In this document: positions 1 through 64,000 of the stretch, piece by piece
Layout of the letters: every line of letters starts with the position of its first letter
Position numbering within the stretch: the first letter of the stretch is position 1
DNA from: a virus
DNA: 64,000 nt
Strand: one strand, 5' to 3'
Virus record (IMG/VR): IMGVR_UViG_3300032032_000001
Coordinates: 64,001-128,000 of that record
Notes under the pieces: generated by a model
The model's database searches: none
Seen by the model: only the letters and a program-made list of their open reading frames with translations
Told to the model about the DNA's origin: nothing
Program-made: the position numbers and the translations under genes

Positions 1-2
1 GC

Positions 3-3000
3 ACCGTTAAAACTACAAGTGGTGACACTAAAGAAATCACCGTTAAAGAGCACACTAGGGAACTTGGTTACCAAGAAAGAGTTAAGCAGATTTTGGCCGA
101 AGAGGGTGTGTCTGAGACAACTGAACTATTTGACCCCGAGACTGGAAAGAGTCTGGGAGAGGTACTGGTAGGCCAGCACTACACTCTTAAGTTAATGCAT
201 CAGGTGGATAAGAAGCTTCGAGCAAGGGCGCATGGGTACGGGCACGACTATGATGCCAACCTCGTCCCTAAGGGCGGCGGGGAGTCCGGTGCTGCTCAGA
301 GGTTTGGGGAACTAGGTCTATATGCAATGCTTGCACACGGCGCGACCTCAAATATACGAGAGGCACTGACCTACAAGAGCGATAAGGCGCAAGACGAAGT
401 TTGGACAGCTGTGCAGACAGGGGCGATCTTACCGGCACCAAAATCCTCGTTCGCATATGAAAAGTTCCTTGCGTACATGCAGGGACTAGGCCTCAACGTG
501 GAGAAGGAGGGCAACGGGTTAGTTGTCAGTCCTCTCACGGAAAAGCAGATTAAAGAAGCGTCTAACGGGGAGATCAAAGACGGAAGCAAGGTGATCAGAG
601 GGAAAGACCTGAAGCCTGAAAAGGGCGGTCTTTTTGATGAGACCGTGACCGGAGGTCCCGGCGGGAAGCACTGGGCACATATGGTGCTTGGGATGTCCAT
701 GCCCAACCCGATGTTTGAGAAGTCAGTCAGATCATTACTCGGTATCACCGGGAAGCAGTACGACGGCATTGTCGATGGCTCTCTGGGGTTTGATGAGAAC
801 GGGGATGTTGTGCCAGCAGCCGATGGCATTCAGACGGGGCCCGAGGCATTAACGAGGGCGCTGGGTAGCATCAACGTAGATAAAGATTTAGCGAGCGCCA
901 AGAAAGACATAAAAACAGCTCGTAGGAACAATTTGGATAAGCTGAACAAGAAGATCAAGTATCTTCTCATGCTTAAGAAAAATGGTCTTTCGCCAAAAGA
1001 GGCGTACACGACATCAGTTGTTCCGGTTCTACCCCCCGTATTCCGACCAATCACGGCTATGGAGGGCGGTGACTTAAACATCGATGGCACAAACATGCTT
1101 TACAGAGACATCGCCATCCTCAGCCAAAAGCTCAAAGAGTCCACCGGGGTCCTTCCCGAGGAAGCCATCTCCGCCCTTCGAGGCGACCTGTATGACGCTG
1201 TTGATGCGTTGATGGGGACATCCACGCCCTCTGAGTCGGCCACCATGACGGACGGGCAAGCCCGCCCACCCGGAATCCTCACCATCCTGTCCGGCAGGCA
1301 GTCGCCCAAGCAGAGCTTTTTTCATAAGCGCATCTTGGATCGAAAGCAGGACATTTCTATGCGGTCGGTGATTGTTCCCAACATGGATCTGCACTTGGAT
1401 GAAATCGGCCTTCCTAGAAAAGGGGCCATGAAAATATACAGACCATTTGTGGTGAAAGAGCTTGTTAGAATGGGGTACACGCCCCTTAGGGCGCGTGAGG
1501 AGATCGAGAAGAAAACGCCCCTTGCGGATAGAGCGCTTGAGGTTGCCGTAAAGAAGCGGCCCGTGTTCTTTAAGCGAGACCCTGTCCTGCATAAGTTTGG
1601 GATTATGGCCTTCCGCCCCAAGCTTCACGACGAATCATCTATTCATATCCACCCCCTGGTGACCGGCGGCTTTAACGCCGACTTTGACGGCGACACGATG
1701 GCTGTGTTTCTTCCTGTGTCCCAGGAGTCTATCGACGAAGCGGAAAAACTACTCCCGTCCAAGAACCTGTTTAACCCCGCCACTGGAAAGGTCATGTACC
1801 AGCCCACATTGGAGGGGCAGCTTGGACTGTTCCTGCTTACGCAGATGGGGAAGAATACCAAGAAGAGCTTTGGCTCGGAAAAGGAAGCGATAGCCTCTGC
1901 GAAAGCGGGGGACACCGCTATGTCTGACGTTGTTTCTGTTGGCGGGAAAAAGACTACGGCAGGTAGATTATTATTCAATAATGCGCTGCCCTCTAAAGTC
2001 CGTTCAGACAAGCTTCTTACTGATCCAGACATGGTTATGGGGAAGAAGAATCTCCAGGCAGTCCTTCGTGGCATTGCTACCAAGTCGCCAGCCGAGTTTC
2101 AGGTAGCGGTTGATAAGATTAAAGATCTTGGGTTTGGGCACGCTTACAATATCGGGTTCTCGTTCAACCTCGGAGACTTTGACGCGATGAGAGATCTTCG
2201 GGAAAAGAAGATGAAGGGGGCGCACGCTAAGGAGGCGGTTATCCGCAAGCAAGAGCGGATGAAGCTCATATCCCCGGAGGCCGCAGAAAAGAAGATCATA
2301 GATCTGTACACGGAGGTCACACAGGATTTATCCACAGAGGCGAAAAAGATCTTGGACAAGAAAGGCAACAAGTTGAGGACGATGGAGAAAGCTGGGGTGA
2401 AGCCCGCCTGGGCTCAGTTGCAGCAGATGCTTATTGGTCCGATGCTGTTGGAGAACGCTAAAGGGCGCGTCATCCCAGTGCCTGTTGATCGATCATACTC
2501 GGAAGGGTTGCGGTCATCCGACTATTGGGTTGCCTCCTCCGGCGCTCGAAAAGGCCTTATTGAAAAAGTCCAGTCTGTGCAAAAGCCTGGAGCTTTGAAC
2601 AAACAGCTTGCAAATACAATGATGTCGTACATCGTCACCGCAGATGACTGCGGGACAACTAAGGGCATCGCCCTAGATGCCGCTGACTCAGACCTTGTTG
2701 ATAGATTTACGGCTAAGCCTATAAGCGCTAAAGGGTTACGAGTTTCGGCCAACACCGCACTAACTCCTGCCCTAGTGTCACGGATAAAGAGCGCTAAGGT
2801 GTCTAAGATTGTCGTTAAGTCCCCTCTCAAGTGTGAGGCTAAAAAAGGGCTGTGCTCAAAGTGCTACGGGCTACAAGACAACGGACTCCCGATCTCAAAA
2901 GGTACGAATATTGGCGTTATAGCCGGTACCGCGCTGGGAGAGCGGGGGACCCAGTTGTCTATGAAAACCTTTCATACTGGTGGTGTCGCTGGCTCATCCG

Positions 3001-3689
3001 GCGGAGTCGTTGGTGGGATAGATCGCATTAGCCAACTACTCAAGATGCCAGCAACTCTCCCCAACGCTGCTGTTCTCTCCCCAGCAACCGCGACTGTTTC
3101 CAGTATCAAAGAAAGCCCCGTGGGTGGTTTTGATATGACAATCGGGAATGAGGATATTTACGTCCCTGCCGGGAGAACCCTGAAGGTAACTAAGGGCTCC
3201 AAGGTGAAGAAGGGGCAGCAGATTTCCAGTGGTGTAATTGACCCACGGGATCTTCTATCTAAAACCAACGTAGATACCGTACAGGCATACATCGCTGATG
3301 AGATTAATAGGGTTTATAAAGCAGAGGGCATTAAGCGCCGAAACATCGAAGTGGTGACTAAGGCGATAACTAATCTCGGCAGAGTAACTAACCCTGGCGG
3401 GTCTGATTTTATCAAAAATGACTACATCTCTATATCACACGCTAATGCCCTAAATAGATCTGGGAAGCTGAAGGAGCCGTTGGTGGTTGAGCCAACGCTT
3501 CGTGGAATTGAGACCCTTCCCCTAGACCAAACAACGGACTGGCTGGCAAGGCTTCAATACCGGAAGTTAAAGGAGACATTTATTAGGGCCGCCAACGAGG
3601 GCTGGGAATCTGATATACATGGAGTGCACCCAACCCCAGGCATCGCCTATTCGGCAGAGTTTGGGAAAGGTAAGGAGGGCCCCTACTGA
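3..3689 (+). CDS. rpoBC: Multisubunit DNA-directed RNA polymerase, beta C-terminus fused to beta' (5'-truncated by the window edge)
   Basis: Frame is open from nt 3. Beta C-terminal motifs YTLKLMHQVDKKLRAR and AQRFGELGLYAMLAHGA run in frame into beta' motifs KPEKGGLFD, VVPVLPPVFRP, RDPVLHK, catalytic NADFDGD, GARKGL, C-terminal Zn site (DDC...C...CSKCYG) and trigger loop GTQLSMKTFHTGG. Confidence 0.95.
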   Translation, partial: TVKTTSGDTKEITVKEHTRELGYQERVKQILAEEGVSETTELFDPETGKSLGEVLVGQHYTLKLMHQVDKKLRARAHGYGHDYDANLVPKGGGESGAAQRFGELGLYAMLAHGATSNIREALTYKSDKAQDEVWTAVQTGAILPAPKSSFAYEKFLAYMQGLGLNVEKEGNGLVVSPLTEKQIKEASNGEIKDGSKVIRGKDLKPEKGGLFDETVTGGPGGKHWAHMVLGMSMPNPMFEKSVRSLLGITGKQYDGIVDGSLGFDENGDVVPAADGIQTGPEALTRALGSINVDKDLASAKKDIKTARRNNLDKLNKKIKYLLMLKKNGLSPKEAYTTSVVPVLPPVFRPITAMEGGDLNIDGTNMLYRDIAILSQKLKESTGVLPEEAISALRGDLYDAVDALMGTSTPSESATMTDGQARPPGILTILSGRQSPKQSFFHKRILDRKQDISMRSVIVPNMDLHLDEIGLPRKGAMKIYRPFVVKELVRMGYTPLRAREEIEKKTPLADRALEVAVKKRPVFFKRDPVLHKFGIMAFRPKLHDESSIHIHPLVTGGFNADFDGDTMAVFLPVSQESIDEAEKLLPSKNLFNPATGKVMYQPTLEGQLGLFLLTQMGKNTKKSFGSEKEAIASAKAGDTAMSDVVSVGGKKTTAGRLLFNNALPSKVRSDKLLTDPDMVMGKKNLQAVLRGIATKSPAEFQVAVDKIKDLGFGHAYNIGFSFNLGDFDAMRDLREKKMKGAHAKEAVIRKQERMKLISPEAAEKKIIDLYTEVTQDLSTEAKKILDKKGNKLRTMEKAGVKPAWAQLQQMLIGPMLLENAKGRVIPVPVDRSYSEGLRSSDYWVASSGARKGLIEKVQSVQKPGALNKQLANTMMSYIVTADDCGTTKGIALDAADSDLVDRFTAKPISAKGLRVSANTALTPALVSRIKSAKVSKIVVKSPLKCEAKKGLCSKCYGLQDNGLPISKGTNIGVIAGTALGERGTQLSMKTFHTGGVAGSSGGVVGGIDRISQLLKMPATLPNAAVLSPATATVSSIKESPVGGFDMTIGNEDIYVPAGRTLKVTKGSKVKKGQQISSGVIDPRDLLSKTNVDTVQAYIADEINRVYKAEGIKRRNIEVVTKAITNLGRVTNPGGSDFIKNDYISISHANALNRSGKLKEPLVVEPTLRGIETLPLDQTTDWLARLQYRKLKETFIRAANEGWESDIHGVHPTPGIAYSAEFGKGKEGPY

Positions 3690-5155
3690 TGGATGATCTA
3701 ACCAGCGCAAACCCGGAGGGGTCGTTTGAGGACTCATATACAAAAACAGGAGCCCAATCGGACGGGCCCGCAAGCATTCAGCTCGCTCAGATAACTAACG
3801 TTAACCCGGAAGAGTACACTGTCGATGTGATGACGACCTACACGCATAAGGCGTTGGTTGACCTCCCGTTCGCTTCGCCGTTATGCCACCGAGATCATCG
3901 CGGCGGCATGTACGCTATGCCGGAGAGAGACGCGTACTGTTACGTGTGCCAGTGCCAGGATGGGACATCTTTTGTCTTAGGGTTTATTAACAACCCCGTT
4001 ACCATAGTGCCTGAAGAGTACGCAGCCGTTGAGGGCTCAACAGCGGAACTGATAACGGAAACAGCAGACAAGGGACCAAGCTTTAAGGGCGCTCGTGGGC
4101 ACCTGGAGCCTGGGGATATTTTCCTGGGCACCCTGGACGGTAACAGCGTTATCGTTCGAAGGGGTGGGATGGTCCAAATCGGGTCTACGTCATTAGCGCA
4201 ACGCATCTATCTGCCGGTCGAGAACGTCATAAGAGATTACTTTCAGAGATACCAAGCAGTAAGCCCTGTAGGGGAGATCGACTGGGGGCACGCTATTTTA
4301 GTGGAGGGCGAGACGCCCACGCAACAGGGCGGGTATCTCGCTAAAGACCTAAAAGACGACAATATCCCCAGCGAGGTCTTAGAGGTCGCTGAGAAGACCC
4401 CTGTTCTTGTTAAGTACAATATTAAAGACCTGTGCCAAGAAGATGTCACTGAAGGCAAGTACACAGTTGAGCTTAGGGTTGGAAGGCTTACGGCGGAACA
4501 GCTTGATCCCGAAGAAGACCCTGAGCATGTGTTCGGTCAGGCGGACCACAAGGCGTCCTCGGACCCGAGAGTAGAAAAACCTGTCAAGGCGTCTTCTGGT
4601 GACAAGGGCATTATAAAAGAAGAAAAGGGCGTTCTAAGTTTCACGATATACCAGCATGATGATGGTGTAGATGACAAGGAACGCGTTAGGTACGTATTCC
4701 AACTTAACAGGGATGGTGATAATCTAATCTTTACGCGTGGAAATATTCACGCCGAAGTATCCCAGACCGTATATGCAAATGTCCGTGAAGGCATTAAGAT
4801 CGTGTACGGAGACAAGGGCGGTAGCAAGGAAACCAAGGAAAACAAACAGTCCATAATTGAATTATTACAGGATAATGATTTCAAGGCGTTTGTTAAGAAT
4901 ATGGTTATAGAGTGCATGGAGGGCTATCACCTAAAGTCCCCCAAAGAGGTTTACATCGAAGGAGAGGCTGAGGTGCAGCTAGGTAAAAAAGGACAAGGCG
5001 GCGCGGATCAATCGGTAGTTCTTTTGGACGATCTGGCAACTTGGCTTACCACAAGCTTTTCCTGCATGACCGCTTGGGGCCCCAGTGGACCTGTTATCAC
5101 ACCACCCACACAGTCGGACATTGCGTCAGCCAGTGTGAAGGCAAAGAAGGGGTAG
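3689..5155 (+). CDS. Putative baseplate hub/central spike protein (Gp5/GpV-like)
   Basis: OB-fold-like N-terminus (AQITNVNPEEYTVDV), beta-strand-rich C-terminus ending in a TAWGPSGP spike-tip-like segment; translationally coupled to the RNAP gene (TGATG). Confidence 0.55.
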   Translation: MDDLTSANPEGSFEDSYTKTGAQSDGPASIQLAQITNVNPEEYTVDVMTTYTHKALVDLPFASPLCHRDHRGGMYAMPERDAYCYVCQCQDGTSFVLGFINNPVTIVPEEYAAVEGSTAELITETADKGPSFKGARGHLEPGDIFLGTLDGNSVIVRRGGMVQIGSTSLAQRIYLPVENVIRDYFQRYQAVSPVGEIDWGHAILVEGETPTQQGGYLAKDLKDDNIPSEVLEVAEKTPVLVKYNIKDLCQEDVTEGKYTVELRVGRLTAEQLDPEEDPEHVFGQADHKASSDPRVEKPVKASSGDKGIIKEEKGVLSFTIYQHDDGVDDKERVRYVFQLNRDGDNLIFTRGNIHAEVSQTVYANVREGIKIVYGDKGGSKETKENKQSIIELLQDNDFKAFVKNMVIECMEGYHLKSPKEVYIEGEAEVQLGKKGQGGADQSVVLLDDLATWLTTSFSCMTAWGPSGPVITPPTQSDIASASVKAKKG

Positions 5156-5159
5156 TATT

Positions 5160-5630
5160 ATGCCATTAGCTGGCGCTTTTAATGATATGAAACAAGCTAT
5201 ATTGTCCTTTGACCTGTCGCCCGGATTTCATGCCGGTAATGAGTGGGCAAAGGTAGCGGAAGCTTATTTCCAGAACGGAACCAACCCTGTCTGGGCTGAC
5301 CTAAGCGCGGGCAAGGCCCAGTTTGCCGCGACAATGGGCCAGGAGATTCCTGCTGACCCGATGCCCGCTGCTGCTATTATTTTCGCTAACGCGTGGGCGG
5401 CTTTTGCGGGAACCTGTGTAGCGAGCTGCTCACCAGGACTCCCCGGATTTATCCCGCCCATAGCGCCGCCACCAAACCCGCCCACTTTTACGTGGAGTGC
5501 TCCGGCAGACACTGTGGACGCGCAGGTGACACAACTTTTGGCAGATTTAACCACGTGGGTTAATGCTGGAACCGTGGCGGTACCGCCTCCGGGACCAGGA
5601 AGTCCTATTCCTACGCCCCCATGGACATAG
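5160..5630 (+). CDS. Hypothetical Pro/Ala-rich virion protein, probably baseplate-associated
   Basis: 156-aa ORF directly after the spike-like gene. Confidence 0.5.
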   Translation: MPLAGAFNDMKQAILSFDLSPGFHAGNEWAKVAEAYFQNGTNPVWADLSAGKAQFAATMGQEIPADPMPAAAIIFANAWAAFAGTCVASCSPGLPGFIPPIAPPPNPPTFTWSAPADTVDAQVTQLLADLTTWVNAGTVAVPPPGPGSPIPTPPWT

Positions 5631-5727
5631 GAGTAGTCAGTGACTTCAACAACTGATAAATACGCTGTATTATTAAAACGGACTAAGAGCCAAGCAACCG
5701 TGGACTCAAAGTCGTAGGAGTTAAATC

Positions 5728-7704
5728 ATGGAACTAATTAGAAAATTGCAGGGACCAGCGTTTGAAAAAACAGCGGGCAAATTCCTGCTCGGGGATAACC
5801 CGAATACGTACGCAAGCGAGTTGATCGCACACCTGTACAAACAACACCCTTACTTGGGGCAGTATCAGGTGAACATCTCCATCCAGGGGCAAGACCAAAG
5901 CATGGGGTTCTTGTACGGGGTTTTTCTGGTTAGTCAGAATTCTGATGTCCCGCCCCCGAGCGGGCAGCAGCAGATGGGACAGGTCATTAGTCAGGGCCAG
6001 CCACCAGCGGACCCTAAAGAGAGCGTTAGAATACCCATTATCGTTGAGAATAAGAGAGCGTACTCCTACGACGTTTTCATTACTCCAGACGGAAGGTTTC
6101 TACCCCTCAGTGAGGAGCGGGTCGCTTCGGCAATGTTTGATTCCTCGCCGTACTCAGTGGCCCCGGCCCTGAAAGACACTGCTAATCCTTCAGCAGCGTC
6201 CCAAAACATCAGTCCAGAGATGCCTACGTCAGCGGACGGCTCAGCGGGTGGTGGTACCCCCCTAAGCAAGATGTCTTCCTTGGATTTCGTGAGAATCTCT
6301 AAGGAAAGTGTGAATGACTTCCTGAACAAGATCGCGGTTGATCAGACCCTTGTTGACGCAGCGTCTATTAATTCTAGCTTCGCCGAGGCTCTCACTAAAC
6401 TAGCGTCAGCCACCCCCGAAGAGGCCGCTGAAGAAAGCGCTGATACGATTGGCGATTTTGATGCGGCTGTTATCTCGAAGGTCTCTGGTGGATATCGCGT
6501 AAAGACAGCGGTAGCTAACGGGAACTTTACTAACGAGATCTTTATTGAGAACAAGAACGCAGAAACAATCCCAGTGGATCTTCGCCAAGCCATCATTAAG
6601 CACGGATCGGTTTTATTATCCGGTAATAATGATGAACTTCTTGGCGTCCTGCCTACCTATGGCCTTGAGTCTGTAGTTGATTCTGGGGTCTATTCTGTCA
6701 TCAATAAGCACGGGAGTGCCCAACGGGCAGCAATTATTACGGACGTAATATCCTTGAGCGGCAAGAGCATGGGCGTCAACCTTGTGGTTGGTAAGTCCGG
6801 TGCCGCAATCCAGGAGAAAGTCGCCGGTGTCCAGTGCGGAGAATTGAACTTCTCTGAGCTGGCTGGCGGGAATCCTCATGGTGATGGCGTCTTTCTTTTT
6901 AAGTCTGCTAACGCTGTGTCCCCACCTGTTGAGGTTAAGCACGCAGTTCTCACGCAGGGTAGTGCGCCTGAGTTTATCTGTGACCACCCGATGCTTGGTA
7001 ATATTACGGTCAAGACCGCGAATGTTGTCAGGCCTACACAGGAAACCGATAACTCCTTCTTAGTCCCTAGTGATACCGTGTTCCTGCCTCTTGAGTTTGG
7101 GGCTAGATACGGAGAAGAGATTGACTCCGTAGAAAAGATCGCCAGCCGAAGAGATGCTATCAATAAGGTTAGGATCGTATCTAACGGATCTGAGTTCTCC
7201 TTTTCCGGGAAGCCCGTTGAGCATCTTGAGAAGAACGCGAATCTCAATTCCGAAGACACCCTTTTGCGTATTGGCCTGCTTGGGGACTCCTCAGAGGGAG
7301 CGCTGAAGAAATTAGCTGCGGCATCCCGAGGGGAAGAGGTAACGTTTGTTCCGAGTAATAGAATTATTAACGATTTACCGGGGTCCGACGCTGACGAGGA
7401 AATCGCTAATATTGCAAATATTATCAGACTAGATTTGGTAAAGGAGGCCGCTGCGCTATCTGGGGCAGACACCGTGGACTCAGTATTATCGCTTAATTTT
7501 ATTACCCCGGAGAATGTTCAGGGGTATATTGACGCACTACCAACTTTTGAGGAGTCTTCGTCGAAACTTGCTGAACTACTTGTTGGGGTTCGGCTCGGTT
7601 TATCTGATGTTCCTGAGGCAGCGGTATCTTCTGCGCTTCGTGGAATGGAGCGTGCAGTCCAAGGGCTCAAGAAGCTCCAAATCAGGTCAAATGCGACGAT
7701 TTAA
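5728..7704 (+). CDS. Large head-associated structural protein with many K-x-A motifs
   Basis: 658 aa, AGGAG RBS; contains FEKTAG, LNKIAV, LTKLAS, VEKIAS, LVKEAA. Confidence 0.6.
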   Translation: MELIRKLQGPAFEKTAGKFLLGDNPNTYASELIAHLYKQHPYLGQYQVNISIQGQDQSMGFLYGVFLVSQNSDVPPPSGQQQMGQVISQGQPPADPKESVRIPIIVENKRAYSYDVFITPDGRFLPLSEERVASAMFDSSPYSVAPALKDTANPSAASQNISPEMPTSADGSAGGGTPLSKMSSLDFVRISKESVNDFLNKIAVDQTLVDAASINSSFAEALTKLASATPEEAAEESADTIGDFDAAVISKVSGGYRVKTAVANGNFTNEIFIENKNAETIPVDLRQAIIKHGSVLLSGNNDELLGVLPTYGLESVVDSGVYSVINKHGSAQRAAIITDVISLSGKSMGVNLVVGKSGAAIQEKVAGVQCGELNFSELAGGNPHGDGVFLFKSANAVSPPVEVKHAVLTQGSAPEFICDHPMLGNITVKTANVVRPTQETDNSFLVPSDTVFLPLEFGARYGEEIDSVEKIASRRDAINKVRIVSNGSEFSFSGKPVEHLEKNANLNSEDTLLRIGLLGDSSEGALKKLAAASRGEEVTFVPSNRIINDLPGSDADEEIANIANIIRLDLVKEAAALSGADTVDSVLSLNFITPENVQGYIDALPTFEESSSKLAELLVGVRLGLSDVPEAAVSSALRGMERAVQGLKKLQIRSNATI

Positions 7705-7709
7705 TAGAT

Positions 7710-8525
7710 ATGAAGCAACCGAACGAATATTGGCTAAAATATATGCTGATGTTCTCGGGCCTGACCCTGGAGCAGATTGCCGAAATGGCGATCATGTACG
7801 AGATGACGCCGCCGGATACAACGTATCTGTCCGCGCTTAGGGACAAACTCCTAGAAACGCGCCCGACACCATTTCGCATAACCTCTACCGAAGCCCGAGC
7901 ATGGGTGCGTAGGCAGAGGTTTATGTCGTTGGTCAAAGAAGATAAGTACGCTGTAAAAGCGAGGGACCTTCTTGGGGACACACGAGTTCGCCCAATCGTA
8001 GAGGCATTAATTTTATCAGACATGCCCCATGACGAGGTGTCTTCATATACTAAGATTATCACGGGGGCACAGGTTTCCAAACGCACGCTCGAAATGTTCC
8101 AGCACTACTTCTGGAATCGCGATTTATTATCAACTAGGCAGTGGTACTCCTACCTAGAGGGCCATCCTAAAAACATCACCCTTAAGGCGTGTTACGCACA
8201 AGGCCCGAAGTTTGCGCTTTGGAAATCAGGATACCGACCAGAGCTTCAGCAGAAGGAGGTCATTAAGGGCCTGTTTGATGAATCTGCCATGCGTTTTTTT
8301 GAGACCACTGCCATGCCCAACGGCAAAGACACGGCGATGACGGCGAAGCTTTGGGCTGAAAATATATTTAGAGCTACAGAAGAATTAAATAGGACCGGGG
8401 ACGCTGTTCAGCAGGTGGTTGACGGCCTACGTGACATTGCAATTAAATTGGGCAAGCGGGACATATCTAGCATCCACGAACTGGCTGACCCAGCAGATGA
8501 GGAGGACAGTGATGTTCGGGAGTGA
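7710..8525 (+). CDS. Hypothetical protein
   Basis: 271-aa ORF in a tightly packed late cluster. Confidence 0.7.
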   Translation: MKQPNEYWLKYMLMFSGLTLEQIAEMAIMYEMTPPDTTYLSALRDKLLETRPTPFRITSTEARAWVRRQRFMSLVKEDKYAVKARDLLGDTRVRPIVEALILSDMPHDEVSSYTKIITGAQVSKRTLEMFQHYFWNRDLLSTRQWYSYLEGHPKNITLKACYAQGPKFALWKSGYRPELQQKEVIKGLFDESAMRFFETTAMPNGKDTAMTAKLWAENIFRATEELNRTGDAVQQVVDGLRDIAIKLGKRDISSIHELADPADEEDSDVRE

Positions 8526-8835
8526 CGTGTCTATACAGGCAATTATATTCAAACCGGCGAAGACCAAAATTCCAGGGGTTCGATCTGAGTACTATTTAAC
8601 GGATAATGGTATCAAGTTCCATCTTTGGAAAGACCCTGAGTTTCCTGAGGGTCTAGGGGACCACATACTTAAGGCTTGGGGAAGGTTCCCAAAAGAAACA
8701 CTAATTGTTGAGTATGTCCCCGAAGTTGATAGTTGGTATGCCGAGATAAAAGAAATCGGAATCGGACTTAGTGAGATGCTGATAGAGAGCCTGCTTAAAA
8801 AAATAGCGGCGGAGGTAAAAAAAGCTGATGGCTAG
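8512..8835 (+). CDS. Hypothetical protein
   Basis: AGGAGG RBS upstream of ATG 8512 (MFGSDVSIQ); overlaps both neighbours. Confidence 0.65.
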   Translation: MFGSDVSIQAIIFKPAKTKIPGVRSEYYLTDNGIKFHLWKDPEFPEGLGDHILKAWGRFPKETLIVEYVPEVDSWYAEIKEIGIGLSEMLIESLLKKIAAEVKKADG

Positions 8836-9559
8836 TAAACCAAAAAAGCAAGACCCAACGTATTTCAAGGCGCTTGCGGCATCAGCTCCCGTCTTTGGCG
8901 CGAAGGCAATCATCGGCGATCTCCCTAAAGGCGCGTTAGAAAAGGCTGTCCAATTAAAGATCGAACGCAACACTCCCATGAAGCGCGGACTCAAGCAGGG
9001 GGTAAAGGGCCGTGGATTTGGCAGAGCTGTTGGCGGACTTACTGGGGTTCTTACAGCGCCCCTGTACCTTAAAGGGTTGAGTCTTCTTAGCTCGAAGAAA
9101 CGCTCGGACAAGAAAAAAGGTATGGCCCTAATCTCAGGCGTCACAGGAGCTTACCAGCTTCAAAAAGGCGTTAATGAGGGGTTCTTCGAGCACGCCAGGA
9201 AAGGTAGGGGTGCCGCCGTTAAGCGTGGATTAGGGCTTGGTCTTGGAAGGCTTTCCTACAAAGTTCCTGCCGCCTTACTGATGGCAAAAGCCGTGGCTGA
9301 TGGGCAGAAGAAGGGCAAGGGTAATAAAGGTTTAGCCAACGTAGCCCTCTTGGGCGCTCTGTCTGGCGCGGGTAGCCGTGTTGGAGATGTGGCTAGTGAG
9401 AAGGTGTTCGGAAAGATTACCTCAGGAAAGAAGATTAATTTTAATAAAGCGCTCGGTAGGAAAGTCTTGGGTGCCGCCGGTGGCGGCGCTGCTGGTGGAC
9501 TGCTTGGTGGGCTTATTTTGTCCAAGGCTGTCTCAATGGCTAAAGACTCACTCAAGTAA
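8828..9559 (+). CDS. Basic Gly/Ala/Lys-rich protein with glycine-zipper-like segments (candidate internal virion protein)
   Basis: GAAGGGAAGGLLGGL and GRAVGGLTGVL segments; very Lys-rich. Confidence 0.55.
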   Translation: MASKPKKQDPTYFKALAASAPVFGAKAIIGDLPKGALEKAVQLKIERNTPMKRGLKQGVKGRGFGRAVGGLTGVLTAPLYLKGLSLLSSKKRSDKKKGMALISGVTGAYQLQKGVNEGFFEHARKGRGAAVKRGLGLGLGRLSYKVPAALLMAKAVADGQKKGKGNKGLANVALLGALSGAGSRVGDVASEKVFGKITSGKKINFNKALGRKVLGAAGGGAAGGLLGGLILSKAVSMAKDSLK

Positions 9560-9571
9560 AGGATACTCAAG

Positions 9572-10180
9572 ATGGATAACAAAGAACTCAAAAAATCTGC
9601 CTTAGCCCAAACGCTAAAAGAGAAGCTCTCAGCGGCTGTCCAGGCGGGGAACCCTATGCAGGCCAAGCCCACACCGAATATGGGTAAATTGCAGCAAGAC
9701 CCGAAGATTCAACAAGCCGTAGCTGAGGCCAAAAAGATGAATAAGGGGGACCTGAAAGCTGGCGTTAAAAACATGATGGCCCAAAACACCCAGGCTAAAA
9801 ACACCCAGGGCACGCCGCCTGCGCCAGCAGCGCAACCGGCACCAGCAGCGCAACCAGCAGCGCCAATGGGAAGCGCCCAGGCGGCGACACAGGGTATGCA
9901 ACCCGCTCCTCCGCCTCCCGCCCCGCCCCAGCAGGCTATCAAAAAGCCTCCTGTAGCTCTCGCAGCTGGAGCGGCACAGCCCGCTCCTCCAACAGAGGAT
10001 CAGAGGAAAGAGCAAGCTAAAACTGAGCATACCCAAAGGGCGTTAGTAGGTAATACTGCCCCGGACCCACAGCAGGCCGCTATTAAAAGACAGAAAAGGT
10101 TCACCCGAGGAGGGGGAAATTTTCAGGCACGGCTAGATAGGGCCCGGGCAAGAACAGCGCAGGGCACGGAGACACCATAA
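9572..10180 (+). CDS. Low-complexity Pro/Gln/Ala-rich protein (candidate internal virion protein)
   Basis: PAAQPA repeats; N-terminal LKKSA and EKLSA motifs. Confidence 0.6.
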   Translation: MDNKELKKSALAQTLKEKLSAAVQAGNPMQAKPTPNMGKLQQDPKIQQAVAEAKKMNKGDLKAGVKNMMAQNTQAKNTQGTPPAPAAQPAPAAQPAAPMGSAQAATQGMQPAPPPPAPPQQAIKKPPVALAAGAAQPAPPTEDQRKEQAKTEHTQRALVGNTAPDPQQAAIKRQKRFTRGGGNFQARLDRARARTAQGTETP

Positions 10181-12000
10181 TGAGCCTGGGCGACTACCTC
10201 ATAAAATCCGCCGCTGCGGACGTTGGCAAGGAGAAGAAGCCTCACGGCACCGGTATCCCTGCCATGAAGGAGTGGTTCGCCCCATACCCGCACCAAAAGA
10301 GAGCCATTGACCGACTGTTCTCCAACAAGGGCAAGATGATTCTGGCCCACGAGATGGGGACCGGAAAAACCGCAGCGTCTATCTACGGCTTTGAGCGCCT
10401 CCGTCACGAAGGGAAAGCAAAGAAAGCCTTGGTGGTGTGCCCCTCAGGGCTTAGAGCAAACTTCGCTGAGGGCGGAGTACAGAAATTCACGACAAGTTCT
10501 GTCGAGGTCGTTGGTTCAGCGTCTGAGGTCTCCAAGAAGGCTGGGTATGTTAGGCCCGGTAGCGAAGGTGGCGCAGCGTACACGATTGTCAGCTACGCGC
10601 AGTTCAGGCGAGACCCTGAAGGATTCATGAAAAGAACGGGGGCTGACACCCTCATCCTTGATGAGTTCCACAAGACGCGTAATGAGCGAGCCTCCACGTT
10701 TAAGGCAGCGCTCGCCGCCCGCAGGTACGCCCATAACTTCATGGGGCTTACAGCATCACTGATTAATAACAATCCAGGCGAAGTGGCTACGCTGATGACT
10801 ATCTCTGAGAAGAACAGAGATATGTCTCCAACAGAATTTCGGAAAAGGTTCACCAAGACCATTGGCTACACAAAAGGATTTGGTGGCGGAAAAAAGAAAA
10901 TCAAAGGCTTTAAGAACGTAGAGGAACTTAAAGCTCGTACCCAGCCAAAGATCGACCATGTCCGGACAGGCGACCTGAAGGGCAAAACTATGCCCAGGAA
11001 AGATGTCCAAAACATTGATGTTGAGATGTCCCCCAAGCAGTACCAGCTGTACCAACTGGCATTAGACAAGCTCGGGCCCCTGAAAGAACGGGTGCTTCGG
11101 AGCGACCCAAACGTTTCAGTCAGAGAGGCGGAGTTCCTGTTCGCGCAAATATCTGCCGCTAGACAGGTCGCAAACTCAGTCCACACGGGACGCAAGGACA
11201 TCACTCCTGAGAAATCGTCCAGAATCACCCCGAAGGTGAACAGGCTGCTGACGGACACCGAGTCTCATTTAGCTTCAAAGCCGGATAACAAAGTTGTCCT
11301 CTATTCTAACCTTGTTCGGGGAGGGGTTGATGTCCTCTCTGCTGGGCTGACGGCTCGTGGCATTGATCACGCACTGTTTGTAGGCAAGGGCAAGGAGGTC
11401 GGTGGCAGGAAGGTGACTGGGATAACCAGACAGAAGGGCGTTCAGGAGTACAAGGACGGGAAGAAGCGAGTAATTGTTCTGAGTGGTGCGGGCGCTGAAG
11501 GCCTGGACCTTAAGAACTCCACTGCTTTTTACGCCCTGGATGGACACTTCAACCCGCAGCGTATTCTACAGGCAGAAGCGCGTGCAAGACGGCTGGGCGG
11601 CCAGAAGCATCGTGAAGAAAAGAACCGGGCAGTGGACACGCGTAGGTATAGGAGCGTGGTCCCGAAGTCGTCCCACCCAGGGATCATCGGCAAGATGTTC
11701 GGAAGAAAGGTGCCTAAGACAACGGACCAGTGGATGTACGATGTCGCAGGCCGGAAGCATAAAGAGCAGGAACAGTTCTACAAGGCCTTCCGAGAGCCGC
11801 CTAAGCATATTTATAAGTATAGAGACAAGAACGGGAGGGTTCGATATGTATACCCCAAAAAGCAGCAAAAGCAGCAGAGTAAGCCAGGAATCTTTTCTAG
11901 ACTCTTCTCCAGAAAGCCCACCGTCCCAACTGCTGAGCAAGTTGGGCGTGCGACAGGTACCCAGCTTGCGATTAGCGCAAACAGACCAACGGTGTCTTAA
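10180..12000 (+). CDS. SNF2-family (SF2) helicase/translocase
   Basis: PYPHQ Q-motif, HEMGTGKT Walker A, ILDEFH Walker B, LTAS motif III, GAEGLDL motif V, QAEARARR motif VI. Confidence 0.9.
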   Translation: MSLGDYLIKSAAADVGKEKKPHGTGIPAMKEWFAPYPHQKRAIDRLFSNKGKMILAHEMGTGKTAASIYGFERLRHEGKAKKALVVCPSGLRANFAEGGVQKFTTSSVEVVGSASEVSKKAGYVRPGSEGGAAYTIVSYAQFRRDPEGFMKRTGADTLILDEFHKTRNERASTFKAALAARRYAHNFMGLTASLINNNPGEVATLMTISEKNRDMSPTEFRKRFTKTIGYTKGFGGGKKKIKGFKNVEELKARTQPKIDHVRTGDLKGKTMPRKDVQNIDVEMSPKQYQLYQLALDKLGPLKERVLRSDPNVSVREAEFLFAQISAARQVANSVHTGRKDITPEKSSRITPKVNRLLTDTESHLASKPDNKVVLYSNLVRGGVDVLSAGLTARGIDHALFVGKGKEVGGRKVTGITRQKGVQEYKDGKKRVIVLSGAGAEGLDLKNSTAFYALDGHFNPQRILQAEARARRLGGQKHREEKNRAVDTRRYRSVVPKSSHPGIIGKMFGRKVPKTTDQWMYDVAGRKHKEQEQFYKAFREPPKHIYKYRDKNGRVRYVYPKKQQKQQSKPGIFSRLFSRKPTVPTAEQVGRATGTQLAISANRPTVS

Positions 12001-12130
12001 CTGTGCTCAGTTTATGTACGCTGCTGGCCGTGCCCACTCGGGCGATGGGGAGTGCTCTATGCACCGCACACCTGTTAGGGAAGACTTTGTGTGCGATGGG
12101 TGGGAAGACGTTAACGGCGACGAAGAGTGA
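11948..12130 (+). CDS. Small Cys-rich protein (HiPIP-like CxxC...C...CDGW pattern)
   Basis: GTG 11948 start of the in-frame tail of ORF 11483-12130: RCLNCAQF...GECSMH...FVCDGWE. Confidence 0.5.
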   Translation: MRQVPSLRLAQTDQRCLNCAQFMYAAGRAHSGDGECSMHRTPVREDFVCDGWEDVNGDEE

Positions 12131-12270
12131 TTATAGCAGTACCGGTCTTCTTATTGATTGTTATCTTGGCTCTTGGGATGAAATCTTTGACTAACTGGCC
12201 AATCAATTGTTTATTATGGTGTGATATTGGTGGCCACAATTTTAACACGTAGGTATTTTCTTCTGTATGA

Positions 12271-13968
12271 GTGTATTCGATAAAATCATTACCGACTGCT
12301 CTAGAAAGAGAGCCAGCAAGCCGATGGATGGTGTCTTTAGCTATGTCGCTTCCGTATGAAATAGCAGAGGAAAGCCCGGATCGGTCGTTGTTTCCTACTG
12401 AGTTTGTTGGGTCTTTCTTCAACATCCCCTCCCTGGGTGAGCTTGAGAAGTTCTCCTTTAGGGGGCGTAGGTACCTTGTGCCTATCTACGACACGCCCGC
12501 CAAGAGGCTTCTGCTTCAGTGCGGTCGTCAGGTTGAGAAAAGTACGACCCTGGGTAATATTATCCTAACATACTCAATGCTACGCAGACACTTTAGATCA
12601 CTGTTTGTCAGCCCGACGCAGCAGCAGACTGAGACATTCTCTAGGGATAGAATTGCTACACCTACCGAGCTTTCGTCAACCCTTAAAGCGTTTACTCGTG
12701 GGGATGGGACTAAAGACAACGTATTGTACAAGAAGTATGTAACCGGTTCGGATATTACGCTGAGATACGCCTTCCTACACGCTGATCGTGTTCGTGGTAT
12801 CTCCGCAGACATGCTCTTGCTAGATGAGATCCAGGACATTTTGACAGATGTGATTCCTGTTATTGAGGAGTCCCTGTCCCACTCGCCGTTTAAGATTCTT
12901 AGGTATTCCGGCACGCCCAAAAGCCTGGACAATACGATCAGCTACTACTGGAATCAGTTTTCCACCCAAAACGAATGGGTAATCCCCTGCGAGGCGTGCA
13001 ATAAGTGGAACGTTATTGGTGAGAACAGTATTGGCCCCGTAGGGCTTATTTGCGACAAGTGCGGCAAGTCTATAGATCCTGATCATCAAAGAGCGCAATG
13101 GGCATCCATGAGATCTCCGGAGTGGCTTACTAATCCGCCTGTGAATACTCCGTTTGAGGGTTACAGGATCCCCCAGGTGATCGCCCCGTGGATAAACTGG
13201 AACGACATTCTAGACAAACAAAAGCGCTACAGCAGGGCGCAGTTCTTTAACGAGGTTCTTGGGCTTGGCTACGACTCTGGTGAAAAGCCGATTACCCGAG
13301 ACCTTCTGATTGAACACTGTTCCAATGAACCGAATAACCTAGAAACAGCACTAAAGCTCAATGCGCGAGGAACCGGGGCCTGCTGCATGGGGATTGACTG
13401 GGGAACGGGAGAAAACACCTACACCGTCCTTACTGTTGGGAAATACTTCGGTAATAAGTTTAGATATATCTACTTCAAGCAGTTTTCTGGACCTGAGGCT
13501 GAGCCAGAAGTGATGATGAAAAACATTGTCAACTTAGTGCATCAATTTAAATGCGAATGTATCGGCGTTGACTACGGCGGTGGGTTTGACCGCAACGATA
13601 AGCTGATCCGAACTTTTGGGATAACACGTATCGCTAGATATCAGTATGTAAATACGCGGCGCATATACTTCGACAAAACGCTTGCAAGGTTTATGGTTAA
13701 TAGAACCGAAGCGTTGATGTCGGTCATTAATGCGTTAAACAGGAAAGATACATTCATGCTCCCCAGGTGGGATACTTTTGAGACGCCCTTTGCAAGCGAC
13801 ATGCTTTCTGTATTTACTGAGTACAACGAGGCCCGAAGAACGACTATTATTAATAAGACTCCTGGGACTACGGACGATACATTGCACGCAATGACTTACT
13901 GTTTCCTAGCGTCTATGATAAAGCACCCAAGACCTGATATATTAGCACCGAGTGGAGACAAAGACTAG
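12271..13968 (+). CDS. terL: Terminase large subunit (lambda GpA-like); true start probably near 12325-12343
   Basis: CGRQVEKST Walker A, ADRVRGIS, LLLDEIQD Walker B, YSGTPK, CxxC..CxxC zinc site, QFFNEVLG, GIDWG nuclease motif, DDTLHA. Confidence 0.92.
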   Translation: MYSIKSLPTALEREPASRWMVSLAMSLPYEIAEESPDRSLFPTEFVGSFFNIPSLGELEKFSFRGRRYLVPIYDTPAKRLLLQCGRQVEKSTTLGNIILTYSMLRRHFRSLFVSPTQQQTETFSRDRIATPTELSSTLKAFTRGDGTKDNVLYKKYVTGSDITLRYAFLHADRVRGISADMLLLDEIQDILTDVIPVIEESLSHSPFKILRYSGTPKSLDNTISYYWNQFSTQNEWVIPCEACNKWNVIGENSIGPVGLICDKCGKSIDPDHQRAQWASMRSPEWLTNPPVNTPFEGYRIPQVIAPWINWNDILDKQKRYSRAQFFNEVLGLGYDSGEKPITRDLLIEHCSNEPNNLETALKLNARGTGACCMGIDWGTGENTYTVLTVGKYFGNKFRYIYFKQFSGPEAEPEVMMKNIVNLVHQFKCECIGVDYGGGFDRNDKLIRTFGITRIARYQYVNTRRIYFDKTLARFMVNRTEALMSVINALNRKDTFMLPRWDTFETPFASDMLSVFTEYNEARRTTIINKTPGTTDDTLHAMTYCFLASMIKHPRPDILAPSGDKD

Positions 13969-14526
13969 ATGTTCAGCAAGCAAGCCAAATTAAGATCTTT
14001 GCTTAAAGCAAAGCTGCGTGAAGCAGGACTCCTGAAGTCCGTGCGTAGCGGTAAGCTAGATTTTAAGGAGCTTGGTAATAGCCCTATGTTTCGGGTCCCA
14101 GACTCCCTAAAGAAGGTTAAGGGGCTTACCCCTGATGACCTCACAAGTCTGAAGAAACACCACCATGGACGACTTGCGGCCCGAAACCCTGATAAGGGTT
14201 ACTTGGCTGCCGCTAATGAACTCGGAGAGAAAGGTGCCATCTCTGAGGCCGAGATGCATAAATTAATTTCTGATCACCCACACTGGTCCAATATCGCTAA
14301 AGGGCTTCTAGCTAAAGGCAGCAAAAAAACAAAGACGCTGGGTCTAACCAGATCTGAGATTCTGGAGAATCCTGGGGCGGCGGCTGCTGGAGAAGTTATT
14401 ACTAGGGATATGGTCAAGGGGCTCTCAAGGGCCTTCAAGGGTAAAGAAGGCCTACTTAAGGGCAAGAAAATAAACGTTAACCTGCGAGTGAGCGGCGAGA
14501 AGCCCCAGCTCAGAGTTATCAAGTAA
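13969..14526 (+). CDS. Basic hypothetical protein with N-terminal FSKQA motif
   Basis: 185 aa, Lys-rich, abuts terL. Confidence 0.6.
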   Translation: MFSKQAKLRSLLKAKLREAGLLKSVRSGKLDFKELGNSPMFRVPDSLKKVKGLTPDDLTSLKKHHHGRLAARNPDKGYLAAANELGEKGAISEAEMHKLISDHPHWSNIAKGLLAKGSKKTKTLGLTRSEILENPGAAAAGEVITRDMVKGLSRAFKGKEGLLKGKKINVNLRVSGEKPQLRVIK

Positions 14527-14537
14527 AGGGGTATACC

Positions 14538-15599
14538 ATGGATTTTGTTCAATATTTATCATCTAAAGAAGATGCTGGCGCATCTCCAGAAACTCTCCGC
14601 CAACTGGGTAGCCGTGCCGCAGTGCGCTTTGTTCAGGAAAAAGCCCCGCTAAACCATTCTATAGCCTCTATGGCTAAGGAAGCTGGGTTGAATATTGAGC
14701 AGGTTAGACGTGTGGCGGAGTACGCTAATAATGCTACATTCGCCCACCTGTTCAAGAACGGGTACGAAAAAAACATCACCTTCCCCATGGCTGACGCCTC
14801 CGCGATCATGCAGGAGAAGGACTCAACGGTCACCAAGACCGCCTCAACTAAGCCATATATCCCAGAGAGCAAGTATATTCCAGGACAGGAGTACGTCAGC
14901 ATCGACGACGCTTTCGGGGCGTCCGAAGACCTTGAAAAGGTTGCAGGCATCTCTGACACGGAACGACATGTTAAAGCGCTAGAATTTTTAGACCTAAAAA
15001 GGGAATCGGACAGGCTGGATAGTGAAATTAAGCTGGCCGCCGATGAGTTTGCCATCAAGCTGCACGGTCTTAAAGACTTGTGTAAAGAAGCAGCCAATAG
15101 CGGGTACACCCCGAGCACTATTGGGGCTGCCATTGAGTCGGCGAACCCCTCCGATGGTCTCCTCTCCGTCATTAAGACTGACTTTGAGGATTCGGTTTCT
15201 TTCGGGCATATGGACAAGCTCGCCTTTGGCGGCATGGCTGTTATGCCGGGGAACCCGGTCACTGGGCTCACCCAGGACCTGGAAGGCGTTAGCGGGAAGC
15301 TGGTTACAGCGCAGCAAGCTATGCACCGAGTCCAGATGGCCATGACCGAACTTTTAGGAATCCTTAGAGGCCCCGCTCCGGGAAGCGATATGGCCAACAC
15401 AGTCTTCAACCCAGGCGGTATGGGCTCTCAGCCCGCGCCTCCCCCAGGAGCCCCGGCTGCTCCGCAAGCGGCTGGCGCTCCTCCCCAGGAGACACCGTCG
15501 GCCTCTCCCCCCTCGCAGGGCGCAGCCGGGGCACCTACCTCCCCCGAACCCCAAGCACAGGGTGGTGGGTTAGGTCAATTATTTGGAGGTAATAGATGA
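14538..15599 (+). CDS. Head-associated structural protein with K-x-A motifs and Pro-rich tail
   Basis: MAKEA, VTKTAS, LEKVAG, MDKLAF; coiled-coil middle region. Confidence 0.6.
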   Translation: MDFVQYLSSKEDAGASPETLRQLGSRAAVRFVQEKAPLNHSIASMAKEAGLNIEQVRRVAEYANNATFAHLFKNGYEKNITFPMADASAIMQEKDSTVTKTASTKPYIPESKYIPGQEYVSIDDAFGASEDLEKVAGISDTERHVKALEFLDLKRESDRLDSEIKLAADEFAIKLHGLKDLCKEAANSGYTPSTIGAAIESANPSDGLLSVIKTDFEDSVSFGHMDKLAFGGMAVMPGNPVTGLTQDLEGVSGKLVTAQQAMHRVQMAMTELLGILRGPAPGSDMANTVFNPGGMGSQPAPPPGAPAAPQAAGAPPQETPSASPPSQGAAGAPTSPEPQAQGGGLGQLFGGNR

Positions 15600-16264
15600 T
15601 CGATCCAGCAAGAAAGATTGCCCTACTTACGGAGCTTGAGAAGCGAGCCGCCCCTGGGGATAGCTGGGATAATATTAAATCCTCTATTCGTGGTGGCGTT
15701 GACAGGATGAAGAATGCGCCAGTCATGGGCGGCCCCTCCCTAAACAAGATGATGAGTAGGGCGCACGGTGCCGCATGGGCTGGTCCGTCGAAAGTAGTCG
15801 CCGCTCCGATCAAGTCTGGAACCGAGCGTGCCAAAGAGCTTCTCCTCGGCGAGAAAGCTACGCACGGCCCACACAAAGGCTCCCGCCTGCACCCAGTCAA
15901 GGGTGGCCCTGGCGGGTACCATGGTGGACTTAAGGTTATCGAGAAGGCTGAGTATGATGCCATCAAGGCAGGCTCGAAGAAGGGGCAGGTCTCCGCAAGC
16001 AAAATTGGCGGTAAGACGTTCTATTTTAAGCGTAAGTTTAGACCAGGAGGCCTCGCTGGTGTGATGATGCGTCACCCAGGGAAGTCGGCGCTAGGAGCCC
16101 TAGCTCTTTACTGGCTCGCAAAGAAAGAAAACAGGCAGGCTGCTGGGCAAGCGGTCGGAGGTATGCTTCCAGGTATGCCGAAGGGCCCAACCGAGGACGT
16201 TCAAAAAGAATGGTCCCAGCAACTGTCTTACAAAAACCCGCTGTCTGAACAGGCCTGGGGATAA
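15596..16264 (+). CDS. Basic Gly-rich candidate internal virion protein
   Basis: GGAGG RBS; LEKRAA near the N-terminus; one hydrophobic helix. Confidence 0.6.
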   Translation: MIDPARKIALLTELEKRAAPGDSWDNIKSSIRGGVDRMKNAPVMGGPSLNKMMSRAHGAAWAGPSKVVAAPIKSGTERAKELLLGEKATHGPHKGSRLHPVKGGPGGYHGGLKVIEKAEYDAIKAGSKKGQVSASKIGGKTFYFKRKFRPGGLAGVMMRHPGKSALGALALYWLAKKENRQAAGQAVGGMLPGMPKGPTEDVQKEWSQQLSYKNPLSEQAWG

Positions 16265-16274
16265 GGAGTCCACA

Positions 16275-16757
16275 ATGGATAAAGAAGCTAAATTTCGACT
16301 CATGAAAGCCCTCAAGAACTCCGGCATTGCCCGTATGTACAGGGGGGCCATGACACCATCTGTGAGAGAAGGCCTCCAGAAAGGCCTTGTCTGGGGAACC
16401 GGTGCGGCTGGCCTTACGGCAGGTATTCGCGGTATGGATGCGGCCATCGATTCGGTGCGTGTACCCAGGCAAAAGCGTAAGGCTTTTAATGATATGATCG
16501 AGGATAACCCAACCCTCAAGAAAGAGAACACAAAGGATGTCGCCCGTATCTTTAATACGCTGCACACCTTCAACCCAGAGATGGCGAGTGATCCTCTGGT
16601 TGCCGGGTCTTTTATGCGTAGAGCACTCCAGTTCAAAGATGAGGGCCTTCAACCAGTCGATGTGAAGACTTTGGCTGAAGTTAGGAAGCTACACTCAGAC
16701 GGTAAGCGAAAAGAAACGCTACTTCAGGCCATGTTTGGCTCAAGCTTGCCAGGGTAA
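16275..16757 (+). CDS. Candidate internal virion protein
   Basis: AAGGAG RBS; begins MDKEA. Confidence 0.65.
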   Translation: MDKEAKFRLMKALKNSGIARMYRGAMTPSVREGLQKGLVWGTGAAGLTAGIRGMDAAIDSVRVPRQKRKAFNDMIEDNPTLKKENTKDVARIFNTLHTFNPEMASDPLVAGSFMRRALQFKDEGLQPVDVKTLAEVRKLHSDGKRKETLLQAMFGSSLPG

Positions 16758-16760
16758 ACA

Positions 16761-17447
16761 ATGAGCAGTGGGAAAAAGAATAAGCGATTCCAAGAGTCAA
16801 GGGCTGCTGAGTTTCTAGCGTCCCCTGCTGGGAAAGCTTTGTCTTCCGCTGCGTTTACAGGGGTTTCTCTTGTCGGACTTAGGAAAATCCTGAGAACAAG
16901 GGGCATCCGAAAAAGATTGCCCACATCGTTCAAGGATATGAAGGGGGATGTTCGGGGTCTTTCAAACAAAGACCTCAGAAGCGCCTCCGGGTTATCCGCA
17001 ATTATGGGCGCTGCGTTTGCTGGACCAGACAAGAGTACCTACGCGAACAATCTGAATAAGCGACTACTCTCTGGTGGAAAACTTACCCGGACGGAGCGGA
17101 AGCGCTTGTTTGGGGGGGAAGCCCCGAAGGCGCGGAAGAAGAAGTCTAAAACCGGCTTTAATGATGTGTACTGGTCTCCTAAGAAATGGGGGGCCGCGAT
17201 GGCAGCATCGACAGGGCTCGGTAGTTTAGTGTCTGGATCCATGGGTAGAGGGTGGTCATTCACGCCCAGGGTGGCTGCGGGGCAAGCTCTTCTTAGTTTC
17301 CCAACCATGATGGGTGAGGCCACAATAAGAAAAGAAATTCAAACCAGAGCCTTAGCAAGTAGGCTCAGTAGCGGTAAAGATCTTCTGCCCGCTGAGAAGC
17401 GGCTGCTCTCTACGATGAAGAAGATTAGGGCGGAAGGCGGAAAATAA
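16761..17447 (+). CDS. Highly basic hypothetical protein
   Basis: 228 aa, K/R-rich with short hydrophobic stretches. Confidence 0.6.
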   Translation: MSSGKKNKRFQESRAAEFLASPAGKALSSAAFTGVSLVGLRKILRTRGIRKRLPTSFKDMKGDVRGLSNKDLRSASGLSAIMGAAFAGPDKSTYANNLNKRLLSGGKLTRTERKRLFGGEAPKARKKKSKTGFNDVYWSPKKWGAAMAASTGLGSLVSGSMGRGWSFTPRVAAGQALLSFPTMMGEATIRKEIQTRALASRLSSGKDLLPAEKRLLSTMKKIRAEGGK

Positions 17448-19129
17448 TGCTTAAATTACTTACATTCCCAGGGTCAGACGATGATGGGAACATTTTTGTT
17501 CAAGCCATCAACCCGGCAGAAGACTTAACTAAAGTCGCCGACGGGACCCTTTCCCCCGAGATCTCGAATCACATCTCCACGCTGAAAAGCAGCCCCGGCT
17601 GTTTGTTTGTTCTAGTTAACGCTTTGGGGGCTGGTGAGTATTACGGTAGTAATATTAACGGTGATTACTTTGAGGAGTCTGAGCTAAACCCCAAAACCCC
17701 CACAGATTTGGCAGGGTACAAGACTTTCGCTAACGCGGGCATCTACAGGCACCATAAGAATAAAGACATAGCTAAGTCTATGGGTCAGGTTGTGTTCTCA
17801 AATTACAACCCCGTAATGCACCGAGTTGAGCTGATCATACGGGTTGATAGGACAAAAGCGGAGTCAGAGGGCCATTCGGATCTTGTCCGTAGGCTTGATG
17901 CGGGTGAACACCCTGCGGTCAGTATGGGGTGTAAGGTTAAGTACGATGTGTGCTCAATATGTGGCCACAAGTCCAAGACTAGGGCCGACTACTGCGTACA
18001 CGCTAAAACAATGATGGGTAAGGTGTTCCCAGACGGTAGAAAGGTTTTCGTATACAATCCTAGGCCAAGGTTTTTCGACCTAAGCTTTGTTGTTATTGGT
18101 GCAGACCGAACAAGTTACGCAATGGCAAAGGTCGCCAGCGTGTATGGTGGCTCATCTGCCTATGCCGCAGAAGCGGAAGGTTTGCGGGACGGGGATACGG
18201 TTTCAATGCTCAAAGAGAAGCTGGCAAAGAAGCAGAAAGTGTCTCAAATACTTAAGCAGGTGCCCGCCATGTCGGCAAAGGTTATGCCCCCGATAACCAG
18301 GGCGGAGCCTAATATCGGGTGCTCATGCTTAAACCAGCTTGGAAAGCAACCGCTCCAGAAAGTCCTAACAACCTCTGCGTCTAGCGGGATTGTTTTGAAG
18401 CCGCAAGAGTTCCAGAGAATTGTACTTGTTAGGATGGGGCACAAGCCTTTGGCTGATAGACTTGACAGGTCCGGGCAAATTTTCCCAGAATCGTCAAATG
18501 TTGACCGAAGCGTTATTATTGGTAGACCCCATGACCATTCTCATGGCATTAGAGATTTATTGATGAATATTCTCCAACAAAGGAGTATGTTCGGACCGGT
18601 ATTGCGTAAACGCATTATCATTATTAAGAAGATGGGGCCTTCTACAGAGGCCCACCCACAGCATATGCTAGGGATGCGGAAATTAAGTGGCATTAAAGAT
18701 ACCAATCTATCAAGTGGGGAAAAGGCTCTTCTTAATAAGATCGGTGCAAGTTACAATGGTTACCGCGAGCAACTATTAGAGAAAATAGGATCTATAGTTG
18801 ATAATATTACGAGAGGTGATATAAAATTGCTTTCCGCAATCGACAATGGCACAGGATTAGAAGATGCCTTTACCGGAGACCCCATGACTAAAGAAGCAAC
18901 GCTGCCGTTCGCTTTGTTGGGTGTACTTCCTATGGCTTATCTTTACGGGGCCCACGCACGAACTAAGCGAGGTCGCGGCCAATCACTAAGTGCTCTTGAT
19001 ACTTTTGTGGAAAAACATCCGGTTTTAGCATCCTCTGTTTTCCTTGGATTGACACGGCTTGGGGCAAAAATGTCTTCAGCGGGTATGTTCAAACAGGGAC
19101 TGGAGAAGCTCCTTGCTAAAATCGATTAA
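17447..19129 (+). CDS. Prohead (capsid maturation) protease with Zn-binding insert and C-terminal extension
   Basis: NINGDYF, YRHH, AVSMGCKVKYDVCSICGH...YCVH and FFDLSFV...AD motifs fit large-phage HK97/herpes-fold prohead proteases; located upstream of scaffold-like genes and MCP. Confidence 0.8.
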   Translation: MLKLLTFPGSDDDGNIFVQAINPAEDLTKVADGTLSPEISNHISTLKSSPGCLFVLVNALGAGEYYGSNINGDYFEESELNPKTPTDLAGYKTFANAGIYRHHKNKDIAKSMGQVVFSNYNPVMHRVELIIRVDRTKAESEGHSDLVRRLDAGEHPAVSMGCKVKYDVCSICGHKSKTRADYCVHAKTMMGKVFPDGRKVFVYNPRPRFFDLSFVVIGADRTSYAMAKVASVYGGSSAYAAEAEGLRDGDTVSMLKEKLAKKQKVSQILKQVPAMSAKVMPPITRAEPNIGCSCLNQLGKQPLQKVLTTSASSGIVLKPQEFQRIVLVRMGHKPLADRLDRSGQIFPESSNVDRSVIIGRPHDHSHGIRDLLMNILQQRSMFGPVLRKRIIIIKKMGPSTEAHPQHMLGMRKLSGIKDTNLSSGEKALLNKIGASYNGYREQLLEKIGSIVDNITRGDIKLLSAIDNGTGLEDAFTGDPMTKEATLPFALLGVLPMAYLYGAHARTKRGRGQSLSALDTFVEKHPVLASSVFLGLTRLGAKMSSAGMFKQGLEKLLAKID

Positions 19130-19228
19130 ACGCCATGTGGTATTTAGGCTGAATATCGGCCAAAGATGGTGCCCCGGCAGGACCGTGTTAAAACTTGAAA
19201 ACTCAAATCCCTTAAGGAGGGTAAAACG

Positions 19229-19840
19229 ATGAACGAACTGTTAGCACAGGCCTACGGAACAGCCGACAATATCCAGATCAACTCTGGCGTAGAGAAGACT
19301 GCCGAGGCCGCACTACTTGAAGAACTTGAAAAAATCGCAAGCGCTGAGGGCATTGACCTCAACGAATTCGACGATAATGACATCATGGAAATTATCGGCG
19401 AAGCGCTTGGTGAGACCGAGAAGGTGGCCGCTGCCACTGAAGAGACTGAAGAGGTTGCTGAAGAGGGCGAGGCCAAATTGGCTGAAGCTGACTTCCTTGG
19501 CCGAACCATGGCTCACTCGTTCTACGATGAACTTACCTCCATTCAGCATGGTGGCACTGAGAAGACCGCCGCTCGCAACAGCGACAACTTCTTGAAGGTT
19601 GCTGCTGATGAGGTCAACGCTGATGAGATTGACCCTGAAATGGCTCAGGCTTTTGAGGACGCTGCTATGGCTCGCGCTTCTGAGATTATCGAATATCTCG
19701 ACAGCGGTGAAGTTAAGCAGTCTTCTGCTGCGTACGATGACGAAGAGCTTGACTCTGCTGTCACCGAGCGTGCCGGAGAGCTTCTCAGTGAGGCTGGTTA
19801 TGACGTAGAGGCAATTTCTGCGGCACTCACTGGCGAGTAA
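19229..19840 (+). CDS. Acidic scaffold/core-like protein
   Basis: AAGGAGG RBS; very E/D-rich; VEKTAE, LEKIAS, TEKVAA, TEKTAA, FLKVAA. Confidence 0.65.
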   Translation: MNELLAQAYGTADNIQINSGVEKTAEAALLEELEKIASAEGIDLNEFDDNDIMEIIGEALGETEKVAAATEETEEVAEEGEAKLAEADFLGRTMAHSFYDELTSIQHGGTEKTAARNSDNFLKVAADEVNADEIDPEMAQAFEDAAMARASEIIEYLDSGEVKQSSAAYDDEELDSAVTERAGELLSEAGYDVEAISAALTGE

Positions 19841-19845
19841 TTACT

Positions 19846-20037
19846 TTGTCTAAGAGGGATAAACAAAAGCAGGAGAAGATCGAAAGGCTCAAGAAAGCAT
19901 TTCGAAAAGCGCAGGAAGAGGGTGAAGACTCTCTAAAAAAGGGCTCTAAGGAGCTTAAAAATAACCCTGACAGGTCTGCCTTGTTTACCTTATTAGCTGG
20001 TAATATAATCAACAGGAGTAAATCGCAGAAGCGATAA
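19846..20037 (+). CDS. Small basic hypothetical protein
   Basis: 63-aa ORF filling the gap between two scaffold-like genes. Confidence 0.4.
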   Translation: MSKRDKQKQEKIERLKKAFRKAQEEGEDSLKKGSKELKNNPDRSALFTLLAGNIINRSKSQKR

Positions 20038-20047
20038 TAAGAGACAA

Positions 20048-20075
20048 CCCCCGCTCGGGGAAACTCGGGCGGGGG
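20048..20075 (+). other. GC-rich hairpin with GAAA tetraloop (RNA stability or attenuation element)
   Basis: CCCCCGCTCGGG-GAAA-CTCGGGCGGGGG, no U-tract, upstream of the 20099 gene. Confidence 0.55.
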
Positions 20076-20098
20076 GAGTCCCCAGGAGAAAAGCACAT

Positions 20099-20887
20099 AT
20101 GTCATCTTTAGACACACTTATACAAAAGCTTGCTGGGGCCGCCTCTTCCGCTTCCACGTCCGAATCCTCTTCGGCAAACCCACCTAGCAAGGAAGCGACG
20201 CTAACGGACCCCGTGTATGTCGAGAAATTGGCCTCTGCGGTCGATTTTATTATCGATACCTGGGGAAGTGAGCCGGAAGAGGTCGGGACCACCGCTCGAC
20301 CAGAGCTAGATAATCATACTGCGGTCAAAACCGCTGCACCAGTGGAAGAAGTTCCGGCTGAGGCAGTAGTAGAGGCCGATATTAACTCTGTGACTAAAAT
20401 CTCAGAACTCTTAAAAACCAAGCTTCAAACAAAGCTTGCTTCCCGCCGTGAGGCTGAAAGCGCTGCAATTGAAGAACGTGGCTCTCAGATCGCAGAAAGC
20501 GTTCTAGGGAAGCTTCTTGAGTTAAGAGGCGATGTTGACGAGTTGAAGAACGAGTTCAACGACTCTACCCCGGAAGAGGTAGAGGATGTTATTGCTCGGA
20601 GCTTCTACTCAGATAATAATGATAATAATATGGATAGCGAGAACGAATCTGACTCAAATGAGGCAGATGGTGAGGCAGCGATCAAGGCAGCAGCCGCAGA
20701 TCAAAGTCTTGCTGATGTGCTGAATGCAGCACTTGGTACTGACGAACAAACCGATGAGAGTGTCCAAGAGGACACAAAGACCGCTGGGGTTCGTGGTAGC
20801 GATGGGTCAACTAAGACCCGTAAGGCGGCCACTACGCTTCTAAAAGAGAAGTTAATGGCCAAACAAGGTGAGGAGGCACAATCATGA
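20099..20887 (+). CDS. Acidic scaffold-like protein
   Basis: IQKLAG, PSKEAT, VEKLAS, AVKTAA, QTKLAS, DTKTAG; acidic and helical. Confidence 0.65.
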   Translation: MSSLDTLIQKLAGAASSASTSESSSANPPSKEATLTDPVYVEKLASAVDFIIDTWGSEPEEVGTTARPELDNHTAVKTAAPVEEVPAEAVVEADINSVTKISELLKTKLQTKLASRREAESAAIEERGSQIAESVLGKLLELRGDVDELKNEFNDSTPEEVEDVIARSFYSDNNDNNMDSENESDSNEADGEAAIKAAAADQSLADVLNAALGTDEQTDESVQEDTKTAGVRGSDGSTKTRKAATTLLKEKLMAKQGEEAQS

Positions 20888-21231
20888 GCAAACTAACCAA
20901 GGAATCAACCCAAGAGGTGTTGTCCCAAGTACCTGAGGCCCTTAGGGCTTTAGTTGACGAGAACACCAAGCTCGCATCTGCTTTGGCAGAATATGAGCGC
21001 AGGGATAAAGCTGAGGAAATCGTTTCAATGATGGATGCCCGTGGCTTCTCAGACAAAGCAACTCCTTTTAAGAAGAAGGTGGCAGCCCTGTTAGCTTCTA
21101 AGAAGGATTTGTCTGTAGTTAAAGAAGCTCTGGCCCTATCCGCACCTGATTTGTCCTTTGCATCACTCTCCGACGTGCCGGAACATAGAGATGCAACATC
21201 CGCCTTCGAGAACTTTCTTCTCGAAGATTAA
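20884..21231 (+). CDS. Small coiled-coil scaffold-like protein
   Basis: GAGGAGG RBS; helical; ends AFENFLLED; two genes upstream of MCP. Confidence 0.6.
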   Translation: MSKLTKESTQEVLSQVPEALRALVDENTKLASALAEYERRDKAEEIVSMMDARGFSDKATPFKKKVAALLASKKDLSVVKEALALSAPDLSFASLSDVPEHRDATSAFENFLLED

Positions 21232-21253
21232 ACTGTAACTGGAGGAAAATAAA

Positions 21254-21835
21254 ATGGCATTACAACCATTAGAAGCCACCAGACGGCGGAGTGTAAGCCC
21301 TACCACGTCAACTCTTCACATGCTTGTCGAAGATATTGACTGTAGTGCTTTAACTGCTGCGCCCGAAGATGGTCAATTTATTGTCGCGGTCTCTAAGACT
21401 GGACAGGACGGGGCTGGGCTAACGCTCAACCACGACAACGCTGGATCTGTTGATTCGTTAGGCGCTGGTCTGTCCATGGTCTGGGGTTCCGCTCAACGGT
21501 CTGATCGACAGGCACGAGGAGACGCTCGCGTCCCCGTTATCCGCAAGGGTGGCGGTCGCTTTCGTACCAAGTGTTTCTTGCGTGACGACAACGATGGTGA
21601 TCTTTCAACTAAGTACATCGAGGGTGCGGCGTTAACCGTTGCTCCCCCGGCTACGGCGTTGCAAGGATCTACTGATCGTTTGATGATCACAACCGTCTCG
21701 TCTGCTGCTGGCAACGACAACTGTTGGGTTATTGGTTACTGCATCCGCGTAATCACTGATTCGATTGTTTCCGGAACCGGCGAAATCGAGTTTTACCTGT
21801 ACGACCAACCACGTCTCGTCCAGACGGACGACTAA
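21254..21835 (+). CDS. Putative capsid decoration/cement protein
   Basis: Beta-rich 193-aa ORF immediately before MCP with a strong GGAGG RBS. Confidence 0.55.
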   Translation: MALQPLEATRRRSVSPTTSTLHMLVEDIDCSALTAAPEDGQFIVAVSKTGQDGAGLTLNHDNAGSVDSLGAGLSMVWGSAQRSDRQARGDARVPVIRKGGGRFRTKCFLRDDNDGDLSTKYIEGAALTVAPPATALQGSTDRLMITTVSSAAGNDNCWVIGYCIRVITDSIVSGTGEIEFYLYDQPRLVQTDD

Positions 21836-21847
21836 AGGAGGATAATC

Positions 21848-23044
21848 ATGTCTAGTGTACCTAGCGAAGTCCTCAACGAGTTGTTTGTAAGCAAACTCGA
21901 TTCTGAGGCTGGAAAAGAAAAGATCGCTGCTCTTGGTGGCGATTACATTAAAGATCGTTTGCGTGAGGAGAGCTTTGCTCGCAAAATTCTTCCCCCGAAG
22001 ACGGTTTCACGCTCTGACCTTCAGGTCAGTGTTAGTCACGATACCCTGGTTAAGATCGTAGAGGTCGAACCCCAGAGCCGTGCCATGAGTATGTCTTTCC
22101 GAGGTCAGCCCTCGGTTAAGTACTACACTGGTCCGCGCTTTGAGGTGCCCTTCCACACGGTGGGCTCCGAGCGATACGAGCAGACTGAGCAGGAGTTGAT
22201 GGCATACACGATGCCTATTACGGAGATCATCCGTCGTAACATCGTGAACGACATCCAAGAGGTTGAGGACACTGTGTTCTTGAGCCACATGGAGTCGGCA
22301 TGTCAATCGCTTCAGCAGGATGCACAGGATCTTGTCTTTGGTGCTGATTACGCGGCAAACGTTTCTTTCACTGCAAAGAACGTTAACGCAAACAGCGTCC
22401 CTGAGATTGGTAAGTGTAAGGGTGTTGATGTCCTTCAAAACGCGGACGCTGGCTTAGCCGACGGTCTCGCAAACGACGAGGACCTTGCGTTCCCCGTCCA
22501 GAAGGATGACTTCATTAAGTTGTTCCAACTCTTCACGGGCTCGGGTAACCGAGGTTCGCGTCTGCGTTGTGATCAATTCCTGATGACTGATACCGATTTT
22601 GAAGATCTTAACGCTTGGGTCCATGCGGACATGGGTGAGAAGATTGTCGGTGAGACTACTGTTGACGGGTACAAGTACTCTACGGTTATTGGCCGTAAGT
22701 TTGTTCGTACCTTGAAGACGGACATTCTCCGCCCCGGCAATATCTACGCCTTTGCTGCCGCTGAGTACCTTGGTGGCTTCTTGCTTCTCAACAAGACGAA
22801 GTTCTACGCTGATAAAGAGCGTAACCGAGTCTCGTTCGAGGCGTGGGAAGATATCGGCATGTACATCGGCAACGTTGCTGGTGTCCGTAAGCTTGAATTG
22901 TATGCAGGTTCTGTTGAGACCGTTACTGCGACTCCCAACACGAACACGCGTGCTGCTCGCTTGCCTGTTGATGAAACCGATCTCGGTAAGAAGAACAACC
23001 TCGTCGAGGAAGGCCAGACCTTCCCCGCCGTAACGTCCTTCTAA
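21848..23044 (+). CDS. Major capsid protein (HK97 fold)
   Basis: 398 aa; RLREESFARKILPP and DIQEVED patterns; strong AAGGAGG RBS; followed by a UUCG hairpin; lies after protease and scaffold genes. Confidence 0.8.
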   Translation: MSSVPSEVLNELFVSKLDSEAGKEKIAALGGDYIKDRLREESFARKILPPKTVSRSDLQVSVSHDTLVKIVEVEPQSRAMSMSFRGQPSVKYYTGPRFEVPFHTVGSERYEQTEQELMAYTMPITEIIRRNIVNDIQEVEDTVFLSHMESACQSLQQDAQDLVFGADYAANVSFTAKNVNANSVPEIGKCKGVDVLQNADAGLADGLANDEDLAFPVQKDDFIKLFQLFTGSGNRGSRLRCDQFLMTDTDFEDLNAWVHADMGEKIVGETTVDGYKYSTVIGRKFVRTLKTDILRPGNIYAFAAAEYLGGFLLLNKTKFYADKERNRVSFEAWEDIGMYIGNVAGVRKLELYAGSVETVTATPNTNTRAARLPVDETDLGKKNNLVEEGQTFPAVTSF

Positions 23045-23053
23045 TTTGCCCTC

Positions 23054-23100
23054 GTGGGGGTGCCCCTGGCTTCGGCTGGGGGCACCTTCCACTTACTTTA
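23054..23100 (+). terminator. Hairpin/terminator after the MCP gene
   Basis: GGTGCCCCTGGC-TTCG-GCTGGGGGCACC stem-loop followed by T-rich sequence. Confidence 0.7.
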
Positions 23101-23116
23101 TTTGGAGGTAATAAAG

Positions 23117-23677
23117 ATGCCTTACATCATCAAAGCATTAATTGGCGGTCGAAGAGACCCGCTACACAAGCCCAAAAAGGGCGGTAGGCATTTGTCCCCT
23201 GCCTCTCGACGCGCATATGGGCGCTTGACAATTGGGAACAGAACTATCAAACGCGGAAAACAGATTTCCGTAAGTGACGATGTCTATGATCAATTTAAGA
23301 CTAAGATTGACGCACTCGCTGAGAGCGGAATCATTGCTCTTACCAAGACAGGTCACACTAAGGATGGGTGGAAACAAGAACAGCTCCACGCACCAGCGCC
23401 CCCTGCTCACGCCCCTGAGCCACCCGCTCCAGAGGTTAAAGAAGAAGAGCCTACACGGGGTGTAATTGAAATCGATATGTCTCCAGCTGACGAGCCAGTA
23501 GAGGAGCCCGTTGTTGTGGCTGCCCCTGAGCCGGAGCCAGAAGAGCCGAAGGCCGAAGAGCCCGCCCCAAATAAGCGTGCATCTAAGAAGGTATTGGCTA
23601 AGGAAGACAAAACTGAAGAGGCACCTGCCGAAAAGCCAAAGAGACGTGGTCGAAGAAAAAGCAAGAAGGATGACTAA
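23117..23677 (+). CDS. Hypothetical protein with a P/E-rich linker and basic tail
   Basis: GGAGG RBS upstream of ATG 23117 (MPYII). Confidence 0.7.
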   Translation: MPYIIKALIGGRRDPLHKPKKGGRHLSPASRRAYGRLTIGNRTIKRGKQISVSDDVYDQFKTKIDALAESGIIALTKTGHTKDGWKQEQLHAPAPPAHAPEPPAPEVKEEEPTRGVIEIDMSPADEPVEEPVVVAAPEPEPEEPKAEEPAPNKRASKKVLAKEDKTEEAPAEKPKRRGRRKSKKDD

Positions 23678-23935
23678 ATGTATATTCGAAGCGAAAGAAA
23701 GGCTTGGAATATCGAAGGAACCTACTTGATTCCTGGAGCCACCATGTCCATCGATCAGGCAACGTTGAGTAAATATCAGCGTCTGGTCGATAGGGGTGAC
23801 TTGGTTGTGTTTGAGAGAGACCCAAACGCAAAGAAGGTAGCTGCTAAGCCTACGGTGGAGGTCCCTCCTGAGAAGGAGCCTAAGCCTAAGGCAAAGAGAA
23901 AAAGAAGCACTAAGAAGAAGGTAACTGATGCCTAA
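23678..23935 (+). CDS. Small basic hypothetical protein
   Basis: 85 aa with a Lys-rich C-terminus. Confidence 0.6.
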   Translation: MYIRSERKAWNIEGTYLIPGATMSIDQATLSKYQRLVDRGDLVVFERDPNAKKVAAKPTVEVPPEKEPKPKAKRKRSTKKKVTDA

Positions 23936-24461
23936 TGATCCTCTAAAGCCTAGCGGTGATGCGCACGGAATCGATGCGTCTGCGAAAAAGGGATTGCCAG
24001 AGAAGCTGGTAAATCTCATCGCACTGATCCGCGCAAAGCTTAGGGATTATCCGGAACTCAATCGCCTTATTGAAGGTAACGAAACCTCTGATAGAGAGAT
24101 CGCGTTTGCGATCATGGAAGCAATTGACGACTTCAACACATCTCCCCCACTTATCGGGCAGTTTGGGTTGGAGAACTTTCCGTCTACCTCCCTTCTTATC
24201 AGAGGCTCTATTATCAACGTGCTTGAGTCTGTCGGCTTACTACAGACACGTAACCAAATGAACTATTCAGACGGACAAGGCTTACAAGTTGGTGTCTCTG
24301 ACAAAGCTCCCATGCTCATGAACTGGATTAATCTCTATACGAACCAGTATGAGCAGAAGAAGTTTCGTCTTAAACAGGCAATCAATCTTGGCGGAGCTTT
24401 GAACGGCTCAGCGGTACCTTCCGAGTATGTGCTCGTGAATGGGTACTTTGATGATCTGTAG
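23928..24461 (+). CDS. Putative head-tail adaptor/neck protein
   Basis: Helical 177-aa ORF (IRAKLRDYPELNRL, NQMNYSDG) downstream of MCP. Confidence 0.55.
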   Translation: MPNDPLKPSGDAHGIDASAKKGLPEKLVNLIALIRAKLRDYPELNRLIEGNETSDREIAFAIMEAIDDFNTSPPLIGQFGLENFPSTSLLIRGSIINVLESVGLLQTRNQMNYSDGQGLQVGVSDKAPMLMNWINLYTNQYEQKKFRLKQAINLGGALNGSAVPSEYVLVNGYFDDL

Positions 24462-24472
24462 GAGATACTGAT

Positions 24473-24901
24473 ATGGCACAGATTCCAAATAAGAAGCTTG
24501 AGATTCTGAATTTCGGTCAACCAGTTCCGCTCGCGGACAACGGGACCGAAGTTATTAAAATCCCAGACTCACACCTTTACACGAACTTCTCCCTTACCTT
24601 GGGCACGCTTACCAATGTAGCTGTCACAGTTTCGGGCCTTGTTTCTGGATCAACTGAGCCTGGGGTCGCCGCCCCCGGAGCCAACGTAGGCTCTAAAGAG
24701 ATTGTGCTCATCGGCGGATCCACAACGAACAACGAAGTTGATGTAAAGCCTCAGAAGAACCAAACGTCCACCTGGGCCCTAAGCACTCCTTTTCCGGGAG
24801 GTGTAGAGGTCACAGTTGTAAACACTACCGGTGGAAATGTCGTGCTCAATTTAGCAGTGATGATGTCTGGGTCTCTGTATAGCTCGGGGAGGAACTCATG
24901 A
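24473..24901 (+). CDS. Small beta-rich virion protein
   Basis: 142 aa, T/V/G-rich; AGGAG RBS. Confidence 0.5.
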   Translation: MAQIPNKKLEILNFGQPVPLADNGTEVIKIPDSHLYTNFSLTLGTLTNVAVTVSGLVSGSTEPGVAAPGANVGSKEIVLIGGSTTNNEVDVKPQKNQTSTWALSTPFPGGVEVTVVNTTGGNVVLNLAVMMSGSLYSSGRNS

Positions 24902-25260
24902 ACCCATTCGACACTTTGGCCGAGAGTAACACCGACGACAACTACCTTGCGCGTGTTGAGTTCTTCTTAAGCCTTAAGGAAAAGATCGGAAGTGTTTCGT
25001 CCGTCAAATCTATCGCTAAGGATGAGGTTAAGGCCCTTCTTAAATCTAAAGGCGTCGGCAGCGCCAAGCTCAGAAGCGCACTTTCTGGGAAGATGAACAA
25101 GCCTAAAGACATCCCAGGGTTCTCCAAGAAGCTTGGGCCCAAGTCTGATGTAAAAGTCAAAAGCACCAAGATCAAGAGCCCCGACAAAGTTAAAGCACCC
25201 AAGAGTGAGGCTAAGCAGAAGCTAGTCTCCGCGCTTAAGAGACTAAAGGCGGGGATCTAG
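24898..25260 (+). CDS. Lys-rich hypothetical protein
   Basis: Acidic N-terminus, KEKIGS motif, then a very basic body. Confidence 0.55.
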   Translation: MNPFDTLAESNTDDNYLARVEFFLSLKEKIGSVSSVKSIAKDEVKALLKSKGVGSAKLRSALSGKMNKPKDIPGFSKKLGPKSDVKVKSTKIKSPDKVKAPKSEAKQKLVSALKRLKAGI

Positions 25261-26156
25261 TGATCAAAGTCTCGGACATACGGGTACGCAGCTTTAATGT
25301 TGATTACCTAGATATCTATTGGGATATCGAGCCCGCGTTCGAAGACTTGAATAACTATGAGTTTGTTGTAGAGCGCTCCGAGAACGAATTCGGTCCGTAC
25401 GAGCCGCTTACAGGGCCCATCATTGACAAGTATCACATAAGAGATATTACCCTTCGTGGCCGATTTACATATTACACGAAAATATACTATCGTGTCCGTG
25501 TTAGTAATCGCGAAACGGGGGAGAGCTTAGTATATCCTGAGACTGGTGGCTCGAAGTTAGCCGCTAAGCCGGATTTAGCCGCTCTAGAGATGGCAAGACT
25601 TAACAACCTAAGACTGAAAGAGTTTTCCGGAAGGAAGCTGTGGATCTTCCCAAAAAGAAAGATGGGGCAGCGGTGTAGTATCTGCTGGGACCAGACATCT
25701 GGGAGAAAGCTTAGGTCACAATGCCCCAACTGTTTCGATACTACATGGGTCGGGGGTTATCATGCCCCTGTTGAGACCTACGGCTTAATTGCCACACCAA
25801 ACGAGCAGACTATCCACGCGAACTTCGGAAACGTGGAAAATGAGAACACTTCATTTAATCTGGGAAACTTCCCTGAGTTGTTTGAGGGCGATCTCGTCGT
25901 GGAGGCCGAAAACGTCCGATGGCGTGTGGCCTCCTCCGTGTCTAAAGTAAAGAAATCTCGTTCGTTGGTACGACAACAGGCTGCTTTGCATAGAATACCT
26001 AAAGGGGATATCGAATATAGAATTCCTCTTAACCTCTCCGATGAAGAGATCAGCATTTTGACTGCTTCCCCGGAAAGGAATTATACAAACCCCCAGACAA
26101 TGTCTGAGGCTAAATTGTCTAATGTGTTAACCGACGTTTTTGGAAATAGATCTTAG
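25260..26156 (+). CDS. Putative neck/head-closure protein with FN3-like N-terminus and Zn finger
   Basis: YEFVVERS...YYRVRV; RCSIC...CPNCFDTTWVGGY. Confidence 0.5.
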   Translation: MIKVSDIRVRSFNVDYLDIYWDIEPAFEDLNNYEFVVERSENEFGPYEPLTGPIIDKYHIRDITLRGRFTYYTKIYYRVRVSNRETGESLVYPETGGSKLAAKPDLAALEMARLNNLRLKEFSGRKLWIFPKRKMGQRCSICWDQTSGRKLRSQCPNCFDTTWVGGYHAPVETYGLIATPNEQTIHANFGNVENENTSFNLGNFPELFEGDLVVEAENVRWRVASSVSKVKKSRSLVRQQAALHRIPKGDIEYRIPLNLSDEEISILTASPERNYTNPQTMSEAKLSNVLTDVFGNRS

Positions 26157-26157
26157 A

Positions 26158-26778
26158 ATGACTGCTTTAGCGAACGAAACCACCTTTGTGCTGCCTGACG
26201 ACCGACTGGTCGTAGCAACACGTGCGTGGATTATCTTCCTACAAGGCTTATTTAAAGGTCGTCCTGCCGGTTTTCATAAGTGGTCTCCCAATATTGATGA
26301 GACTGAGATTATAATTACAGATCAGAACCCCTCTCATATCGAGAGCACGAACAATAGACCGATTATTTGTACAGCAAGAGGTCCAGCAACATGGTCAGGA
26401 ACTTCATTAAGCCAAGCGATGCAGCCAGTGTTTCATTCGCCAGCCAAGGTGATGTCCGACATGATGGGGACTTCGATGACACTTAGTGTGGTTGCCAGGG
26501 AAGGGTTAGAAGCCCAGAGTCTGGCATACTTGATTTTTAGAATGATACCTATCTTTAAGCCGCAGATTATGCGATTGGGAAGAATGCACGCGATTGGTAA
26601 TAATATTACCTTGACCCAGGAAACCCAAATGGGACAAATTGTCCCTGGCTCGTCTACACCTGAATGGAAAATGGTCCAGTTAATGATTCCATTTTATATA
26701 CAGGATGTAATATCGGCAGATGAGAAGGACTTCTACTCAATGGTGCAAGCTGTTAACCTACATATGGGTTTGGGATAG
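26158..26778 (+). CDS. Putative tail completion/terminator protein
   Basis: Located directly upstream of the sheath gene; alpha/beta pattern. Confidence 0.45.
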   Translation: MTALANETTFVLPDDRLVVATRAWIIFLQGLFKGRPAGFHKWSPNIDETEIIITDQNPSHIESTNNRPIICTARGPATWSGTSLSQAMQPVFHSPAKVMSDMMGTSMTLSVVAREGLEAQSLAYLIFRMIPIFKPQIMRLGRMHAIGNNITLTQETQMGQIVPGSSTPEWKMVQLMIPFYIQDVISADEKDFYSMVQAVNLHMGLG

Positions 26779-26802
26779 CAAACCGACAGGAGTAATAAAG
26801 AA

Positions 26803-29800
26803 ATGGCAACGCTTACTCGTCCAGGCGTCGAAATCGCACAAGAAATTACTGCGGGTGCGCCGACAATATTGACCCCAACTTTGGTTCCGTGCCTAGTTGG
26901 GCCTTGTTTTCAAATCGTCTCCCCTCTGACCGAGGATGGTGCTTTGAACACCGGGGCTATCGTTTCGGTAGCCGCCCTTGTTCAGAGTGATCAACCGCTT
27001 CCAGCGGCCCTGAGTTTATCAGGTCGTTCGATGCAGATTAAGGTCAACAATGGGCAGGTGCAAACCATCAACTTCCCAGTGACTATTAACGGCGAGGCAA
27101 TCGACCACGCATTAACTGTTAATACGATCAACAAGCAGCTCACGGGCGCTGTTGCGGAAATCGTTGGTGATAAGCTCAACATCCGGACCAACTCAAAGGG
27201 TTCCAGTCAGAGTATTGAGTTAATCAATATTGCTGACCCAAATGTTGAGGCATATTCACTCTTAGAGATTAACCAACTTGTTGGTGTGGTTGTTACTGGC
27301 CAGAGCCAGTACACTAATATCTCTTACACTGTCCCCTACTCCAGTTTTCCGTCTCCGATGGCTTCCGTGGACGAGGTAGTCATTACAGACGAAAACACTA
27401 AGATGTACCGATACTTCGGTGGGACTCTTAGAGAATTCTCTGAGGATAGTGCAATTAATACGAACGCTTACGCGTGGAACGTTATGCAGGTTGCTGACCA
27501 TACGGTCGCCTCCGCACATAGCCCCGCGTTTGGAGACTCTAAGTCTTGGATGTTCGGCAAGGTTAAGGCTGGGTCTAAGACAGACACCATGCAGCACCTT
27601 GGTTCCGATGCCTACCTAGAGTTCCCCCTCTGCCATGATGTGGCCCCTGATGGAGGCTCCCTCGGAGTAATGACCCAGTGGCCAGACCCCCGTGGAAAGA
27701 ACAAGATTGTTCTCCACGCTAAGGGTATGAGTGACTACACGAGCAGCGGAATTCTCTCTTCTATGGGGACTGCCGCAAGTCTTGGTAATGCTGGTAATAA
27801 TCTTTCGCTAACCATGTCGCACAACGCTGGTCTTGGTGATGGCGCTACGGTTGTTTATACGCCGGGTACCGGTCTAGAAGTGACCGTTTCCGACGACACC
27901 ACTTTCGCCACGTTGGCTGCTGCTATTGCTGCATCGCCATCCTTGGCTGACGCCTCGGGCGAGATGTCCGTAACGCTGGAAAGTGATGTGGACGACCCTG
28001 CCGTAGCAACTGTGCGTAATTTCACCGCAGGTAACCCTGCTGGAGCACCTTGGAACAACGCCAACACGTGTTCCCTTAACCTTTCTTACGGTTCTGACCC
28101 TGTTGACTTTAGCATCGACGCTCCAGTCGCTGAGGGTTGTGGCCAAGGTGAGGCTAACAACGAGAACCTCTCGCAGGCACATGTTTGTGGCGCTGTTCCA
28201 ATCGGCGGCGGCGACACGGCAACCGACCTAGGCATCGCTGGGGAGACCATTAGTGTCTCTATCGACGGTGGCGCAGCTGTCTCCCATACCTTTATTGGTG
28301 GGGACCCTGTTATTGGTGGTCTGAACACCGCCCTGACTGGGGTAGGTACTGCGACGCAGGTTGGTTATGCCTTAAGCAATGATATTGGCGAGACTTTTCA
28401 GCCTATCCGAATCACCTCTGTCTCAGACAACGGGCACGACTCTACTATTGAAATCTCCGCAGATAACGCACTTGTTATCCAGAGACTGTTTAGTGGTTCG
28501 GCCTCCGGTTCTGGCTCAGCCGCCCCGGCTGCTCAGACTGCCGCTCTGAATGAAGATCGTGGCGGGCTCCTTACCTCTGCTGCGTACAACGCTGTCACTG
28601 GGCAGAATGAGTCGGTCAACCAGCGAGCCTTGGTTCCTGGTAGCGTGACGATTCAAATCGACGGAGCCGTCGCCATTGGCTGTATCGCGGGAATCGGTGA
28701 CGATACCTGTAACGCCACCGCTGGTAACGCAGCCGCTACTGTTAATATTGAGGTTGACGGCGGAGCGACCAGTTTTGACGTTAATATGCCCGCTGGCGGA
28801 TGGCCGGGAGACCCGGGCGCTGCCGCCGCTGCTATGCAGGCGGGAATTGTTGCCGCCGGTGGTGGCTTAGATTCCCAGATCTGTGCTTCAGAGCACGCGG
28901 GAACTGTTGTCATCTCCAGGTTCTCCGGCAATGTTGGCGACTCTATCGCCATCCTCAGTACCGGTGACGCTGATCTTGCTGCGTACTTTGCGAACACGGA
29001 TGTGACATCCACTTGCGAAGCAACCTCCATCACTCTTAGGGACTCTGGCGCAAGCCCTGCGTTCCGAGTTGAATGTACGGCTGCCTCCACTGGATCTCAG
29101 ATTGGTGTAGCTGGAACTCTTGATGAGTGGGTTATGGGTGGAGCGGAGGCCGACAATACTGGTAGAGCCGCGACACAGATCAACTACTCCTCGGGTGACA
29201 TTAACTTCGCTTTTGCTGGTGACGATTTCGCGGGCGCTTACGCCGATGCACATCCGATTACCATGAAGCTCGGTGCCGCACCTAGCGCTACGGTTACTTA
29301 CAACCGATCTTGGGCCAATACGGTTCAAGCGGCTAAGCAGGGGTATACCGGAAAGCTTCATCACGGTCAGAGCAACAGAACGATTCTCTCCGACTTTGTT
29401 TCACACGATGGCAATGTCCTTGGTCGCGTTTCTGCGATTGAAGACTTCGCTGCTGGGGGTGCTACTTTTAGTGGAGCCCAGGTTGTCCTTTCTGAGTTCG
29501 CTCTGGACAACAAGCAGCTCTCTAACAAGTGGTACATGACTGCTGACGGCGTAGTTGCCGGATCTGTTGACAACCCACGTGTTGAGCCTGAGGCAAGCGG
29601 AAACGATCTTGAGCAGATCTACACTCTGAAGCACGCTCTTAACCGAGACTCTTCGGGCGTAGCGATCTCCGGAGGCGCAGACATCTATGTTGACTACAGC
29701 GCTCTCCGAAGAGACGTTACAGGATCTGCTGCGGACCCAGGATTATTAGTCTTTAATAGTATTGCTGAAGTAGAGGCAAATATCGGGCCTATTAGTCCTG

Positions 29801-31155
29801 ATAACCCCCTTGCTTTCGGTATGTACTTGGCGTTCCTCAACACCTCAAACATCAACATCGCAGCATTCGGTGTCGATGAGGTTACTGCGGATGCGCCACA
29901 GGGGACTGTTAAAGCATACGCTGAGGCACTTGACTTCTTACAGATGAAGGAAGTCTACGCTCTTGCTCCTCTCACGCATGACATGGAAGTGTTCAAGGTG
30001 TTCAACCAACACGTGAACGACATGTCGGCACCTACGGGCAAGAAAGAGCGGATGGTGCTTTGCTGTCCAGAGCTTCCTTCTGAGAAGCCCTCGATCCTAG
30101 CCTTCTCCTCAACGGACTTCGAGATTAGTCCAGAGGGTGGCGGAAAGTGGAGACTAACTGACGCGAATGGTGGAAACATCATGCTGGCTCTAAATGAGTC
30201 CACTGTTAAGGATGCTAACGGAAACCCGCTCGACCTGAGCGTTGGCGACTCGTTGCTCCCTGAGCAGGATGTTTATATCGACCGTGAGGGAGATCCCTAC
30301 CGATACCTGATCACCGCACTTCCCGCTGCCGATGCCGTAATCATCGAGCCTGCGAATGATGTGTGGCGTCCAGGCGTCTACGGCCCAGGAACGGGTGGCA
30401 ACGCTGACGCGTATTACAACAACGCTAATCCTGAGGATTGGGCAGCTACTGGAGAAGGTGCTTCCATCTTCGTTAGACAGGCAGCTACTGATTTGTCTAC
30501 CACTGGTGGCAAGCTCGCTACCTGTGAGACTCTCGCGGAGATTGCTGGCGGACCTACCGGGTTCCAGAACCGAAGACTCGTACTTGTTCTTCCAGACCAA
30601 GTTGGTGTTTCGATTGGTGGCCTTGAGTCCGCTGTGAACGGCTACTACTTATGTGGTGCCATCGCTGCAATGATTGGTCAGCAGAATCCATCACAACCGT
30701 TTACCAACCTGCCTATGGTTGGGTTTACGCGCCCGATTGGATCCAATGACTTGTTCAGCGAAAACGCTATGTCCACGGCTGCTGCTGGTGGGATTTACTG
30801 GGTTATTCAGGACAATCCTGGCGGAGCGCTGGTGTCAAGGCACCAATTAACAACGGACCTCACTTCTATTAAGACTAGAGAAATGTCTATTCTTAAGGCT
30901 GTGGATTACGTTGCTAAATTAATGAGAGGACAGGTTAAGCGATTTATCGGTCGCAATAACATCACTAAGCAGCTTCTCGAAGCCATCTCTTTGGGGATGC
31001 AGGGATCGCTCGCTAGTGTAACTGGTTCGGTTGTAGCTGAGGCCACTCTTGATTCTTTGACTCAAGACTCGGACCAGCCGGATACAATTAGAGCGGAAGT
31101 GACCTTGGTTCCGTTCTATCCCGCAAACTACATCAAGATCACTATTTACGTGTAA
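26803..31155 (+). CDS. Contractile tail sheath protein with large internal insertions
   Basis: N-terminal RPGVEI; C-terminal VSRHQLTTD...REMSILKAVDYVAK...FIGR...PFYPANYIKITIYV sheath signature. Confidence 0.88.
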   Translation: MATLTRPGVEIAQEITAGAPTILTPTLVPCLVGPCFQIVSPLTEDGALNTGAIVSVAALVQSDQPLPAALSLSGRSMQIKVNNGQVQTINFPVTINGEAIDHALTVNTINKQLTGAVAEIVGDKLNIRTNSKGSSQSIELINIADPNVEAYSLLEINQLVGVVVTGQSQYTNISYTVPYSSFPSPMASVDEVVITDENTKMYRYFGGTLREFSEDSAINTNAYAWNVMQVADHTVASAHSPAFGDSKSWMFGKVKAGSKTDTMQHLGSDAYLEFPLCHDVAPDGGSLGVMTQWPDPRGKNKIVLHAKGMSDYTSSGILSSMGTAASLGNAGNNLSLTMSHNAGLGDGATVVYTPGTGLEVTVSDDTTFATLAAAIAASPSLADASGEMSVTLESDVDDPAVATVRNFTAGNPAGAPWNNANTCSLNLSYGSDPVDFSIDAPVAEGCGQGEANNENLSQAHVCGAVPIGGGDTATDLGIAGETISVSIDGGAAVSHTFIGGDPVIGGLNTALTGVGTATQVGYALSNDIGETFQPIRITSVSDNGHDSTIEISADNALVIQRLFSGSASGSGSAAPAAQTAALNEDRGGLLTSAAYNAVTGQNESVNQRALVPGSVTIQIDGAVAIGCIAGIGDDTCNATAGNAAATVNIEVDGGATSFDVNMPAGGWPGDPGAAAAAMQAGIVAAGGGLDSQICASEHAGTVVISRFSGNVGDSIAILSTGDADLAAYFANTDVTSTCEATSITLRDSGASPAFRVECTAASTGSQIGVAGTLDEWVMGGAEADNTGRAATQINYSSGDINFAFAGDDFAGAYADAHPITMKLGAAPSATVTYNRSWANTVQAAKQGYTGKLHHGQSNRTILSDFVSHDGNVLGRVSAIEDFAAGGATFSGAQVVLSEFALDNKQLSNKWYMTADGVVAGSVDNPRVEPEASGNDLEQIYTLKHALNRDSSGVAISGGADIYVDYSALRRDVTGSAADPGLLVFNSIAEVEANIGPISPDNPLAFGMYLAFLNTSNINIAAFGVDEVTADAPQGTVKAYAEALDFLQMKEVYALAPLTHDMEVFKVFNQHVNDMSAPTGKKERMVLCCPELPSEKPSILAFSSTDFEISPEGGGKWRLTDANGGNIMLALNESTVKDANGNPLDLSVGDSLLPEQDVYIDREGDPYRYLITALPAADAVIIEPANDVWRPGVYGPGTGGNADAYYNNANPEDWAATGEGASIFVRQAATDLSTTGGKLATCETLAEIAGGPTGFQNRRLVLVLPDQVGVSIGGLESAVNGYYLCGAIAAMIGQQNPSQPFTNLPMVGFTRPIGSNDLFSENAMSTAAAGGIYWVIQDNPGGALVSRHQLTTDLTSIKTREMSILKAVDYVAKLMRGQVKRFIGRNNITKQLLEAISLGMQGSLASVTGSVVAEATLDSLTQDSDQPDTIRAEVTLVPFYPANYIKITIYV

Positions 31156-31182
31156 TAAAGCCCACGTTTAAGGAGAAAGAAA

Positions 31183-31440
31183 ATGGCAAGTAAAGCTTTT
31201 GGATCGCAAAAAAGACCCGCTGGTAAAGAGTTTCGTGACGGAACTGTCGGAGAGGCCCTTGACGAAGTGTACAAGGACGTTGACGCCGGATTCGCTAACC
31301 TGGAACAGCCACTCATCGCTGACTCCGCTGAAGTAGGCGGTAACGAGGCAGCAAACGAGGCTAGCATTATTGCTCACGCAGCAAAGATTAACGAGATCCT
31401 CGTTGCCCTTAAGGCGGCTGGAATCGTTGCAGAAGCGTAA
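31183..31440 (+). CDS. Small head-fiber-like protein
   Basis: C-terminal KINEILVALKAAGI resembles the motif seen in phage head-fiber proteins; AAGGAG RBS. Confidence 0.5.
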   Translation: MASKAFGSQKRPAGKEFRDGTVGEALDEVYKDVDAGFANLEQPLIADSAEVGGNEAANEASIIAHAAKINEILVALKAAGIVAEA

Positions 31441-31474
31441 GCTCACCACGGAACCACCTGATAAGGAGTAATTC

Positions 31475-32239
31475 ATGCCCGGTTTAGAAAATTGGTCACC
31501 ATATAAGACCCACGTACAGGGTGGTCTGCGAGAAGGTAACTTCCTAAACGGGCAGTTCATCCTCATCTGCGCGGGACCACCGTTCTTTAGTCAGCTCGCC
31601 CTTGGGTCTGGAGACTCTGATCTGTCGAATACCATCGTGTATCCGATTGGTTTGACCCAGAACATCGCGCTGTCTCAGAACAAAGCCATCAGTCGAATCT
31701 TTGAGATTGGTTCGGACCGAAGCTACTTCATCTCTGGCCGAAGCGTTGGACAGTTGTCCCTCGGCAGAGTTGTGTATCACGGACCTTCCCTTCTTCGCTG
31801 CTTGTACGCATACTATGACACCACTAATGGTGACGTTGATGAGTACAAGATCCGTCCTTTGATGGAGACAGCAGGTTTGGGAATCAACCCCTTCTCCACC
31901 GAAGGCGCTGATAGTGTTAGTTCGGGACTTCACTCTGTGAAGATTCCCCCAGGTTACGACAACATGTTCTTGAACTTGGCGTCGGATCTGTTCAGCCAGC
32001 CTCTTGGCATCTTGCTTATCTTCAAAGATAACGAAGAGAACAACATCGCAACGGTCTATCTTGACCAGTGTTATGTGCCACAGCACTCTCTTGCTGTTGA
32101 CGCACAGGGCCTCCTTATTCAGGAGTCTGTGGGTATTCAGTATGAGAAGATGGTTCCAATTAAGCTCGCGCAGCTTAACTTGATCCAAGGCATTCTGGCA
32201 GACGACACCGGCGGATTCACTAGCGAATCACAGGTGTAA
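31475..32239 (+). CDS. Tail tube protein
   Basis: IGLTQNIALSQNKAISRIFEIGS...YFISG...IQESVGIQYE; follows the sheath gene. Confidence 0.78.
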   Translation: MPGLENWSPYKTHVQGGLREGNFLNGQFILICAGPPFFSQLALGSGDSDLSNTIVYPIGLTQNIALSQNKAISRIFEIGSDRSYFISGRSVGQLSLGRVVYHGPSLLRCLYAYYDTTNGDVDEYKIRPLMETAGLGINPFSTEGADSVSSGLHSVKIPPGYDNMFLNLASDLFSQPLGILLIFKDNEENNIATVYLDQCYVPQHSLAVDAQGLLIQESVGIQYEKMVPIKLAQLNLIQGILADDTGGFTSESQV

Positions 32240-32240
32240 T

Positions 32241-32549
32241 ATGCCTCCTTGGTCAGAACTTGCCACAGTACTCTTCCTTGCTGGCGTAATTACTTACGGC
32301 GTAACGGAAATTTTCAAAATTGCTTGCCGTAAGTGGGTGGGTACTGATGTTAACAGTGCGGACCCCGTGTGGTGGCAAGTTGCGTTCCGAGTTATCCCAA
32401 TCGCAGTCGGGACCCTTGTAGGTTGGCGCTTCTATATGGAGCAGCCAATTTGGGGTCTATCGGTAGGCTGCTCAGCCGGAGTTTTAGCGGCACTTATTTA
32501 TAAGAAAGCCAAAGAGATGATAGGTGCAATAAGGAGCCCCCAAAAATGA
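32241..32549 (+). CDS. Holin-like small membrane protein (about 3 TM segments)
   Basis: Three hydrophobic stretches and a basic C-terminus. Confidence 0.5.
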   Translation: MPPWSELATVLFLAGVITYGVTEIFKIACRKWVGTDVNSADPVWWQVAFRVIPIAVGTLVGWRFYMEQPIWGLSVGCSAGVLAALIYKKAKEMIGAIRSPQK

Positions 32550-33601
32550 TTCCTTTAGACAAAGAAGCCACAAAGCAACATCTCATTAGCTTGCTGACAA
32601 AAACTTCTGAGGCTGAACGGGTTAATATGCCCGCCAAGTTAGTACAGACACGAACCCGCGCAAAGTTTGACGTACCACACGCTAAGTTTATTAAACGTGT
32701 GAAACGGGATATGCGTAAGGCTAATCGCGGTGGCGGTGGGGGCGGAATTGTTCGCACCCATAGGTCTGGTCCTGACAAGCCCAAAAGCACCACATTCGAT
32801 GTTGCGGGTGGGCAGGCCAAGGCTAAACATGTTGGCGTAGATCACTACCAAGCACCGGCTAAGCTAATCCAGGCTAGGCCTAAGCCTAAATTTGGGCCTT
32901 TGTTTGGTGGTCCTGGGTCCATGGCTCAGAAGAAGCTCGAAGATGGAGCAGCAGCCAAGAGGCGAAAAGCAAACACAAAGAGCGATCTCCAGAGAAAGCT
33001 TTTCGGTGTTGCGTCTCTTAAGCGTGGGTGGGCCCCTGGAGACCAGTCCAACATGACTGGTATGCAGAAAGACTACTTGGCTAGAAATAAAGGAAACTTG
33101 TCTTCATCTTTGGATGAGCAAGGAAACTTTCTTAGGCCCGGAGCTAAAAAGCTTGAAAGCCCTGTGAAGGCCCTGGCCGCAGCCAAGACCCCTGTGTCTA
33201 CGCCCAAACCAAAGGCGGAGGCTACTAAGCCAGCCGCTAAGCCCGACCGGTTCGCTGGACGCCCAAAAACAACTCCTGACGGTAAACCCATCCAATACAT
33301 CGACATCAAAGAGCCGATGGTTATCAAGGGCAAGGCACCAGCGAGTAAACCAGCGTACGCGCCACCTAAATCATTGGTTGGTGCAAACTACGCGTCTCGT
33401 AAGAAGTTTATTGAGCATCACGGCGGTAATGCTGCTGACAGGAAGACGTGGAACCCTACGGTTCGTTCGGCAATGAACAAGTGGTACGGAGACCTTAAGT
33501 CTAGAAGAGCTGCCGCAAAGAGCAAGCCACCTGTTCAACACATCACTATGCCCACTATGCATATCAAGGGACGGGCTCCTGCCAAGGTTGCCCAGAAATA
33601 A
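32546..33601 (+). CDS. Basic K/P/A-rich candidate internal virion protein
   Basis: N-terminal LDKEAT and LTKTS; low complexity; internal repeats PAKLVQTR/PAKLIQAR and PMVIKGKAPA/PTMHIKGRAPA. Confidence 0.6.
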   Translation: MIPLDKEATKQHLISLLTKTSEAERVNMPAKLVQTRTRAKFDVPHAKFIKRVKRDMRKANRGGGGGGIVRTHRSGPDKPKSTTFDVAGGQAKAKHVGVDHYQAPAKLIQARPKPKFGPLFGGPGSMAQKKLEDGAAAKRRKANTKSDLQRKLFGVASLKRGWAPGDQSNMTGMQKDYLARNKGNLSSSLDEQGNFLRPGAKKLESPVKALAAAKTPVSTPKPKAEATKPAAKPDRFAGRPKTTPDGKPIQYIDIKEPMVIKGKAPASKPAYAPPKSLVGANYASRKKFIEHHGGNAADRKTWNPTVRSAMNKWYGDLKSRRAAAKSKPPVQHITMPTMHIKGRAPAKVAQK

Positions 33602-33613
33602 AGGACTATACTT

Positions 33614-34192
33614 ATGAACGTCTTTGAAAAATTCGCTGCTAAAAGATTCCTCACAGAGGCTTTGTTTTATAAGGTAGCGCAACTGCCCCCAGCACAGCAG
33701 AATGCCATCCGTGGCCGCGCAGCGAGCGCGTTTGCTGAGATGGACGCTATGCCGAAACCAAAGCCCCTGCCGCAGAACCCTAAGAAGACCACCACTTCAA
33801 CGGGTACCATGAAGGTACCACCTATTGGCGGTCCGAAGCCTGGGAATCCACATGCGGCAACTCCGGCCATAAAGAGCCCTAACCAGCCCATTAAGCGCCC
33901 CGTTCCACAGAGCAACCCTAACGTTTTAGACACAGCGGCTAAGGGTCTTAAGAAGATCCCAAGTGCTATGGAAAGAATGAAGAGACGCCCAGCGAAAACC
34001 ACTGTTATGCAGGGTTCCACCGGGGCAAATGTGAAGGGCGGATTTGCGTTTGATCGGAAGGCTGCCCAGGCGGACTACATTAAGAAGCGCGGTACGTACA
34101 GCAAGAACCCCAGCATGGATAGAACGATCCACTTCAGCCGAGCACGACGCGCCGCACTGAAGGCACACCACGCGAAGCAACAAGGGCAGTAG
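33614..34192 (+). CDS. Basic Pro-rich candidate internal virion protein
   Basis: MNVFEKFAAK...FYKVAQ N-terminus. Confidence 0.6.
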   Translation: MNVFEKFAAKRFLTEALFYKVAQLPPAQQNAIRGRAASAFAEMDAMPKPKPLPQNPKKTTTSTGTMKVPPIGGPKPGNPHAATPAIKSPNQPIKRPVPQSNPNVLDTAAKGLKKIPSAMERMKRRPAKTTVMQGSTGANVKGGFAFDRKAAQADYIKKRGTYSKNPSMDRTIHFSRARRAALKAHHAKQQGQ

Positions 34193-34195
34193 GCT

Positions 34196-34621
34196 TTAGT
34201 CGGGAGTGTTTACCGCATAGGTAATTCCGACAGTCGTGCCTGTGGCGACCACAAACCCAACAGCGAACCAAAAAGCAGGGTGCTCATACCAAGCTGGCTT
34301 AGCCACCACGAGCGCTTCTTGGTGAAGCTGGAACAACTTATCGCCCCTCGTCTGCTCTGCCAGCAGGAGGGATGTGAGGCGCTTCTCACGGCTTTCCCAC
34401 AGCTCTTTGTGGAAAGACAGCTCCAGCTTTAGCCTGGGAACGTCTATCTTCAGGCACCTCAGTCCATCAGCCGCAGCGTCCGTGGGCAATAAGACCCCGG
34501 AGCATGGCGATGTTACCGCAATTGGCACCGTACATTTGACCGGCGTTGGTTCTTGCGCACTCACCTGTAGTGGTAGAAGAACCATAGCGGCACATAGATA
34601 CGCTGATATGAGTCGTTTCAT
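34196..34621 (-). CDS. Exported protein with a C-terminal membrane anchor
   Basis: Signal peptide (MKRLISAYLCAAMVLLPLQVSA), coiled coil, C-terminal TM. Confidence 0.6.
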   Translation of the reverse strand: MKRLISAYLCAAMVLLPLQVSAQEPTPVKCTVPIAVTSPCSGVLLPTDAAADGLRCLKIDVPRLKLELSFHKELWESREKRLTSLLLAEQTRGDKLFQLHQEALVVAKPAWYEHPAFWFAVGFVVATGTTVGITYAVNTPD

Positions 34622-35016
34622 TCGTCTTCCCCGTTCTTTTTCTTCCTTTTAAGAAGGAACTCGCTCCATTCGTTTGCAATAGCCACGGGCCCCTTGACCT
34701 CAGCGTTCTTTAGCTCATCTTCTTCGTCCTTTAGGACCTTGAGCTTTTCTTCGTGAGCCGCCCGTATCTTCTTTTCTTCTCTTCTAGACACGTCCCCGAT
34801 CTCTGCGATCTCATCAGCGTGCTCCTTCTCTACTAGAGACACTTTTTTCTGAACCTTGAGAAGCTTCTTACTGGTCGCAGCTCGCTGCATAAAATACCAA
34901 ACAGCCGCAACTAAAAAGAAGCCGCAGACCAACGCCCAGTGTGGAAGCTTCTTGATAGCCGCCCACGCCTTAGAGAACGCCCCCTTTGTACTCAACCATA
35001 TTGATGCCCATTGCAT
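34618..35016 (-). CDS. Membrane-anchored coiled-coil protein (i-spanin-like topology)
   Basis: N-terminal TM followed by a charged coiled coil; GGAGG RBS; overlaps the next gene by 4 nt. Confidence 0.55.
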   Translation of the reverse strand: MQWASIWLSTKGAFSKAWAAIKKLPHWALVCGFFLVAAVWYFMQRAATSKKLLKVQKKVSLVEKEHADEIAEIGDVSRREEKKIRAAHEEKLKVLKDEEDELKNAEVKGPVAIANEWSEFLLKRKKKNGEDE

Positions 35017-35079
35017 AATTCCTCCTACTGATAGTTAAAAAAACGCGAACCCATGGGGGGAACGCGCTTTTGTTATATA

Positions 35080-35502
35080 TTAACCTTTTGCTAAGACAAG
35101 TAGCTTTCCATCTTCTTCTTTAACCTTTGCAACCAAACCCTGCCTCTTTAAAGCCTTTTGCGCCTTTAGAGCAGAGTACCACTGGTTTACCGATTTCGAG
35201 AAGCTATTGGTTGCTCCGGTCTTAGCCACAAGTCCTCCGACATCGTCTGAGTCATCTACGTGGATGCCGTAGGTGCCATCATCGTTCTTCGCGAAGCCGA
35301 ACCCGGAGTACCCTCCGTGGAACTCTTGCTTCACGAGTATTTCTACTTCGGACTTGTGTGATGTGTAGTACCCTTGGAGGGTGATGGTCTTTCCCTCTTC
35401 AGCCACCACGATCATATCGTCGGGGACCCCTAGCTTTTTCAAGGCAGAAAGGACCGTCTTTTTATCCTTCATGCAGGACTTGCATGTTACCAAGTGTGAC
35501 AT
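35080..35502 (-). CDS. DUF1257/Ycf35-like protein
   Basis: MSHLVTCKSCMKD...LSALKKLG...GFAKNDDGTY...QWYS...QG...EEDGKLLV pattern. Confidence 0.72.
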   Translation of the reverse strand: MSHLVTCKSCMKDKKTVLSALKKLGVPDDMIVVAEEGKTITLQGYYTSHKSEVEILVKQEFHGGYSGFGFAKNDDGTYGIHVDDSDDVGGLVAKTGATNSFSKSVNQWYSALKAQKALKRQGLVAKVKEEDGKLLVLAKG

Positions 35503-35504
35503 TG

Positions 35505-36083
35505 TTACTCCTTCAGTGCTCTCATGAGTCCTAAACTGACGCCTCTAGTCGGGAACCCCGCTATGGTAGCGGTATCCCCATCTATGTGTACTTCTACATC
35601 TGGGATGTCGTCTAGGGACTCTTTTGAGATACGGTTTGTGATGAATACTAGCTCTTGATTTGTCGAGCCCCTCAAGGGCTCATTACATGCCAGATCCCTT
35701 CTGTAAGGACCGGCCACAATTAAGTCGAAAAACCTAGAACCATCAGCATCCCAAAAGGGCTTCTTTTTCAGATCTTCGTACGTAATACCTGTGAACATAA
35801 TTACTGACATATCTGGGTGGCAGAGTCGTACCCTTTCGAGTATCGTCATAATAGGGCTCCACTGCTCTGTTGGCTCCCCACCGCTTATGGTGATTCCGTC
35901 AGGATCCCCACTAACGAGGTCTTCGTAGACCTTGTGCCAAGGCGTGACTGTACCCTTCTCCGCGCTCCAGGTATGCGAATTAAAGCACCCAGGGCATCCT
36001 ATAGTACACCCCTGGACATGTAGAACATTTCTACGCCCAGGGCCGTTAACGTAACTATTTTTGGTTACCTTTGAGATCCTCAT
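35505..36083 (-). CDS. Radical SAM / NrdG-like 4Fe-4S protein
   Basis: NGPGRR, GCTIGCPGCFN (CxxxCxxC), GITISGGEP, RGSTNQ. Confidence 0.85.
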   Translation of the reverse strand: MRISKVTKNSYVNGPGRRNVLHVQGCTIGCPGCFNSHTWSAEKGTVTPWHKVYEDLVSGDPDGITISGGEPTEQWSPIMTILERVRLCHPDMSVIMFTGITYEDLKKKPFWDADGSRFFDLIVAGPYRRDLACNEPLRGSTNQELVFITNRISKESLDDIPDVEVHIDGDTATIAGFPTRGVSLGLMRALKE

Positions 36084-36382
36084 TCGGCACCATCATCTTC
36101 ATGAACTGCGTCTGGATCAAAGTCATCCCACATCGCCCAGTTTTGTAGAACCGGACCATCAACGTCCGCGTTGGAACACGCCTCTGTGGAGAATGGGTAC
36201 ACGTCAATAGATAAGCCCTCGCTGTTAATGAGGATTCCTATATCGGCTTCGCTAGTCCCACTGGGGTCCTTGACACGAATCCATACACGATTATCTGCGT
36301 GTTCTTTAACGAGAGTGTATTCAAACACACTGTTCTGCGTTAAGGCAGGAACGTTCGGACATCCTGACGGGAGGTCCTTCAT
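36080..36382 (-). CDS. Hypothetical protein
   Basis: 100 aa, coupled to both neighbours by 4-nt overlaps. Confidence 0.6.
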   Translation of the reverse strand: MKDLPSGCPNVPALTQNSVFEYTLVKEHADNRVWIRVKDPSGTSEADIGILINSEGLSIDVYPFSTEACSNADVDGPVLQNWAMWDDFDPDAVHEDDGAE

Positions 36383-36561
36383 GTCTTTAGACTTTCGGAG
36401 TCAGTTTCATAGAACTCCGGCTTGATTTCTTCTTTTACAACTTCTCCGCCAAGAGCCTTGATAACGGCGTCAGTGTACTGCTTACAGCCACCGCCTTTGA
36501 TCCCGTTTACCTCGGTCTCGACAGACCCATCCTCATGGATGGTTACTCGCACTTCAACCAT
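36379..36561 (-). CDS. DUF2997-like protein
   Basis: MVEVRVTIHEDGSVETEVNGIKGGGCKQYTDAVIKALG...KPEFY; GGAGG RBS. Confidence 0.78.
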   Translation of the reverse strand: MVEVRVTIHEDGSVETEVNGIKGGGCKQYTDAVIKALGGEVVKEEIKPEFYETDSESLKT

Positions 36562-37405
36562 TGTAATACCTCCAGTATTTAGTGAAATTTTTCTCAATTT
36601 GTTCCGCTGCTTCAATATGCCCAGGACCAAGCGAGACCCCGTCGGGATCCCTCAAATATGACCCAGCCTGTTCGAGTATATTACTTGATAATAATACCCG
36701 CATTAACTCAAACCCACGGGAGAACCCCCGCTGGCTGAACAAGAACCCGCACGATTTACTGTTGGGTGGGCACACCATCGATCTGAATATATTGAATCTA
36801 ACTCTTAGGTAGGCGAGAGACCCGTATTCATTTCTGGTCTTCTCGCGCTCGGTCCTTATCCGGACAGAGCATAATCTGTTGATTGTTCCCTCAAGCGCTG
36901 AAGAAGGCTTAGGGACTAAATCTCGTACAGGAACCCTTAACTGGTTTACGACCAGGATTAAGGCTCCTCTTTTTAACGCTTCCTCTCTTAGAAAACTAAG
37001 GCCGTGGTATGCAGCCTTCCTCTCGGCGAAGGGGACACGTTCATCAACACCTAAGCGCTGATCGCACAGCGGCTCTGTGGAGGACAGGGAGTCTATAGTT
37101 ATCACCATGGCCCCCTCATCAAGAAGGGTGTAAGCCGATTCTATAGCAGACTCCATGCTGTTTGGGATGACGGCTATTAGGTCCTTTGGACCAGCAGCCT
37201 GTATATACCCAGAGCTAGGGAAAGCCTCCGTATGGATAAGGGCGGTCGGGAGGCCCCCAACGGAGGCCTCCCTCATCACACTGAAACACAACGTAGATTT
37301 ACCACTAGCGTCCTCCCCGATAACTTCACAGATACCGGGTGGTATTCCTCCAAGGAGCGCTTCATCTAGTTGATAGATGCCAGTGCGATGCCGCCCATAA
37401 CTCAA
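36554..37405 (-). CDS. Divergent RecA-family ATPase
   Basis: TGIYQLDEALLGGIPPG, GEDASGKST Walker A, ITIDSL Walker B, VVNQLR. Confidence 0.8.
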   Translation of the reverse strand: MSYGRHRTGIYQLDEALLGGIPPGICEVIGEDASGKSTLCFSVMREASVGGLPTALIHTEAFPSSGYIQAAGPKDLIAVIPNSMESAIESAYTLLDEGAMVITIDSLSSTEPLCDQRLGVDERVPFAERKAAYHGLSFLREEALKRGALILVVNQLRVPVRDLVPKPSSALEGTINRLCSVRIRTEREKTRNEYGSLAYLRVRFNIFRSMVCPPNSKSCGFLFSQRGFSRGFELMRVLLSSNILEQAGSYLRDPDGVSLGPGHIEAAEQIEKNFTKYWRYYNG

Positions 37406-39006
37406 CTGTCGCCCTCTGCTTTTCGCAGTTCGTCCCAGCCGCTACCCTTGACACTTGTCACCTTAGCGGTGCGCCGTGATCTCTTGGGCTTCTTCTGCTT
37501 TGCTTGGGTTTCTTGAACTGTGTTAGCCAAGAGCGCTCTACCGTTTGCCCACTTGCGTAAGGCTTCGATCTTAGTACCCATTGTTGTTGACAGCGGGACT
37601 GTATTGGAAGCTGCGGTGACCATGTCATCACACTCCAGGTCTCTATTTTCAGCGAAAGCCTTGTACATACCGTCCACAACAACCTGTTCAATTTCGGCAC
37701 CCGTGAAGGAGTTGGTCTCCTCCGCCAGACGCTTAACGTCAAACTTGTCTGAGTCTCTACCCAGTCTGGATATGTGGATCTTGAACACTTCCTCGCGATC
37801 AACCTGTGAGGGTAGGTCTACGAAAAACAATTCGTCAAACCGGCCCTTTCGAAGCATCTCTGGCGGAAGCGCAGATACGTCATTAGCGGTAGCCACTACG
37901 AAGACCTGAGATGTCTTCTCAGACATCCAAGACAAGAAACTACCAAACACACGAGCAGATGTTCCACTGTCGTGTGACCCAGAAGCCGAACCAAAACCCT
38001 TTTCGATCTCATCGATCCAAAGGACACATGGTGAAATAGCTTCAGCGGTCTTGATAGCTTTCCTGAAATTGGCTTCAGACTGTCCAACATACTGGCCAAA
38101 CAAGGCACCTACATCCATACGGAGTACGGGCATTTGCCAAGCCGAACCAATACACTTTGCAGTTAGTGATTTCCCTGTACCAGGGATACCAACAATGAGA
38201 ACGCCTTTGGGGTGCGGGAGACCAAACTCCCTAGCCTCTTCAGAAAAAGCTCGACCACGCTGGTCCAACCATGTCTTAAGAGTATTCAAACCACCAACAT
38301 CACCCATCGCCCGATCAACTTCATGGTACTGAAGCACGCCAGACTTGCGGATAATGTGCTTCTTCTCATCCAAAACAACGCGAGGCTCTATGCCCTCACA
38401 CTTTGCTAAGGATTTCGAGAAGACGTTCTCTACTTCTGTAAGAGTTAAGCCTATAGCGGCTGAGCAACCCTCTTTGAGCATGTTATCTTTCTCTTCATCG
38501 GTTTTAGAATCCCCAAAGAAGTCTTCAATAATATGCCTGTTCCAGCGCTCTAGTTCAGATTCATCAGGTAGATCAAAATCTACAACAGACATAATCTTCT
38601 CAAGCCGTGGGGGAACCTTTAGTTCGCTATCAATTATTACCACGGTAATACCGGGGTTCATTGTATTGGCTAGATCCCTAAGCTTCCTCTGCACTGGATA
38701 ACATGGACCCTCGTTGAGCCAGTAGCCGAAGTCCTTAAGAAGGAATACAGCTGACTGCTCATGCTCCCCGATTTTTTCGAGGATATCTAAAGGTGTCTCA
38801 ACATCTGGGAAATGCTCGTTCCCACAGTATGCTCCCTCAGTGAAGCTCCACGTCCAAAGTGACGCGTTTGCTTCAGAGGATACGTTCTTTCTCTCAACGA
38901 CACTTGCCAGTGCCTGCGCAACCCGATGCTCTTCGTGGCTAACCACATAGACCACCGGGTGCGCGGCTCTGACAAGAACGTCGAGTTCTTCGACGCTACG
39001 GTTCAC
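37402..39006 (-). CDS. Ycf46-type AAA+ ATPase
   Basis: DVGGLNTLKTWL, GIPGTGKS, LWIDEIEK, ATAN...LPPEMLRKGRFDELFFVDLP, FTGAEIEQ; degenerate N-terminal AAA domain. Confidence 0.9.
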   Translation of the reverse strand: MNRSVEELDVLVRAAHPVVYVVSHEEHRVAQALASVVERKNVSSEANASLWTWSFTEGAYCGNEHFPDVETPLDILEKIGEHEQSAVFLLKDFGYWLNEGPCYPVQRKLRDLANTMNPGITVVIIDSELKVPPRLEKIMSVVDFDLPDESELERWNRHIIEDFFGDSKTDEEKDNMLKEGCSAAIGLTLTEVENVFSKSLAKCEGIEPRVVLDEKKHIIRKSGVLQYHEVDRAMGDVGGLNTLKTWLDQRGRAFSEEAREFGLPHPKGVLIVGIPGTGKSLTAKCIGSAWQMPVLRMDVGALFGQYVGQSEANFRKAIKTAEAISPCVLWIDEIEKGFGSASGSHDSGTSARVFGSFLSWMSEKTSQVFVVATANDVSALPPEMLRKGRFDELFFVDLPSQVDREEVFKIHISRLGRDSDKFDVKRLAEETNSFTGAEIEQVVVDGMYKAFAENRDLECDDMVTAASNTVPLSTTMGTKIEALRKWANGRALLANTVQETQAKQKKPKRSRRTAKVTSVKGSGWDELRKAEGDS

Positions 39007-39899
39007 TATTCACCCATCCGAATGCGGCGTTTCCGCTTGACGGTTGGCTTCTTAGTTTCCTTTGAGACCTCAACCGCATCGGTTGCGTCAATAATATGCA
39101 GAAGGTCCTCTGTCTCAATTTCACAGAAGTACCAACGCACAACTCGGTCAACCGCTTCGCGGTACTCCTTGTCGAGGTCAGCATTATCCTTTGCAAGGAA
39201 CGTTCTAAGCTCTTCCATCTCCTTCTTGGAGCGGTAGGTCTTAGCTCGCTTACGCTGCTTCTCCTTGGGGACCTCATCAGCACCCTGGCCAAGCATGACC
39301 TCTAGGGCCTCATCCTGTCCCTTCTCGTTGGGATTACCGTCCTCGCGGACGATCTTCGACAACTGCTTCGCCTGGGTCATTGTGATTCGACCGTGACGAA
39401 GCGCCTCAAAGGATACAGTGCTCAAGCCTTTGTAGGTTGCGCAAAGAACGCTAACCTGTGGCTGTGAGATATTCAGCATACTGGCTACAGACTGTTGATT
39501 CCCAACGCGGTCATTAAGTCGATAAATCGACTCACAACGATCCGCGAAGTTCAGCGACTTCCTCTGTAGGTTTTCTGCAATGTTTAAGGCCAAGGCATCC
39601 TCAAGAGATCCTTCATGGACACCGCATTGGATGGTATCAAAGAAACCATCACCATCGTTTCCACGAGAGTCTCTCTCCTCAAGGATTGCTTGAACCCTAC
39701 GATAACCAGCGATCAGAAGAACTCTCTCATTGCCCTTGTCATCCTGAAGGATGTGGACAATAGGGGGGTTCATCAATCCATCGGAAATGATGGAAGATCG
39801 TAGGTCTCTGGTATCGCCCACATCAGAACGGCTGTTCTTGAATCCGAGCGTATTTCTCTCAATGTCTTCAATTTTGAATGACTTTTGCGCAAGTTGCAT
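39006..39899 (-). CDS. ParB/Spo0J-like protein
   Basis: LRSSIISDGLMNPPIV, LIAGYRRVQA, AENLQRKSL, HTH QQSVASMLNISQPQVS; GGAGG RBS upstream of ATG 39899. Confidence 0.85.
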   Translation of the reverse strand: MQLAQKSFKIEDIERNTLGFKNSRSDVGDTRDLRSSIISDGLMNPPIVHILQDDKGNERVLLIAGYRRVQAILEERDSRGNDGDGFFDTIQCGVHEGSLEDALALNIAENLQRKSLNFADRCESIYRLNDRVGNQQSVASMLNISQPQVSVLCATYKGLSTVSFEALRHGRITMTQAKQLSKIVREDGNPNEKGQDEALEVMLGQGADEVPKEKQRKRAKTYRSKKEMEELRTFLAKDNADLDKEYREAVDRVVRWYFCEIETEDLLHIIDATDAVEVSKETKKPTVKRKRRIRMGE

Positions 39900-40009
39900 T
39901 AGTTTCCTCCTATCTGCGTTGATAAGCGCACACACGTTACGAAAGTTTCCGGGCTGTAGTAGTCGGGATAAACCAGCCCATACTTATATCCACGTTTATT
40001 ATTAATAAA

Positions 40010-40123
40010 TGACAATGTATACTCTGTCGGTGACAATTTAAAAGCTGTCATCAATTCTCCAGTTAAAACCAGCACTTATAGTAGTTCTGGTGTTTTTCGG
40101 GAGTGACAAGATTATTATTGTCA
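40010..40123. repeat. Three TGACAA-N8-(T/C)TGTC(A/G) palindromic boxes (40010, 40031, 40104)
   Basis: Read directly: tgacaa-tgtatact-ctgtcg; tgacaa-tttaaaag-ctgtca; tgacaa-gattatta-ttgtca. Confidence 0.8.
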
Positions 40124-40130
40124 CCCTTAC

Positions 40131-41207
40131 CTATGTTTTCTTCCTCGGGGAAATGTTTCTTTTCCTCCGCTGATTAACACTCTCCTTAGCGACTGCGCCG
40201 CTAGAACCTGTATATAACTTTAGGGCAGCAGGATCTCCCTCCACTCTTACAGAGTCTGGGGTTAAGATTATCCTTATCCCCGTTAGGTTGATCACTAAAT
40301 CCTCCCCGTACCCTGAGCATTTTGTCAAGGCTGGGAACCACTGCCTAAGTTGTCCAATTTCATATTGCAGGGTGCCTACGTGTGCAGGCTTAGTTGTTGG
40401 TGACTCTTGTTTAGAGTCTACCCTGAATCTATGTATCGCCTCTCTTTCAAAGCGTGTGTAGTTTATACCTGTCAGTCTGGATACAGTCTGACTCACTCTC
40501 TCTGCTTCAGAGTTAGCTCTTACTGAGTCAGTCTTTCTACCGACTTCTTTTTCCAGAGCTAACGTCAGTCTCACAAGATCAGCACTTCTTCTCTTAATGT
40601 CCTCTGCTTGTTCTCTGAACCATGCAAATTCCTTAAGAGCATCATCTAGCTTATCCTGAGTATCTAACTTGTAGTCAGTAGTTCCACTACATCTTTCTTC
40701 TCTCATATCGTGTATTTTACGAATTAATTCTTCCGATTCCAATACAAGTGTTTCCTGATCAGAAAGTAACTTTCCTAAGTCTACTTCGTCTTTTTCAACA
40801 GTACCACCTAACATCTCTACTCTAGAATTAAATATAGAGAAGTCAGTTTTACTGAGAGAAAAGTTCTGTAGGCAAGATCTAGGTTTTGCTACCAGTACTT
40901 GAGGGATACTTCTACCTATATAGGGTCTTTGACTTCTGTAAGAAGCTAACCCTAAAACAAGTGTAGCTGTTTCAGCATCCATTACTCTGTAAGGCATGGA
41001 TACTTGGACATGGTCGTTCTCAGTTAATTTCCAGAGATACACATGTCCCTTCTCTATAGGGGTAAGGTCATCATCGTAAAAAGCTATCTCTTCAGGATCA
41101 GCTGGGTCACAGAATAAGTTCTGCGAGTACTCAGAGGTACGTTTTGTGATGAGACCTTTGATTAGTATAGGTGGGTTTGCCCTATCGTTCACAAACCGTA
41201 ATTCCAT
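40131..41207 (-). CDS. Hypothetical coiled-coil protein, AT-richer than its surroundings
   Basis: 358-aa ORF with AAGGAG RBS, bracketed by palindromic boxes. Confidence 0.75.
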   Translation of the reverse strand: MELRFVNDRANPPILIKGLITKRTSEYSQNLFCDPADPEEIAFYDDDLTPIEKGHVYLWKLTENDHVQVSMPYRVMDAETATLVLGLASYRSQRPYIGRSIPQVLVAKPRSCLQNFSLSKTDFSIFNSRVEMLGGTVEKDEVDLGKLLSDQETLVLESEELIRKIHDMREERCSGTTDYKLDTQDKLDDALKEFAWFREQAEDIKRRSADLVRLTLALEKEVGRKTDSVRANSEAERVSQTVSRLTGINYTRFEREAIHRFRVDSKQESPTTKPAHVGTLQYEIGQLRQWFPALTKCSGYGEDLVINLTGIRIILTPDSVRVEGDPAALKLYTGSSGAVAKESVNQRRKRNISPRKKT

Positions 41208-41244
41208 ATTGTCTCCTTATGCAGTTCAAAGATCTAAGAGGGGG

Positions 41245-41358
41245 TGACAAGTTAATGGTTGTCAGACCCCTTATACCACAAATCGTTCCTAAGTAGGCGT
41301 AGATACTACGTTTCTTGTGGCAAGTTAAAGGTTGTCAGTGACAGGTTTCCACTTGTCA
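41245..41358. repeat. Three TG(A/G)CA(A/G)-N8-TTGTCA palindromic boxes (41245, 41318, 41339)
   Basis: tgacaa-gttaatgg-ttgtca; tggcaa-gttaaagg-ttgtca; tgacag-gtttccac-ttgtca. Confidence 0.8.
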
Positions 41359-41453
41359 CCTCATTAGTAAAGAATAAAAAGTTGCCCGTCAGTAGAGGAG
41401 GCAGCCACCCCTTTGGATGACTGCCCCCTCTACTTTGGACGGGAGGCTGTTGA

Positions 41454-42212
41454 CTACTTCTGAGCGGCTGCCTGTCGTCCCTTACGCGCCTTACGAACAC
41501 GCTTGAACTTCAGTCCAGCAGACTTCATCAGGTGGACGTGAGCCTCGGTTAGAGCCGAAGTCAAAGCGATCTCATCGCTCTCACCATCCCATTCACCCTC
41601 AGTCGCCTTAGCGTACGTGGGCTGCACGTACCTTGAGATCGCCTTAGGCACATCCACTTCGAACCTCAGACCGCGAGATGCAGCCAAGTTGACAACGAAC
41701 GCCTTGACGCCAAGAAGGGCGTACAGGTTCCGATCCTCAGGGGTGATATCCCCCTCAGACACGGACAGTCCGGTGTCACGCTCAAGCGTGGACTTCAACT
41801 CCTGCCAGCGGTCTAGCCCCTGAAGGATGATTGCGCCGGAGATTGCCTTGCTAACGAAGTTCTTTCGACCTTCGAACAGCTGCTCTCTCGTAGGCTTCAC
41901 AGTGCCCTTACCCCAACCACCTTGAACGATAAAGTTCAAAGCAGCAGTTCCCGTAAAGAAACCGTTGGTCTCCAGGGTTAGTGCAAACTTGCAACGCTTT
42001 CCTCCAGAAGACACAGGGGTGCCAACATAGAGGATAGAACCATCCTCACGGGTCTGCTTCATCAGATCCGTAGAGGTTGTGGCCCCAGACGGTGCCTCGT
42101 GCTCGACAGTGATAACGTCGGGCGCTCGTTGTGGGTCAACCAGACCGCACATAGGGAGTCCTGTGGACCAGGACTTTTTCTTGTCAAAACCGCTCATAAT
42201 AGCCTCCTTCAC
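41454..42212 (-). CDS. Hypothetical protein with a basic C-terminus
   Basis: 252-aa ORF followed by a hairpin at about 41392-41433. Confidence 0.7.
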   Translation of the reverse strand: MKEAIMSGFDKKKSWSTGLPMCGLVDPQRAPDVITVEHEAPSGATTSTDLMKQTREDGSILYVGTPVSSGGKRCKFALTLETNGFFTGTAALNFIVQGGWGKGTVKPTREQLFEGRKNFVSKAISGAIILQGLDRWQELKSTLERDTGLSVSEGDITPEDRNLYALLGVKAFVVNLAASRGLRFEVDVPKAISRYVQPTYAKATEGEWDGESDEIALTSALTEAHVHLMKSAGLKFKRVRKARKGRQAAAQK

Positions 42213-42239
42213 ATATGTGATTGTTTTTTTTACGGTTGC

Positions 42240-42917
42240 CTAATTGGCTACAGTTGTGATGACTTGATTCATAAAGATATTAGCGAAATCAATTTCCGCA
42301 GAATCAAAACGAATCTCCTCACCGATAATACTCTTTGCAAGCAAGGAGCAGATGATCGAAGATAAGCCGTACGCACAGAAGACCGTCGCCTTCTCAGTAC
42401 AGGGGAGCGCTACCGCTTCATCATCGGAGAACAAGCTTGCCTCGTACTTTTCGATAGACTTACGGTTAGACTTGTCTACAAAGAAGACTTGCCCAAACCG
42501 TGCGGCCATCCGGCCATCGATAAAGTATCTGGAAGATGTACTCATGAGGAAAGATTCAAATATGGCCTTTCGAGAAGCCATATTATCCACAGCAGAAACT
42601 ACGTACACTTCGTCAAACTTGTGTCCGTCCTCTACCCTTTTGTCCTCAGCAATGATTTCAGCACCAGTGCCTTCTGTAAGACGCTTAGCTATTGCTTCAC
42701 ATTTCTTATACCCGATTTCAGGTATGAAATAGCCTTGATTGGCTAGGTTATGCATCTCCACCGTGTCATCATCGAAGACCCGAATTTTGCGCACACCCAT
42801 CTTAGTCATAGCCTCCGCAGTATGGGAGCCAATAGCCCCCACACCCACAACAGCTACCGTAGTATTATTAATGAGTTCGTCAGGAATGATTCCACTCTGC
42901 CTTGTTGTATCAATCAT
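42240..42917 (-). CDS. E1-like (ThiF/MoeB family) ubiquitin-activating enzyme
   Basis: VVGVGAIGS, DDDTVEMHNLANQ, SAVDNMASRK, IDGRM, candidate catalytic Cys in LPCTEK. Confidence 0.9.
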   Translation of the reverse strand: MIDTTRQSGIIPDELINNTTVAVVGVGAIGSHTAEAMTKMGVRKIRVFDDDTVEMHNLANQGYFIPEIGYKKCEAIAKRLTEGTGAEIIAEDKRVEDGHKFDEVYVVSAVDNMASRKAIFESFLMSTSSRYFIDGRMAARFGQVFFVDKSNRKSIEKYEASLFSDDEAVALPCTEKATVFCAYGLSSIICSLLAKSIIGEEIRFDSAEIDFANIFMNQVITTVAN

Positions 42918-43911
42918 CTAATTCCTCCTTTTTCTCATCCTCATCCTCTTGCGCCATATAGGCCTCATAATCAGAACCATCGTCGTCTTTAGTTGGGGTA
43001 ACCAACTCTTCGACATCTACACCGTGCACAAGCTCAAGCTCCTGCAAGAGTTCTTCTTTTGAGATCTCTTGCGCGTAGAACTTGGTGTAAAGCTCCATGG
43101 CATCATTGGCTCCGATATCATTTCCATCGTAAGCCTTCTGTAGCTCAGGAAGCTCAAAGGGGAAGTCGAGGGCCTCAATAACCTCCTCAACCTTTCCAGC
43201 AGCATCATATGCACCATGGACTCCTCCCATAGCCCAATCCGTATCGTCGTCCATTGCCCAGGATGTGTCGTAAACCTGACCACCAGTACCGATGCGGGTA
43301 TACCCACTACCGGTGTACCAACTCTTTGTTTTTGCGGCGGGAGCCTTAGTCACACTGATACGCTCGGCGCGGAAGGTTGCCTTCTCTACATACTTCTCAA
43401 TAATGTCTTCCGCCCAGCCATCTGGGAGGATGTCAATTTGATCAACAGCATATGAGCACTTCTCAAACGAGTACCGAATAGGTGACATCATGTCGATTCT
43501 CAGATTGAGATCACCCTTCTTATTGGTGATCACAGAGATACACACCGAATCAAAATCAAACTTCTCAATTTGACTCTCATCAGTACCGCTGTGTCCCGTG
43601 TCCATGTTTACGTGACTATGCCACCAAACAACAATCTGCTCAGACTTGATCCCCTTCTCCCGTAGGTCGAAAGTTAGATCCACAAGAGCTTCGTCATCTA
43701 GAACAGTGGATGTCCCAGAGCACAACTGCTTAACAGGGAAGAACTCTGTTACGTAGAAGTCTTCACCGACTCCCGCGTCATCCTTTTCTTCTTCGGTGGC
43801 GATGATTCCCATCGCACTTATTTCAATGTCACATTTATTTGTTAGTCTAAACATTTGCTGGTAGGCCTTCTGGGAAAACCTAACCGTCGGCTTGCTGAGT
43901 ACTTTCATCAA
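42910..43911 (-). CDS. JAB/JAMM metalloprotease (DUB-like) with acidic C-terminal extension
   Basis: EISAMG glutamate and exact JAMM motif HSH-x7-S-x2-D (WWHSHVNMDTGHSGTD). Confidence 0.85.
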   Translation of the reverse strand: MMKVLSKPTVRFSQKAYQQMFRLTNKCDIEISAMGIIATEEEKDDAGVGEDFYVTEFFPVKQLCSGTSTVLDDEALVDLTFDLREKGIKSEQIVVWWHSHVNMDTGHSGTDESQIEKFDFDSVCISVITNKKGDLNLRIDMMSPIRYSFEKCSYAVDQIDILPDGWAEDIIEKYVEKATFRAERISVTKAPAAKTKSWYTGSGYTRIGTGGQVYDTSWAMDDDTDWAMGGVHGAYDAAGKVEEVIEALDFPFELPELQKAYDGNDIGANDAMELYTKFYAQEISKEELLQELELVHGVDVEELVTPTKDDDGSDYEAYMAQEDEDEKKEELDD

Positions 43912-44974
43912 TAACTCCTAGTTTCTGTATTTGGGTAACTGCCGCTTTAGCGACATCAATAAATTCTACAAATTCACCCAAAACACAGGACCCCTTAGAG
44001 AGTCCCGGGTGGGAGTTTCGATGCCAGCGCATACATTCAGATGCACTCATTCCACAGTCCTCAACAGGACCAGTACTTTCACAGCCACACTTGTCTATCC
44101 AAAGACCCTTCCCACATGCACAGAGCTTGTGGTCCCAGCGATTCGCTATGCCAAACTTATGTAGTCGCGCATACGGATCGACGTGGTTGTATGTGATTAA
44201 ATATTCTGTGGTTGTTACTATTACGTTAGCGATGTCTTTGTTCTTCATGTGCTGAAGAAGCATCCTCTGAACGTTCCCCAAGCAGGGACTACCATCTGTT
44301 TGGATATGCGGATGGGAGTACGATGAGAAGCTGATATTGTTACCCGCTTGTCGGAACGAGGCTGTAACGCCCTGAAAACCATTCGCTTGGTAAGTGTAAC
44401 GGATCTCTACCTTGAACTTACCAAAGACCTGATCAAGGAAGCCTCCGAAGCCATCCTTCAGCTTAATTGTGTTTGTTGTCCACGATAGAATTGAGACCCC
44501 GCTTATGGGATCCTCAACATAGTTTACCGGGACGCGCTTATCTATAAACGAGTCAACTGACTTAAGCATGAACGCTCTATTAGAGAGCGAGGACTCATCG
44601 TATAGATCATCAAAATTCGACAGAAACGAATTCTTAGAATGAATCTCCGCAGACAGGTTACGCTGCTCATCAGCTAACTGGCTAACACGGGACGACTTAT
44701 CCAGGTACTTACGCCTTGCAATCTCACTTCTTGACTTGGCCGCCATGTAATCAGAGTACTTCTGGATCTCACGGCTTTTCTGTTTTTCATATATTCTTTG
44801 CCGAGCGGCAGCCTTTGCTTCAACAGCTTCTTGACTCTTCACTACTTGTGCGAGCCTCTTACCAAGACGCTCACTGTCTTCACGTGCGGATGAAGCGGCA
44901 GACTCTACAATACTGTCTAGATCTTTTATTAATGTCTCATCTTCGGCACACAGCCGAATAGAAAATGCGTTCAT
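43880..44974 (-). CDS. E2-like (UBC-fold) conjugating enzyme with N-terminal coiled coil and Cys/His-rich C-terminus
   Basis: SHPHIQTDGSPCLGN matches the E2 HP(N/H)..G..CL catalytic signature; gene lies between the JAB and Ubl genes. Confidence 0.72.
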   Translation of the reverse strand: MNAFSIRLCAEDETLIKDLDSIVESAASSAREDSERLGKRLAQVVKSQEAVEAKAAARQRIYEKQKSREIQKYSDYMAAKSRSEIARRKYLDKSSRVSQLADEQRNLSAEIHSKNSFLSNFDDLYDESSLSNRAFMLKSVDSFIDKRVPVNYVEDPISGVSILSWTTNTIKLKDGFGGFLDQVFGKFKVEIRYTYQANGFQGVTASFRQAGNNISFSSYSHPHIQTDGSPCLGNVQRMLLQHMKNKDIANVIVTTTEYLITYNHVDPYARLHKFGIANRWDHKLCACGKGLWIDKCGCESTGPVEDCGMSASECMRWHRNSHPGLSKGSCVLGEFVEFIDVAKAAVTQIQKLGVIDESTQQADG

Positions 44975-44994
44975 TCCACACCTCCATGGGTTCC

Positions 44995-45027
44995 AAAAAA
45001 AAGGGGGAGGACAAAAGCCCTCCCCCC
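44995..45027 (-). terminator. Intrinsic terminator between the Ubl and E2 genes
   Basis: On the - strand: GGGGGAGG...CCTCCCCC stem followed by T8. Confidence 0.75.
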
Positions 45028-45047
45028 AGAATTATTAACAAGTAATA

Positions 45048-45500
45048 CTAGATTCCACCGGCAACCTTTTGTGCGATGAAAATCTCGTGCTCACCCGGAC
45101 CAACTGCTTGGGACAGGTCAGTAATCTCTACGGTCTGCCCAGGGCCAACACGACGTTTAAAAGTAACGTCATCAGTTGACCAGCTCAGGGAGTGCATAAG
45201 GTCGGCAACAGAAGTGTGCGCCGGAACCTCTACACACCGATCACTCTTACCGCTGCGGATTAACGAAACAACACAGAATTCTGCGTCGCCCTTAGCCTCG
45301 GAGGACATGCTAGACGCCGCTTCCTTAGCTTCGGCCTCCTCTAACGCCGATGTCTTAGTGGCTACCATTTTCTGCAAAGCGGAAAGCTTATCCATAGCGG
45401 GTTGACTAAAGTTCTCAGCAAGCTCTTTGTATTGAGCGTCACGCTGTGTGGTGGTTTCTTCTAGGTCCGTTTTCAGACGGGCCAGATTATCATTTGCCAT
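45048..45500 (-). CDS. Ubiquitin-like (beta-grasp) protein with N-terminal coiled coil, C-terminus -VAGGI
   Basis: VEVPAHTSVADLM...AVGPGEHEIFIAQKVAGG-I fits a MoaD/ThiS/Ub fold with a di-Gly capped by one residue; AAGGAG RBS. Confidence 0.75.
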   Translation of the reverse strand: MANDNLARLKTDLEETTTQRDAQYKELAENFSQPAMDKLSALQKMVATKTSALEEAEAKEAASSMSSEAKGDAEFCVVSLIRSGKSDRCVEVPAHTSVADLMHSLSWSTDDVTFKRRVGPGQTVEITDLSQAVGPGEHEIFIAQKVAGGI

Positions 45501-45852
45501 TAGGCGTCTCCTTTTCCCACAGGAACTGTGGAAATGTTTTTGTTATTTCTTTTGTAATAGATTCCGGTGTCTCACCAGACCACATAACCACAGAGGACTC
45601 CCCTGCGTTTATCCTAGTAGCCCCGCCCCCTGGTTCTGGGTTTGCGGACTCGGACCTGTTGGTAGTTGTTGCCGAAGCTGTATATCCAAGCCTATCCAAC
45701 AGCTCTCCCTCAACTTTAGGCTCAGGCCCAAAGTAAAGAGTCACAGTCCAATTCTTGAATTCTGTAGTTTTGACAGTTCTCTGTTTTCCAAGCGCCGCCG
45801 CTATATTATGGGGCGTTGGATGATCGGGGATATTCTCGTCCGATTTCATCAA
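45490..45852 (-). CDS. Hypothetical protein overlapping the Ubl gene start
   Basis: 120-aa ORF; its 3' end contains the RBS of the Ubl gene. Confidence 0.55.
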   Translation of the reverse strand: MMKSDENIPDHPTPHNIAAALGKQRTVKTTEFKNWTVTLYFGPEPKVEGELLDRLGYTASATTTNRSESANPEPGGGATRINAGESSVVMWSGETPESITKEITKTFPQFLWEKETPNGK

Positions 45853-45902
45853 TTCTCCACTAATTCCCGACTACTGAGAAAGTGTGGATCTCCCAAGGTG
45901 TG

Positions 45903-46526
45903 TCAGATTGGGAGGGGTTTTCGTTTATGCTCCCTCTTGAGGAACCTAATCGCACGCAGAACGGCTCGTTGATACCTAGCCGGTCTACTACATTTACGGA
46001 CGCACTTGTCGAAGAACTCTTTGTCCTCGATAGCCCCGCATCTATTTTTTTCGATACACTGGTTCATCCGGACCTTCCAGCCCTGACCTCCGTTGTAACA
46101 AGCGTAGGCGTTCCTACCTCTACACTGCTTGTAGTTATTTCTGAATAAGAGCAGTATACGAATACCAGCCTTCACATTGACCGGTATATGTAACATTTCC
46201 TTTTCACAATTAACTACACCAAACTCTCTCTTGAGTCTCTTGCGGTGTATGCGACAGTTGACCTGTATAACCCCATAATCTCCCGTATGGCTTACAGCCC
46301 TAGGGGTGAGATTGGATTCAACAATACCTATGGCGAGGATCTCAAACGGATCAACCCCATCAGGGATGTGCTTTACGATTTCTTTCACAACCAGACGCTG
46401 CCTATCAGACAGCTTCTTCGGAGGCTTTCTACCAGACCCACTATAGTTCTGGGCGTACGCCAGACTACAGGTGATCATAAGAAAAAAAGTAATTAAAGAA
46501 ACAACCAGACGTAGTTTAGATCTCAT
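45903..46526 (-). CDS. Lytic transglycosylase (SLT domain) with signal peptide/TM
   Basis: IVESN catalytic Glu, DYGVIQVN, NVKAGI, CYNGG; hydrophobic N-terminus. Confidence 0.82.
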   Translation of the reverse strand: MRSKLRLVVSLITFFLMITCSLAYAQNYSGSGRKPPKKLSDRQRLVVKEIVKHIPDGVDPFEILAIGIVESNLTPRAVSHTGDYGVIQVNCRIHRKRLKREFGVVNCEKEMLHIPVNVKAGIRILLLFRNNYKQCRGRNAYACYNGGQGWKVRMNQCIEKNRCGAIEDKEFFDKCVRKCSRPARYQRAVLRAIRFLKREHKRKPLPI

Positions 46527-46991
46527 TTCAAAAATCTCCGCGCTAATAATTATACTCCACACAAGCAGGGGGGCGACATATTACACGCCACCACCCCTAC
46601 TTGTACAGAGATCTCACCTTGCTTCAGCAAAAGGCGAACCCTAGCCACTCCTTGAGGGACCCCTCGGGGTAATCGAAGAAGTATGGATTGAGAGTTCGGG
46701 GGATTCTTGTCTAACCGATGTCGCTTGTCCTTCTACGAAGAAACAAGGTATTACCAGAAGACTGGAAAATCCCTCCCGCTCAGCCCTGTCTTTCCAGGCA
46801 GTCATCCTAAGATAGTTTCGCAGACCTAAGTCTGTTTCCCTGCGTCCTAAGAAACGCCTTAGACAACTCTCCAATATAACGAATCTGCTCACGGTGCACT
46901 CGCGTCAGCCCAGGTCATATAGTCTAATTGCCTAACAAAACTATTATACCCAACTATTATTACAGTTTGCATGTAGATATTAGCGCGTAAT

Positions 46992-47288
46992 TTATTTCAT
47001 TTTATCTGTTTCAAAAACAGAGTCTATTACTTGATGAAGGAGGACACCGAAAACTTGTATGCTTTGGTGCTCCATATCGGCCTCACCGAAGAAGTTTAGA
47101 GCTTCCATCACCTCGTGCCAAAATGTCTCCCAGTACAGGGACCCACTCAGGGAATCATCAATAGTTATAGTTAGTTCTGTGGGATCAAACATGCCGTAAG
47201 CTTCGGCGTGCTCCATTAGATTTTTACGTCTAACAACTTTGAGAGTGTGCCCTCCCACACGTATCTTCTTAGGTAACTTGTTTTTCAC
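46992..47288 (-). CDS. Small zincin-like (HExxH-variant) phage protein
   Basis: YGMFD...ITID...ETFWHEVMEA. Confidence 0.55.
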   Translation of the reverse strand: MKNKLPKKIRVGGHTLKVVRRKNLMEHAEAYGMFDPTELTITIDDSLSGSLYWETFWHEVMEALNFFGEADMEHQSIQVFGVLLHQVIDSVFETDKMK

Positions 47289-47460
47289 AGGGACCCTCCA
47301 CGAGTTATATTAACGGTGAGGGTCCTGACTAATTACCAGAGAAGTGCGAGCCTATTGATATTCGAACATCCCCCTTAGCGATACTAAGATGAATGGCCGT
47401 TGCCAAACAGAGAGCAGCTAGAGCGAGCAACCACTTAATTTTCCGCACAGAACACCAAAC

Positions 47461-47754
47461 CTAACCTAGTTCGCGCAAACCGTTCTGCGTTTTTGCATAC
47501 GCGTTGGCGAACTCTATTAGCTTAACGGCTTCGGCGTCCGCGTAGTAGCTCTTGTCCAAAGTGCACAAATGCTTGTGTAAAACGCGGGCTGCCTCAAAGA
47601 GTTCAATACTTTTAGGATCATACGACCTAGGCATTAACCCTACATCTAAGAGATTATGGAAAAACCCCTGTAATACCTCAGCTTTATAATCGTCTAATTC
47701 TGACAAATGTGCGTATTTTTCGAAGTCGCGGTTTATAGAATCTTTAGTACTCAT
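47461..47754 (-). CDS. Hypothetical protein
   Basis: 97-aa ORF coupled to the upstream gene. Confidence 0.6.
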   Translation of the reverse strand: MSTKDSINRDFEKYAHLSELDDYKAEVLQGFFHNLLDVGLMPRSYDPKSIELFEAARVLHKHLCTLDKSYYADAEAVKLIEFANAYAKTQNGLRELG

Positions 47755-48470
47755 TAGGATAACTCTCCTTCGTTCACACGTATCATGTGCTCAACCTCGT
47801 CTGCACAGAATTCAAATAGTGGATTTCCGTTCTGGTCCTTTGCATCCGCTTCGTCCGACAACTCAGCCAGAACGTTTCCGTCCAGAACCTTCTTGTAACC
47901 AGCGAACCACATGCCAAGCTCTGAGTACTCACAGAGCATCGTCAGCTTAGGCCAATCCAGGGACACCGTATCCATCCACTCAAGTGGCGGACCCCACGCC
48001 GTATCAAACGATACGTACAAGCCCTCGTCCCCTTGTTTGTATGTGATGCTTAGGCCCCCGTCTTTCGTAGGAACATCCCATTTCGTGCCCCAATTTGCGA
48101 TAGCCCAGCCGTACCAGCTTTTGAACCCGTATGCCTCCAAGTTGTACTTGTAGAGGTCAGCGTCCTTTTTCGTGAACCTAGGTTTGTCTTGCGCCTCGAA
48201 GAGCGCGATTAATTTTTCACGAACTTCTGGATCATCCTTAGCAATTCCACTCTCCTTAATATCTACCCAACCAAACGCATAGTCGGGTATTTCGCCATAA
48301 TAAAGATTGTACGAGAACTCATCTGTTCCCTTCGAAGCTTCTTTAAGCGACTCCGGCATCGGAAATAGTGCTGACAAGAGCCCTTCCGAGTTTTCTATCT
48401 TAGAAACAAAAAGGGCCAACTCTTCAGCTGGCCCCTTTACAGTTAATTCGTTGCTACACCAATTTGGCAT
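47754..48470 (-). CDS. DUF1281/YubB (Api92-like ferredoxin-fold) protein
   Basis: MPNWCSNELTVKG, WYGWAIANWGTKWD, FDTAWGPP, YSELGMWFAG. Confidence 0.8.
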   Translation of the reverse strand: MPNWCSNELTVKGPAEELALFVSKIENSEGLLSALFPMPESLKEASKGTDEFSYNLYYGEIPDYAFGWVDIKESGIAKDDPEVREKLIALFEAQDKPRFTKKDADLYKYNLEAYGFKSWYGWAIANWGTKWDVPTKDGGLSITYKQGDEGLYVSFDTAWGPPLEWMDTVSLDWPKLTMLCEYSELGMWFAGYKKVLDGNVLAELSDEADAKDQNGNPLFEFCADEVEHMIRVNEGELS

Positions 48471-48947
48471 AATTCCTCCATGTTTGTTTTTTTGATTATC
48501 TATCCTCTCCGTCCCACACAGCCATGTGTAGTCCGTACACGTCAATAGAGCCTAGGTGGCTCGGTGGTCCCGACCGCCTTCTTCTCTGCTCTTTTTTCTC
48601 TACCCTGGCTCCACGAATCTCTTCAAGAAGAGACCGAGCCTGGGCCACAGACATAATGAATGTGCTTACGTTTTCATGGGTATTTCGAACTTCATCGAGC
48701 ATACACTCGATCTCTACGTCACTCAGGTAGTTCACAAAACTTAACACTCCACAGAACCTTTTGCTCACCCTCGTCCAGGGTGAATACACGGACTCCGTTG
48801 TTATCAACAGACACCGAAAGTTCTCTGTTGTTGTTAGCTGATCTATTAGGAAGGATGTCTACACGTCTACTGTCGTGGGCTTCCCCACTCTCTCCAAGAT
48901 ACACGGTAAGGTTCTTTTCGAGTTCGGCAGTCATTTGTGATCTCCAA

Positions 48948-49553
48948 TCAATTATGTAGGTCAACAGCTACGAGCCATTGCTGGCTTGGCTTTTCCTCAC
49001 ACCTTGTGTCAATGCCGGTTCGCCAACAGCAATGCTCTTGGCCATCAAGCAATGGCGTATCGAAAGTGTATCTCCCCATAGCGAGATCACACAAGTTCTT
49101 CATGTAATAAGCAGCCATGGATTCATCACCAAGTGACTGGATGTCCCTCGGAACCCGCTCCCACTCCATAAGTCTACTGAACGCCATACCGAAGTTTTTA
49201 TTACTTTCAGTTACGCGCTTCGCGTATTCTTCCTTATCCTGGACAGGGAACCCTAGCGGCCCGGTGTCATCTACGTCTTCGGCATGGATAGCGTTACCCA
49301 TAACCTTGTCCCTACAGTCTTTGTACGAAGCGTCCATGCGCTCGTACGCTTGCTCTATGGTTTTGTTCCATAGCTCTGGGTCATCTTCGTACTTGAGGAC
49401 ATTCTTACCACCGAGGATTCCATCCCAGCGTCCCCCAATGGCGTACCAATCCCAGCACTGCCCATCACCGTATGGCTCAAGGGCACCCTCTGCGGCCATG
49501 ATGGCCTCTTCTTCTGTTTCCGCCTCTACGGCGATAAAGTGTACGGTATGCAT
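48948..49553 (-). CDS. Conserved phage hypothetical protein
   Basis: WDWYAIGGRWDG and terminal WLVAVDLHN motifs; AAGGAG RBS. Confidence 0.7.
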   Translation of the reverse strand: MHTVHFIAVEAETEEEAIMAAEGALEPYGDGQCWDWYAIGGRWDGILGGKNVLKYEDDPELWNKTIEQAYERMDASYKDCRDKVMGNAIHAEDVDDTGPLGFPVQDKEEYAKRVTESNKNFGMAFSRLMEWERVPRDIQSLGDESMAAYYMKNLCDLAMGRYTFDTPLLDGQEHCCWRTGIDTRCEEKPSQQWLVAVDLHN

Positions 49554-49575
49554 AAGCAACCTCCTTATTAGGTTT

Positions 49576-49863
49576 CTAGTCGTCATTTTCTTCTGTTAAT
49601 TCTTTTGGCTCTATGCCGTTATTCACAATAACATCGACTTCGTTCTGTGTCTCGATCCATAGTCGAGCGCCGCAGCTTAGGGGCTTGTGTGGGCGATATA
49701 TAACCCTCGCAGCCTCCTCCCCGTCTTGCCCGTAGATCACAGCTTCATGGCCGTAGTCGTTGCTTTTGTATGTTTTCACCGTTATCACGGGCTCAGCACC
49801 ACAACCGTCAGATTTTATGTTTCTGCGGATAGCGTGCTGGTTAACATGTATAACTGTTTTCAT
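49576..49863 (-). CDS. Conserved phage hypothetical protein
   Basis: MKTVIHVNQHAIRRN...VITVKTYKSN...KPLSCGARLWIET. Confidence 0.7.
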   Translation of the reverse strand: MKTVIHVNQHAIRRNIKSDGCGAEPVITVKTYKSNDYGHEAVIYGQDGEEAARVIYRPHKPLSCGARLWIETQNEVDVIVNNGIEPKELTEENDD

Positions 49864-49884
49864 ATAGACTCCCCCTAACCAAAG

Positions 49885-49961
49885 TGGCACCCCCTGGAGG
49901 ATTCGAACCTCCGACCCTCGGCTTAGAAGGCCGATGCTCTATCCAGCTGAGCTAAGGGGGC
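49885..49961 (-). tRNA. tRNA-Arg(UCU)
   Basis: GCCCCCTTAGCTCAGCTGGATAGAGCATCGGCCTTCTAAGCCGAGGGTCGGAGGTTCGAATCCTCCAGGGGGTGCCA; cloverleaf with encoded CCA. Confidence 0.95.
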
Positions 49962-49975
49962 TTTAGGGGTGGACA

Positions 49976-50449
49976 CTATGATGAAATCTTGGCCCTTGTC
50001 TCCGGCGAGGAGAGGTCCAAGAAGGATATTTCACCACTTAGGATCTTGGGTGTCCAGTTACCGTTTAGCTTTTCACTGAAGAAGCTAAGCGACATCTTCT
50101 TCCCACCCTTTTCCAGGATAGAGAACGCTCTAAGTAGCGCACTATCATTCGAGATAATCATTACCTTTTCGTGATCAGACAGCGCTGCCCACACACCTAA
50201 CTCCACCGAGAAGTTGGGCTTTGTGTTGAAATCATAAATATGCAACGTTACCCCAAGACCCTCAAGCCTCTTCAGAAATTTGGTTTGAGATTGGTTTTTA
50301 GGATCCGCGATAGAGAACGCGTGTATCTCTACAGCATCCTCACTATCGGATTGGGACCGAAGCCATTCGATGAGGCTTTCGTAATTAACGGTGATATTGA
50401 TTTCACGTATTGCGAAATACAATGAGCTAAGATCTACACATACCAGCAT
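49976..50449 (-). CDS. NYN/LabA (PIN-like) domain protein
   Basis: LVCVDLSSLY, VNYESLIEWL, MIISNDS, GKKMSL; some catalytic acidic residues appear degenerate. Confidence 0.6.
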   Translation of the reverse strand: MLVCVDLSSLYFAIREINITVNYESLIEWLRSQSDSEDAVEIHAFSIADPKNQSQTKFLKRLEGLGVTLHIYDFNTKPNFSVELGVWAALSDHEKVMIISNDSALLRAFSILEKGGKKMSLSFFSEKLNGNWTPKILSGEISFLDLSSPETRAKISS

Positions 50450-50459
50450 GGGCTGCTCC

Positions 50460-50708
50460 TTACACCGCCCACGGAAGATTTTCTTTTGAGATCTCTACAG
50501 CGTATGTGCTTTCATCAGAAAACACCGCCCCAACCTCATCAACCGTCATAGGCGTTTTAATAGTCGAATTATCGAAGTGGATAACCGAGCCCCTCCTACA
50601 GGACTCCACCCACAGAATATTATTAATGTTAACCAAAGCTTCTGCGTCAGAAGAAGCCCCAATTTTTTCCAGCGGATCGTTTTTGCAAAGAGGAATCTTC
50701 TTAAGCAT
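50460..50708 (-). CDS. Small FlbD-like hypothetical protein
   Basis: LVNINNILWVES...SVIHF...TVDEV pattern. Confidence 0.45.
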   Translation of the reverse strand: MLKKIPLCKNDPLEKIGASSDAEALVNINNILWVESCRRGSVIHFDNSTIKTPMTVDEVGAVFSDESTYAVEISKENLPWAV

Positions 50709-51351
50709 CTGTCTTCACCCTCCCCACCATCCAATCAGCAACCGCCTTGGCTGCTGCGCTGTATTGGAACCCACGCCCCATCTTTTGATCGTATTCAACC
50801 CCAAGGTCGTTCGCAAGCGCACATATTACTTCAAGACCGTACACCGCGTCCATGGACTCTACAATTTTACCGTTACGAAAGATGGCCCCCTTAGGGCTCC
50901 AACAGGAAACCTCTCGGATATCCTTGCACATCAACTGAGACACGATTTCCTCGGCCCAGCCTATTTCATCAATATCACCGGCACGCATCCCACCAGACTC
51001 GTTGATGAGTCCTTTGACGCTCTCCGCGATCACTTCGACGGCTTCGTAATTAAGGGTTCTTTGGCTCACATGGGTCTGGGTAAACCCAGAAACAATGTCT
51101 TCTGGCAGCCCTGCTTCAATGTAAGCGTCTGGTTCGAATAGTGTGTGGCCATCGCCAATCGCCACTACCTTCTCAATTGTTTCGTTGGACAGCTTTTCTG
51201 CCCATCCTTTTGAAAGTGTCATATGACTCTCCTTTTTCTGTTTTATTTCTTCGTAATAAATTCCCACTGGGGATTCCCAGCAGTATGGACAATTTGGGGT
51301 GTCTCTTAAAAAAGCGTGCCCACAACTAAAGCACCTTATCACTTGGTTCAT
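50701..51351 (-). CDS. Hypothetical protein with N-terminal Zn ribbon (alternative start at 51222)
   Basis: CFSC...CPYC; an internal AAGGAG RBS precedes MTLSKG. Confidence 0.6.
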   Translation of the reverse strand: MNQVIRCFSCGHAFLRDTPNCPYCWESPVGIYYEEIKQKKESHMTLSKGWAEKLSNETIEKVVAIGDGHTLFEPDAYIEAGLPEDIVSGFTQTHVSQRTLNYEAVEVIAESVKGLINESGGMRAGDIDEIGWAEEIVSQLMCKDIREVSCWSPKGAIFRNGKIVESMDAVYGLEVICALANDLGVEYDQKMGRGFQYSAAAKAVADWMVGRVKTDA

Positions 51352-51472
51352 TTTTAGCCACTACATGCCTTGAACATTCTGGGCAACTACGTATAGGTAC
51401 GCCACGTTTTAGCTTAGTCCTATAGAGCGCCCCGCATCCGGGACATTTAATCGAGACTACTTTTTTAGCCAT
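51326..51472 (-). CDS. 48-aa Zn-ribbon microprotein (not in the supplied ORF track)
   Basis: MAKKVVSIKCPGCGALYRTKLKRGVPIRSCPECSRHVV...; GGAGG upstream. Confidence 0.55.
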   Translation of the reverse strand: MAKKVVSIKCPGCGALYRTKLKRGVPIRSCPECSRHVVAKNEPSDKVL

Positions 51473-51559
51473 AAGGCTTCATTTCCCTCCACTCTTTTTT
51501 GTAATAAAATGAGGCATCTGTTTAGCTAATCGCGCATCCTCGCCACAAAGCTACCATCG

Positions 51560-51715
51560 GCGGGCGGTGCTCCCCCATGCCTCCCTGCGGGTTTGAGAGA
51601 GCCTACAATATTGCTCCGGGCCGAAGTCGGTGTTCGGCGGGAGCAGACCCAGTGGTGGCGCATGGGAAAAATCGCGCCCACTTCCGACACAGGGTTTTTG
51701 CTGGCTGGCTCTCAT
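51560..51715. ncRNA. Candidate structured ncRNA with nested helices and pseudoknots
   Basis: Several complementary blocks in a GC-rich intergenic segment next to the tRNA cluster (detailed in findings). Confidence 0.5.
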
Positions 51716-51812
51716 CTTCTCTCCACGGAGATAAGTTAATAATACTTTATTACAAGCCTGTGTAAAATACCCTGTTTTACTACTTCTATCAAAGACCCTA
51801 GGTATAAAAATA

Positions 51813-51888
51813 TGGTGGGCCGCCTGGGACTTGAACCCAGAACCTGCGGATTAAAAGTCCGATGCTCTACCTGTTGAGCTAACGGCCC
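51813..51888 (-). tRNA. tRNA-Lys(UUU)
   Basis: GGGCCGTTAGCTCAACAGGTAGAGCATCGGACTTTTAATCCG...GTTCAAGTCCCAGGCGGCCCACCA. Confidence 0.95.
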
Positions 51889-51901
51889 TGTACAAGTTAG
51901 G

Positions 51902-51987
51902 TGGTGGGGCTGGAGGGACTCGAACCCTCAATCCCATAGGGCGTCAGATTTTAAGTCTGATGCGTATACCAATTCCGCCACAGCCCC
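51902..51987 (-). tRNA. tRNA-Leu(UAA)
   Basis: GGGGCTGTGGCGGAATTGGTATACGCATCAGACTTAAAATCTGA + long variable arm + GTTCGAGTCCCTCCAGCCCCACCA. Confidence 0.95.
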
Positions 51988-51997
51988 TAGCGATACA

Positions 51998-52366
51998 CTA
52001 ATTCATGTACCCTTTGTCGGGTTTTGGCATGTTCGCTAACATTTGCTCAGCAAGCTCGTCTTTAGTCATTGGGCGTCGCTCTTCTGCGAGCCCACTATCA
52101 ATAATTATGTCCTTGAGCATCTCAAGCTTTTTGTGATGTTCCTCAAGAGTTTCGCACATGGACCCCATCAGGTTTGCGATGGATGGGAACTTCTCCTGAA
52201 AAGCAGCCGCCTCCCTCATATGGGAAGTCAGCCCCTCAAGCATGGGAACGACACTGCTTAAATCGTCGTCATCCTCACCGCTTTCGGACTTCTCTTTAAT
52301 GAAGCTAGTGAACTGCTCCATAATTTCAATAAGGTTAATCTCTTCTACTTCGCCCTTTTTACTCAT
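51998..52366 (-). CDS. Acidic helical hypothetical protein
   Basis: 122 aa with GGAGG RBS, located between tRNA genes. Confidence 0.65.
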   Translation of the reverse strand: MSKKGEVEEINLIEIMEQFTSFIKEKSESGEDDDDLSSVVPMLEGLTSHMREAAAFQEKFPSIANLMGSMCETLEEHHKKLEMLKDIIIDSGLAEERRPMTKDELAEQMLANMPKPDKGYMN

Positions 52367-52397
52367 AAGACCTCCAGATGTGATGAGTGTTTTGTTG

Positions 52398-52494
52398 TGG
52401 TACGCCCGGTGGGACTCGAACCCACGACCTTGCGCTTATCAGGCGCTAATACGAGGTATAAGCTCGCTGCTCTAACCAACTGAGCTACGGGCGC
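52398..52494 (-). tRNA. Atypical 97-nt tRNA-Ile with two anticodon-like arms (UAU and GAU)
   Basis: GCGCCCG TA GCTC-AGTTGGTTA-GAGC A GCGAG-CTTATAC-CTCGT ATTA GCGC-CTGATAA-GCGC A AGGTC GTGGG-TTCGAGT-CCCAC CGGGCGT A CCA. Confidence 0.85.
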
Positions 52495-52677
52495 GTAGTT
52501 CACCTACAGGCTCCGTATAAGATGGATAGCTACAGCCAAAATGCCGCTGAATAGGATGATGGGTATCCGAGAGCGGAAGTGCTCTCTCCAATCAAACTGT
52601 TTCATATTCCTCCGGATATCTAAGACACTAAATTGTGACTCAATCTGCTTATACCTCATAAGGTCAACCTCTTGCGG

Positions 52678-53058
52678 TCAGTCTTCATCGTCGGTTACGA
52701 CTGGTAGCTTTTTCGCACATAGGTTTGCGTACTCTTTATACAGGTGTTTTTTCGCGTCCTCTGACCGAGCGCCTTCAAATATAAGCTCAAGCGCCATGGA
52801 GGACAACATGTGGGAGTAGCACCCACAGTTCTCAGAGCATGGGAAGTTATCTTTCTCCAAGCTCTCTTTACAATCCTCGTTGAATTTTCCACGATAACGG
52901 GTTGCCATATTTATGCTGGAGATGGCAACGATTAGATCTTGGACGCAATCCTCGTTCACAGAGAGCGTCTCTATTTCCTCCTCCACCACCTTTCGGGTCG
53001 GGAAGGGTATTATTTTGGCAGTAGTGCCCTTGGGCTGTTTTTCGTCTTCTGACATCAC
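52678..53058 (-). CDS. Hypothetical protein
   Basis: AKIIPFP N-terminal motif; Cys cluster. Confidence 0.6.
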   Translation of the reverse strand: MMSEDEKQPKGTTAKIIPFPTRKVVEEEIETLSVNEDCVQDLIVAISSINMATRYRGKFNEDCKESLEKDNFPCSENCGCYSHMLSSMALELIFEGARSEDAKKHLYKEYANLCAKKLPVVTDDED

Positions 53059-53282
53059 TTCATCCCTTTAGGGTTATCGACCGGAGTCACTCTCCGGAGA
53101 CTGCCACATTTTAACCCCGTTACGGGGTCGGGTAACAGAGGCCAGATTACTGTCTAATAATGGGGTCCCATAGATATATTTCATAACACGCACTCTCGAT
53201 TATTAACGAGTATACACCGGTGTTTGTGGACATCTGTATATCAACAACGAAACCTGTAGAGTCCCCAGTAATTTCAAACCCT

Positions 53283-53296
53283 TTGTTGGTATAAGC
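53283..53296 (+). promoter_or_regulatory. Extended -10-like promoter TTGTTGGTATAAGC
   Basis: Identical 14-mer also at 55982-55995; each copy precedes an isolated + strand gene. Confidence 0.55.
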
Positions 53297-53344
53297 CAGA
53301 TGAAGGCAAATAACTGTCTTCACCACAACCAAGTAGGAGCAACT

Positions 53345-53869
53345 ATGATTGTTGATTTTGAGGTGGTTAAAACCACAACGTTCGGTAGATTTTTAGCAGC
53401 ATCGTTCCAAGACGCGCTGCGCCAGCTAATGGAGGGCCCCGAGCCTGGGGATCCATCCTCCCTGGATATGAGTGCGCTTGATATTGGCGTAACCCTCAAC
53501 GGTCGGGATCTCGACATCCGTAGGGTGTTTAGCTCATTTGGGTCCGGGAGCAGCACTCCGGAGCAGCAGAGCAATGAAACCCGCCCCCCTATGCCCTCTG
53601 AGATTGTTGTCTCACGTGAATGGCTACGCAACTTAGCGGATAATGTTCAGACCGCCTACGACGAAACGCACTCCGTGGACAGCTATGTGTACGATCAATT
53701 CTATGACGGCGCTTCCGCAGCAGCGTCTGTTGTAACCGCTGATGTAGAAGAGGCTGCCCGAGAGGCGGCGTCTGACCACAGTCCCGGAGACTCGGCCAAT
53801 TATGAGGTACGAGAATCATTGGGTCAAGCGCGGGCAGACATAGACAGTATGCTGGAGGGTGTTGGGTAA
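53345..53869 (+). CDS. Acidic hypothetical protein
   Basis: AGGAG RBS upstream of ATG 53345. Confidence 0.65.
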   Translation: MIVDFEVVKTTTFGRFLAASFQDALRQLMEGPEPGDPSSLDMSALDIGVTLNGRDLDIRRVFSSFGSGSSTPEQQSNETRPPMPSEIVVSREWLRNLADNVQTAYDETHSVDSYVYDQFYDGASAAASVVTADVEEAAREAASDHSPGDSANYEVRESLGQARADIDSMLEGVG

Positions 53870-53905
53870 AAAATTGTGGGGGGCTTTACACCCCCCACTT
53901 TTTTT
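53870..53905. terminator. Bidirectional intrinsic terminator
   Basis: AAAAATT-GTGGGGGG-CTTTACA-CCCCCCAC-TTTTTTT between convergent genes. Confidence 0.8.
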
Positions 53906-53907
53906 AA

Positions 53908-55887
53908 CTAAATGACACAGGTGTCCCCATCACAAAACTTTTCGGTAACCTCATGCCTTGAATTGCTGAAGTCAATGTCGGTTGTTTGTGATGTCATAGT
54001 TTCATATTGATCTTTTGTGATCTCAATATACGGAGCCTGGACGTACCCATGGTCACCATCCATCAAAGGAAGAAGAGACACAGACTTTAGCCTAGTCTCA
54101 TAAATCTCTAGACATGTCTTAATGTCCTGAGACTCATCTTTCTTAAACGTCACAGTGATGCTTACCTGATTGTCGGCCCAATGCTTCTGAAGGTCCCCCG
54201 CGTTCGCGAACTGCTCCCAGATGGTTACATCAGACTTACCCTTTTGGTAGTGCTCTTCTTTAACCGGGAAGCTGATACATGATGTGTCCGACGCGTAAGC
54301 GTCTTTCTCAACAAGGTACCCAGCCTTCGCCGCAGCGTCTACAAGCGGCGACGTGTTCGCCACCCGAATATTTCTTATGTAATACTCGCTGTGTGGGTAG
54401 TGAATTCCCGGACTTGCGCCACACAGAAGACTAACCGTACCACTAGGCTTAACGCTCGTGACCTTGATTGATCTGGGGATACATAACCACTCGCTATACA
54501 TCCTATCCAGATCTCGTATAAATCCATACCCGGAGTCGCACCACTTAAGGAACTCTCTCCGACCATGCTTGTTCATCGCTTGGACGATGCCACTCATAGA
54601 ACACCCGATTCTCCGATTCCGCATCATTACAGCGTTTGTTCTAGGATCGTGTGTGGGAAGCAGCGTAACCGTTTTGGCGTACAGGTACGCAAACTTGAGG
54701 GTTCTCTGGTAGTCTTCAAGATCCTCATGGTGCGCGGGAAAGGTTTCAACAAGACAACAAAGCTCGAAGGACTCAAGCGTCTGTTCCGAGCAAGGGTTGC
54801 TACCCATAGCTCTAACATCGTAGTTGTTCTTGTTTCCGTCCATTCTTCGGTAGTGCTGCATGTTATCCAACCAGATAACCCCAGGCTCCCCGTTCACAGC
54901 AATCGACTCGGCAATCGACTCGTAGTCCATCCCGATATGCCCGAACACGGAGTTGTTTGAGGCCCACCGGCGGTCACGAAGAGCTTCCTCGTCCTGCTTC
55001 AGGGTCACAAACTCTTGGTCAGTCGCTTCCCCAAACATGATCTCAGCAGTTCTACGGATACCACCACTTACGACGCACTTACCTACAAAGTTGAAAATAT
55101 CAACAATGACCGAGCTTGTAATCTTATAAGACTCCCCATTCCTAGGCATCAGGAGTGCGGACAGGTTATCTACCAGATCCACCAACGGCTGCGGGCCAGA
55201 GGCCACACCGCCGAACCCGTTGATCTTAGCCCCACGGGGCCTGACCTTAGAGTAGTCGATATTCTTTGGGTAGTAGCCTTTTCCAACGAAGCTATAAAGA
55301 ATCACTTTAGCAAGCTCAACCCAACCCTCCCTTGAATCATCCACAACGTAGGGCTCGTCGGAAAACCGAGGCACCTGTATTCTAACCTTACCAGCGCCCT
55401 TACAGTCACCACCGACACCCACTCCCAGCATGGACATGTCCATAAGGAATGTGAACGGCGCAGCAAAGTCTACGTCAATTTCTTCCGTGCTAACGAAAGC
55501 ACAGTTATTTAGTGCGGCTGACCCCTTGGTCATCACCATATCTGTTCCCATGACCCACAGGCCCCTTCCGGGCGGGAGCCACTTAAATCCCCACATGCGC
55601 TCAAACATCTCCTGGGCGCTCTTCTGAGCCTTGGGCTCATTCCATGGAAGCCGCAAAGACCTACAGTGTAATTTCTGGACGTTATACACGCCCTCGACTA
55701 CTCTCTTACATGTTTGCCAGAACTCTTCAGTGCCCCCTTCTTCAAGAGGCCTTGCATATGTACGTTTGAATGTGAAATAACCCAGAGGGCCCCATTTGGG
55801 CTGCTCCCCCATGTAGTCCTCAATAAAAGATGAACTGAGGGTGAAAATTCTCACCTTCCTCTCATCAGGCTGCTGATTAAATACCAT
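53908..55887 (-). CDS. nrdJ: Class II (adenosylcobalamin-dependent, monomeric RTPR-type) ribonucleotide reductase
   Basis: FKRTYAR, PPGRGLW, LNNCAF, GGIRRTAEI, SNPCSEQ, ELCCLVE, VKPSGTVS, C-terminal FCDGDTC. Confidence 0.95.
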   Translation of the reverse strand: MVFNQQPDERKVRIFTLSSSFIEDYMGEQPKWGPLGYFTFKRTYARPLEEGGTEEFWQTCKRVVEGVYNVQKLHCRSLRLPWNEPKAQKSAQEMFERMWGFKWLPPGRGLWVMGTDMVMTKGSAALNNCAFVSTEEIDVDFAAPFTFLMDMSMLGVGVGGDCKGAGKVRIQVPRFSDEPYVVDDSREGWVELAKVILYSFVGKGYYPKNIDYSKVRPRGAKINGFGGVASGPQPLVDLVDNLSALLMPRNGESYKITSSVIVDIFNFVGKCVVSGGIRRTAEIMFGEATDQEFVTLKQDEEALRDRRWASNNSVFGHIGMDYESIAESIAVNGEPGVIWLDNMQHYRRMDGNKNNYDVRAMGSNPCSEQTLESFELCCLVETFPAHHEDLEDYQRTLKFAYLYAKTVTLLPTHDPRTNAVMMRNRRIGCSMSGIVQAMNKHGRREFLKWCDSGYGFIRDLDRMYSEWLCIPRSIKVTSVKPSGTVSLLCGASPGIHYPHSEYYIRNIRVANTSPLVDAAAKAGYLVEKDAYASDTSCISFPVKEEHYQKGKSDVTIWEQFANAGDLQKHWADNQVSITVTFKKDESQDIKTCLEIYETRLKSVSLLPLMDGDHGYVQAPYIEITKDQYETMTSQTTDIDFSNSRHEVTEKFCDGDTCVI

Positions 55888-55981
55888 TTAGCTCCTCCTT
55901 ATATTTCTCGGTAGTTTCGGTATATTGTATTAGAAATGTATCTATATTGATGTAGTTATTGTGTGCGCAGTATCCCCCGCC

Positions 55982-55995
55982 TTGTTGGTATAAGC
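55982..55995 (+). promoter_or_regulatory. Extended -10-like promoter TTGTTGGTATAAGC
   Basis: Second copy of the 14-mer, about 35 nt upstream of ATG 56030. Confidence 0.55.
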
Positions 55996-56029
55996 ACTTC
56001 GGAAACCCCAACCAACAGGAGGATAACAC

Positions 56030-56641
56030 ATGTATCCAAAGGAAAGAATTCTACGCGAGTTTCTTCGCAATGATTCAGGAGCGCTTAGTAAAAACTATAT
56101 AGACATTCTTCGCAATTTCTACGGAGAAGACTTAGCAAGGCTAAGTTTTATCCATAGTATTGAGAGACTTGTCAACACTGGTCAACTCTTTAAACAAGAA
56201 GACTGCTTAGCGGAAGGCTACAGGCCTTACGCGGTGCTCAATACTGTGGGGAATAGATCCCTGTGTGAGAGTATGTTCTACACAACCGGCCCGTACATTG
56301 TACACCAACGCTCGCCAATCATTGCTATGATAGCGGGGGCTAACTCGTTGTTCGTAGAATCAGGGAACGCCAAGAAGGAGAATCTCCCAAGCATGGCCAC
56401 ACCCGTTGCCTATAATGCCGGAAGACTAGGGTCGGCACTGGACCTGTTTCTAAGTGCGGCTCCCTCTGAAGAGGAGCGCAGCGCCCTGCAAAACGCTGCG
56501 CAGAACATCCACAAGGCATATATTAGTAAGGTCTACGACCGATTATCCGTGCAGGAGTATACTAATCTCGATCTACTAATATCCTCTGTTGATGAGGATG
56601 CGTTATTTGCGCGTGATAATTGGAGAGCATGGATTAGTTAG
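56030..56641 (+). CDS. Hypothetical protein
   Basis: AGGAGG RBS; followed by a hairpin at about 56664-56700. Confidence 0.7.
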   Translation: MYPKERILREFLRNDSGALSKNYIDILRNFYGEDLARLSFIHSIERLVNTGQLFKQEDCLAEGYRPYAVLNTVGNRSLCESMFYTTGPYIVHQRSPIIAMIAGANSLFVESGNAKKENLPSMATPVAYNAGRLGSALDLFLSAAPSEEERSALQNAAQNIHKAYISKVYDRLSVQEYTNLDLLISSVDEDALFARDNWRAWIS

Positions 56642-56809
56642 CAGACTACGGATTTTAAAGATGAGCCTCTCCCCGCCATGAAATACTGGTGGGGGGAGGC
56701 ATCACTTGGAACGCACCTTTATTAGCTACCACCGGATTATACTGCGCCTACCGGTCGGTCCCTGCGGATAACCGCAGTTTGTGTGTTCTAGACGCTGGCG
56801 GAGGCGCAC

Positions 56810-58300
56810 TTGGAAGAAAATATACCAGAGTCGTGGATATCCCTTGAGAGGGAGTATGGCGACCGGCTGCTCAGGCAGTTACGGAACAGGGAGTGGCGTG
56901 CTGTACACAAGCGGTACGGTGATCGTTTTGGGATGGACTACGAAGAGTTAGTCGCCTGGGGAAAATGGGTTAGGTTCAGTAGAGCGGAAACCGAAGAGAT
57001 GACGCCCCCTCCTACCCCAGAAGACGCGGGTGAGCCTGAACAAGCATCATATGTCAGCGACAGCCGATACTGGTTTGACTCTGATCGGGATGTTTATATC
57101 ACTTTCATACCCGGCGTACCCCAACCCCTAGAAGTCCCAGGCGCTGTCCACAGAGACATGCTCCGAGCCTACTCAAACTTTGACGGCAAGCCCGCTACAA
57201 TCAACGAGATATGTAGAGAGTTTAAAATGCCACGCTCGTGGTTTGAGAAGTACAAGCGTATCCACGGATGGACAAAAGACCACGAACCATTCACCCCAGA
57301 TGAGATGATGGAGCGAGACGAGGGCGACCTCCTAAATGAGGCCCTACAGCTCAGGCGGGCGAACTTCTATCGCAAGTTCGAACAGGAGAAATGGAAAGAG
57401 GTCCAAGTAGAGGCGAAGAAGTGGAGAGAGTTTGAGGACCATGTATTCAGGAAGATCCTGGATGTCATTGGTGACCGCAAGCCCCCCAAGCCCGCAAAGA
57501 TAAAAATAAAACCAGCGAGGGCTCCATACGCTGCCATTGTTGGGCTCTCCGATTTCCATTGGGGCAAGTATTCCGATGATGAGAACTGGGAGTTTTACGA
57601 CCGAAAGATTGCTAGAAAAAGACTGTTCTCCTGCACAGAGGATGTTCTATCCAGACTGATCCAATTTGGGACACCAGAAAAGTTCATCGTCCCTATAGGC
57701 AGTGATTTTCTTAACATCGATAACGACCTAAAGAACACAACAAGGGGGACACCCCAAGACTCCGATGGGAACTTTTATGACATCATCGAGACTGCATGTG
57801 TTTTAATGGAGGAGTGGATTGAGACTCTAAGGCAAATAGCGCCTGTGCAACTCGTACTAATGAGTGGCAACCACGACCGAGCCATGGGGTATGTCTTGCT
57901 TCTGTACCTGAGCGCCTTCTACAAAAACGCCGCTGACGTGACAGTGGTCAAAGACAAACAACCCAGACAATACGTTGCCTACGGAAAGAACCTGATCGGT
58001 CTTGTCCACGGCGATGGTGTATCAAAAACCAAAGATTTAGCCGGTCATATGGCCAGGGAAGCAGCAAAAGATTGGGCGAAATGTCCATACCGTACAATCT
58101 ATACGGGTCATTTGCATTATGAAAAAACGGAGACCGATGTAGCATATGGAGTAACGCGCCGCCAACTTCCTTCCCTGTCAGGCCCCGACAGGTGGCACGC
58201 ACGATCTGGCTATGTTGGGGCCCCTAAGAGCCTCCCCTTGTATTTACACGATAAAGAGCGTGGCCTAGTTGCTGTTATCCATGGCCCACCAACTGAGTAA
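56810..58300 (+). CDS. Calcineurin-like metallophosphoesterase with N-terminal extension
   Basis: SDFHWG, GSDFLN, SGNHD, VHGD, TGHLH motifs. Confidence 0.85.
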   Translation: MEENIPESWISLEREYGDRLLRQLRNREWRAVHKRYGDRFGMDYEELVAWGKWVRFSRAETEEMTPPPTPEDAGEPEQASYVSDSRYWFDSDRDVYITFIPGVPQPLEVPGAVHRDMLRAYSNFDGKPATINEICREFKMPRSWFEKYKRIHGWTKDHEPFTPDEMMERDEGDLLNEALQLRRANFYRKFEQEKWKEVQVEAKKWREFEDHVFRKILDVIGDRKPPKPAKIKIKPARAPYAAIVGLSDFHWGKYSDDENWEFYDRKIARKRLFSCTEDVLSRLIQFGTPEKFIVPIGSDFLNIDNDLKNTTRGTPQDSDGNFYDIIETACVLMEEWIETLRQIAPVQLVLMSGNHDRAMGYVLLLYLSAFYKNAADVTVVKDKQPRQYVAYGKNLIGLVHGDGVSKTKDLAGHMAREAAKDWAKCPYRTIYTGHLHYEKTETDVAYGVTRRQLPSLSGPDRWHARSGYVGAPKSLPLYLHDKERGLVAVIHGPPTE

Positions 58301-58342
58301 AAAAAAGAGAGCGGGGGGACTATACCCCCCCGCTCCTATTTA
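58299..58342. terminator. Terminator between convergent genes
   Basis: A-tract + GAGCGGGGGG-ACTATAC-CCCCCCGCTC stem-loop. Confidence 0.75.
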
Positions 58343-59578
58343 TCGTTTATCACAATTCTCAAACCTGATAGGGCCGTCATAGATTTCCCCAAGGTCTTTG
58401 ATTACCTTGGAACGCACCATGTTGTAGTACTCCCTCAATTGGTCATCAGTAGCCCCGGGTAACTCTCTCAGCATTAGCTGCCGAGAAACCGTACCCTCTG
58501 GGCCATCTAGGTGGGGGAAACTTATTGCTAAGGCCTTTTCCAGGATGGCATCTCTAGGCAGAGGTGCGGGACACATATCACCAGTTCCGAAATTGTATGG
58601 GTTGATCACTTCGATACCACCCCTGTCTGGGATAACTTCTTCTTCCCACGCTTTTTCGCGCTCAAGCTCGTTCCGATAGAACCCAATCTGGCCCTTTATA
58701 TGTCCAACGTCTTTGCCTTCCTTGGCAGCCTCATCGAGCAATTTCTCAAGCTCGTTTAGGGCAACAGCAGAATCGCGGTAGGGATCATCATCCCTGGACC
58801 CGAACCTGAAAAGCTTTGAACAATCGATATCCGAGTACCCCATGAACCACCTAGATAGCTCGCGGTACTTGATGGCACAGATCTTCCAATTCATTGTTGA
58901 GATCATTGGGTCCAAGGCCGTCACTGTCATGGTTGGGTTGGACTTCGGATCATAGATAGAAACCCTGGTGATTGCTCGTGCTGGGATATCTGACATAACA
59001 GCAACGTTGCCCAAGCCCGATAGAGACTCATCCCAAAGGTGGGAAAACCTGTGAGGGTTGTCGCGAAAGAACGAGGTTCTCTCAACCATGCCCCCTTCCC
59101 ACGGAAACCCCTTGAAAAGGTCCGATACCCCCAACTCTTTGGCCTGCTCCTCAGTCATGCCCCTGGACGACTGCTCAAGCCAATCCTCGTCAGGGACCAC
59201 ATCCTTGTTAGCATACCAGGGGGACAACCTTGTCCCCACGCGTGTTGAACCACTGGTCAAGATGGTGTCCAGATCAACTTCAATAATTCCCCATTTCTCC
59301 CCATCACCAGCCGCCTGGGATGCAAAGTACGGGGCATATCCTTGAGTTAAGTACACACGATCAGACCCAGAGGGAACAGTGTGATCCCAGTTACCTTCAG
59401 ACCCAGTAACGTCTCGGCGGAGTATGCCGGACTTCAAGGCCGCACGAGCTACTTTTTCAGAGGTCCCGTGGTACACCTTGGTCCCCTCATGCCTGCCCTC
59501 TGTCTTGCCCTTCATTCTCTCTAGCTGCTCAGCCATTGATTCGCCGTTAACTAATTCTTCAAATTTATTCTTTGGCAT
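58340..59578 (-). CDS. Putative ADP-ribosyltransferase-fold protein
   Basis: VYHGTS...ALKSGI...RVYLT...IIEVD...IPARAI pattern. Confidence 0.5.
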   Translation of the reverse strand: MPKNKFEELVNGESMAEQLERMKGKTEGRHEGTKVYHGTSEKVARAALKSGILRRDVTGSEGNWDHTVPSGSDRVYLTQGYAPYFASQAAGDGEKWGIIEVDLDTILTSGSTRVGTRLSPWYANKDVVPDEDWLEQSSRGMTEEQAKELGVSDLFKGFPWEGGMVERTSFFRDNPHRFSHLWDESLSGLGNVAVMSDIPARAITRVSIYDPKSNPTMTVTALDPMISTMNWKICAIKYRELSRWFMGYSDIDCSKLFRFGSRDDDPYRDSAVALNELEKLLDEAAKEGKDVGHIKGQIGFYRNELEREKAWEEEVIPDRGGIEVINPYNFGTGDMCPAPLPRDAILEKALAISFPHLDGPEGTVSRQLMLRELPGATDDQLREYYNMVRSKVIKDLGEIYDGPIRFENCDKR

Positions 59579-59828
59579 CACAAACTCCCTGTTCAATTAG
59601 TGAATTGGCCGTTCGACCGTAGTGCCCTTGTAGCTGCCAACACAGACCTGAATTAATAAGCTCCTGGAAAAAACTGACGACCTCGTCATCACTCATCTCG
59701 CCGGACTCATATCTCATGATGCTAGTCACAAGAGCGTTATTTTTTGATGCCCCTCCGTCTCCGGAGGAACCCTTAGTATTATTAGGTGTGATGTCATTTT
59801 CTTCTGACCAGCCTTGTTCTTTTGTCAT
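59565..59828 (-). CDS. Conserved small phage protein
   Basis: FQELINSGLCWQLQGHYGRTANSLIEQG; AAGGAG RBS. Confidence 0.65.
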   Translation of the reverse strand: MTKEQGWSEENDITPNNTKGSSGDGGASKNNALVTSIMRYESGEMSDDEVVSFFQELINSGLCWQLQGHYGRTANSLIEQGVCDAKE

Positions 59829-60076
59829 TAACTTCTCCTTTGGAGGGTTGAAGTGGGCGATCTCCTGCGAGATCAGCCAGCAAGTTCGAAGGTACGAGGG
59901 TATGTCGTATCGAACGGTTGATATTTTTAAGATAAACGGGGCCATGTGCGCCGAAGAGGCGCTGTCAGGTCCTGAGTGGAAAAAATTACTAAAAGACGCT
60001 GGCGGCCTAGATGACTTTTGGGACATCACCGCCGAGCATCTTTTAATGATAGCGAGCGCTTCTTCTATGAAGCCCG

Positions 60077-60415
60077 CTAGCGCTTAAGGATGTCTTCAAC
60101 CTCGCCACGAGAATTCACGGCTGTCAGTTTAAAGACCGTCAACTCATCCGGGATAGGCTTATCCATTTGAAGGTTGAAATAGATCCTAGGGTTGTGCTGG
60201 AACATGAGGGACCCACGTTGACCAGTAGACTTCTCCGTCACCGATATGAACGGAGCAAGGAAGCCCTCTATAACGAAGTCCTCCTGCAACTCTATCGTGT
60301 CCCACACTTTTCCGAACTCGCGTTCGAGTTCCTCCCTGCTTCTTTTAGTTTCATTTATTTCTTTAACAAGCTCACGTCGCTTGTCTTCTAACAGTTCATC
60401 GTCAGTCATCTTCAT
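60077..60415 (-). CDS. Conserved hypothetical protein
   Basis: VWDTIELQEDF...GFLAPF...GSLMFQHNPRIYF. Confidence 0.7.
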   Translation of the reverse strand: MKMTDDELLEDKRRELVKEINETKRSREELEREFGKVWDTIELQEDFVIEGFLAPFISVTEKSTGQRGSLMFQHNPRIYFNLQMDKPIPDELTVFKLTAVNSRGEVEDILKR

Positions 60416-60568
60416 CCTCCTCGAAGTTTACGTTGAAATATATAAATACAACGCCGGATGCGATAACCATCGCGGCGAGAACTAAGTCTTCCATATAAAG
60501 TCCCCTGAGGAGAGCGCGTGACCCTCATTCAAAGCCTGCTCTCCCCAGGAAACTCTATGGGATATTTT

Positions 60569-62095
60569 TTAGATAGCAACCGCTTTATCTACGGAGTCAA
60601 TAGCTAGGTACTCAATGAGATCCCTAAGCTCTTCCACCGTGTACGGCTTACCTTTTGTTCCACGGCTGTGGATGTATTTATGGCATTCGTAACAGACTGG
60701 CACCAGATCCTTAACTGGATCCACTACGTGCTCCACGCCGTTGCGGGAATGGATGGGGTTGACGTGATGAACCTGTAGGTATCTTTCGACCAAGCTTCCC
60801 AATTTATGGTGCTCCCCCGGAGCATAGTCACAGACCTGACAAACAAACCCGTAATGGTCTAAGCAGGCTGCTCTCGCCTTTGGGTCTCGTTCGTAACTGG
60901 TCAACTTGACTTCCTTAGCCTTACCCTCTTTGAAGATGTAGTTAGCTAAGAGCCTGTGCTTCTCTTCACATGCCATCGTGAAACCGTACTCATGTGCACC
61001 CTCGTACGCAGGCTCTGCGTCCGGATTACAAAGGGTAGGTTTCACCCAGCGTGTGATCAAAGACCTAATAGGCTTATCGTCGTAAACAGAGCTTTGCCAG
61101 TTCTCGTAAGGGATTACTTCGCCGACTAAGTCGTGACCGGATGGGTACTTCTTAGGACCAGTCCAGAATCGGTGTTCGTGCCCACGACGCCACCGCCGTT
61201 TCTTCTCCCACGTAAATCCCTCTACTTCTGTGATTTCTGACTCTTCACGCTCACCAACATACGTAACACTTCTTGGGCTAACCCTATTAAGCATGGTTTT
61301 GTAGATACGGGCTTTCTTACTGTTGGGCTTTTTACAGCGCCTGAGCTTGCCCTTCCACTTCCTACGCTCATTGATACCAGTAATATCCTCTCGAACACTG
61401 GGGTCCTCGGTTTGCAGATACATAAGCATCGAAGCAAACACTCGGTAAATAGACATGAAGGTTTTACCGTTCTCTATGTTTCTCGCATCAGAAAGCTCCG
61501 CTCCAGGAGAGGAAGCATTTCTGGCAGGCTCGGAACACACAAAGTTAACGTAGTCACCAACACACTCAAAATCCCTGAAGCAAGTCACCAGATTCATCTT
61601 AAGGAAGAACTTTGACCCAAACTCCCCATCCCTTCCCTCTGCGTGAAGAAATAGGATGAGATTGTCTACATCTTTATCGGATTTATTATCCCTTAATACG
61701 TAGAACCCTGAGATTGGGTAGTAGCACTCGTCGTATAAACTCCACAGGCTCCAACCGCATTTTCTCAGGTTAACGTAGAAGCATGGGAACGGGAGCTTCT
61801 CAAGCTCCTCCATCCCAACCTTGCTTATGTCGGTAGCCTCTAGCTTTTCCTGCATAATCTTGGGGAGGCAGAAAACCTGCTGACCCCACTTGTTGTAGTC
61901 GAGCATACAATGGATCTCATTCTTAAAGACCTCATCGTATGGACCACTCATAAATTCGGACGCTAACCAGTCGGCGACGCTGCCATTACCCATACCGGCT
62001 TTGCCGATGTGCGTGGCAACCATCAGACCCTTTGCGGTGTCTGGGTTTATATCTATTAACCAATCATAGTGTGGTGTCGGGTATGTGGGATCCAT
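60569..62095 (-). CDS. Fusion of an uncharacterised N-terminal domain to a McrA-like HNH endonuclease
   Basis: EGK...YERDPKARAACLDHYGFVCQVC...LQVHHVNPI...DPVKDLVPVCYECHKYIH. Confidence 0.8.
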   Translation of the reverse strand: MDPTYPTPHYDWLIDINPDTAKGLMVATHIGKAGMGNGSVADWLASEFMSGPYDEVFKNEIHCMLDYNKWGQQVFCLPKIMQEKLEATDISKVGMEELEKLPFPCFYVNLRKCGWSLWSLYDECYYPISGFYVLRDNKSDKDVDNLILFLHAEGRDGEFGSKFFLKMNLVTCFRDFECVGDYVNFVCSEPARNASSPGAELSDARNIENGKTFMSIYRVFASMLMYLQTEDPSVREDITGINERRKWKGKLRRCKKPNSKKARIYKTMLNRVSPRSVTYVGEREESEITEVEGFTWEKKRRWRRGHEHRFWTGPKKYPSGHDLVGEVIPYENWQSSVYDDKPIRSLITRWVKPTLCNPDAEPAYEGAHEYGFTMACEEKHRLLANYIFKEGKAKEVKLTSYERDPKARAACLDHYGFVCQVCDYAPGEHHKLGSLVERYLQVHHVNPIHSRNGVEHVVDPVKDLVPVCYECHKYIHSRGTKGKPYTVEELRDLIEYLAIDSVDKAVAI

Positions 62096-62430
62096 TACTC
62101 AGAAGCCCACCCAAAAAACAGGTACATACGAGTCCCCTTTTTATTCTTTTGCTTGTGTTCGTATCCTCTAGATGTGTCCGTCAAATCTAGGCACCCTGCG
62201 GGCCCCCATTTGTTATCAATCCTCGGATCACCATTGTCCACCAACTGATTGGCGAACTCGTATGCGTCTTTTCCCGCAGGTACATTTATAACTTCAAACT
62301 CGTTCTTCTCCGCAATTGTGCCCGTGTAGCCGTCCTGACCGTAGTCATAGTTGGCTTGCTCGACAGCGCTCGAAAAAGCGCTCTCCGGGTCCTTCCCAAA
62401 AGCTTCAGTGAAGAAACACTGTGCTCCCAT
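62095..62430 (-). CDS. Conserved phage hypothetical protein
   Basis: YGQDGYTGTIAEK...KWGPAGC...YLFFGWASE. Confidence 0.7.
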   Translation of the reverse strand: MGAQCFFTEAFGKDPESAFSSAVEQANYDYGQDGYTGTIAEKNEFEVINVPAGKDAYEFANQLVDNGDPRIDNKWGPAGCLDLTDTSRGYEHKQKNKKGTRMYLFFGWASE

Positions 62431-62588
62431 AGAAAACCTCCATTATTTTGTTTTTCTGAATCGTAATATATTTCTTACTGCTCTCCCCCAGCGCTTAATT
62501 CCACGCCAGAGGGCCTTGAGTTTATCTCCCCACCACAGAACTGTTTGCGCTAGTTCTTTGGCGGACTGTTTGTCGTGTATCACTGGCA

Positions 62589-62936
62589 TCACGCGGCCTC
62601 CCTTCGTTTCCTGTGTCTTGATCTGGCGTTCTTGTTTGAACATCCTCGGGAGCAATACTTTGATCGCTCCCTAGACATATTCTCACACTCAGACCAGCTA
62701 CAAGAAGTTGTAACTTTGGGGTGGGCAGGTGTCGCCTTGTTTGTTTTCTTTACGATAACCCGTGCTTCTTTAGCCTCCTGACGAGGCCGGTCACCCATTG
62801 AGGGCCGGGTTGAACAATTCGTATACCAGCATTGCTCGGCAGACGCGGGTATCCTTGCGCTGGGACAATGTCTTGCGCATACCCATGTATCAAATGTTAG
62901 CCATCTAGAGTCTTGGTTTCGTCGCATGGGGTCCAA
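62589..62936 (-). CDS. Cys-rich Zn-finger protein
   Basis: CARHC, CWYTNC, CSWSEC...SKYCSRGC. Confidence 0.5.
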   Translation of the reverse strand: MDPMRRNQDSRWLTFDTWVCARHCPSARIPASAEQCWYTNCSTRPSMGDRPRQEAKEARVIVKKTNKATPAHPKVTTSCSWSECENMSRERSKYCSRGCSNKNARSRHRKRREAA

Positions 62937-63373
62937 TCCTTAAGCGGTACAATCTCTCTCTGTATCAAGGAGAAGTCCCTAATACAGTCCATGAATCTCT
63001 TCTCTATACCTATAAAACTACGGACGTTCTGAAGCTGCGCCTCGCACACGTTACCGCTCACGTCTACAGAGACCGTATAGCAGTAGTCATTGTCGGTAAC
63101 AGCTTCGTACACAGCGTTATCCCATCCAACAATGACCATCGCTGGGTACTCATCTCCGGAACCTTGTAGGGCCCGAAACCGAACACCAGCTGCCGCCGCC
63201 GCATGTAGATCATCGTTGTGCCCATAGTTTGCTTCGTAGAACGTGTAATCCAGCACACCCTTTGGAAGGTTACAGGATTGATTAATCTCATCAGGCTCCA
63301 GAAGGTTGCCGTCAGAAATTTTATCTATATCATCAGGGTGGATAGTTACCTGTAACCAGCAGCGATCACCCAT
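62897..63373 (-). CDS. Hypothetical protein
   Basis: MGDRCWLQVTI...FYEANYG. Confidence 0.6.
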   Translation of the reverse strand: MGDRCWLQVTIHPDDIDKISDGNLLEPDEINQSCNLPKGVLDYTFYEANYGHNDDLHAAAAAGVRFRALQGSGDEYPAMVIVGWDNAVYEAVTDNDYCYTVSVDVSGNVCEAQLQNVRSFIGIEKRFMDCIRDFSLIQREIVPLKDWTPCDETKTLDG

Positions 63374-63977
63374 CAGAGTAAACCCCGGGATCTTCAACCC
63401 CGGCAGCAATCATCATCATAGGCGAAGCGTACGGACAGGCCGGACAACCAAGATAGGTTCCCCGCCCCTTTCCACCTTTCAGTGACTCCTGATCTAACTC
63501 AAGAGAAACCTCCATAATCTGCTTACAGCCACAGTTCGGGCAGCCGTTAACCAAAACCGGTTTCACAGTGCATGGCTTTGCTACCGGTATGCTTGTTGGG
63601 CGTCCATTTGGAAGCCCGTAATCCCTATTAAAATCTTTCATTATCTTTTCCTCCTTCTCTTCGAATAGTTCGGAAAAGAGCTTTCGCCCCTCCTCTGTTA
63701 ATTTGACGTATCTTTTTCTCGTAGCAGGCCAACCGATAGCGTGGCCGGTCTCTACTAGGTTACGAACTGCCCTACACATGGTCGCAGCACTCATGCCGAG
63801 AGATTTGAGCAGGTCCTTCTGCCTAGCGCCCGCATAGTCTGGCAAACGGTATAATGCCTTCCCTACCCGGATGGCGTTACCAGTTAGTTCTACCGGTACA
63901 ATCAGCTTATGGCCGCCAATTTCTTGGCCCCCGTGGTAGTTCTTGAGGATCACTACCAGATCCCTTTGTATAGGCAC
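63366..63977 (-). CDS. MarR-like winged-HTH protein with C-terminal Zn ribbon
   Basis: RQKDLLKSLGMSAATMCRAVRNLVETG...YVKLTEEGRK; CPNC...CPAC. Confidence 0.6.
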   Translation of the reverse strand: MPIQRDLVVILKNYHGGQEIGGHKLIVPVELTGNAIRVGKALYRLPDYAGARQKDLLKSLGMSAATMCRAVRNLVETGHAIGWPATRKRYVKLTEEGRKLFSELFEEKEEKIMKDFNRDYGLPNGRPTSIPVAKPCTVKPVLVNGCPNCGCKQIMEVSLELDQESLKGGKGRGTYLGCPACPYASPMMMIAAGVEDPGVYSDG

Positions 63978-64000
63978 AGTGGCCCCCCAAATTAGAATTG

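What the first reader, a model, noticed from the sequence alone, without database searches (positions are those of the whole stretch)
40010..41358. Mirror-symmetric array of six TGACAA-N8-TTGTCA palindromes bracketing one gene next to ParB
Seen: boxes start at 40010, 40031, 40104 and at 41245, 41318, 41339. Spacings are 21 then 73 bp on the left and 73 then 21 bp on the right, an exact mirror image around ORF 40131-41207, with AT-rich outer flanks. The ParB-like gene starts about 110 bp away, and boxes lie next to two putative promoters (39983-39993 and 41270-41282). Inference: a parS-like centromere, a replication origin, a DNA-looping operator, or the ends of a recombining/mobile cassette. 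The repeats loosely recall the TGAC...TGTC repeats at Tn7-like/CAST ends, but no transposase or TGT/ACA termini are visible.
Basis: partly seen in the sequence, partly recalled or inferred. Interest (0 to 1): 0.75.

Follow-up and report, generated by a model that had tools for sequence, protein, structure and literature searches.

The report
Mirrored binding-site arms around phage gene
Six 20-base DNA palindromes, three on each side in mirror image, enclose one unusually AT-rich unknown gene just upstream of a partner-less ParB gene in a clade of ~180-kb uncultured marine phages; they are almost certainly protein docking sites that control or fold this gene block, in a layout not described before.

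Summary
The six boxes sit exactly where stated, with spacings 21/73 and 73/21. They are the only such sites in the 148-kb phage genome. The same layout recurs in all 12 distinct related loci found, down to 35% identity of the enclosed protein X.

New here:
- Each arm also carries a conserved asymmetric A/T-rich element (IHF-site-like), so an arm reads [box][box]-accessory element-[box].
- The upstream arm wraps an invariant extended -10 promoter of X.
- X has the lowest GC3 of 94 long ORFs, and this holds in every relative.
- The neighbour is a canonical HTH ParB (GxRR and ENLQR motifs). Complete relatives have no ParA, HU/IHF or tyrosine integrase match.
- The arms show no shared crossover core and no concerted evolution. 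Synteny and orientation are fixed.

Best reading: a two-armed operator that loops the X gene and controls the X and parB promoters. ParB is the likeliest binder, X the alternative. The binder and the function of X remain untested. Classical partition, an origin, or a mobile or invertible cassette are less supported.

The scan found this array before in two relatives (e1-5881899, e1-5770729), with similar verdicts. It is a new variant of a known kind.

The parts
41339..41358 (.). Box U1, the outermost box of the upstream arm (upstream relative to gene X, which reads on the minus strand)
   Evidence: conserved in position in 12 loci
41318..41337 (.). Box U2, 21 bp (two helical turns) from U1
41290..41317 (-). 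Upstream accessory element, asymmetric. Consensus c..aAA...tAGtt.tT.c....acTTa, including GCTACTTAC at about -30 of the X promoter. Candidate bend or accessory-factor (IHF-like) site
   Evidence: the TT is invariant in 24 of 24 arms; no dyad symmetry
41270..41278 (-). Extended -10 of the X promoter (TGGTATAAG), 5 bp upstream of box U3
   Evidence: one of only five copies in the 148-kb genome
41245..41264 (.). Box U3, the proximal box. It covers the predicted transcription start of X and lies 73 bp (7 turns) from U2
40131..41207 (-). Gene X (358 aa, P0001), an orphan family. N-terminal alpha/beta domain 1-141, three-helix spectrin-like bundle 142-265, C-terminal beta-rich domain, and a conserved basic tail motif. 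Lowest GC3 in the genome
40104..40123 (.). Box D1, the proximal box of the downstream arm, 8 bp after the X stop codon
40051..40078 (+). Downstream accessory element, the mirror copy of the upstream one, adjacent to D2
40031..40050 (.). Box D2, 73 bp from D1
40010..40029 (.). Box D3, 21 bp from D2. It abuts the -35 position of the parB promoter-like element
39983..39993 (-). -10-like element upstream of parB (GTGGATATAAG). Relatives have GATATTAC, GATATTGC or TGGTATAAG at the same place
39006..39911 (-). Orphan ParB (301 aa from the ATG at 39911) with GYRR (box II), ENLQR (box III) and an HTH (ISQPQVSV). Its stop overlaps the start of the AAA+ gene
41391..41434 (-). Terminator-like hairpin of the upstream gene P3. 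It makes X a separate transcription unit
   Evidence: (I4: 20-nt arms, 85% complementary, 4-nt loop), followed by a T-run on the minus strand

Best explanation
The six boxes, plus two accessory elements, form a two-armed nucleoprotein operator dedicated to the X-parB gene block.

Each 114-bp arm reads [palindrome][palindrome]-asymmetric A/T-rich accessory (bend) element-[palindrome]. All three palindromes lie on one face of the helix (21 bp = 2 turns, 73 bp = 7 turns). A phage-encoded dimeric DNA-binding protein occupies the palindromes. The most likely binder is the orphan HTH ParB encoded immediately downstream (my odds about 55%). Protein X itself is about 25%, and another factor about 20%.

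In the upstream arm, the strong extended -10 promoter of X sits between the accessory element and the proximal box, and that box covers the transcription start. Occupancy and folding of the arm should therefore shut off X. In the downstream arm, the double box abuts the -35 position of the parB promoter-like element.

Because the arms are mirror images, dimers on U3/D1, U2/D2 and U1/D3 are equidistant from the centre of X. They could pair in register and close the AT-rich 1.1-kb X gene into a hairpin-like loop. Alternatively, if ParB acts as a CTP clamp, the arms could corral sliding clamps over X.

Shown: the sites, their layout, their conservation, the promoter overlaps, the ParB family features and the AT-rich gene body. 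Inferred: who binds, the looping, and the direction of regulation.
For: - Locus-exclusive sites.
- Layout kept in 12 loci down to 35% X identity, with spacers free to vary.
- Half-site profile T G A C A R n n W n, with C4 and A5 in 143 of 144 half-sites and W9 in 140 of 144. One-sided changes far outnumber compensatory ones, so the sites are read by a protein and are not RNA stems.
- The mirror symmetry extends to an asymmetric 28-nt element next to the inner double box in 24 of 24 arms.
- P_X has an invariant extended -10 placed 5 bp before U3. A -10-like element lies 17-25 bp beyond D3.
- ParB is canonical. GYRR aligns with GERR, ENLQR aligns with ENLQRE, and the HTH aligns to Spo0J 1vz0 (E 1e-8). 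Orthologues pass the Pfam ParB_N cut-off.
- ParB orthologues in IMG/VR occur only on the contigs that also carry X.
- The double-box pattern searched across IMG/VR returns the X loci plus unrelated chance or tandem-repeat hits.
- X has GC3 0.363, against 0.536 +/- 0.042 for 94 long ORFs (rank 1). GC3 is low in all 12 loci, with a trough at mid-gene. This points to a constraint on the enclosed DNA.
Against: - No binding was tested.
- The conserved half-site cores are 14 bp apart, unlike the contiguous 16-bp parS of chromosomal ParBs (my knowledge of parS).
- Box flanks drift between lineages: TGACAR; TGACAAC-N6-GTTGTCA; ACAGAT-N4-ATCTGT; CAAC-N6-GTTG. The ParB recognition helix SQPQVSV stays almost invariant. 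The L013 ParB has no change at columns that are invariant in the TGACA-type loci.
- X has no recognisable DNA-binding domain and is mildly acidic overall.
- The two promoters sit differently within their arms, so the mirror symmetry is not explained by promoter logic alone.
- The distance between proximal boxes (1128-1155 bp) is not phase-conserved.
- The IHF-like assignment rests on a partial consensus match only, and the host is unknown.
Confidence: 0.5

Rival explanations
1. X is itself the binder: an autoregulated repressor (lambda cI-like) or initiator-like protein whose gene is flanked by its own sites. ParB is then only a neighbour or partner.
For: - The arrays bracket X exactly, and U3 covers the transcription start of X.
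- Lambda places two sets of three operators around cI (PMC5880393, PMC2685085). P1 places iteron sets incC and incA around repA, next to parAB (PMC6906374).
- X evolves fast (35-80% identity against 45-84% for ParB), as do the box flanks.
- One X column (L187K) separates all three loci with deviant boxes.
- X residues 55-142 weakly resemble the nucleic-acid-binding N-domains of XPB and T4 UvsW (Z 5.1-5.6).
Against: - No HTH, RHH or winged-helix signal appears in Pfam, PHROGs, NCBIfam, PDB sequence profiles, Foldseek or VIA.
- The domains are neutral to acidic except for the tail.
- The L187K signal is a single column and is confounded by shared descent.
Confidence: 0.2
2. The arms are a true partition centromere (P1 parS-like, bent by a host factor). 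It would serve plasmid-like or carrier-state maintenance, with a host ParA or X as the motor or adaptor.
For: - A canonical ParB sits next to clustered palindromes.
- P1 parS also combines ParB boxes on both sides of a central IHF site (PMC2910045).
- X sits in the gene slot that the NTPase holds in par operons.
- No integrase is present, so any lysogeny would have to be extrachromosomal.
Against: - There is no ParA of the AAA_31 or CbiA type in five genomes, four of them complete.
- The ParB N-terminus (LGFKNSR) does not fit the ParA-binding motif (L/F/I)G(K/R)G(L/F/I) defined in PMC12704722.
- X has no NTPase motif and no invariant acidic or basic residue.
- No X homologue was found in 185,579 prokaryotic genomes with the patterns used, nor in plasmids.
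Confidence: 0.12
3. The locus is a replication origin or replication-control element. The phased palindromes would act like iterons. The promoter plus the AT-rich gene body would act as the unwinding or R-loop region, as in T4 oriF/oriG or lambda ori inside gene O.
For: - 21-bp phasing is typical of iterons (my knowledge).
- X has the lowest GC3 in the genome, with a mid-gene trough conserved in 12 loci.
- A strong promoter fires into this region.
- The layout parallels P1 incC-repA-incA-par (PMC6906374).
- A recombinase-like gene lies nearby.
Against: - Cumulative GC skew shows no inflection at 104-105 kb; skew follows gene orientation.
- There are only 2+1 sites per arm.
- No winged-helix Rep fold and no Rep family hit was found.
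- No DnaA-box cluster is conserved; only a 7-of-9 match overlaps the parB -10.
Confidence: 0.1
4. The locus is a mobile or invertible cassette. The arms would be terminal inverted repeats with TG...CA tips and subterminal binding sites, as at IS10, Mu or Tn7 ends, and X would be the recombinase.
For: - The anatomy resembles an insertion sequence: 1.35 kb, one ORF, a promoter inside one end, about 114-bp inverted arms, an IHF-like site, and base composition unlike the flanks.
Against: - Synteny and orientation are identical in 12 loci, and divergence parallels that of the neighbours.
- No target-site duplication is visible.
- Mirror partners have unrelated N8 spacers. Arms are less alike within a genome (0.12-0.50) than orthologous arms between close genomes (0.25-0.81).
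- There is one copy per genome.
- No transposase or recombinase signature was found, and only G54 is invariant in the family.
- Low GC3 persists at saturating divergence, so it is maintained by selection and is not a sign of recent import.
Confidence: 0.03

Closest known systems
Bacteriophage lambda immunity region: OL1-3 ... cI-rexAB ... OR3-1, joined by CI octamer/dodecamer looping (PMC2685085, PMC5880393)
   Same: Two sets of three dyad-symmetric operators lie in mirror order around a gene. The operators overlap promoters. The enclosed kilobase-scale DNA can be looped by paired dimers.
   Different: Spacing here is 21 + 73 bp with an extra asymmetric element in the gap, not three adjacent sites. 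The enclosed protein has no HTH, and no repressor family was detected. The neighbour is a ParB. The loop is 1.1 kb, against 2.3 kb in lambda. The enclosed gene is selectively AT-rich. No integrase or other lysogeny marker was found.
P1 parS centromere with ParB A/B boxes around a central IHF site (PMC2910045)
   Same: A ParB-family protein has sites on both sides of an asymmetric bend-type element. One side is single and the other multiple.
   Different: There are two such arms, in inverted orientation around a gene. There is a single box type, a 20-bp palindrome. No ParA is present. The ParB is of the chromosomal Spo0J/Noc-like type, not the P1 type Ia. IHF binding is not shown.
KorB-OB/KorA on plasmid RK2: a ParB-family CTP clamp acting as a transcriptional repressor (PMC11790492). 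Also orphan ParBs in general (PMC12704722)
   Same: A ParB-fold HTH protein without a partition role could use palindromic sites at or near promoters to silence genes. The orphan status matches.
   Different: KorB has 12 sites dispersed over the plasmid and works with IncC (a ParA) and KorA. Here all the sites are concentrated in one mirror-symmetric locus.
Iteron-flanked initiator genes next to par operons: P1 oriR-incC-repA-incA-parAB-parS (PMC6906374) and F incB-repE-incC-sopABC (my knowledge)
   Same: A gene is flanked by two arrays of phased binding sites. Its promoter lies inside the upstream array. Partition genes follow.
   Different: Iterons are direct repeats bound by winged-helix Rep monomers. 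Here the sites are palindromes in mirrored arms, and no Rep fold was found.
Lambda cosB (R3-I1-R2-R1) and SPP1 pacL/pacR terminase-binding arrays (my knowledge)
   Same: One site, then an IHF bend, then two adjacent sites.
   Different: The only terminase-like match is weak (E 0.006) and lies about 28 kb away. The array is duplicated in mirror image.

Membership tests
ParABS partition system | ParB with the CTP-binding N-domain (GxRR, ENLQR) and an HTH | tested here: met
   GYRR and ENLQR align to GERR and ENLQRE of Spo0J 1vz0 (E 1e-8). TIGR00180 scores E 2e-9 but below its cut-off. Orthologues pass the Pfam PF02195 cut-off.
ParABS partition system | A cognate ParA (Walker-type ATPase) encoded with ParB | tested here: not met
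   No PF13614 match in G000. No PF01656 match in five genomes, four of them complete. The gene in the ParA slot, X, has no NTPase motif.
ParABS partition system | An N-terminal ParA-binding motif (L/F/I)G(K/R)G(L/F/I) in ParB (definition from PMC12704722) | tested here: not met
   The invariant N-terminal peptide is N-x-L/D-G-F-x-N-x-R (LGFKNSR in the window).
ParABS partition system | parS palindromes bound by ParB | not testable with these tools
   Six locus-exclusive palindromes lie next to parB. Binding is untested, and the half-site geometry differs from the 16-bp parS.
Lambda-type operator arrays with a looping repressor | Mirrored triplets of dyad-symmetric sites that flank a gene and overlap promoters | tested here: met
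Lambda-type operator arrays with a looping repressor | The enclosed gene encodes an HTH repressor of the CI/Cro type | tested here: inconclusive
   X has no Pfam, PHROG, NCBIfam or PDB-profile hit and no clear fold match. A missing match does not exclude DNA binding.
Iteron replicon (Rep_3 type) | A winged-helix Rep initiator and direct-repeat iterons beside an AT-rich DUE and DnaA boxes | tested here: inconclusive
   The sites are palindromes, not direct repeats. The X model shows an alpha/beta N-domain, a helical bundle and a beta-rich C-domain, with no Rep-family hit. GC skew shows no signal. Origin activity cannot be tested here.
Insertion sequence / transposon / invertible segment | A recombinase gene, identical crossover cores or termini, several contexts or copies, and target-site duplication | tested here: not met
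   (details under rival explanations).
IHF-bent nucleoprotein site | A match to WATCARNNNNTTR with an upstream A/T tract, plus an IHF/HU protein available | tested here: inconclusive
   The consensus keeps W..C......TTR and an A-tract, and single arms are 1-3 mismatches from the E. coli consensus. The phages encode no PF00216 protein. The host is unknown.

The most novel reading that the evidence does not exclude
X, the orphan ParB (translationally coupled to a Ycf46-type AAA+ ATPase) and the two mirrored arms form a previously undescribed ParA-independent DNA-organising module. In it the enclosed gene body is itself a functional part. It is kept AT-rich by selection at synonymous sites so that it can be looped, melted or coated. 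Examples would be a phage centromere-like or origin-like structure, or a ParB clamp 'corral' that times early gene expression.
Probability: 0.2. Interest if true: 0.85.

Novelty: new variant of a known kind. Interest (0 to 1): 0.62.

Why it matters
Orphan ParB proteins are common on phages and other mobile elements, but their DNA targets and roles are mostly unknown (PMC12704722). This clade offers a compact test case:
- one canonical HTH ParB with no ParA;
- six locus-exclusive sites in a rigid, helically phased, mirror-symmetric layout with an accessory element;
- two promoters;
- an enclosed orphan gene whose DNA composition is itself under selection.

The system could show how a ParB-fold protein, or a new DNA-binding fold in X, builds a looped or clamped regulatory domain. 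It also assigns a context to a family of about 100 uncharacterised protein clusters.

Tried and rejected
- **Function of X.** Pfam, PHROGs and NCBIfam gave nothing. PDB sequence profiles gave only coiled-coil noise. Foldseek against PDB and BFVD gave nothing at E <= 1e-3. VIA-wide matched only the spectrin-like bundle (Z about 12, within the range common for helical bundles) for the full model, and reached Z <= 6.0 for the N-domain model of pLDDT 97. The ESM Atlas gave nothing usable.
- **X elsewhere.** No X was found in cultured phages or plasmids, nor in prokaryotic genomes.
- **Context of distant X homologues.** Broad alignments had no searchable motif. Single distant members were absent from IMG/VR. 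So it is unknown whether distant X homologues also pair with ParB and with boxes.
- **An 'empty site' or a ParB without X.** ParB orthologues occur only on X-bearing contigs.
- **Covariation to name the binder.** Inconclusive.
- **RNA-hairpin reading of the boxes.** Rejected, because one-sided changes dominate.
- **Mirrored antisense promoter in the downstream arm.** Not present.
- **Dyad symmetry of the accessory element.** Not present.
- **pac/cos site.** The only terminase-like match is weak and about 28 kb away.
- **P3, the upstream 252-aa basic protein.** No family or PDB hit.

Full report
**Setting**

The window is bases 64001-128000 of a 148,364-bp IMG/VR virus record that CheckV rates 83% complete. 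The finding lies in a long block of minus-strand genes. In transcription order the block reads:
- a ubiquitin-like conjugation operon ending in a ThiF/E1 gene (42240-42917);
- an unknown basic 252-aa protein, P3 (41454-42212), followed by a hairpin terminator;
- the boxed gene X (40131-41207);
- a ParB-like gene (39006-39911);
- an overlapping AAA+ ATPase (37402-39006);
- a RecA/UvsX-like gene.

**Observation**

All six boxes are at the stated coordinates, with 0-2 mismatches to TGACAA-N8-TTGTCA and spacings of 21/73 and 73/21. Chance is excluded. The window has 10 matches against 2.8 +/- 1.7 in shuffles. At up to 1 mismatch, the five sites in the whole genome are all here. In three complete relatives of 173-181 kb, exact TGACA-N10-TGTCA occurs only at the homologous locus. 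The 87%-complete G002 has one extra site, and the complete G005 has no exact match.

**Conservation**

Protein X has 7 relatives in the 90% cluster database and about 100 clusters at 50% identity. I retrieved 12 distinct loci from IMG/VR and JGI/ENA metagenomes. All are syntenic: E1, P3, X, ParB, AAA+, RecA-like, with X in the same orientation.

Every locus has two boxes 21-22 bp apart, then a third box 70-74 bp further on. The mirror image follows the gene. This holds although X falls to 35% identity and the N8 spacers are unrelated.

The half-site profile from 144 half-sites is T G A C A R n n W n. C4 and A5 are present in 143 of 144 half-sites, and position 9 is A/T in 140 of 144. Departures are mostly one-sided rather than compensatory. 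The boxes are therefore read as DNA by a dimeric protein and are not RNA stems.

Lineages differ in the flanks. The variants are TGACAR, TGACAAC-N6-GTTGTCA, ACAGAT-N4-ATCTGT and CAAC-N6-GTTG. This favours a dedicated phage-encoded reader over a fixed host factor.

**New anatomy**

Reading from the inner double box towards the single box, all 24 arms share a further asymmetric element, c..aAA...tAGtt.tT.c....acTTa. Its TT is invariant and it has no dyad symmetry. The element lies in the middle of the 53-bp gap and resembles an A-tract plus a partial WATCARNNNNTTR core. It is a candidate bend or accessory-factor site. This is a lead, not a demonstration.

Each arm is thus [box][box]-accessory element-[box], and the arms are inverted copies of each other.

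In the upstream arm an extended -10, TGGTATAAG, lies 5 bp before the proximal box, so that box covers the transcription start. The sequence is invariant in most loci and is one of only five copies in the genome. In the downstream arm a -10-like element lies 17-25 bp beyond the outer box, ahead of parB.

**The enclosed gene**

X has no family assignment. AlphaFold models show:
- an alpha/beta N-domain (pLDDT 97 when modelled alone);
- a three-helix spectrin-like bundle;
- a small beta-rich C-domain;
- a disordered tail ending in a conserved basic motif, RRRRxI or SRxRFSxI.

No convincing structural relative was found. Across 62 diverse members only one glycine is invariant, so X is unlikely to be an enzyme.

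X has the lowest third-position GC of all 94 long ORFs in the genome: 0.363 against 0.536 +/- 0.042. The same deficit is seen in all 12 loci (GC3 0.33-0.42, while most neighbouring genes have 0.45-0.67). The trough falls in mid-gene. At this divergence the deficit cannot be unameliorated foreign DNA. It indicates selection on the DNA or on the codons of the enclosed segment.

**The neighbour**

The ParB is canonical. GYRR and ENLQR align with GERR and ENLQRE of Spo0J, and the HTH follows. Orthologues pass the Pfam ParB_N cut-off.

It is an orphan. No ParA-type ATPase, no HU/IHF and no tyrosine integrase was found in five genomes, four of them complete. Its invariant N-terminal peptide does not fit the ParA-binding motif. 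ParB orthologues in IMG/VR occur only together with X.

**Interpretation**

The data best fit a two-armed operator that controls P_X and P_parB. Because partner boxes are equidistant from the gene centre, it can synapse in register and loop the AT-rich gene. ParB is the most plausible reader because it carries the only recognisable sequence-specific DNA-binding domain in the block.

Two points count against ParB. The conserved half-site cores are 14 bp apart. The ParB recognition helix is nearly invariant while the box flanks drift. X therefore remains a serious alternative, following the lambda cI and P1 repA logic (PMC5880393, PMC6906374).

Classical partition fails the ParA test. An origin has no positive evidence beyond phasing and AT-richness.

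A mobile or invertible cassette is contradicted on four counts:
- synteny and orientation are fixed;
- spacers differ between mirror partners;
- the arms show no concerted evolution (within-genome arm identity 0.12-0.50, against 0.25-0.81 for orthologous arms of close genomes);
- no recombinase is present.

**Relation to earlier notes**

The same array was already reported and followed up in two relatives (e1-5881899, e1-5770729), with concordant verdicts and the lambda comparison. This report adds:
- the accessory element;
- the promoter geometry;
- the half-site profile and its drift between lineages;
- the genome-wide GC3 outlier status of X;
- the ParB motif and partner tests;
- the evidence against recombination.

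**Limits**

Nothing about binding, looping or function was tested experimentally.

Noticed in passing
window 39006 (parB stop / AAA+ start): The ParB stop codon and the start codon of the Ycf46-type AAA+ ATPase overlap by one base. This suggests translational coupling, so ParB may work with this AAA+ protein rather than with a ParA.
   Followed up: no
L010 ~5230-5260, L013 ~3180-3210, L039 ~1440-1470, L041 ~3740-3760 (between box D3 and parB): A conserved leader motif, GCTCGGCTAYTGCGGTA (TGCTCGG in L041), lies downstream of the parB -10-like element in the more distant relatives. It is absent from the window's own clade. It could be an RNA leader or a further protein site.
   Followed up: no
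window 40131-40200, 39006-39040, 41454-41510 (C-termini of X, ParB and P3): Three consecutive proteins end in basic tails: X ...QRRKRNISPRKKT, ParB ...KRKRRIRMGE, P3 ...KFKRVRKARKGR. The X tail motif (RRRRxI / SRxRFSxI) is kept across the wide family, and R348 is nearly invariant.
   Followed up: partly
genome G000 positions 57227(-), 105278(-), 117287(+), 119986(+), 138822(-): TGGTATAAG occurs only five times in 148 kb, each time preceded by a T-rich stretch. This is probably a small class of strong extended -10 (early?) promoters, and P_X is one of them.
   Followed up: partly
L034:8200-8270: An unrelated high-GC viral contig carries a long nested perfect palindrome (...CTGACACGGACTGACATGTCAGTGACACGTCAGTCCGTGTCAG...). 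It lies inside or next to an ORF with an excisionase-like '...WYIPPDAV' peptide.
   Followed up: no
L019:4370-4430: An unrelated AT-rich viral contig has two adjacent TGACAT-N8-ATGTCA-like palindromes 21 bp apart in an intergenic region. No X homologue is present there.
   Followed up: no

What the first reader, a model, noticed from the sequence alone, without database searches (positions are those of the whole stretch)
42240..45500. Complete phage-encoded ubiquitin-like conjugation operon (Ubl - E2 - JAB - E1)
Seen in sequence: four consecutive, co-directional, mostly overlapping genes. They encode (i) a beta-grasp protein ending ...KVAGG-I, (ii) an E2-like protein with HPHI...GSPCLG, (iii) a JAB/JAMM protease with an exact HSH-x7-S-x2-D motif and (iv) a ThiF/E1 with a candidate catalytic Cys. 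No thiamine, molybdopterin or sulfur-transfer genes are nearby. Established knowledge: E1+E2+JAB+Ubl sets exist in bacteria (for example the Bil antiphage and Bub systems), where the DUB trims the Ubl to expose its terminal Gly. Inference: here the virus carries the whole cascade in its early arm, so it may ubiquitinate host proteins (takeover, counter-defence) or its own proteins. This reverses the usual bacteria-versus-phage role.
Basis: partly seen in the sequence, partly recalled or inferred. Interest (0 to 1): 0.93.

Follow-up and report, generated by a model that had tools for sequence, protein, structure and literature searches.

The report
Phage-encoded ubiquitin-like protein tagging cassette
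A large uncultured phage carries four adjacent genes for a ubiquitin-like tag, an E2-type carrier enzyme, a trimming protease and an activating enzyme; kits with this gene content have been studied only as bacterial anti-phage defences, and this version proves common in phage contigs.

Summary
Four co-directional minus-strand genes at 42240-45500 lie in a 148-kb IMG/VR phage record.

- **Ubl:** a beta-grasp protein (AF2 pLDDT 78; Foldseek hits are Ubl/SUMO/MoaD domains). It has an invariant VAGG followed by a variable 1-3-residue tail.
- **E2:** a UBC homologue. A core-only family profile hits solved E2 enzymes at E=2.7e-6, with HPH on HPN and Cys231 on the catalytic Cys. No Pfam model recognises it.
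- **JAB:** all JAMM residues are invariant, and its only PDB profile hits are RPN11/PSMD14.
- **E1:** a 225-aa single-domain ThiF-type enzyme with an invariant crossover-loop Cys173.

The record holds no ThiG, MoaE, rhodanese or PP-loop gene.

The E2-JAB-E1 triad recurs in 29 IMG/VR loci and 65 metagenome-assembled genome (MAG) loci. A ThiS-like gene ending GG plus a short tail often sits upstream of it. Distant versions occur in cultured Xanthomonas jumbo phages and probably in crAss-like phages.

It is not Bil (that E1 has a different architecture), nor Bub, CBASS Cap2/Cap3 or PRTRC. My reading is a working Ubl conjugation cascade whose target is unknown: a new variant of a known kind.

Caveats: there is no biochemistry, the E1 lacks the canonical Arg finger, and my AF2 model of the E2 was poor. 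I found no paper on phage-borne cassettes. Earlier runs of this scan noted similar phage cassettes on other DNA.

The parts
45048..45500 (-). Ubl precursor, 150 aa. It has an N-terminal two-helix region (residues 2-64), a disordered linker (62-72) and a C-terminal beta-grasp domain (75-149). Gly148-Gly149 lie at 45054-45059 and the capping Ile150 at 45051-45053.
   Evidence: ORF. AF2 with a 13-sequence alignment gave pLDDT 78, with the beta-grasp part at 80-90 and topology bb-a-bbb. Foldseek PDB hits are Ubl domains, SUMO, MoaD, Caldiarchaeum ubiquitin and ISG15. BFVD hits are viral ubiquitins plus uncharacterised crAss-like and Flavobacterium phage proteins. VAGG is invariant and followed by a variable 1-3-aa tail in 13 relatives.
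44992..45027 (-). Intrinsic-terminator-like hairpin (11-bp stem, 8 G-C pairs, then a T-run) between the Ubl and E2 genes. A GGAGG ribosome-binding site for E2 follows it.
   Evidence: Found. A strong hairpin plus T-run occupies the same position in three related phages, with different stem sequences, -28 to -38 kcal/mol.
43880..44974 (-). E2-like protein, 364 aa. It has a long N-terminal helix or coiled coil (residues about 10-124), a UBC core (about 128-278) with His221-Pro222-His223 (44306-44314) and Cys231 (44282-44284), and a Cys/His-rich C-terminal tail (residues about 282-330, 43985-44131).
   Evidence: 443 relatives at E<=1e-3. P222, H223, C231 and Y262 are invariant in 75 of them. The core-only profile A8 against the PDB returns only E2 enzymes in the 60 listed hits, best E=2.7e-6, with motifs in register. 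4 of 58 distant members hit Pfam UQ_con. ESM Atlas structure match to a Prok-E2_D cluster, TM 0.56. 64 of 75 members have at least 6 Cys in the tail.
42910..43911 (-). JAB/JAMM metalloprotease, 333 aa. Catalytic domain is about residues 1-170, with Glu30 (43822-43824) and His98-x-His100...Ser108..Asp111 (43579-43620). A conserved acidic helical C-terminal region of unknown role follows.
   Evidence: All five JAMM residues are invariant in four relatives. The profile against the PDB hits only RPN11/PSMD14, best E=0.0034, with the motif aligned. Pfam Prok-JAB is sub-threshold at E=0.012.
42240..42917 (-). Minimal E1 (ThiF-type single adenylation domain), 225 aa. It has G25-x-G27-x-x-G30, Asp111 and an invariant Cys173 (42399-42401) at the crossover-loop position. 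The canonical Arg finger is replaced (H56-N-L-A-N-Q61).
   Evidence: Pfam ThiF E=8e-22. PDB hits are UBA5, UBA1 and MccB. Alignment of 21 cassette E1s shows an invariant Cys and a conserved HN[LI]xNQ.

Best explanation
This is a phage-encoded ubiquitin-like conjugation cascade. The mechanism below is inferred from homology; no step has been shown.

1. The Ubl is made as a precursor capped by Ile150. It is probably made in excess over the enzymes, because a conserved terminator separates its gene from them.
2. The JAMM protease removes the cap and exposes Gly-Gly. It may also reverse conjugates.
3. The single-domain E1, probably a homodimer like ThiF/MoeB/UBA5, adenylates Gly149 and takes the Ubl onto Cys173.
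4. The Ubl passes to Cys231 of the UBC-type E2.
5. The E2 delivers it to an amino group on a target protein. Its coiled-coil N-terminus and Cys/His-rich (probably zinc-binding) tail may serve as built-in substrate or E3-like modules.

The target and the benefit to the phage are unknown. Candidates are host takeover, counter-defence, modification of phage proteins, or exclusion of rival phages.
For: Component identities:
- Ubl beta-grasp fold.
- Invariant GG with a variable short tail, the signature of a processed modifier.
- E2 homology to solved UBC enzymes at E=2.7e-6. HPH aligns with HPN, and Cys231 aligns with the catalytic Cys 8 residues after the motif. Both are invariant or nearly so across 133 family members.
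- All JAMM catalytic residues present, with RPN11 as the only PDB relative.
- E1 is ThiF/UBA5-like with an invariant Cys.

Linkage:
- E2 is followed by JAB and/or E1 in nearly all of 29 IMG/VR loci that have enough flank.
- The same holds in 56 of 65 MAG loci.
- A small upstream ORF often ends GG plus 1-4 residues. Some of these hit Pfam ThiS, e.g. L027 at E=4.2e-6.
- Flanking genes are not conserved with the module, so the four genes form the functional unit.
- In Xanthomonas phage PhiXhv-12 the upstream protein ends exactly in GG and no JAB gene was seen within 5 kb either side of its E1. This fits a cap-trimming role for JAB.

No sulfur-pathway partners exist in the record.
Against: - There is no biochemical evidence for any step.
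- The E1 lacks the canonical Arg finger (NLxRQ reads HNLANQ). The change is conserved across the clade, so it is probably tolerated, but adenylation is unproven.
- My AF2 model of the E2 was poor (pLDDT 48, only 3 sequences).
- Curated Pfam UQ_con and Prok-E2_D models do not detect the window's E2.
- No E3 or target is identified.
- The assignment of Cys173 as catalytic rests on position and conservation only.
Confidence: 0.7

Rival explanations
1. The cascade is biochemically the same, but it is a defence system carried by the phage. It would tag proteins of competing phages (superinfection exclusion), as bacterial Bil tags phage tail proteins, rather than acting on the host or on the phage's own proteins.
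For: The gene content matches Bil: Ubl, E2, JAB, E1 (PMC11601596). The same module sits on megabase-scale Myxococcota contigs, up to three copies on one chromosome, as expected of mobile defence cassettes. Tandem E2 paralogues suggest diversifying specificity.
Against: The family is mainly found in viral contigs and sits among replication and nucleotide-metabolism genes at a conserved position in four related large phages. There are no defence-island neighbours or CapW/CapH-type regulators, and no PADLOC hit beyond the generic E1 domain. Its E1 architecture differs from Bil's.
Confidence: 0.17
2. It is a sulfur-carrier system. The E1 adenylates the Ubl to form a thiocarboxylate for a cofactor or for tRNA or nucleoside thiolation, as with ThiS/ThiF, MoaD/MoeB or TtuB/TtuC. 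JAB would only mature the carrier.
For: The E1 resembles ThiF/MoeB in size and domain content, and NCBIfam ThiF models give the best sub-threshold hits. Related Ubls hit Pfam ThiS. GenBank annotators call the phage homologues 'thiamine biosynthesis protein'.
Against: A UBC-type E2 with an invariant catalytic Cys is strictly linked to the E1, and sulfur relays do not use one. No ThiG, MoaE, rhodanese or PP-loop ATPase is present in the 148-kb record. The E1 lacks a rhodanese domain and the CxxC zinc motifs.
Confidence: 0.06
3. It is a counter-defence tool that works mainly by deconjugation or decoy. JAB would strip host Ubl or CD-NTase conjugates (Bil, type II CBASS), and the phage Ubl/E2 would titrate host enzymes. 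No productive phage-driven conjugation would occur.
For: JAB is the family's nearest analogue to Cap3/BilC-type deconjugases. Phages are known to counter Ubl-based defences (established knowledge, not tested here).
Against: Conservation of E1 Cys173, E2 Cys231 and the Ubl GG across very distant members argues that the forward reaction is under selection. PhiXhv-12 keeps Ubl, E2 and E1 with no JAB gene seen within 5 kb either side of its E1.
Confidence: 0.07

Closest known systems
Bil (BilABCD, types I/II) bacterial anti-phage Ubl conjugation operons
   Same: Same four functions in one operon: a Ubl with a C-terminal Gly, a UBC-type E2 with a catalytic Cys, a JAB/JAMM peptidase and an E1 (PMC11601596).
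   Different: [quoted passage not shown] Here the E1 is a 225-aa single domain with the Cys in the crossover loop. The E2 belongs to a family that Pfam does not recognise and carries a coiled coil and a Cys-rich tail. The Ubl has an N-terminal helical extension. The carrier is a phage, and no PADLOC defence model matches beyond the generic E1 domain.
Archaeal SAMP/UbaA/HvJAMM1 and Thermus TtuB/TtuC systems
   Same: Minimal ThiF/MoeB-like single-domain E1, a ThiS/MoaD-like Ubl ending GG, and a JAMM protease. Related phage Ubls hit the Pfam ThiS and SAMP2 models.
   Different: Those systems have no E2 and double as sulfur carriers. Here a UBC-type E2 is obligatorily linked and no sulfur-pathway partners are present.
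Eukaryote-like Ub operon of Caldiarchaeum subterraneum and Asgard archaea (Ub, E1, E2, small RING, Rpn11-like)
   Same: Ub-like tag, separate E1 and E2, and an Rpn11-like JAMM. RPN11 is the only PDB relative of the JAB, and canonical eukaryotic E2s are the best PDB matches of the E2 core. The E2's Cys-rich tail could be a counterpart of the small RING.
   Different: The E1 is much smaller and there is no separate RING gene. Sequences are too diverged for curated UQ_con detection. The module is viral.
Bub (formerly 6E/DUF6527) and type II CBASS Cap2/Cap3
   Same: Prokaryotic E1/E2/peptidase conjugation machinery on mobile elements. PADLOC Cap2 'E1-E2' models match the E1 domain.
   Different: Bub uses fused Ubl-E2 (BubAB) and peptidase-E1 (BubCD) proteins, with a DUF6527-type E2-like domain. 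Cap2 is an E2-E1 fusion acting on a CD-NTase without a Ubl. None of these features is present.

Membership tests
UBC/E2 superfamily | HPN-type motif followed about 8 residues later by the catalytic Cys | tested here: met
   H221-P222-H223 and C231. P222, H223 and C231 are invariant in 75 members and again in 58 further members. They align with HPN and the catalytic Cys of solved E2s.
UBC/E2 superfamily | Significant profile similarity to solved E2 enzymes over the core | tested here: met
   Core-only profile A8 against the PDB: the 60 listed hits are all E2 enzymes, best 2AAK at E=2.7e-6 covering chain residues 7-123.
UBC/E2 superfamily | UBC fold in a confident structure model | tested here: inconclusive
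   AF2 with 3 sequences gave pLDDT 48. The secondary-structure order (helix, four or five strands, HPH loop, Cys, long helix) is compatible. The ESM Atlas model matches a Prok-E2_D cluster at TM 0.56.
Pfam UQ_con / Prok-E2_A-E | Score above the curated gathering threshold | tested here: not met
   No hit for the window protein. Only 4 of 133 relatives reach UQ_con at E<0.01.
E1/ThiF superfamily | ThiF adenylation domain with GxGxxG and the Mg-binding Asp | tested here: met
   Pfam ThiF 77.9 bits against a cut-off of 28.1. G25/G27/G30 and D111 are conserved in 21 cassette E1s.
E1/ThiF superfamily | Arg finger in the NLxRQ motif | tested here: not met
   The motif reads HNLANQ. Asn/Gln is conserved at these positions across the cassette E1 clade.
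JAMM/MPN+ metalloproteases | Glu ... HxH-x7-S-x2-D zinc and catalytic motif | tested here: met
   E30, H98, H100, S108 and D111 are invariant. The profile hits only RPN11/PSMD14, best E=0.0034. Pfam Prok-JAB stays below threshold, 16 against 25 bits.
Ubiquitin-like beta-grasp modifiers | Beta-grasp fold with a C-terminal Gly-Gly exposed by processing | tested here: met
   Fold shown. VAGG is invariant and followed by a variable 1-3-aa tail. Processing itself cannot be tested here.
Bil (BilABCD) | [quoted passage not shown] | tested here: not met
   The E1 is 225 aa with one ThiF domain spanning residues 16-204. Architecture definition taken from PMC11601596.
Bub / 6E | DUF6527-type E2-like domain in fused Ubl-E2 (BubAB) and peptidase-E1 (BubCD) proteins | tested here: not met
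   No DUF6527 hit. Here the Ubl, E2, JAMM peptidase and E1 are four separate proteins.
Type II CBASS Cap2/Cap3 | Fused E2-E1 protein next to a CD-NTase, with no Ubl | tested here: not met
   E2 and E1 are separate genes and a Ubl gene is present. PADLOC matches cover only the E1 domain.
PRTRC system | TIGR03736 ThiF above cut-off together with PRTRC proteins A-F | tested here: not met
   TIGR03736 scores 63.4 bits against a cut-off of 144.75. No other PRTRC model hits the eight genes scanned, which include both immediate neighbours on each side but not the ParB-like gene.
ThiS/ThiF, MoaD/MoeB or TtuB/TtuC sulfur relay | Partner genes: ThiG, MoaE, rhodanese or a PP-loop thiolase | tested here: not met
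   None is present in the 148-kb record, while controls matched in 11-14 of 14 genomes.

The most novel reading that the evidence does not exclude
Tailed phages of many lineages carry their own ubiquitin-like conjugation machinery and use it during infection to tag host or viral proteins. The lineages include marine ~180-kb phages, Xanthomonas/Erwinia jumbo phages and possibly crAss-like gut phages. The machinery is built on an unrecognised UBC-type E2 family with a built-in zinc-rich targeting tail. This would be a virus-side counterpart of bacterial Bil and eukaryotic ISG15/ubiquitin warfare.
Probability: 0.45. Interest if true: 0.9.

Novelty: new variant of a known kind. Interest (0 to 1): 0.77.

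Why it matters
Prokaryotic Ubl conjugation (Bil, Bub, CBASS Cap2) has been characterised as something bacteria do to phages. Here the virus owns a complete cascade.

The E2 belongs to a large family: 443 representatives at 50% identity. Pfam, NCBIfam, PHROGs and PADLOC do not recognise it, so these cassettes are invisible to current annotation. GenBank homologues of the E1 are labelled 'thiamine biosynthesis protein'.

The family reaches cultured phages (Xanthomonas phage PhiXhv-12 and relatives), so the question of what a phage tags, and why, can be tested directly. It also adds a minimal E1 plus canonical-type E2 combination to the picture of how ubiquitin signalling evolved.

Tried and rejected
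- **DNA and protein searches of GenBank phages** with the cassette or the E2 found nothing.
- **Pfam, NCBIfam, PHROGs and PADLOC** gave no call for the Ubl or E2 and only a sub-threshold one for JAB.
- **Single-sequence PDB search** with the E2 hit only lamin, a coiled-coil artefact.
- **The full-length family profile** against the PDB was swamped by coiled-coil proteins. Trimming to the core fixed this.
- **AF2 of the E2** with three sequences was unusable. I did not fold-search that model.
A degenerate DNA motif scan replaced it.
- **The ESM Atlas** gave nothing for the 252-aa downstream protein.
- **Neighbouring genes as part of the system** (120-aa, SLT, 252-aa, 358-aa, ParB-like, AAA): rejected, because none travels with the module outside the four close relatives.
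- **PRTRC membership** was considered because a ParB-like gene lies near a ThiF gene. It is rejected on NCBIfam scores.
- **The LSm3 hits** to the JAB C-terminus are treated as spurious.
- **Literature searches** found no description of phage-encoded Ubl-E2-JAB-E1 cassettes. The held library is incomplete, so this is not proof of absence.
Full report
**Source and observation**

The window is bases 64001-128000 of a 148,364-bp IMG/VR virus record that CheckV rates 83% complete. Identical proteins occur on contigs up to 181,912 bp. The phage is therefore about 180 kb: large, but not jumbo.

PHROG matches identify RNA-polymerase beta-like genes, a large terminase, a head protease, a sheath-like protein, a helicase and ribonucleotide reductase. 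They lie in a minus-strand block (about 34.2-55.9 kb) that also holds RecA-like, AAA, NYN and RNR genes, opposite the plus-strand structural block.

**Ubl (45048-45500)**

No library names this protein. It has 13 relatives at 52-87% identity, several on 150-182-kb contigs. Their alignment shows an invariant VAGG followed by a tail of 1-3 residues that differs in nearly every sequence: I, NAC, A, SVL, SLQ, N, VLR and others. That pattern is what one expects of a modifier made as a capped precursor.

AF2 on this alignment gave mean pLDDT 78, with the C-terminal domain at 80-90 and topology bb-a-bbb. Two N-terminal helices precede it. Foldseek against the PDB returns Ubl domains of TBCE/TBCB and USP7, SUMO, MoaD, Caldiarchaeum ubiquitin and ISG15, with target-normalised TM about 0.6-0.69. 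Against BFVD it returns giant-virus ubiquitins and uncharacterised proteins of crAss-like and Flavobacterium phages. The beta-grasp criterion is met.

**E2-like protein (43880-44974)**

Word-based search found only three relatives. An exhaustive HMMER profile search found 443 at E<=1e-3.

- Across 75 of these, P222, H223, C231 and Y262 are invariant, and H221, G233, P267 and G185 nearly so. In 58 more distant members HPH, the Cys and the Gly are again invariant.
- No Pfam family covers them. UQ_con is the most frequent sub-threshold match, in 4 of 58 members, best E=8.5e-4.
- My AF2 model, built on only three sequences, was poor at pLDDT 48.
- The full-length profile was swamped by coiled-coil hits. 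I therefore cut the core out of 31 phage loci by reference and searched the PDB.
- All 60 listed hits are ubiquitin-conjugating enzymes, best 2AAK at E=2.7e-6. The alignment spans nearly the whole UBC core. HPH sits on HPN, Cys231 on the catalytic Cys, and the YN..DP segment on the PNP..P segment after helix 2.
- The ESM Atlas's own model of this protein matches a Prok-E2_D cluster at TM 0.56, and its nearest feature clusters are mostly viral.

I take UBC homology as established by sequence profile and the fold as very likely. The protein adds a long N-terminal helix (pLDDT up to 89). It also adds a Cys/His-rich tail that 64 of 75 relatives share and that draws weak zinc-finger and zinc-ribbon matches.

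**JAB (42910-43911)**

Glu30, His98, His100, Ser108 and Asp111 are invariant in the four close relatives. The profile's only PDB hits at E<=1 are RPN11/PSMD14, best E=0.0034, aligned through the motif.

**E1 (42240-42917)**

Pfam ThiF scores E=8e-22. PDB relatives are UBA5, UBA1 and MccB.

An alignment of 21 cassette E1s shows the nucleotide loop, Asp111 and a Cys at position 173 in every sequence. From my knowledge of ThiF Cys184 and MoeB Cys187, this is the crossover-loop position. That equivalence is an inference, not a tool result.

The canonical Arg finger is missing: the motif reads HNLANQ. The substitution is conserved across the clade, so it is not decay, but it is a real caveat. At 225 aa there is no room for the inactive-domain plus Cys-domain architecture of Bil's E1 (PMC11601596).

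**Operon anatomy**

E2, JAB and E1 overlap and are presumably translationally coupled. Between the Ubl and E2 genes lies an 11-bp G+C-rich hairpin with a T-run. Three relatives have an equally strong hairpin plus T-run at the same place but with different stem sequences. This suggests a selected terminator or attenuator that would make the tag more abundant than the enzymes.

**Recurrence**

- Three related large-phage contigs keep the whole neighbourhood.
- A degenerate DNA pattern for the HPH...CLGN motif found 29 IMG/VR loci on contigs of 12-231 kb. HMMs built from the four close cassettes show E2 followed by JAB and E1, in either order, in almost every locus with enough flank. Tandem E2 paralogues occur in five loci.
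- The same pattern found 69 loci in GTDB genomes, all of them MAGs. Of these, 65 are true family members and 56 have JAB and/or E1 adjacent.
- Many loci carry a small upstream ORF ending ...PK[VI]xGG plus 1-4 residues. Three of these hit Pfam ThiS, one above threshold.
- None of the window's other neighbours travels with the module.
- The MAG hits include megabase-scale Myxococcota contigs, one chromosome with three copies. The family is therefore not exclusively viral; those copies may or may not be prophage-borne.

**Cultured phages**

tblastn with the E1 finds 79 GenBank phage records: crAss-like Bacteroides phages, Flavobacterium phages and Xanthomonas/Erwinia jumbo phages. They are mostly annotated 'thiamine biosynthesis protein'.

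- **Xanthomonas phage PhiXhv-12:** the E1 is preceded by an 892-aa protein with an HPH...CLG motif and Cys-rich ends (E2-core HMM E=1.2e-4). Before that lies a 140-aa protein ending exactly in GG. No JAB gene was seen within 5 kb either side of the E1, which fits JAB's main job being cap removal.
- **crAss-like phage DAC17:** a protein with the exact JAMM motif precedes the E1. The gene before it carries an HSH...PCLGEG variant. That resemblance is at motif level only.

**Alternatives**

A sulfur relay is unlikely. The E2 is obligatory, and ThiG, MoaE, rhodanese and PP-loop genes are absent from the record, while the same searches matched in 11-14 of 14 control genomes.

Membership in Bil, Bub, CBASS Cap2/Cap3 or PRTRC fails on defining features. 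Whether the phage uses the cascade on host proteins, on its own proteins or on rival phages cannot be decided from sequence.

**Novelty**

I found no paper describing phage-encoded Ubl-E2-JAB-E1 cassettes in the held library. Iyer et al. 2006 describe phage TAPI/JAB tail modules and bacterial E1/E2/JAB operons, but not this.

Earlier runs of this scan reported comparable phage cassettes on other DNA, including mentions of crAss-like and jumbo phages. My results agree with those notes but were derived independently here.

**Verdict**

A real, complete and probably functional Ubl conjugation cassette of a new variant. It has a minimal E1, an unrecognised UBC-type E2 family and phage carriage. 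Its target is unknown.

Noticed in passing
window 44992-45027 (minus strand): A strong intrinsic-terminator-like hairpin lies between the Ubl and E2 genes. Three related phages have one at the same position with different stem sequences, which suggests selected differential expression of the tag and the enzymes.
   Followed up: partly
window 43985-44131 (E2 residues about 282-330): The E2 has a Cys/His-rich C-terminal tail that 64 of 75 family members share. The consensus resembles CxC..CxxC...CGxCxxCC...H...C, and some members give weak zinc-ribbon, AN1 or Prok-RING matches. It may be a built-in zinc-binding, E3-like or substrate module.
   Followed up: partly
L035 (Xanthomonas phage PhiXhv-12, PV764601.1) 1715-5591: A cultured 227-kb phage has a related cassette. 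A 140-aa protein ends exactly in GG, an 892-aa protein carries HPH...CLG and very Cys-rich ends, and then comes the E1. No JAB gene was seen within 5 kb either side of the E1. The genes are annotated hypothetical or 'thiamine biosynthesis protein'.
   Followed up: partly
L036 (Bacteroides phage DAC17, MT074138.1) 2254-5627: A crAss-like phage carries a protein with the exact JAMM motif directly before a ThiF-type E1. A 394-aa protein precedes them with an HSH...PCLGEG variant of the E2 motif. BFVD fold hits of the window's Ubl include uncharacterised crAss-like phage proteins. This may be a divergent version of the same module in gut phages.
   Followed up: partly
L034:586-999 (minus strand); tandem pairs also in L013, L015, L020, L021: Several phage contigs carry two E2-family genes in tandem. 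One paralogue (L034) has HPN and lacks the catalytic Cys, like eukaryotic UEV partners of Ubc13.
   Followed up: no
L042, L057, L091 (Myxococcota MAG chromosome OZ223209.1) and other Myxococcota loci: The same E2-JAB module occurs up to three times on a 5.98-Mb Myxococcota chromosome and on other megabase-scale contigs. The family is therefore not purely viral. Whether these copies are prophage-borne was not checked.
   Followed up: no
L018, L024, L029 (small ORFs upstream of E2): Some putative Ubls of the family end in ...KGN or ...KGN plus tail rather than GG, so the modifier C-terminus varies within the family.
   Followed up: no
window 42735-42752 (E1 residues 56-61): The E1 Arg-finger motif NLxRQ reads HNLANQ. 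Asn/Gln is conserved at these positions across 21 cassette E1s, so this clade may bind ATP differently from ThiF/MoeB/UBA enzymes.
   Followed up: partly
window 45490-45852 (minus strand): A 120-aa ORF of unknown function overlaps the Ubl start codon by 11 nt. It is kept in the three close relatives but not seen with the module elsewhere.
   Followed up: partly
window 35080-39935 (minus strand): Downstream lie a ParB-like gene (no Pfam hit, GYRRLQAI motif), a classic-clade AAA ATPase (PF00004 plus AAA_lid_3; phrog_8638), a RecA-like gene, a radical-SAM/4Fe-4S protein and DUF1257. Only one distant locus (L019) also has the AAA, so a link to the Ubl module is unsupported.
   Followed up: partly

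Follow-up and report, generated by a model that had tools for sequence, protein, structure and literature searches.

AUA decoding and isoleucine identity in bacteria

Isoleucine identity and the decoding of isoleucine codons are thought to share a single anticodon arm. Bacteria therefore need either lysidine, the modification made by TilS, or an adapted isoleucyl-tRNA synthetase (IleRS) in order to read AUA. The discriminator base and the anticodon are strong isoleucine determinants, as is t6A37 for the bacterial-type IleRS, while C4-G69, the 12-23 pair and C29-G41 are minor ones (PMC9976931). A tRNA with a UAU anticodon is charged poorly by the Escherichia coli IleRS, and Mycoplasma mobile needed a change in its IleRS to charge such a tRNA (PMC3575796). 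Synthetases can also bind anticodon-like hairpins that do not occupy the normal anticodon position, the thrS operator being an example (PMC9976931). The locus analysed here, in a phage record, encodes a tRNA-Ile(UAU) with a second hairpin that displays GAU; a full-text search of the literature found no description of a tRNA of this kind.

A tRNA-Ile(UAU) gene with two anticodon-like arms

The window, i.e. the whole stretch of DNA that was analysed (64,000 nt), contains a 97-nt gene at positions 52398-52494 of the minus strand. ARAGORN calls it tRNA-Ile with anticodon tat, and it scores 63.6 bits against the Rfam tRNA family RF00005, the gathering score of which is 29. This 97-nt gene is a real tRNA. 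Its parts are as follows (all read from the sequence):

52398-52494, minus strand: whole tRNA-Ile(UAU) gene with encoded CCA (also ARAGORN and Rfam RF00005)
52488-52494, minus strand: 5′ strand of the acceptor stem, GCGCCCG, pairing with 52402-52408 over 7 bp, with G1-U72 and including C4-G69
52469-52485, minus strand: D-arm, GCUC-AGUUGGUUA-GAGC, with U12-A23 and G15; A26 comes next
52451-52467, minus strand: arm 1, the decoding anticodon arm, GCGAG-CUUAUAC-CUCGU, with UAU at 52458-52460 (also ARAGORN)
52447-52450, minus strand: inter-arm linker, AUUA
52432-52446, minus strand: arm 2, an anticodon-like hairpin, GCGC-CUGAUAA-GCGC, with GAU at 52438-52440
52426-52431, minus strand: class-I-type variable loop, AAGGUC, whose last base, C48, forms the Levitt pair with G15
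52409-52425, minus strand: T-arm, GUGGG-UUCGAGU-CCCAC
52402-52408, minus strand: 3′ strand of the acceptor stem, CGGGCGU
52398-52401, minus strand: discriminator A73 (52401) and encoded CCA (52398-52400)

The acceptor 5′ strand and the D-arm are separated by the spacer UA, and arm 1 lies directly 3′ of position 26. The original prediction, made from the letters of the window alone, had described two tandem arms with 7-nt loops, UAU first and GAU second, in a tRNA 20 nt longer than usual; this description matches the sequence base for base. The acceptor stem, D-arm, T-arm, A73 and CCA that it had called normal are indeed so, the sequence, ARAGORN and Rfam being in agreement. The canonical UAU loop CUUAUAC, with its U33 and A37, together with A73 is what characterizes a TilS-independent AUA-reading tRNA-Ile; the molecule also carries C4-G69 and U12-A23. 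In folding computations the five-arm cloverleaf (-36.1 kcal/mol) had the same energy as the minimum-free-energy fold (-36.2 kcal/mol), and the pairing probability of arm 2 was 0.65-0.79.

The gene in the phage record

The virus record is a single sequence of 148,364 bp with 50.3% G+C, estimated to be about 83% complete. It encodes a terminase, a helicase, a multisubunit-type RNA polymerase and a ribonucleotide reductase; the terminase has many relatives among metagenome proteins, some of them from Tara samples. The tRNA set of the record consists of four genes only, Arg-UCU, Lys-UUU, Leu-UAA and Ile-UAU, all on one strand and all reading A-ending codons. The two-armed gene is flanked by two small ORFs on the same strand, and the three other tRNA genes (ARAGORN and Rfam) lie nearby:

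51902-51987, minus strand: tRNA-Leu(UAA), neighbour
51813-51888, minus strand: tRNA-Lys(UUU), neighbour
49885-49961, minus strand: tRNA-Arg(UCU)

AUA makes up 20% of the isoleucine codons of the record, in which, at about 83% completeness, neither a TilS nor a class I synthetase (IleRS included) was found to be encoded. The use of AUA is very uneven. Two large plus-strand genes contain 0 AUA in 398 codons (21848-23044) and 1 in 1450 (26803-31155); two minus-strand genes contain 10 in 358 (40131-41207) and 8 in 364 (43880-44974). This may reflect expression class.

Two further observations concern the large genes of this phage. The ORF at 93-3689 (plus strand), which runs off the window start, contains Rpb1_1/2/5 (β′) domains preceded by Rpb2_7, the end of a β subunit, and its relatives are single proteins of about 2,000-3,000 aa that hold both β and β′ domains; the phage thus seems to encode a fused multisubunit-type RNA polymerase. 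The terminase homologues P0030, P0036, P0040, P0055, P0057 and P0092 are 945-987 aa long and contain an extra PF14528 domain, mostly with PF14890 too, which we take to be intein or homing-endonuclease domains; the terminase copy of the window (12271-13968) is uninterrupted.

A family of two-armed tRNAs in phages and viral contigs

BLAST searches against GenBank phages detected genes of the same build in Vibrio phage henriette 12B8 (93 nt), in more than 35 Vibrio harveyi/campbellii phages of the Luma/Achelous type (93 nt) and in Synechococcus phage SynMITS9220M01 (95 nt). As the original prediction had supposed, such genes are already annotated: those of henriette, Luma and SynMITS9220M01 appear in GenBank simply as tRNA-Ile. 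In the Luma/Achelous-type phages an ordinary tRNA-Ile(GAU) directly precedes each two-armed gene. In Vibrio phage Luma this is a 76-nt gene (L002:1416-1491), the anticodon loop of which, CCGAUAA, has C33 instead of the near-universal U.

Viral contigs were scanned with a pattern in which the D-stem, a YUUAUR loop and the T-loop were fixed and separated by a long gap, the sequence of arm 2 being left free. The scan returned at least 116 stretches, in which ARAGORN recognized at least 78 unique long tRNA(UAU) genes. Among the matches listed, about 95% of these genes had Y-W-G-A-U-N-R in arm 2, and 74 of the 77 that could be parsed had a 7-nt arm 2 loop of the form Y-(A/U/G)-G-A-(U/C)-N-R. The base counts in the 73 anchored arm 2 loops among the matches listed, which are carried by 31 distinct stems, are as follows:

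Position 32: C 51, U 22 (pyrimidine in 100%)
Position 33: A 63, U 8, G 2 (the clade of the window has U)
Position 34: G 73
Position 35: A 73
Position 36: U 71, C 2
Position 37: A 37, U 31, G 4, C 1
Position 38: A 61, G 12 (purine in 100%)

In a MAFFT alignment of 77 unique homologues the G of GAU was invariant and its A and U were conserved at 90% or more. The tRNA helices were 95.9% paired overall and showed covariation: the acceptor helix was 99.6% paired, with changes on both sides in seven of seven pairs, arm 1 covaried at five of five pairs, and the D helix was nearly invariant. The arm 2 stem had changes on both sides in four of four pairs, its three inner pairs being 90-99% paired. A73 was present in every parsed homologue. 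The motif WGAU occurred in the variable region of 73 of 78 long tRNA(UAU) genes and of 18 of 146 other long-arm tRNAs (Leu, Ser and Tyr) from the same loci, counts that, like the others for this family, ignore kinship among the sequences, so that the associated statistics are only indicative. When the scan was reversed, so that the motif of arm 2 was fixed and the anticodon of arm 1 free, UAU was the anticodon in 80 of 87 unique viral hits. The conservation of the GAU of arm 2 is far beyond chance; selection acts on this arm and on its GAU, and both are linked to the UAU anticodon. The original prediction would have fallen had the second loop varied freely among homologues; GAU was instead found to be kept on covarying stems.

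The layout of the molecule resembles a tandem duplication of an anticodon arm, and arm 2 could be a neutral, functionless relic of such an event. Its conservation contradicts this, the loop being invariant on 31 different covarying stems in phages and, as described below, in several bacterial phyla; we give this explanation hardly any credence. Processing of the RNA to an ordinary tRNA of 76-77 nt, by removal of one arm as an intron or through cleavage and ligation, is also very improbable. The 20 extra nucleotides form a compact insert, and a class I tRNA would remain with either arm alone. However, each arm covaries as a hairpin and the loop of each is conserved, as would not be expected of a discarded segment. 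Moreover, a group I intron would need far more than 20 nt, and bulge-helix-bulge splicing is not known from bacteria or phages. The original prediction had seen no sensible intron at the 37/38 position, and this holds: the 20-nt insert is a conserved hairpin lying outside the anticodon loop, so that the gene does not have the form of an intron-containing tRNA.

Pairing between the two loops, with the AUA of arm 2 kissing the UAU of arm 1, was considered as well. It fits the loops with GAUA (37 of 73) only and not those with GAUU (31 of 73); since kissing is possible in the GAUA subgroup alone, it was rejected as a general explanation.

Several variants were noticed during these scans. Arm 2 reads GAC, a valine anticodon, in two viral contigs (L077 and L086) and in three genome contigs (L122, titled Acidobacteriota, L213 and L233). 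Two other viral contigs (L025 and L109) have a long tRNA(UAU) whose second hairpin has the loop CUAGCAA or CUUAGCAA, with no GAU motif. Viral L045 and bacterial L131, L189, L209 and L216 have one more small hairpin, located between arm 1 and the arm with GAU, and thus six helices in all. Finally, viral L008, L094 and L101 contain tRNA-like genes, 95-99 nt long, in which the acceptor stem, D-arm and T-arm are normal but the anticodon stem encloses about 30 nt, starting CUUAUGU; ARAGORN gives 2- or 4-base anticodons for them, and they seem to be an anomaly distinct from the two-armed family.

Position of the second arm

In the parsed viral genes arm 1 always follows position 26 directly. Among the matches listed, the linker from arm 1 to arm 2 is 1-4 nt long in 71 of 74 genes, and 5-7 unpaired nucleotides of the NGGUY or NCGAU type follow arm 2 on its 3′ side, also in 71 of 74. 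The contiguous stem of arm 2 is only 3-5 bp long, mostly 3-4. Position 15 and the last base of the variable segment covary as the Levitt pair (A15-U48 in 46 genes, G15-C48 in 11, mixed combinations in none). Since the Levitt pair is formed with the last base after arm 2, a complete class-I-type variable loop follows this arm, and the extra hairpin is placed between positions 43 and 44.

With its 7-nt loop, the 5-7 unpaired nucleotides after the arm and the Levitt pair with the last of these, the molecule is not a class II tRNA. Its 7-bp acceptor stem and 5-bp T-stem are not the 8/4 or 9/3 arrangement of allo-tRNAs, nor does its length of 97 nt, with a second hairpin, agree with a class I body of 76-77 nt in the style of M. 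mobile. The molecule may just as well be seen as a body like that of tRNA-Ile(GAU) into which a UAU arm has been inserted 3′ of position 26; under either description the two arms are a fork at the 26/44 hinge. The arms are about equal in length, so both loops should lie similarly far from the elbow. Simultaneous stacking of the two on the D-stem is impossible, and the geometry of the fork is only predicted.

These features bear on the idea that the tRNA is a dual decoder, either arm being able to enter the A site, arm 1 for AUA and arm 2 for AUC and AUU. In the clade of the window, the loop of arm 2, CUGAUAA, is a perfect anticodon loop and a normal variable loop comes after the arm; the phage record has no other tRNA-Ile. 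However, 65 of 73 family members among the matches listed have A or G at position 33 in place of the universal U, the stem has only 3-4 bp in most members, and Luma phages carry an ordinary tRNA-Ile(GAU) 5 nt upstream. Decoding by both arms is thus improbable.

The meaning of AUA in the phage lineage

The amino acid inserted at AUA was approached by aligning window positions 1-25000, codon by codon, with two close syntenic relatives, L264 (82% amino acid identity) and L266 (69%). The 112 AUA codons of the window that were aligned were matched by AUA in 39 cases, by AUC or AUU in 34, and by codons for valine in 14, threonine in 10 and leucine in 9. For comparison, UUA was replaced by other leucine codons in 79 cases and by isoleucine codons in 4. 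In columns of terminase homologues, AUA sites resembled AUY sites (I 0.45, V 0.21, L 0.12). Columns of much more distant RNA polymerase homologues were rich in leucine at AUA sites but ambiguous (L 0.32, I 0.23; n=13), and we give them little weight. Judging from these alignments, AUA is isoleucine in this phage lineage, which argues against charging with leucine or serine.

A class II tRNA charged with one of these two amino acids, and recoding AUA as nev-tRNA(UAU) or allo-tRNA(UAU) would, could have been suspected from the long extra arm and A73; the nematode nev-tRNA(UAU) is leucylated in vitro (PMC4300185), and the leucine-rich polymerase columns point the same way. The far more frequent exchange of AUA with AUC or AUU than with leucine codons, the isoleucine-like terminase columns, the 7/5 rather than 8/4 acceptor and T stems and the build of the extra arm, unlike that of class II, all oppose it. 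We regard such recoding as extremely unlikely.

Two-armed tRNAs in bacteria and the loss of TilS

The same pattern, with arm 2 again left free, was run on bacterial and archaeal genomes. ARAGORN recognized at least 46 long tRNA(UAU) genes, and a Y-N-G-A-(U/C)-N-R loop was present in 41 of 46 among the matches listed; of the five exceptions, at least three are archaeal intron-containing genes, which look different. Carriers among the matches listed include Actinomyces, Microbulbifer, Marinobacter, Pseudoxanthomonas and Acidobacteriota, and in the latter position 33 of arm 2 is often G. The Actinomyces genes are 81-86% identical to the window tRNA; their arm 1 is identical to it and their arm 2 is GUGC-CUGAUAA-GCAC. 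Within the Actinomyces clade the arm 2 stem shows a compensatory change, from GUGC/GCAC to GUGU/ACAC, and the linker drifts. In A. timonensis the gene adjoins those for a DM13-domain protein and a Sir2-family protein, and no phage genes were found among its matched neighbours.

A sample of 201 genomes of the family of Actinomyces timonensis (Actinomycetaceae) was inspected for the two-armed gene and for TilS. The former was present in 12 genomes. TilS (TIGR02432) was detected in 186 and missing from 15, PF01171 giving the same picture. None of the 12 carriers had TilS, compared with 186 of the 189 non-carriers. Three TilS-less genomes each had two CAU tRNAs (initiator and elongator), while two TilS-positive relatives each had three. 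The carriers therefore lack TilS and, where this was checked, tRNA-Ile2(CAU), and no other AUA-reading gene was found in the Actinomyces two-armed clade. As no other gene of this kind was found in the carriers, the two-armed design is taken to work in ordinary cellular translation, as the cell's own AUA reader. The Actinomyces carriers are probably one clade, and their 12 genomes thus likely reflect a single evolutionary event. Three Actinomycetaceae genomes without TilS are not carriers (G101, G134 and G199). In G101 there is a CAU tRNA similar to tRNA-Ile2, which points to an incomplete assembly as the reason why no TilS was matched.

The cellular setting matters for another proposal of the original prediction, namely that the second arm is a decoy for anticodon nucleases. 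As a decoy or shield, arm 2 would protect against host nucleases that cut tRNA-Ile(GAU). Most carriers are phages, and phage tRNAs are known to counter tRNA-cleaving defences. Nevertheless, the arm has been kept, with a compensatory stem change, in chromosomes of Actinomyces, where it belongs to the cell's own AUA reader in a setting free of phage genes. This result weighs most against the decoy reading. A decoy could, besides, ride on any tRNA, so that the link to UAU (80 of 87) is left unexplained. The proposal is weakened accordingly, and we see little chance of its being correct.

The IleRS of carriers is not of one kind. That of A. timonensis is a eukaryote-like type 2 enzyme with a DUF5915 C-terminus, similar to MupA. 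Microbulbifer, which has the two-armed gene, has TilS as well and a type 1 IleRS with a zinc finger and the E. coli-type C-x-x-C-W motif. The Trp of this motif is linked to species that keep tilS, and the E. coli IleRS has it (Taniguchi et al. 2013, PMC3575796).

Class I tRNA(UAU) genes were seen in two genomes of the same order as Actinomyces (G425:C1:61914-61954 and G430:C3:1222-1262). Both genomes have TilS, and the class I tRNA(UAU) is therefore uninformative there on whether it is needed. A common origin of the Ile(UAU)-Leu(UAA) pair of the window and that of Actinomyces was considered and rejected, the Leu tRNAs being only as alike as tRNAs generally are.

A possible division of decoding and charging between the two arms

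The gene product is predicted to be an elongator tRNA that carries isoleucine to AUA codons. Arm 1, placed after position 26 as in any tRNA, would read AUA with its UAU anticodon, while arm 2 would show the host IleRS its usual GAU. A UAU tRNA could in this way be charged in any host, with neither TilS nor a UAU-adapted IleRS, and would be a portable AUA decoder. Such independence in charging would suit a phage, and acquisition of the gene would let a cell lose tilS.

That one arm serves charging and the other AUA decoding had been suggested in the original prediction, and it is the best supported of the roles proposed there, with GAU kept on covarying stems and tied to UAU; the conservation is observed, while IleRS as the partner of arm 2, and a fork geometry that permits it, are what we infer. 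The isoleucine identity features A38 and C29-G41 are found on arm 2 rather than on arm 1. Position 38 is a purine in 100% of arm 2 loops; in arm 1 it is C in 47 of 74 genes among the matches listed. The equivalent of C29-G41 occurs in 50 of 77 arm 2 stems and in 14 of 77 arm 1 stems.

Other facts speak against recognition by IleRS. Arm 2 is an imperfect copy of the tRNA-Ile anticodon arm, with A33 in 63 of 73 loops, A and U about equally frequent at position 37 and a stem of 3-5 bp, and in a few members the loop shows GAC or has an unrelated sequence. There are also tRNA(UAU) genes of class I, and the eukaryote-type IleRS of Actinomyces may accept UAU anyway. Bacillus subtilis can use a UAU suppressor that lacks a second arm (PMC3575796). 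Taking both sides together, we hold tentatively, with slightly more doubt than belief, that arm 2 is a recognition element for IleRS. The broader proposal, a new structural class of tRNA in which a UAU arm decodes and a GAU arm is read by IleRS, and which let Actinomyces lose tilS and tRNA-Ile2, is plausible but somewhat more doubtful.

Arm 2 might have a different built-in role. It might stiffen the 26/44 hinge in such a way that AUA is read by an unmodified UAU anticodon and AUG is not, or it might direct a modification enzyme or a maturation step, or stand in its way. The arm is placed exactly at the hinge where anticodon stem and D-stem meet, misreading of AUG is a known problem of UAU tRNAs (PMC3575796), and the arm has been retained in a cellular lineage (Actinomyces). 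The imperfect mimicry of an anticodon arm (A33, a variable position 37 and a 3-5-bp stem) also fits a partner other than IleRS. A purely mechanical role, however, leaves the near-invariant G-A-U, the pyrimidine at 32 and the purine at 38 unexplained while the stem sequence drifts. Nor is any other factor known to us that recognizes GAU within a 7-nt loop, which counts against a built-in role of this sort, and we consider it unlikely, although deserving of attention.

If arm 2 is indeed recognized by IleRS, a tRNA with its own recognition arm would add a third natural answer to the AUA problem, next to lysidine and an adapted IleRS. It would also account for the supply of AUA decoding by phages in different hosts and for the loss of an essential gene from a bacterial clade. 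Synthetic biology could borrow the design for orthogonal or anticodon-independent charging. Even with a partner other than IleRS, this is a widespread, strongly conserved five-arm tRNA that current tools silently annotate as 'tRNA-Ile'.

Comparison with known systems

The tRNA-Ile2(UAU) of M. mobile and the UAU suppressor of B. subtilis resemble the two-armed tRNA in that UAU reads AUA as isoleucine, with no lysidine, in bacteria lacking tilS; both are ordinary class I tRNAs, and that of M. mobile is charged thanks to a change at Arg865 of IleRS (PMC3575796). The two-armed tRNA differs from this type in having an extra GAU hairpin on the tRNA itself and in occurring with both types of IleRS. 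The standard bacterial system for AUA, tRNA-Ile2(CAU), whose anticodon is converted by TilS to contain lysidine, does the same job, i.e. it reads AUA as isoleucine, satisfies IleRS and avoids AUG. However, it needs a modification enzyme, and in the Actinomyces carriers TilS and the third CAU tRNA are both gone.

Class II tRNAs (Leu, Ser and Tyr) have a hairpin between the anticodon arm and the T-arm, as the two-armed tRNA does, and are 85-97 nt long. Their extra arms begin after position 45 and carry loops of 3-5 nt, with 1-2 nt before the T-stem. In the two-armed tRNA, by contrast, the hairpin is inserted between 43 and 44, its 7-nt loop resembles an anticodon loop, and a complete variable loop of the NGGUY type comes after it. 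The nev-tRNA(UAU) and allo-tRNA(UAU) share with it the UAU anticodon and a long extra arm, but nev-tRNAs have Leu-type arms and are leucylated, and allo-tRNAs have 8/4 or 9/3 acceptor and T stems and are serylated (PMC3333845, PMC4300185, PMC5389517). In the two-armed family the stems are 7/5, the discriminator is A73, the extra loop displays GAU and AUA apparently stays isoleucine. The operator of E. coli thrS offers a likeness of another kind, since there a hairpin that mimics the cognate anticodon loop recruits the anticodon-binding domain of the synthetase; mimics of the thrS type sit in mRNAs and regulate translation, whereas the mimic proposed here would be part of a tRNA and would serve its aminoacylation (PMC9976931).
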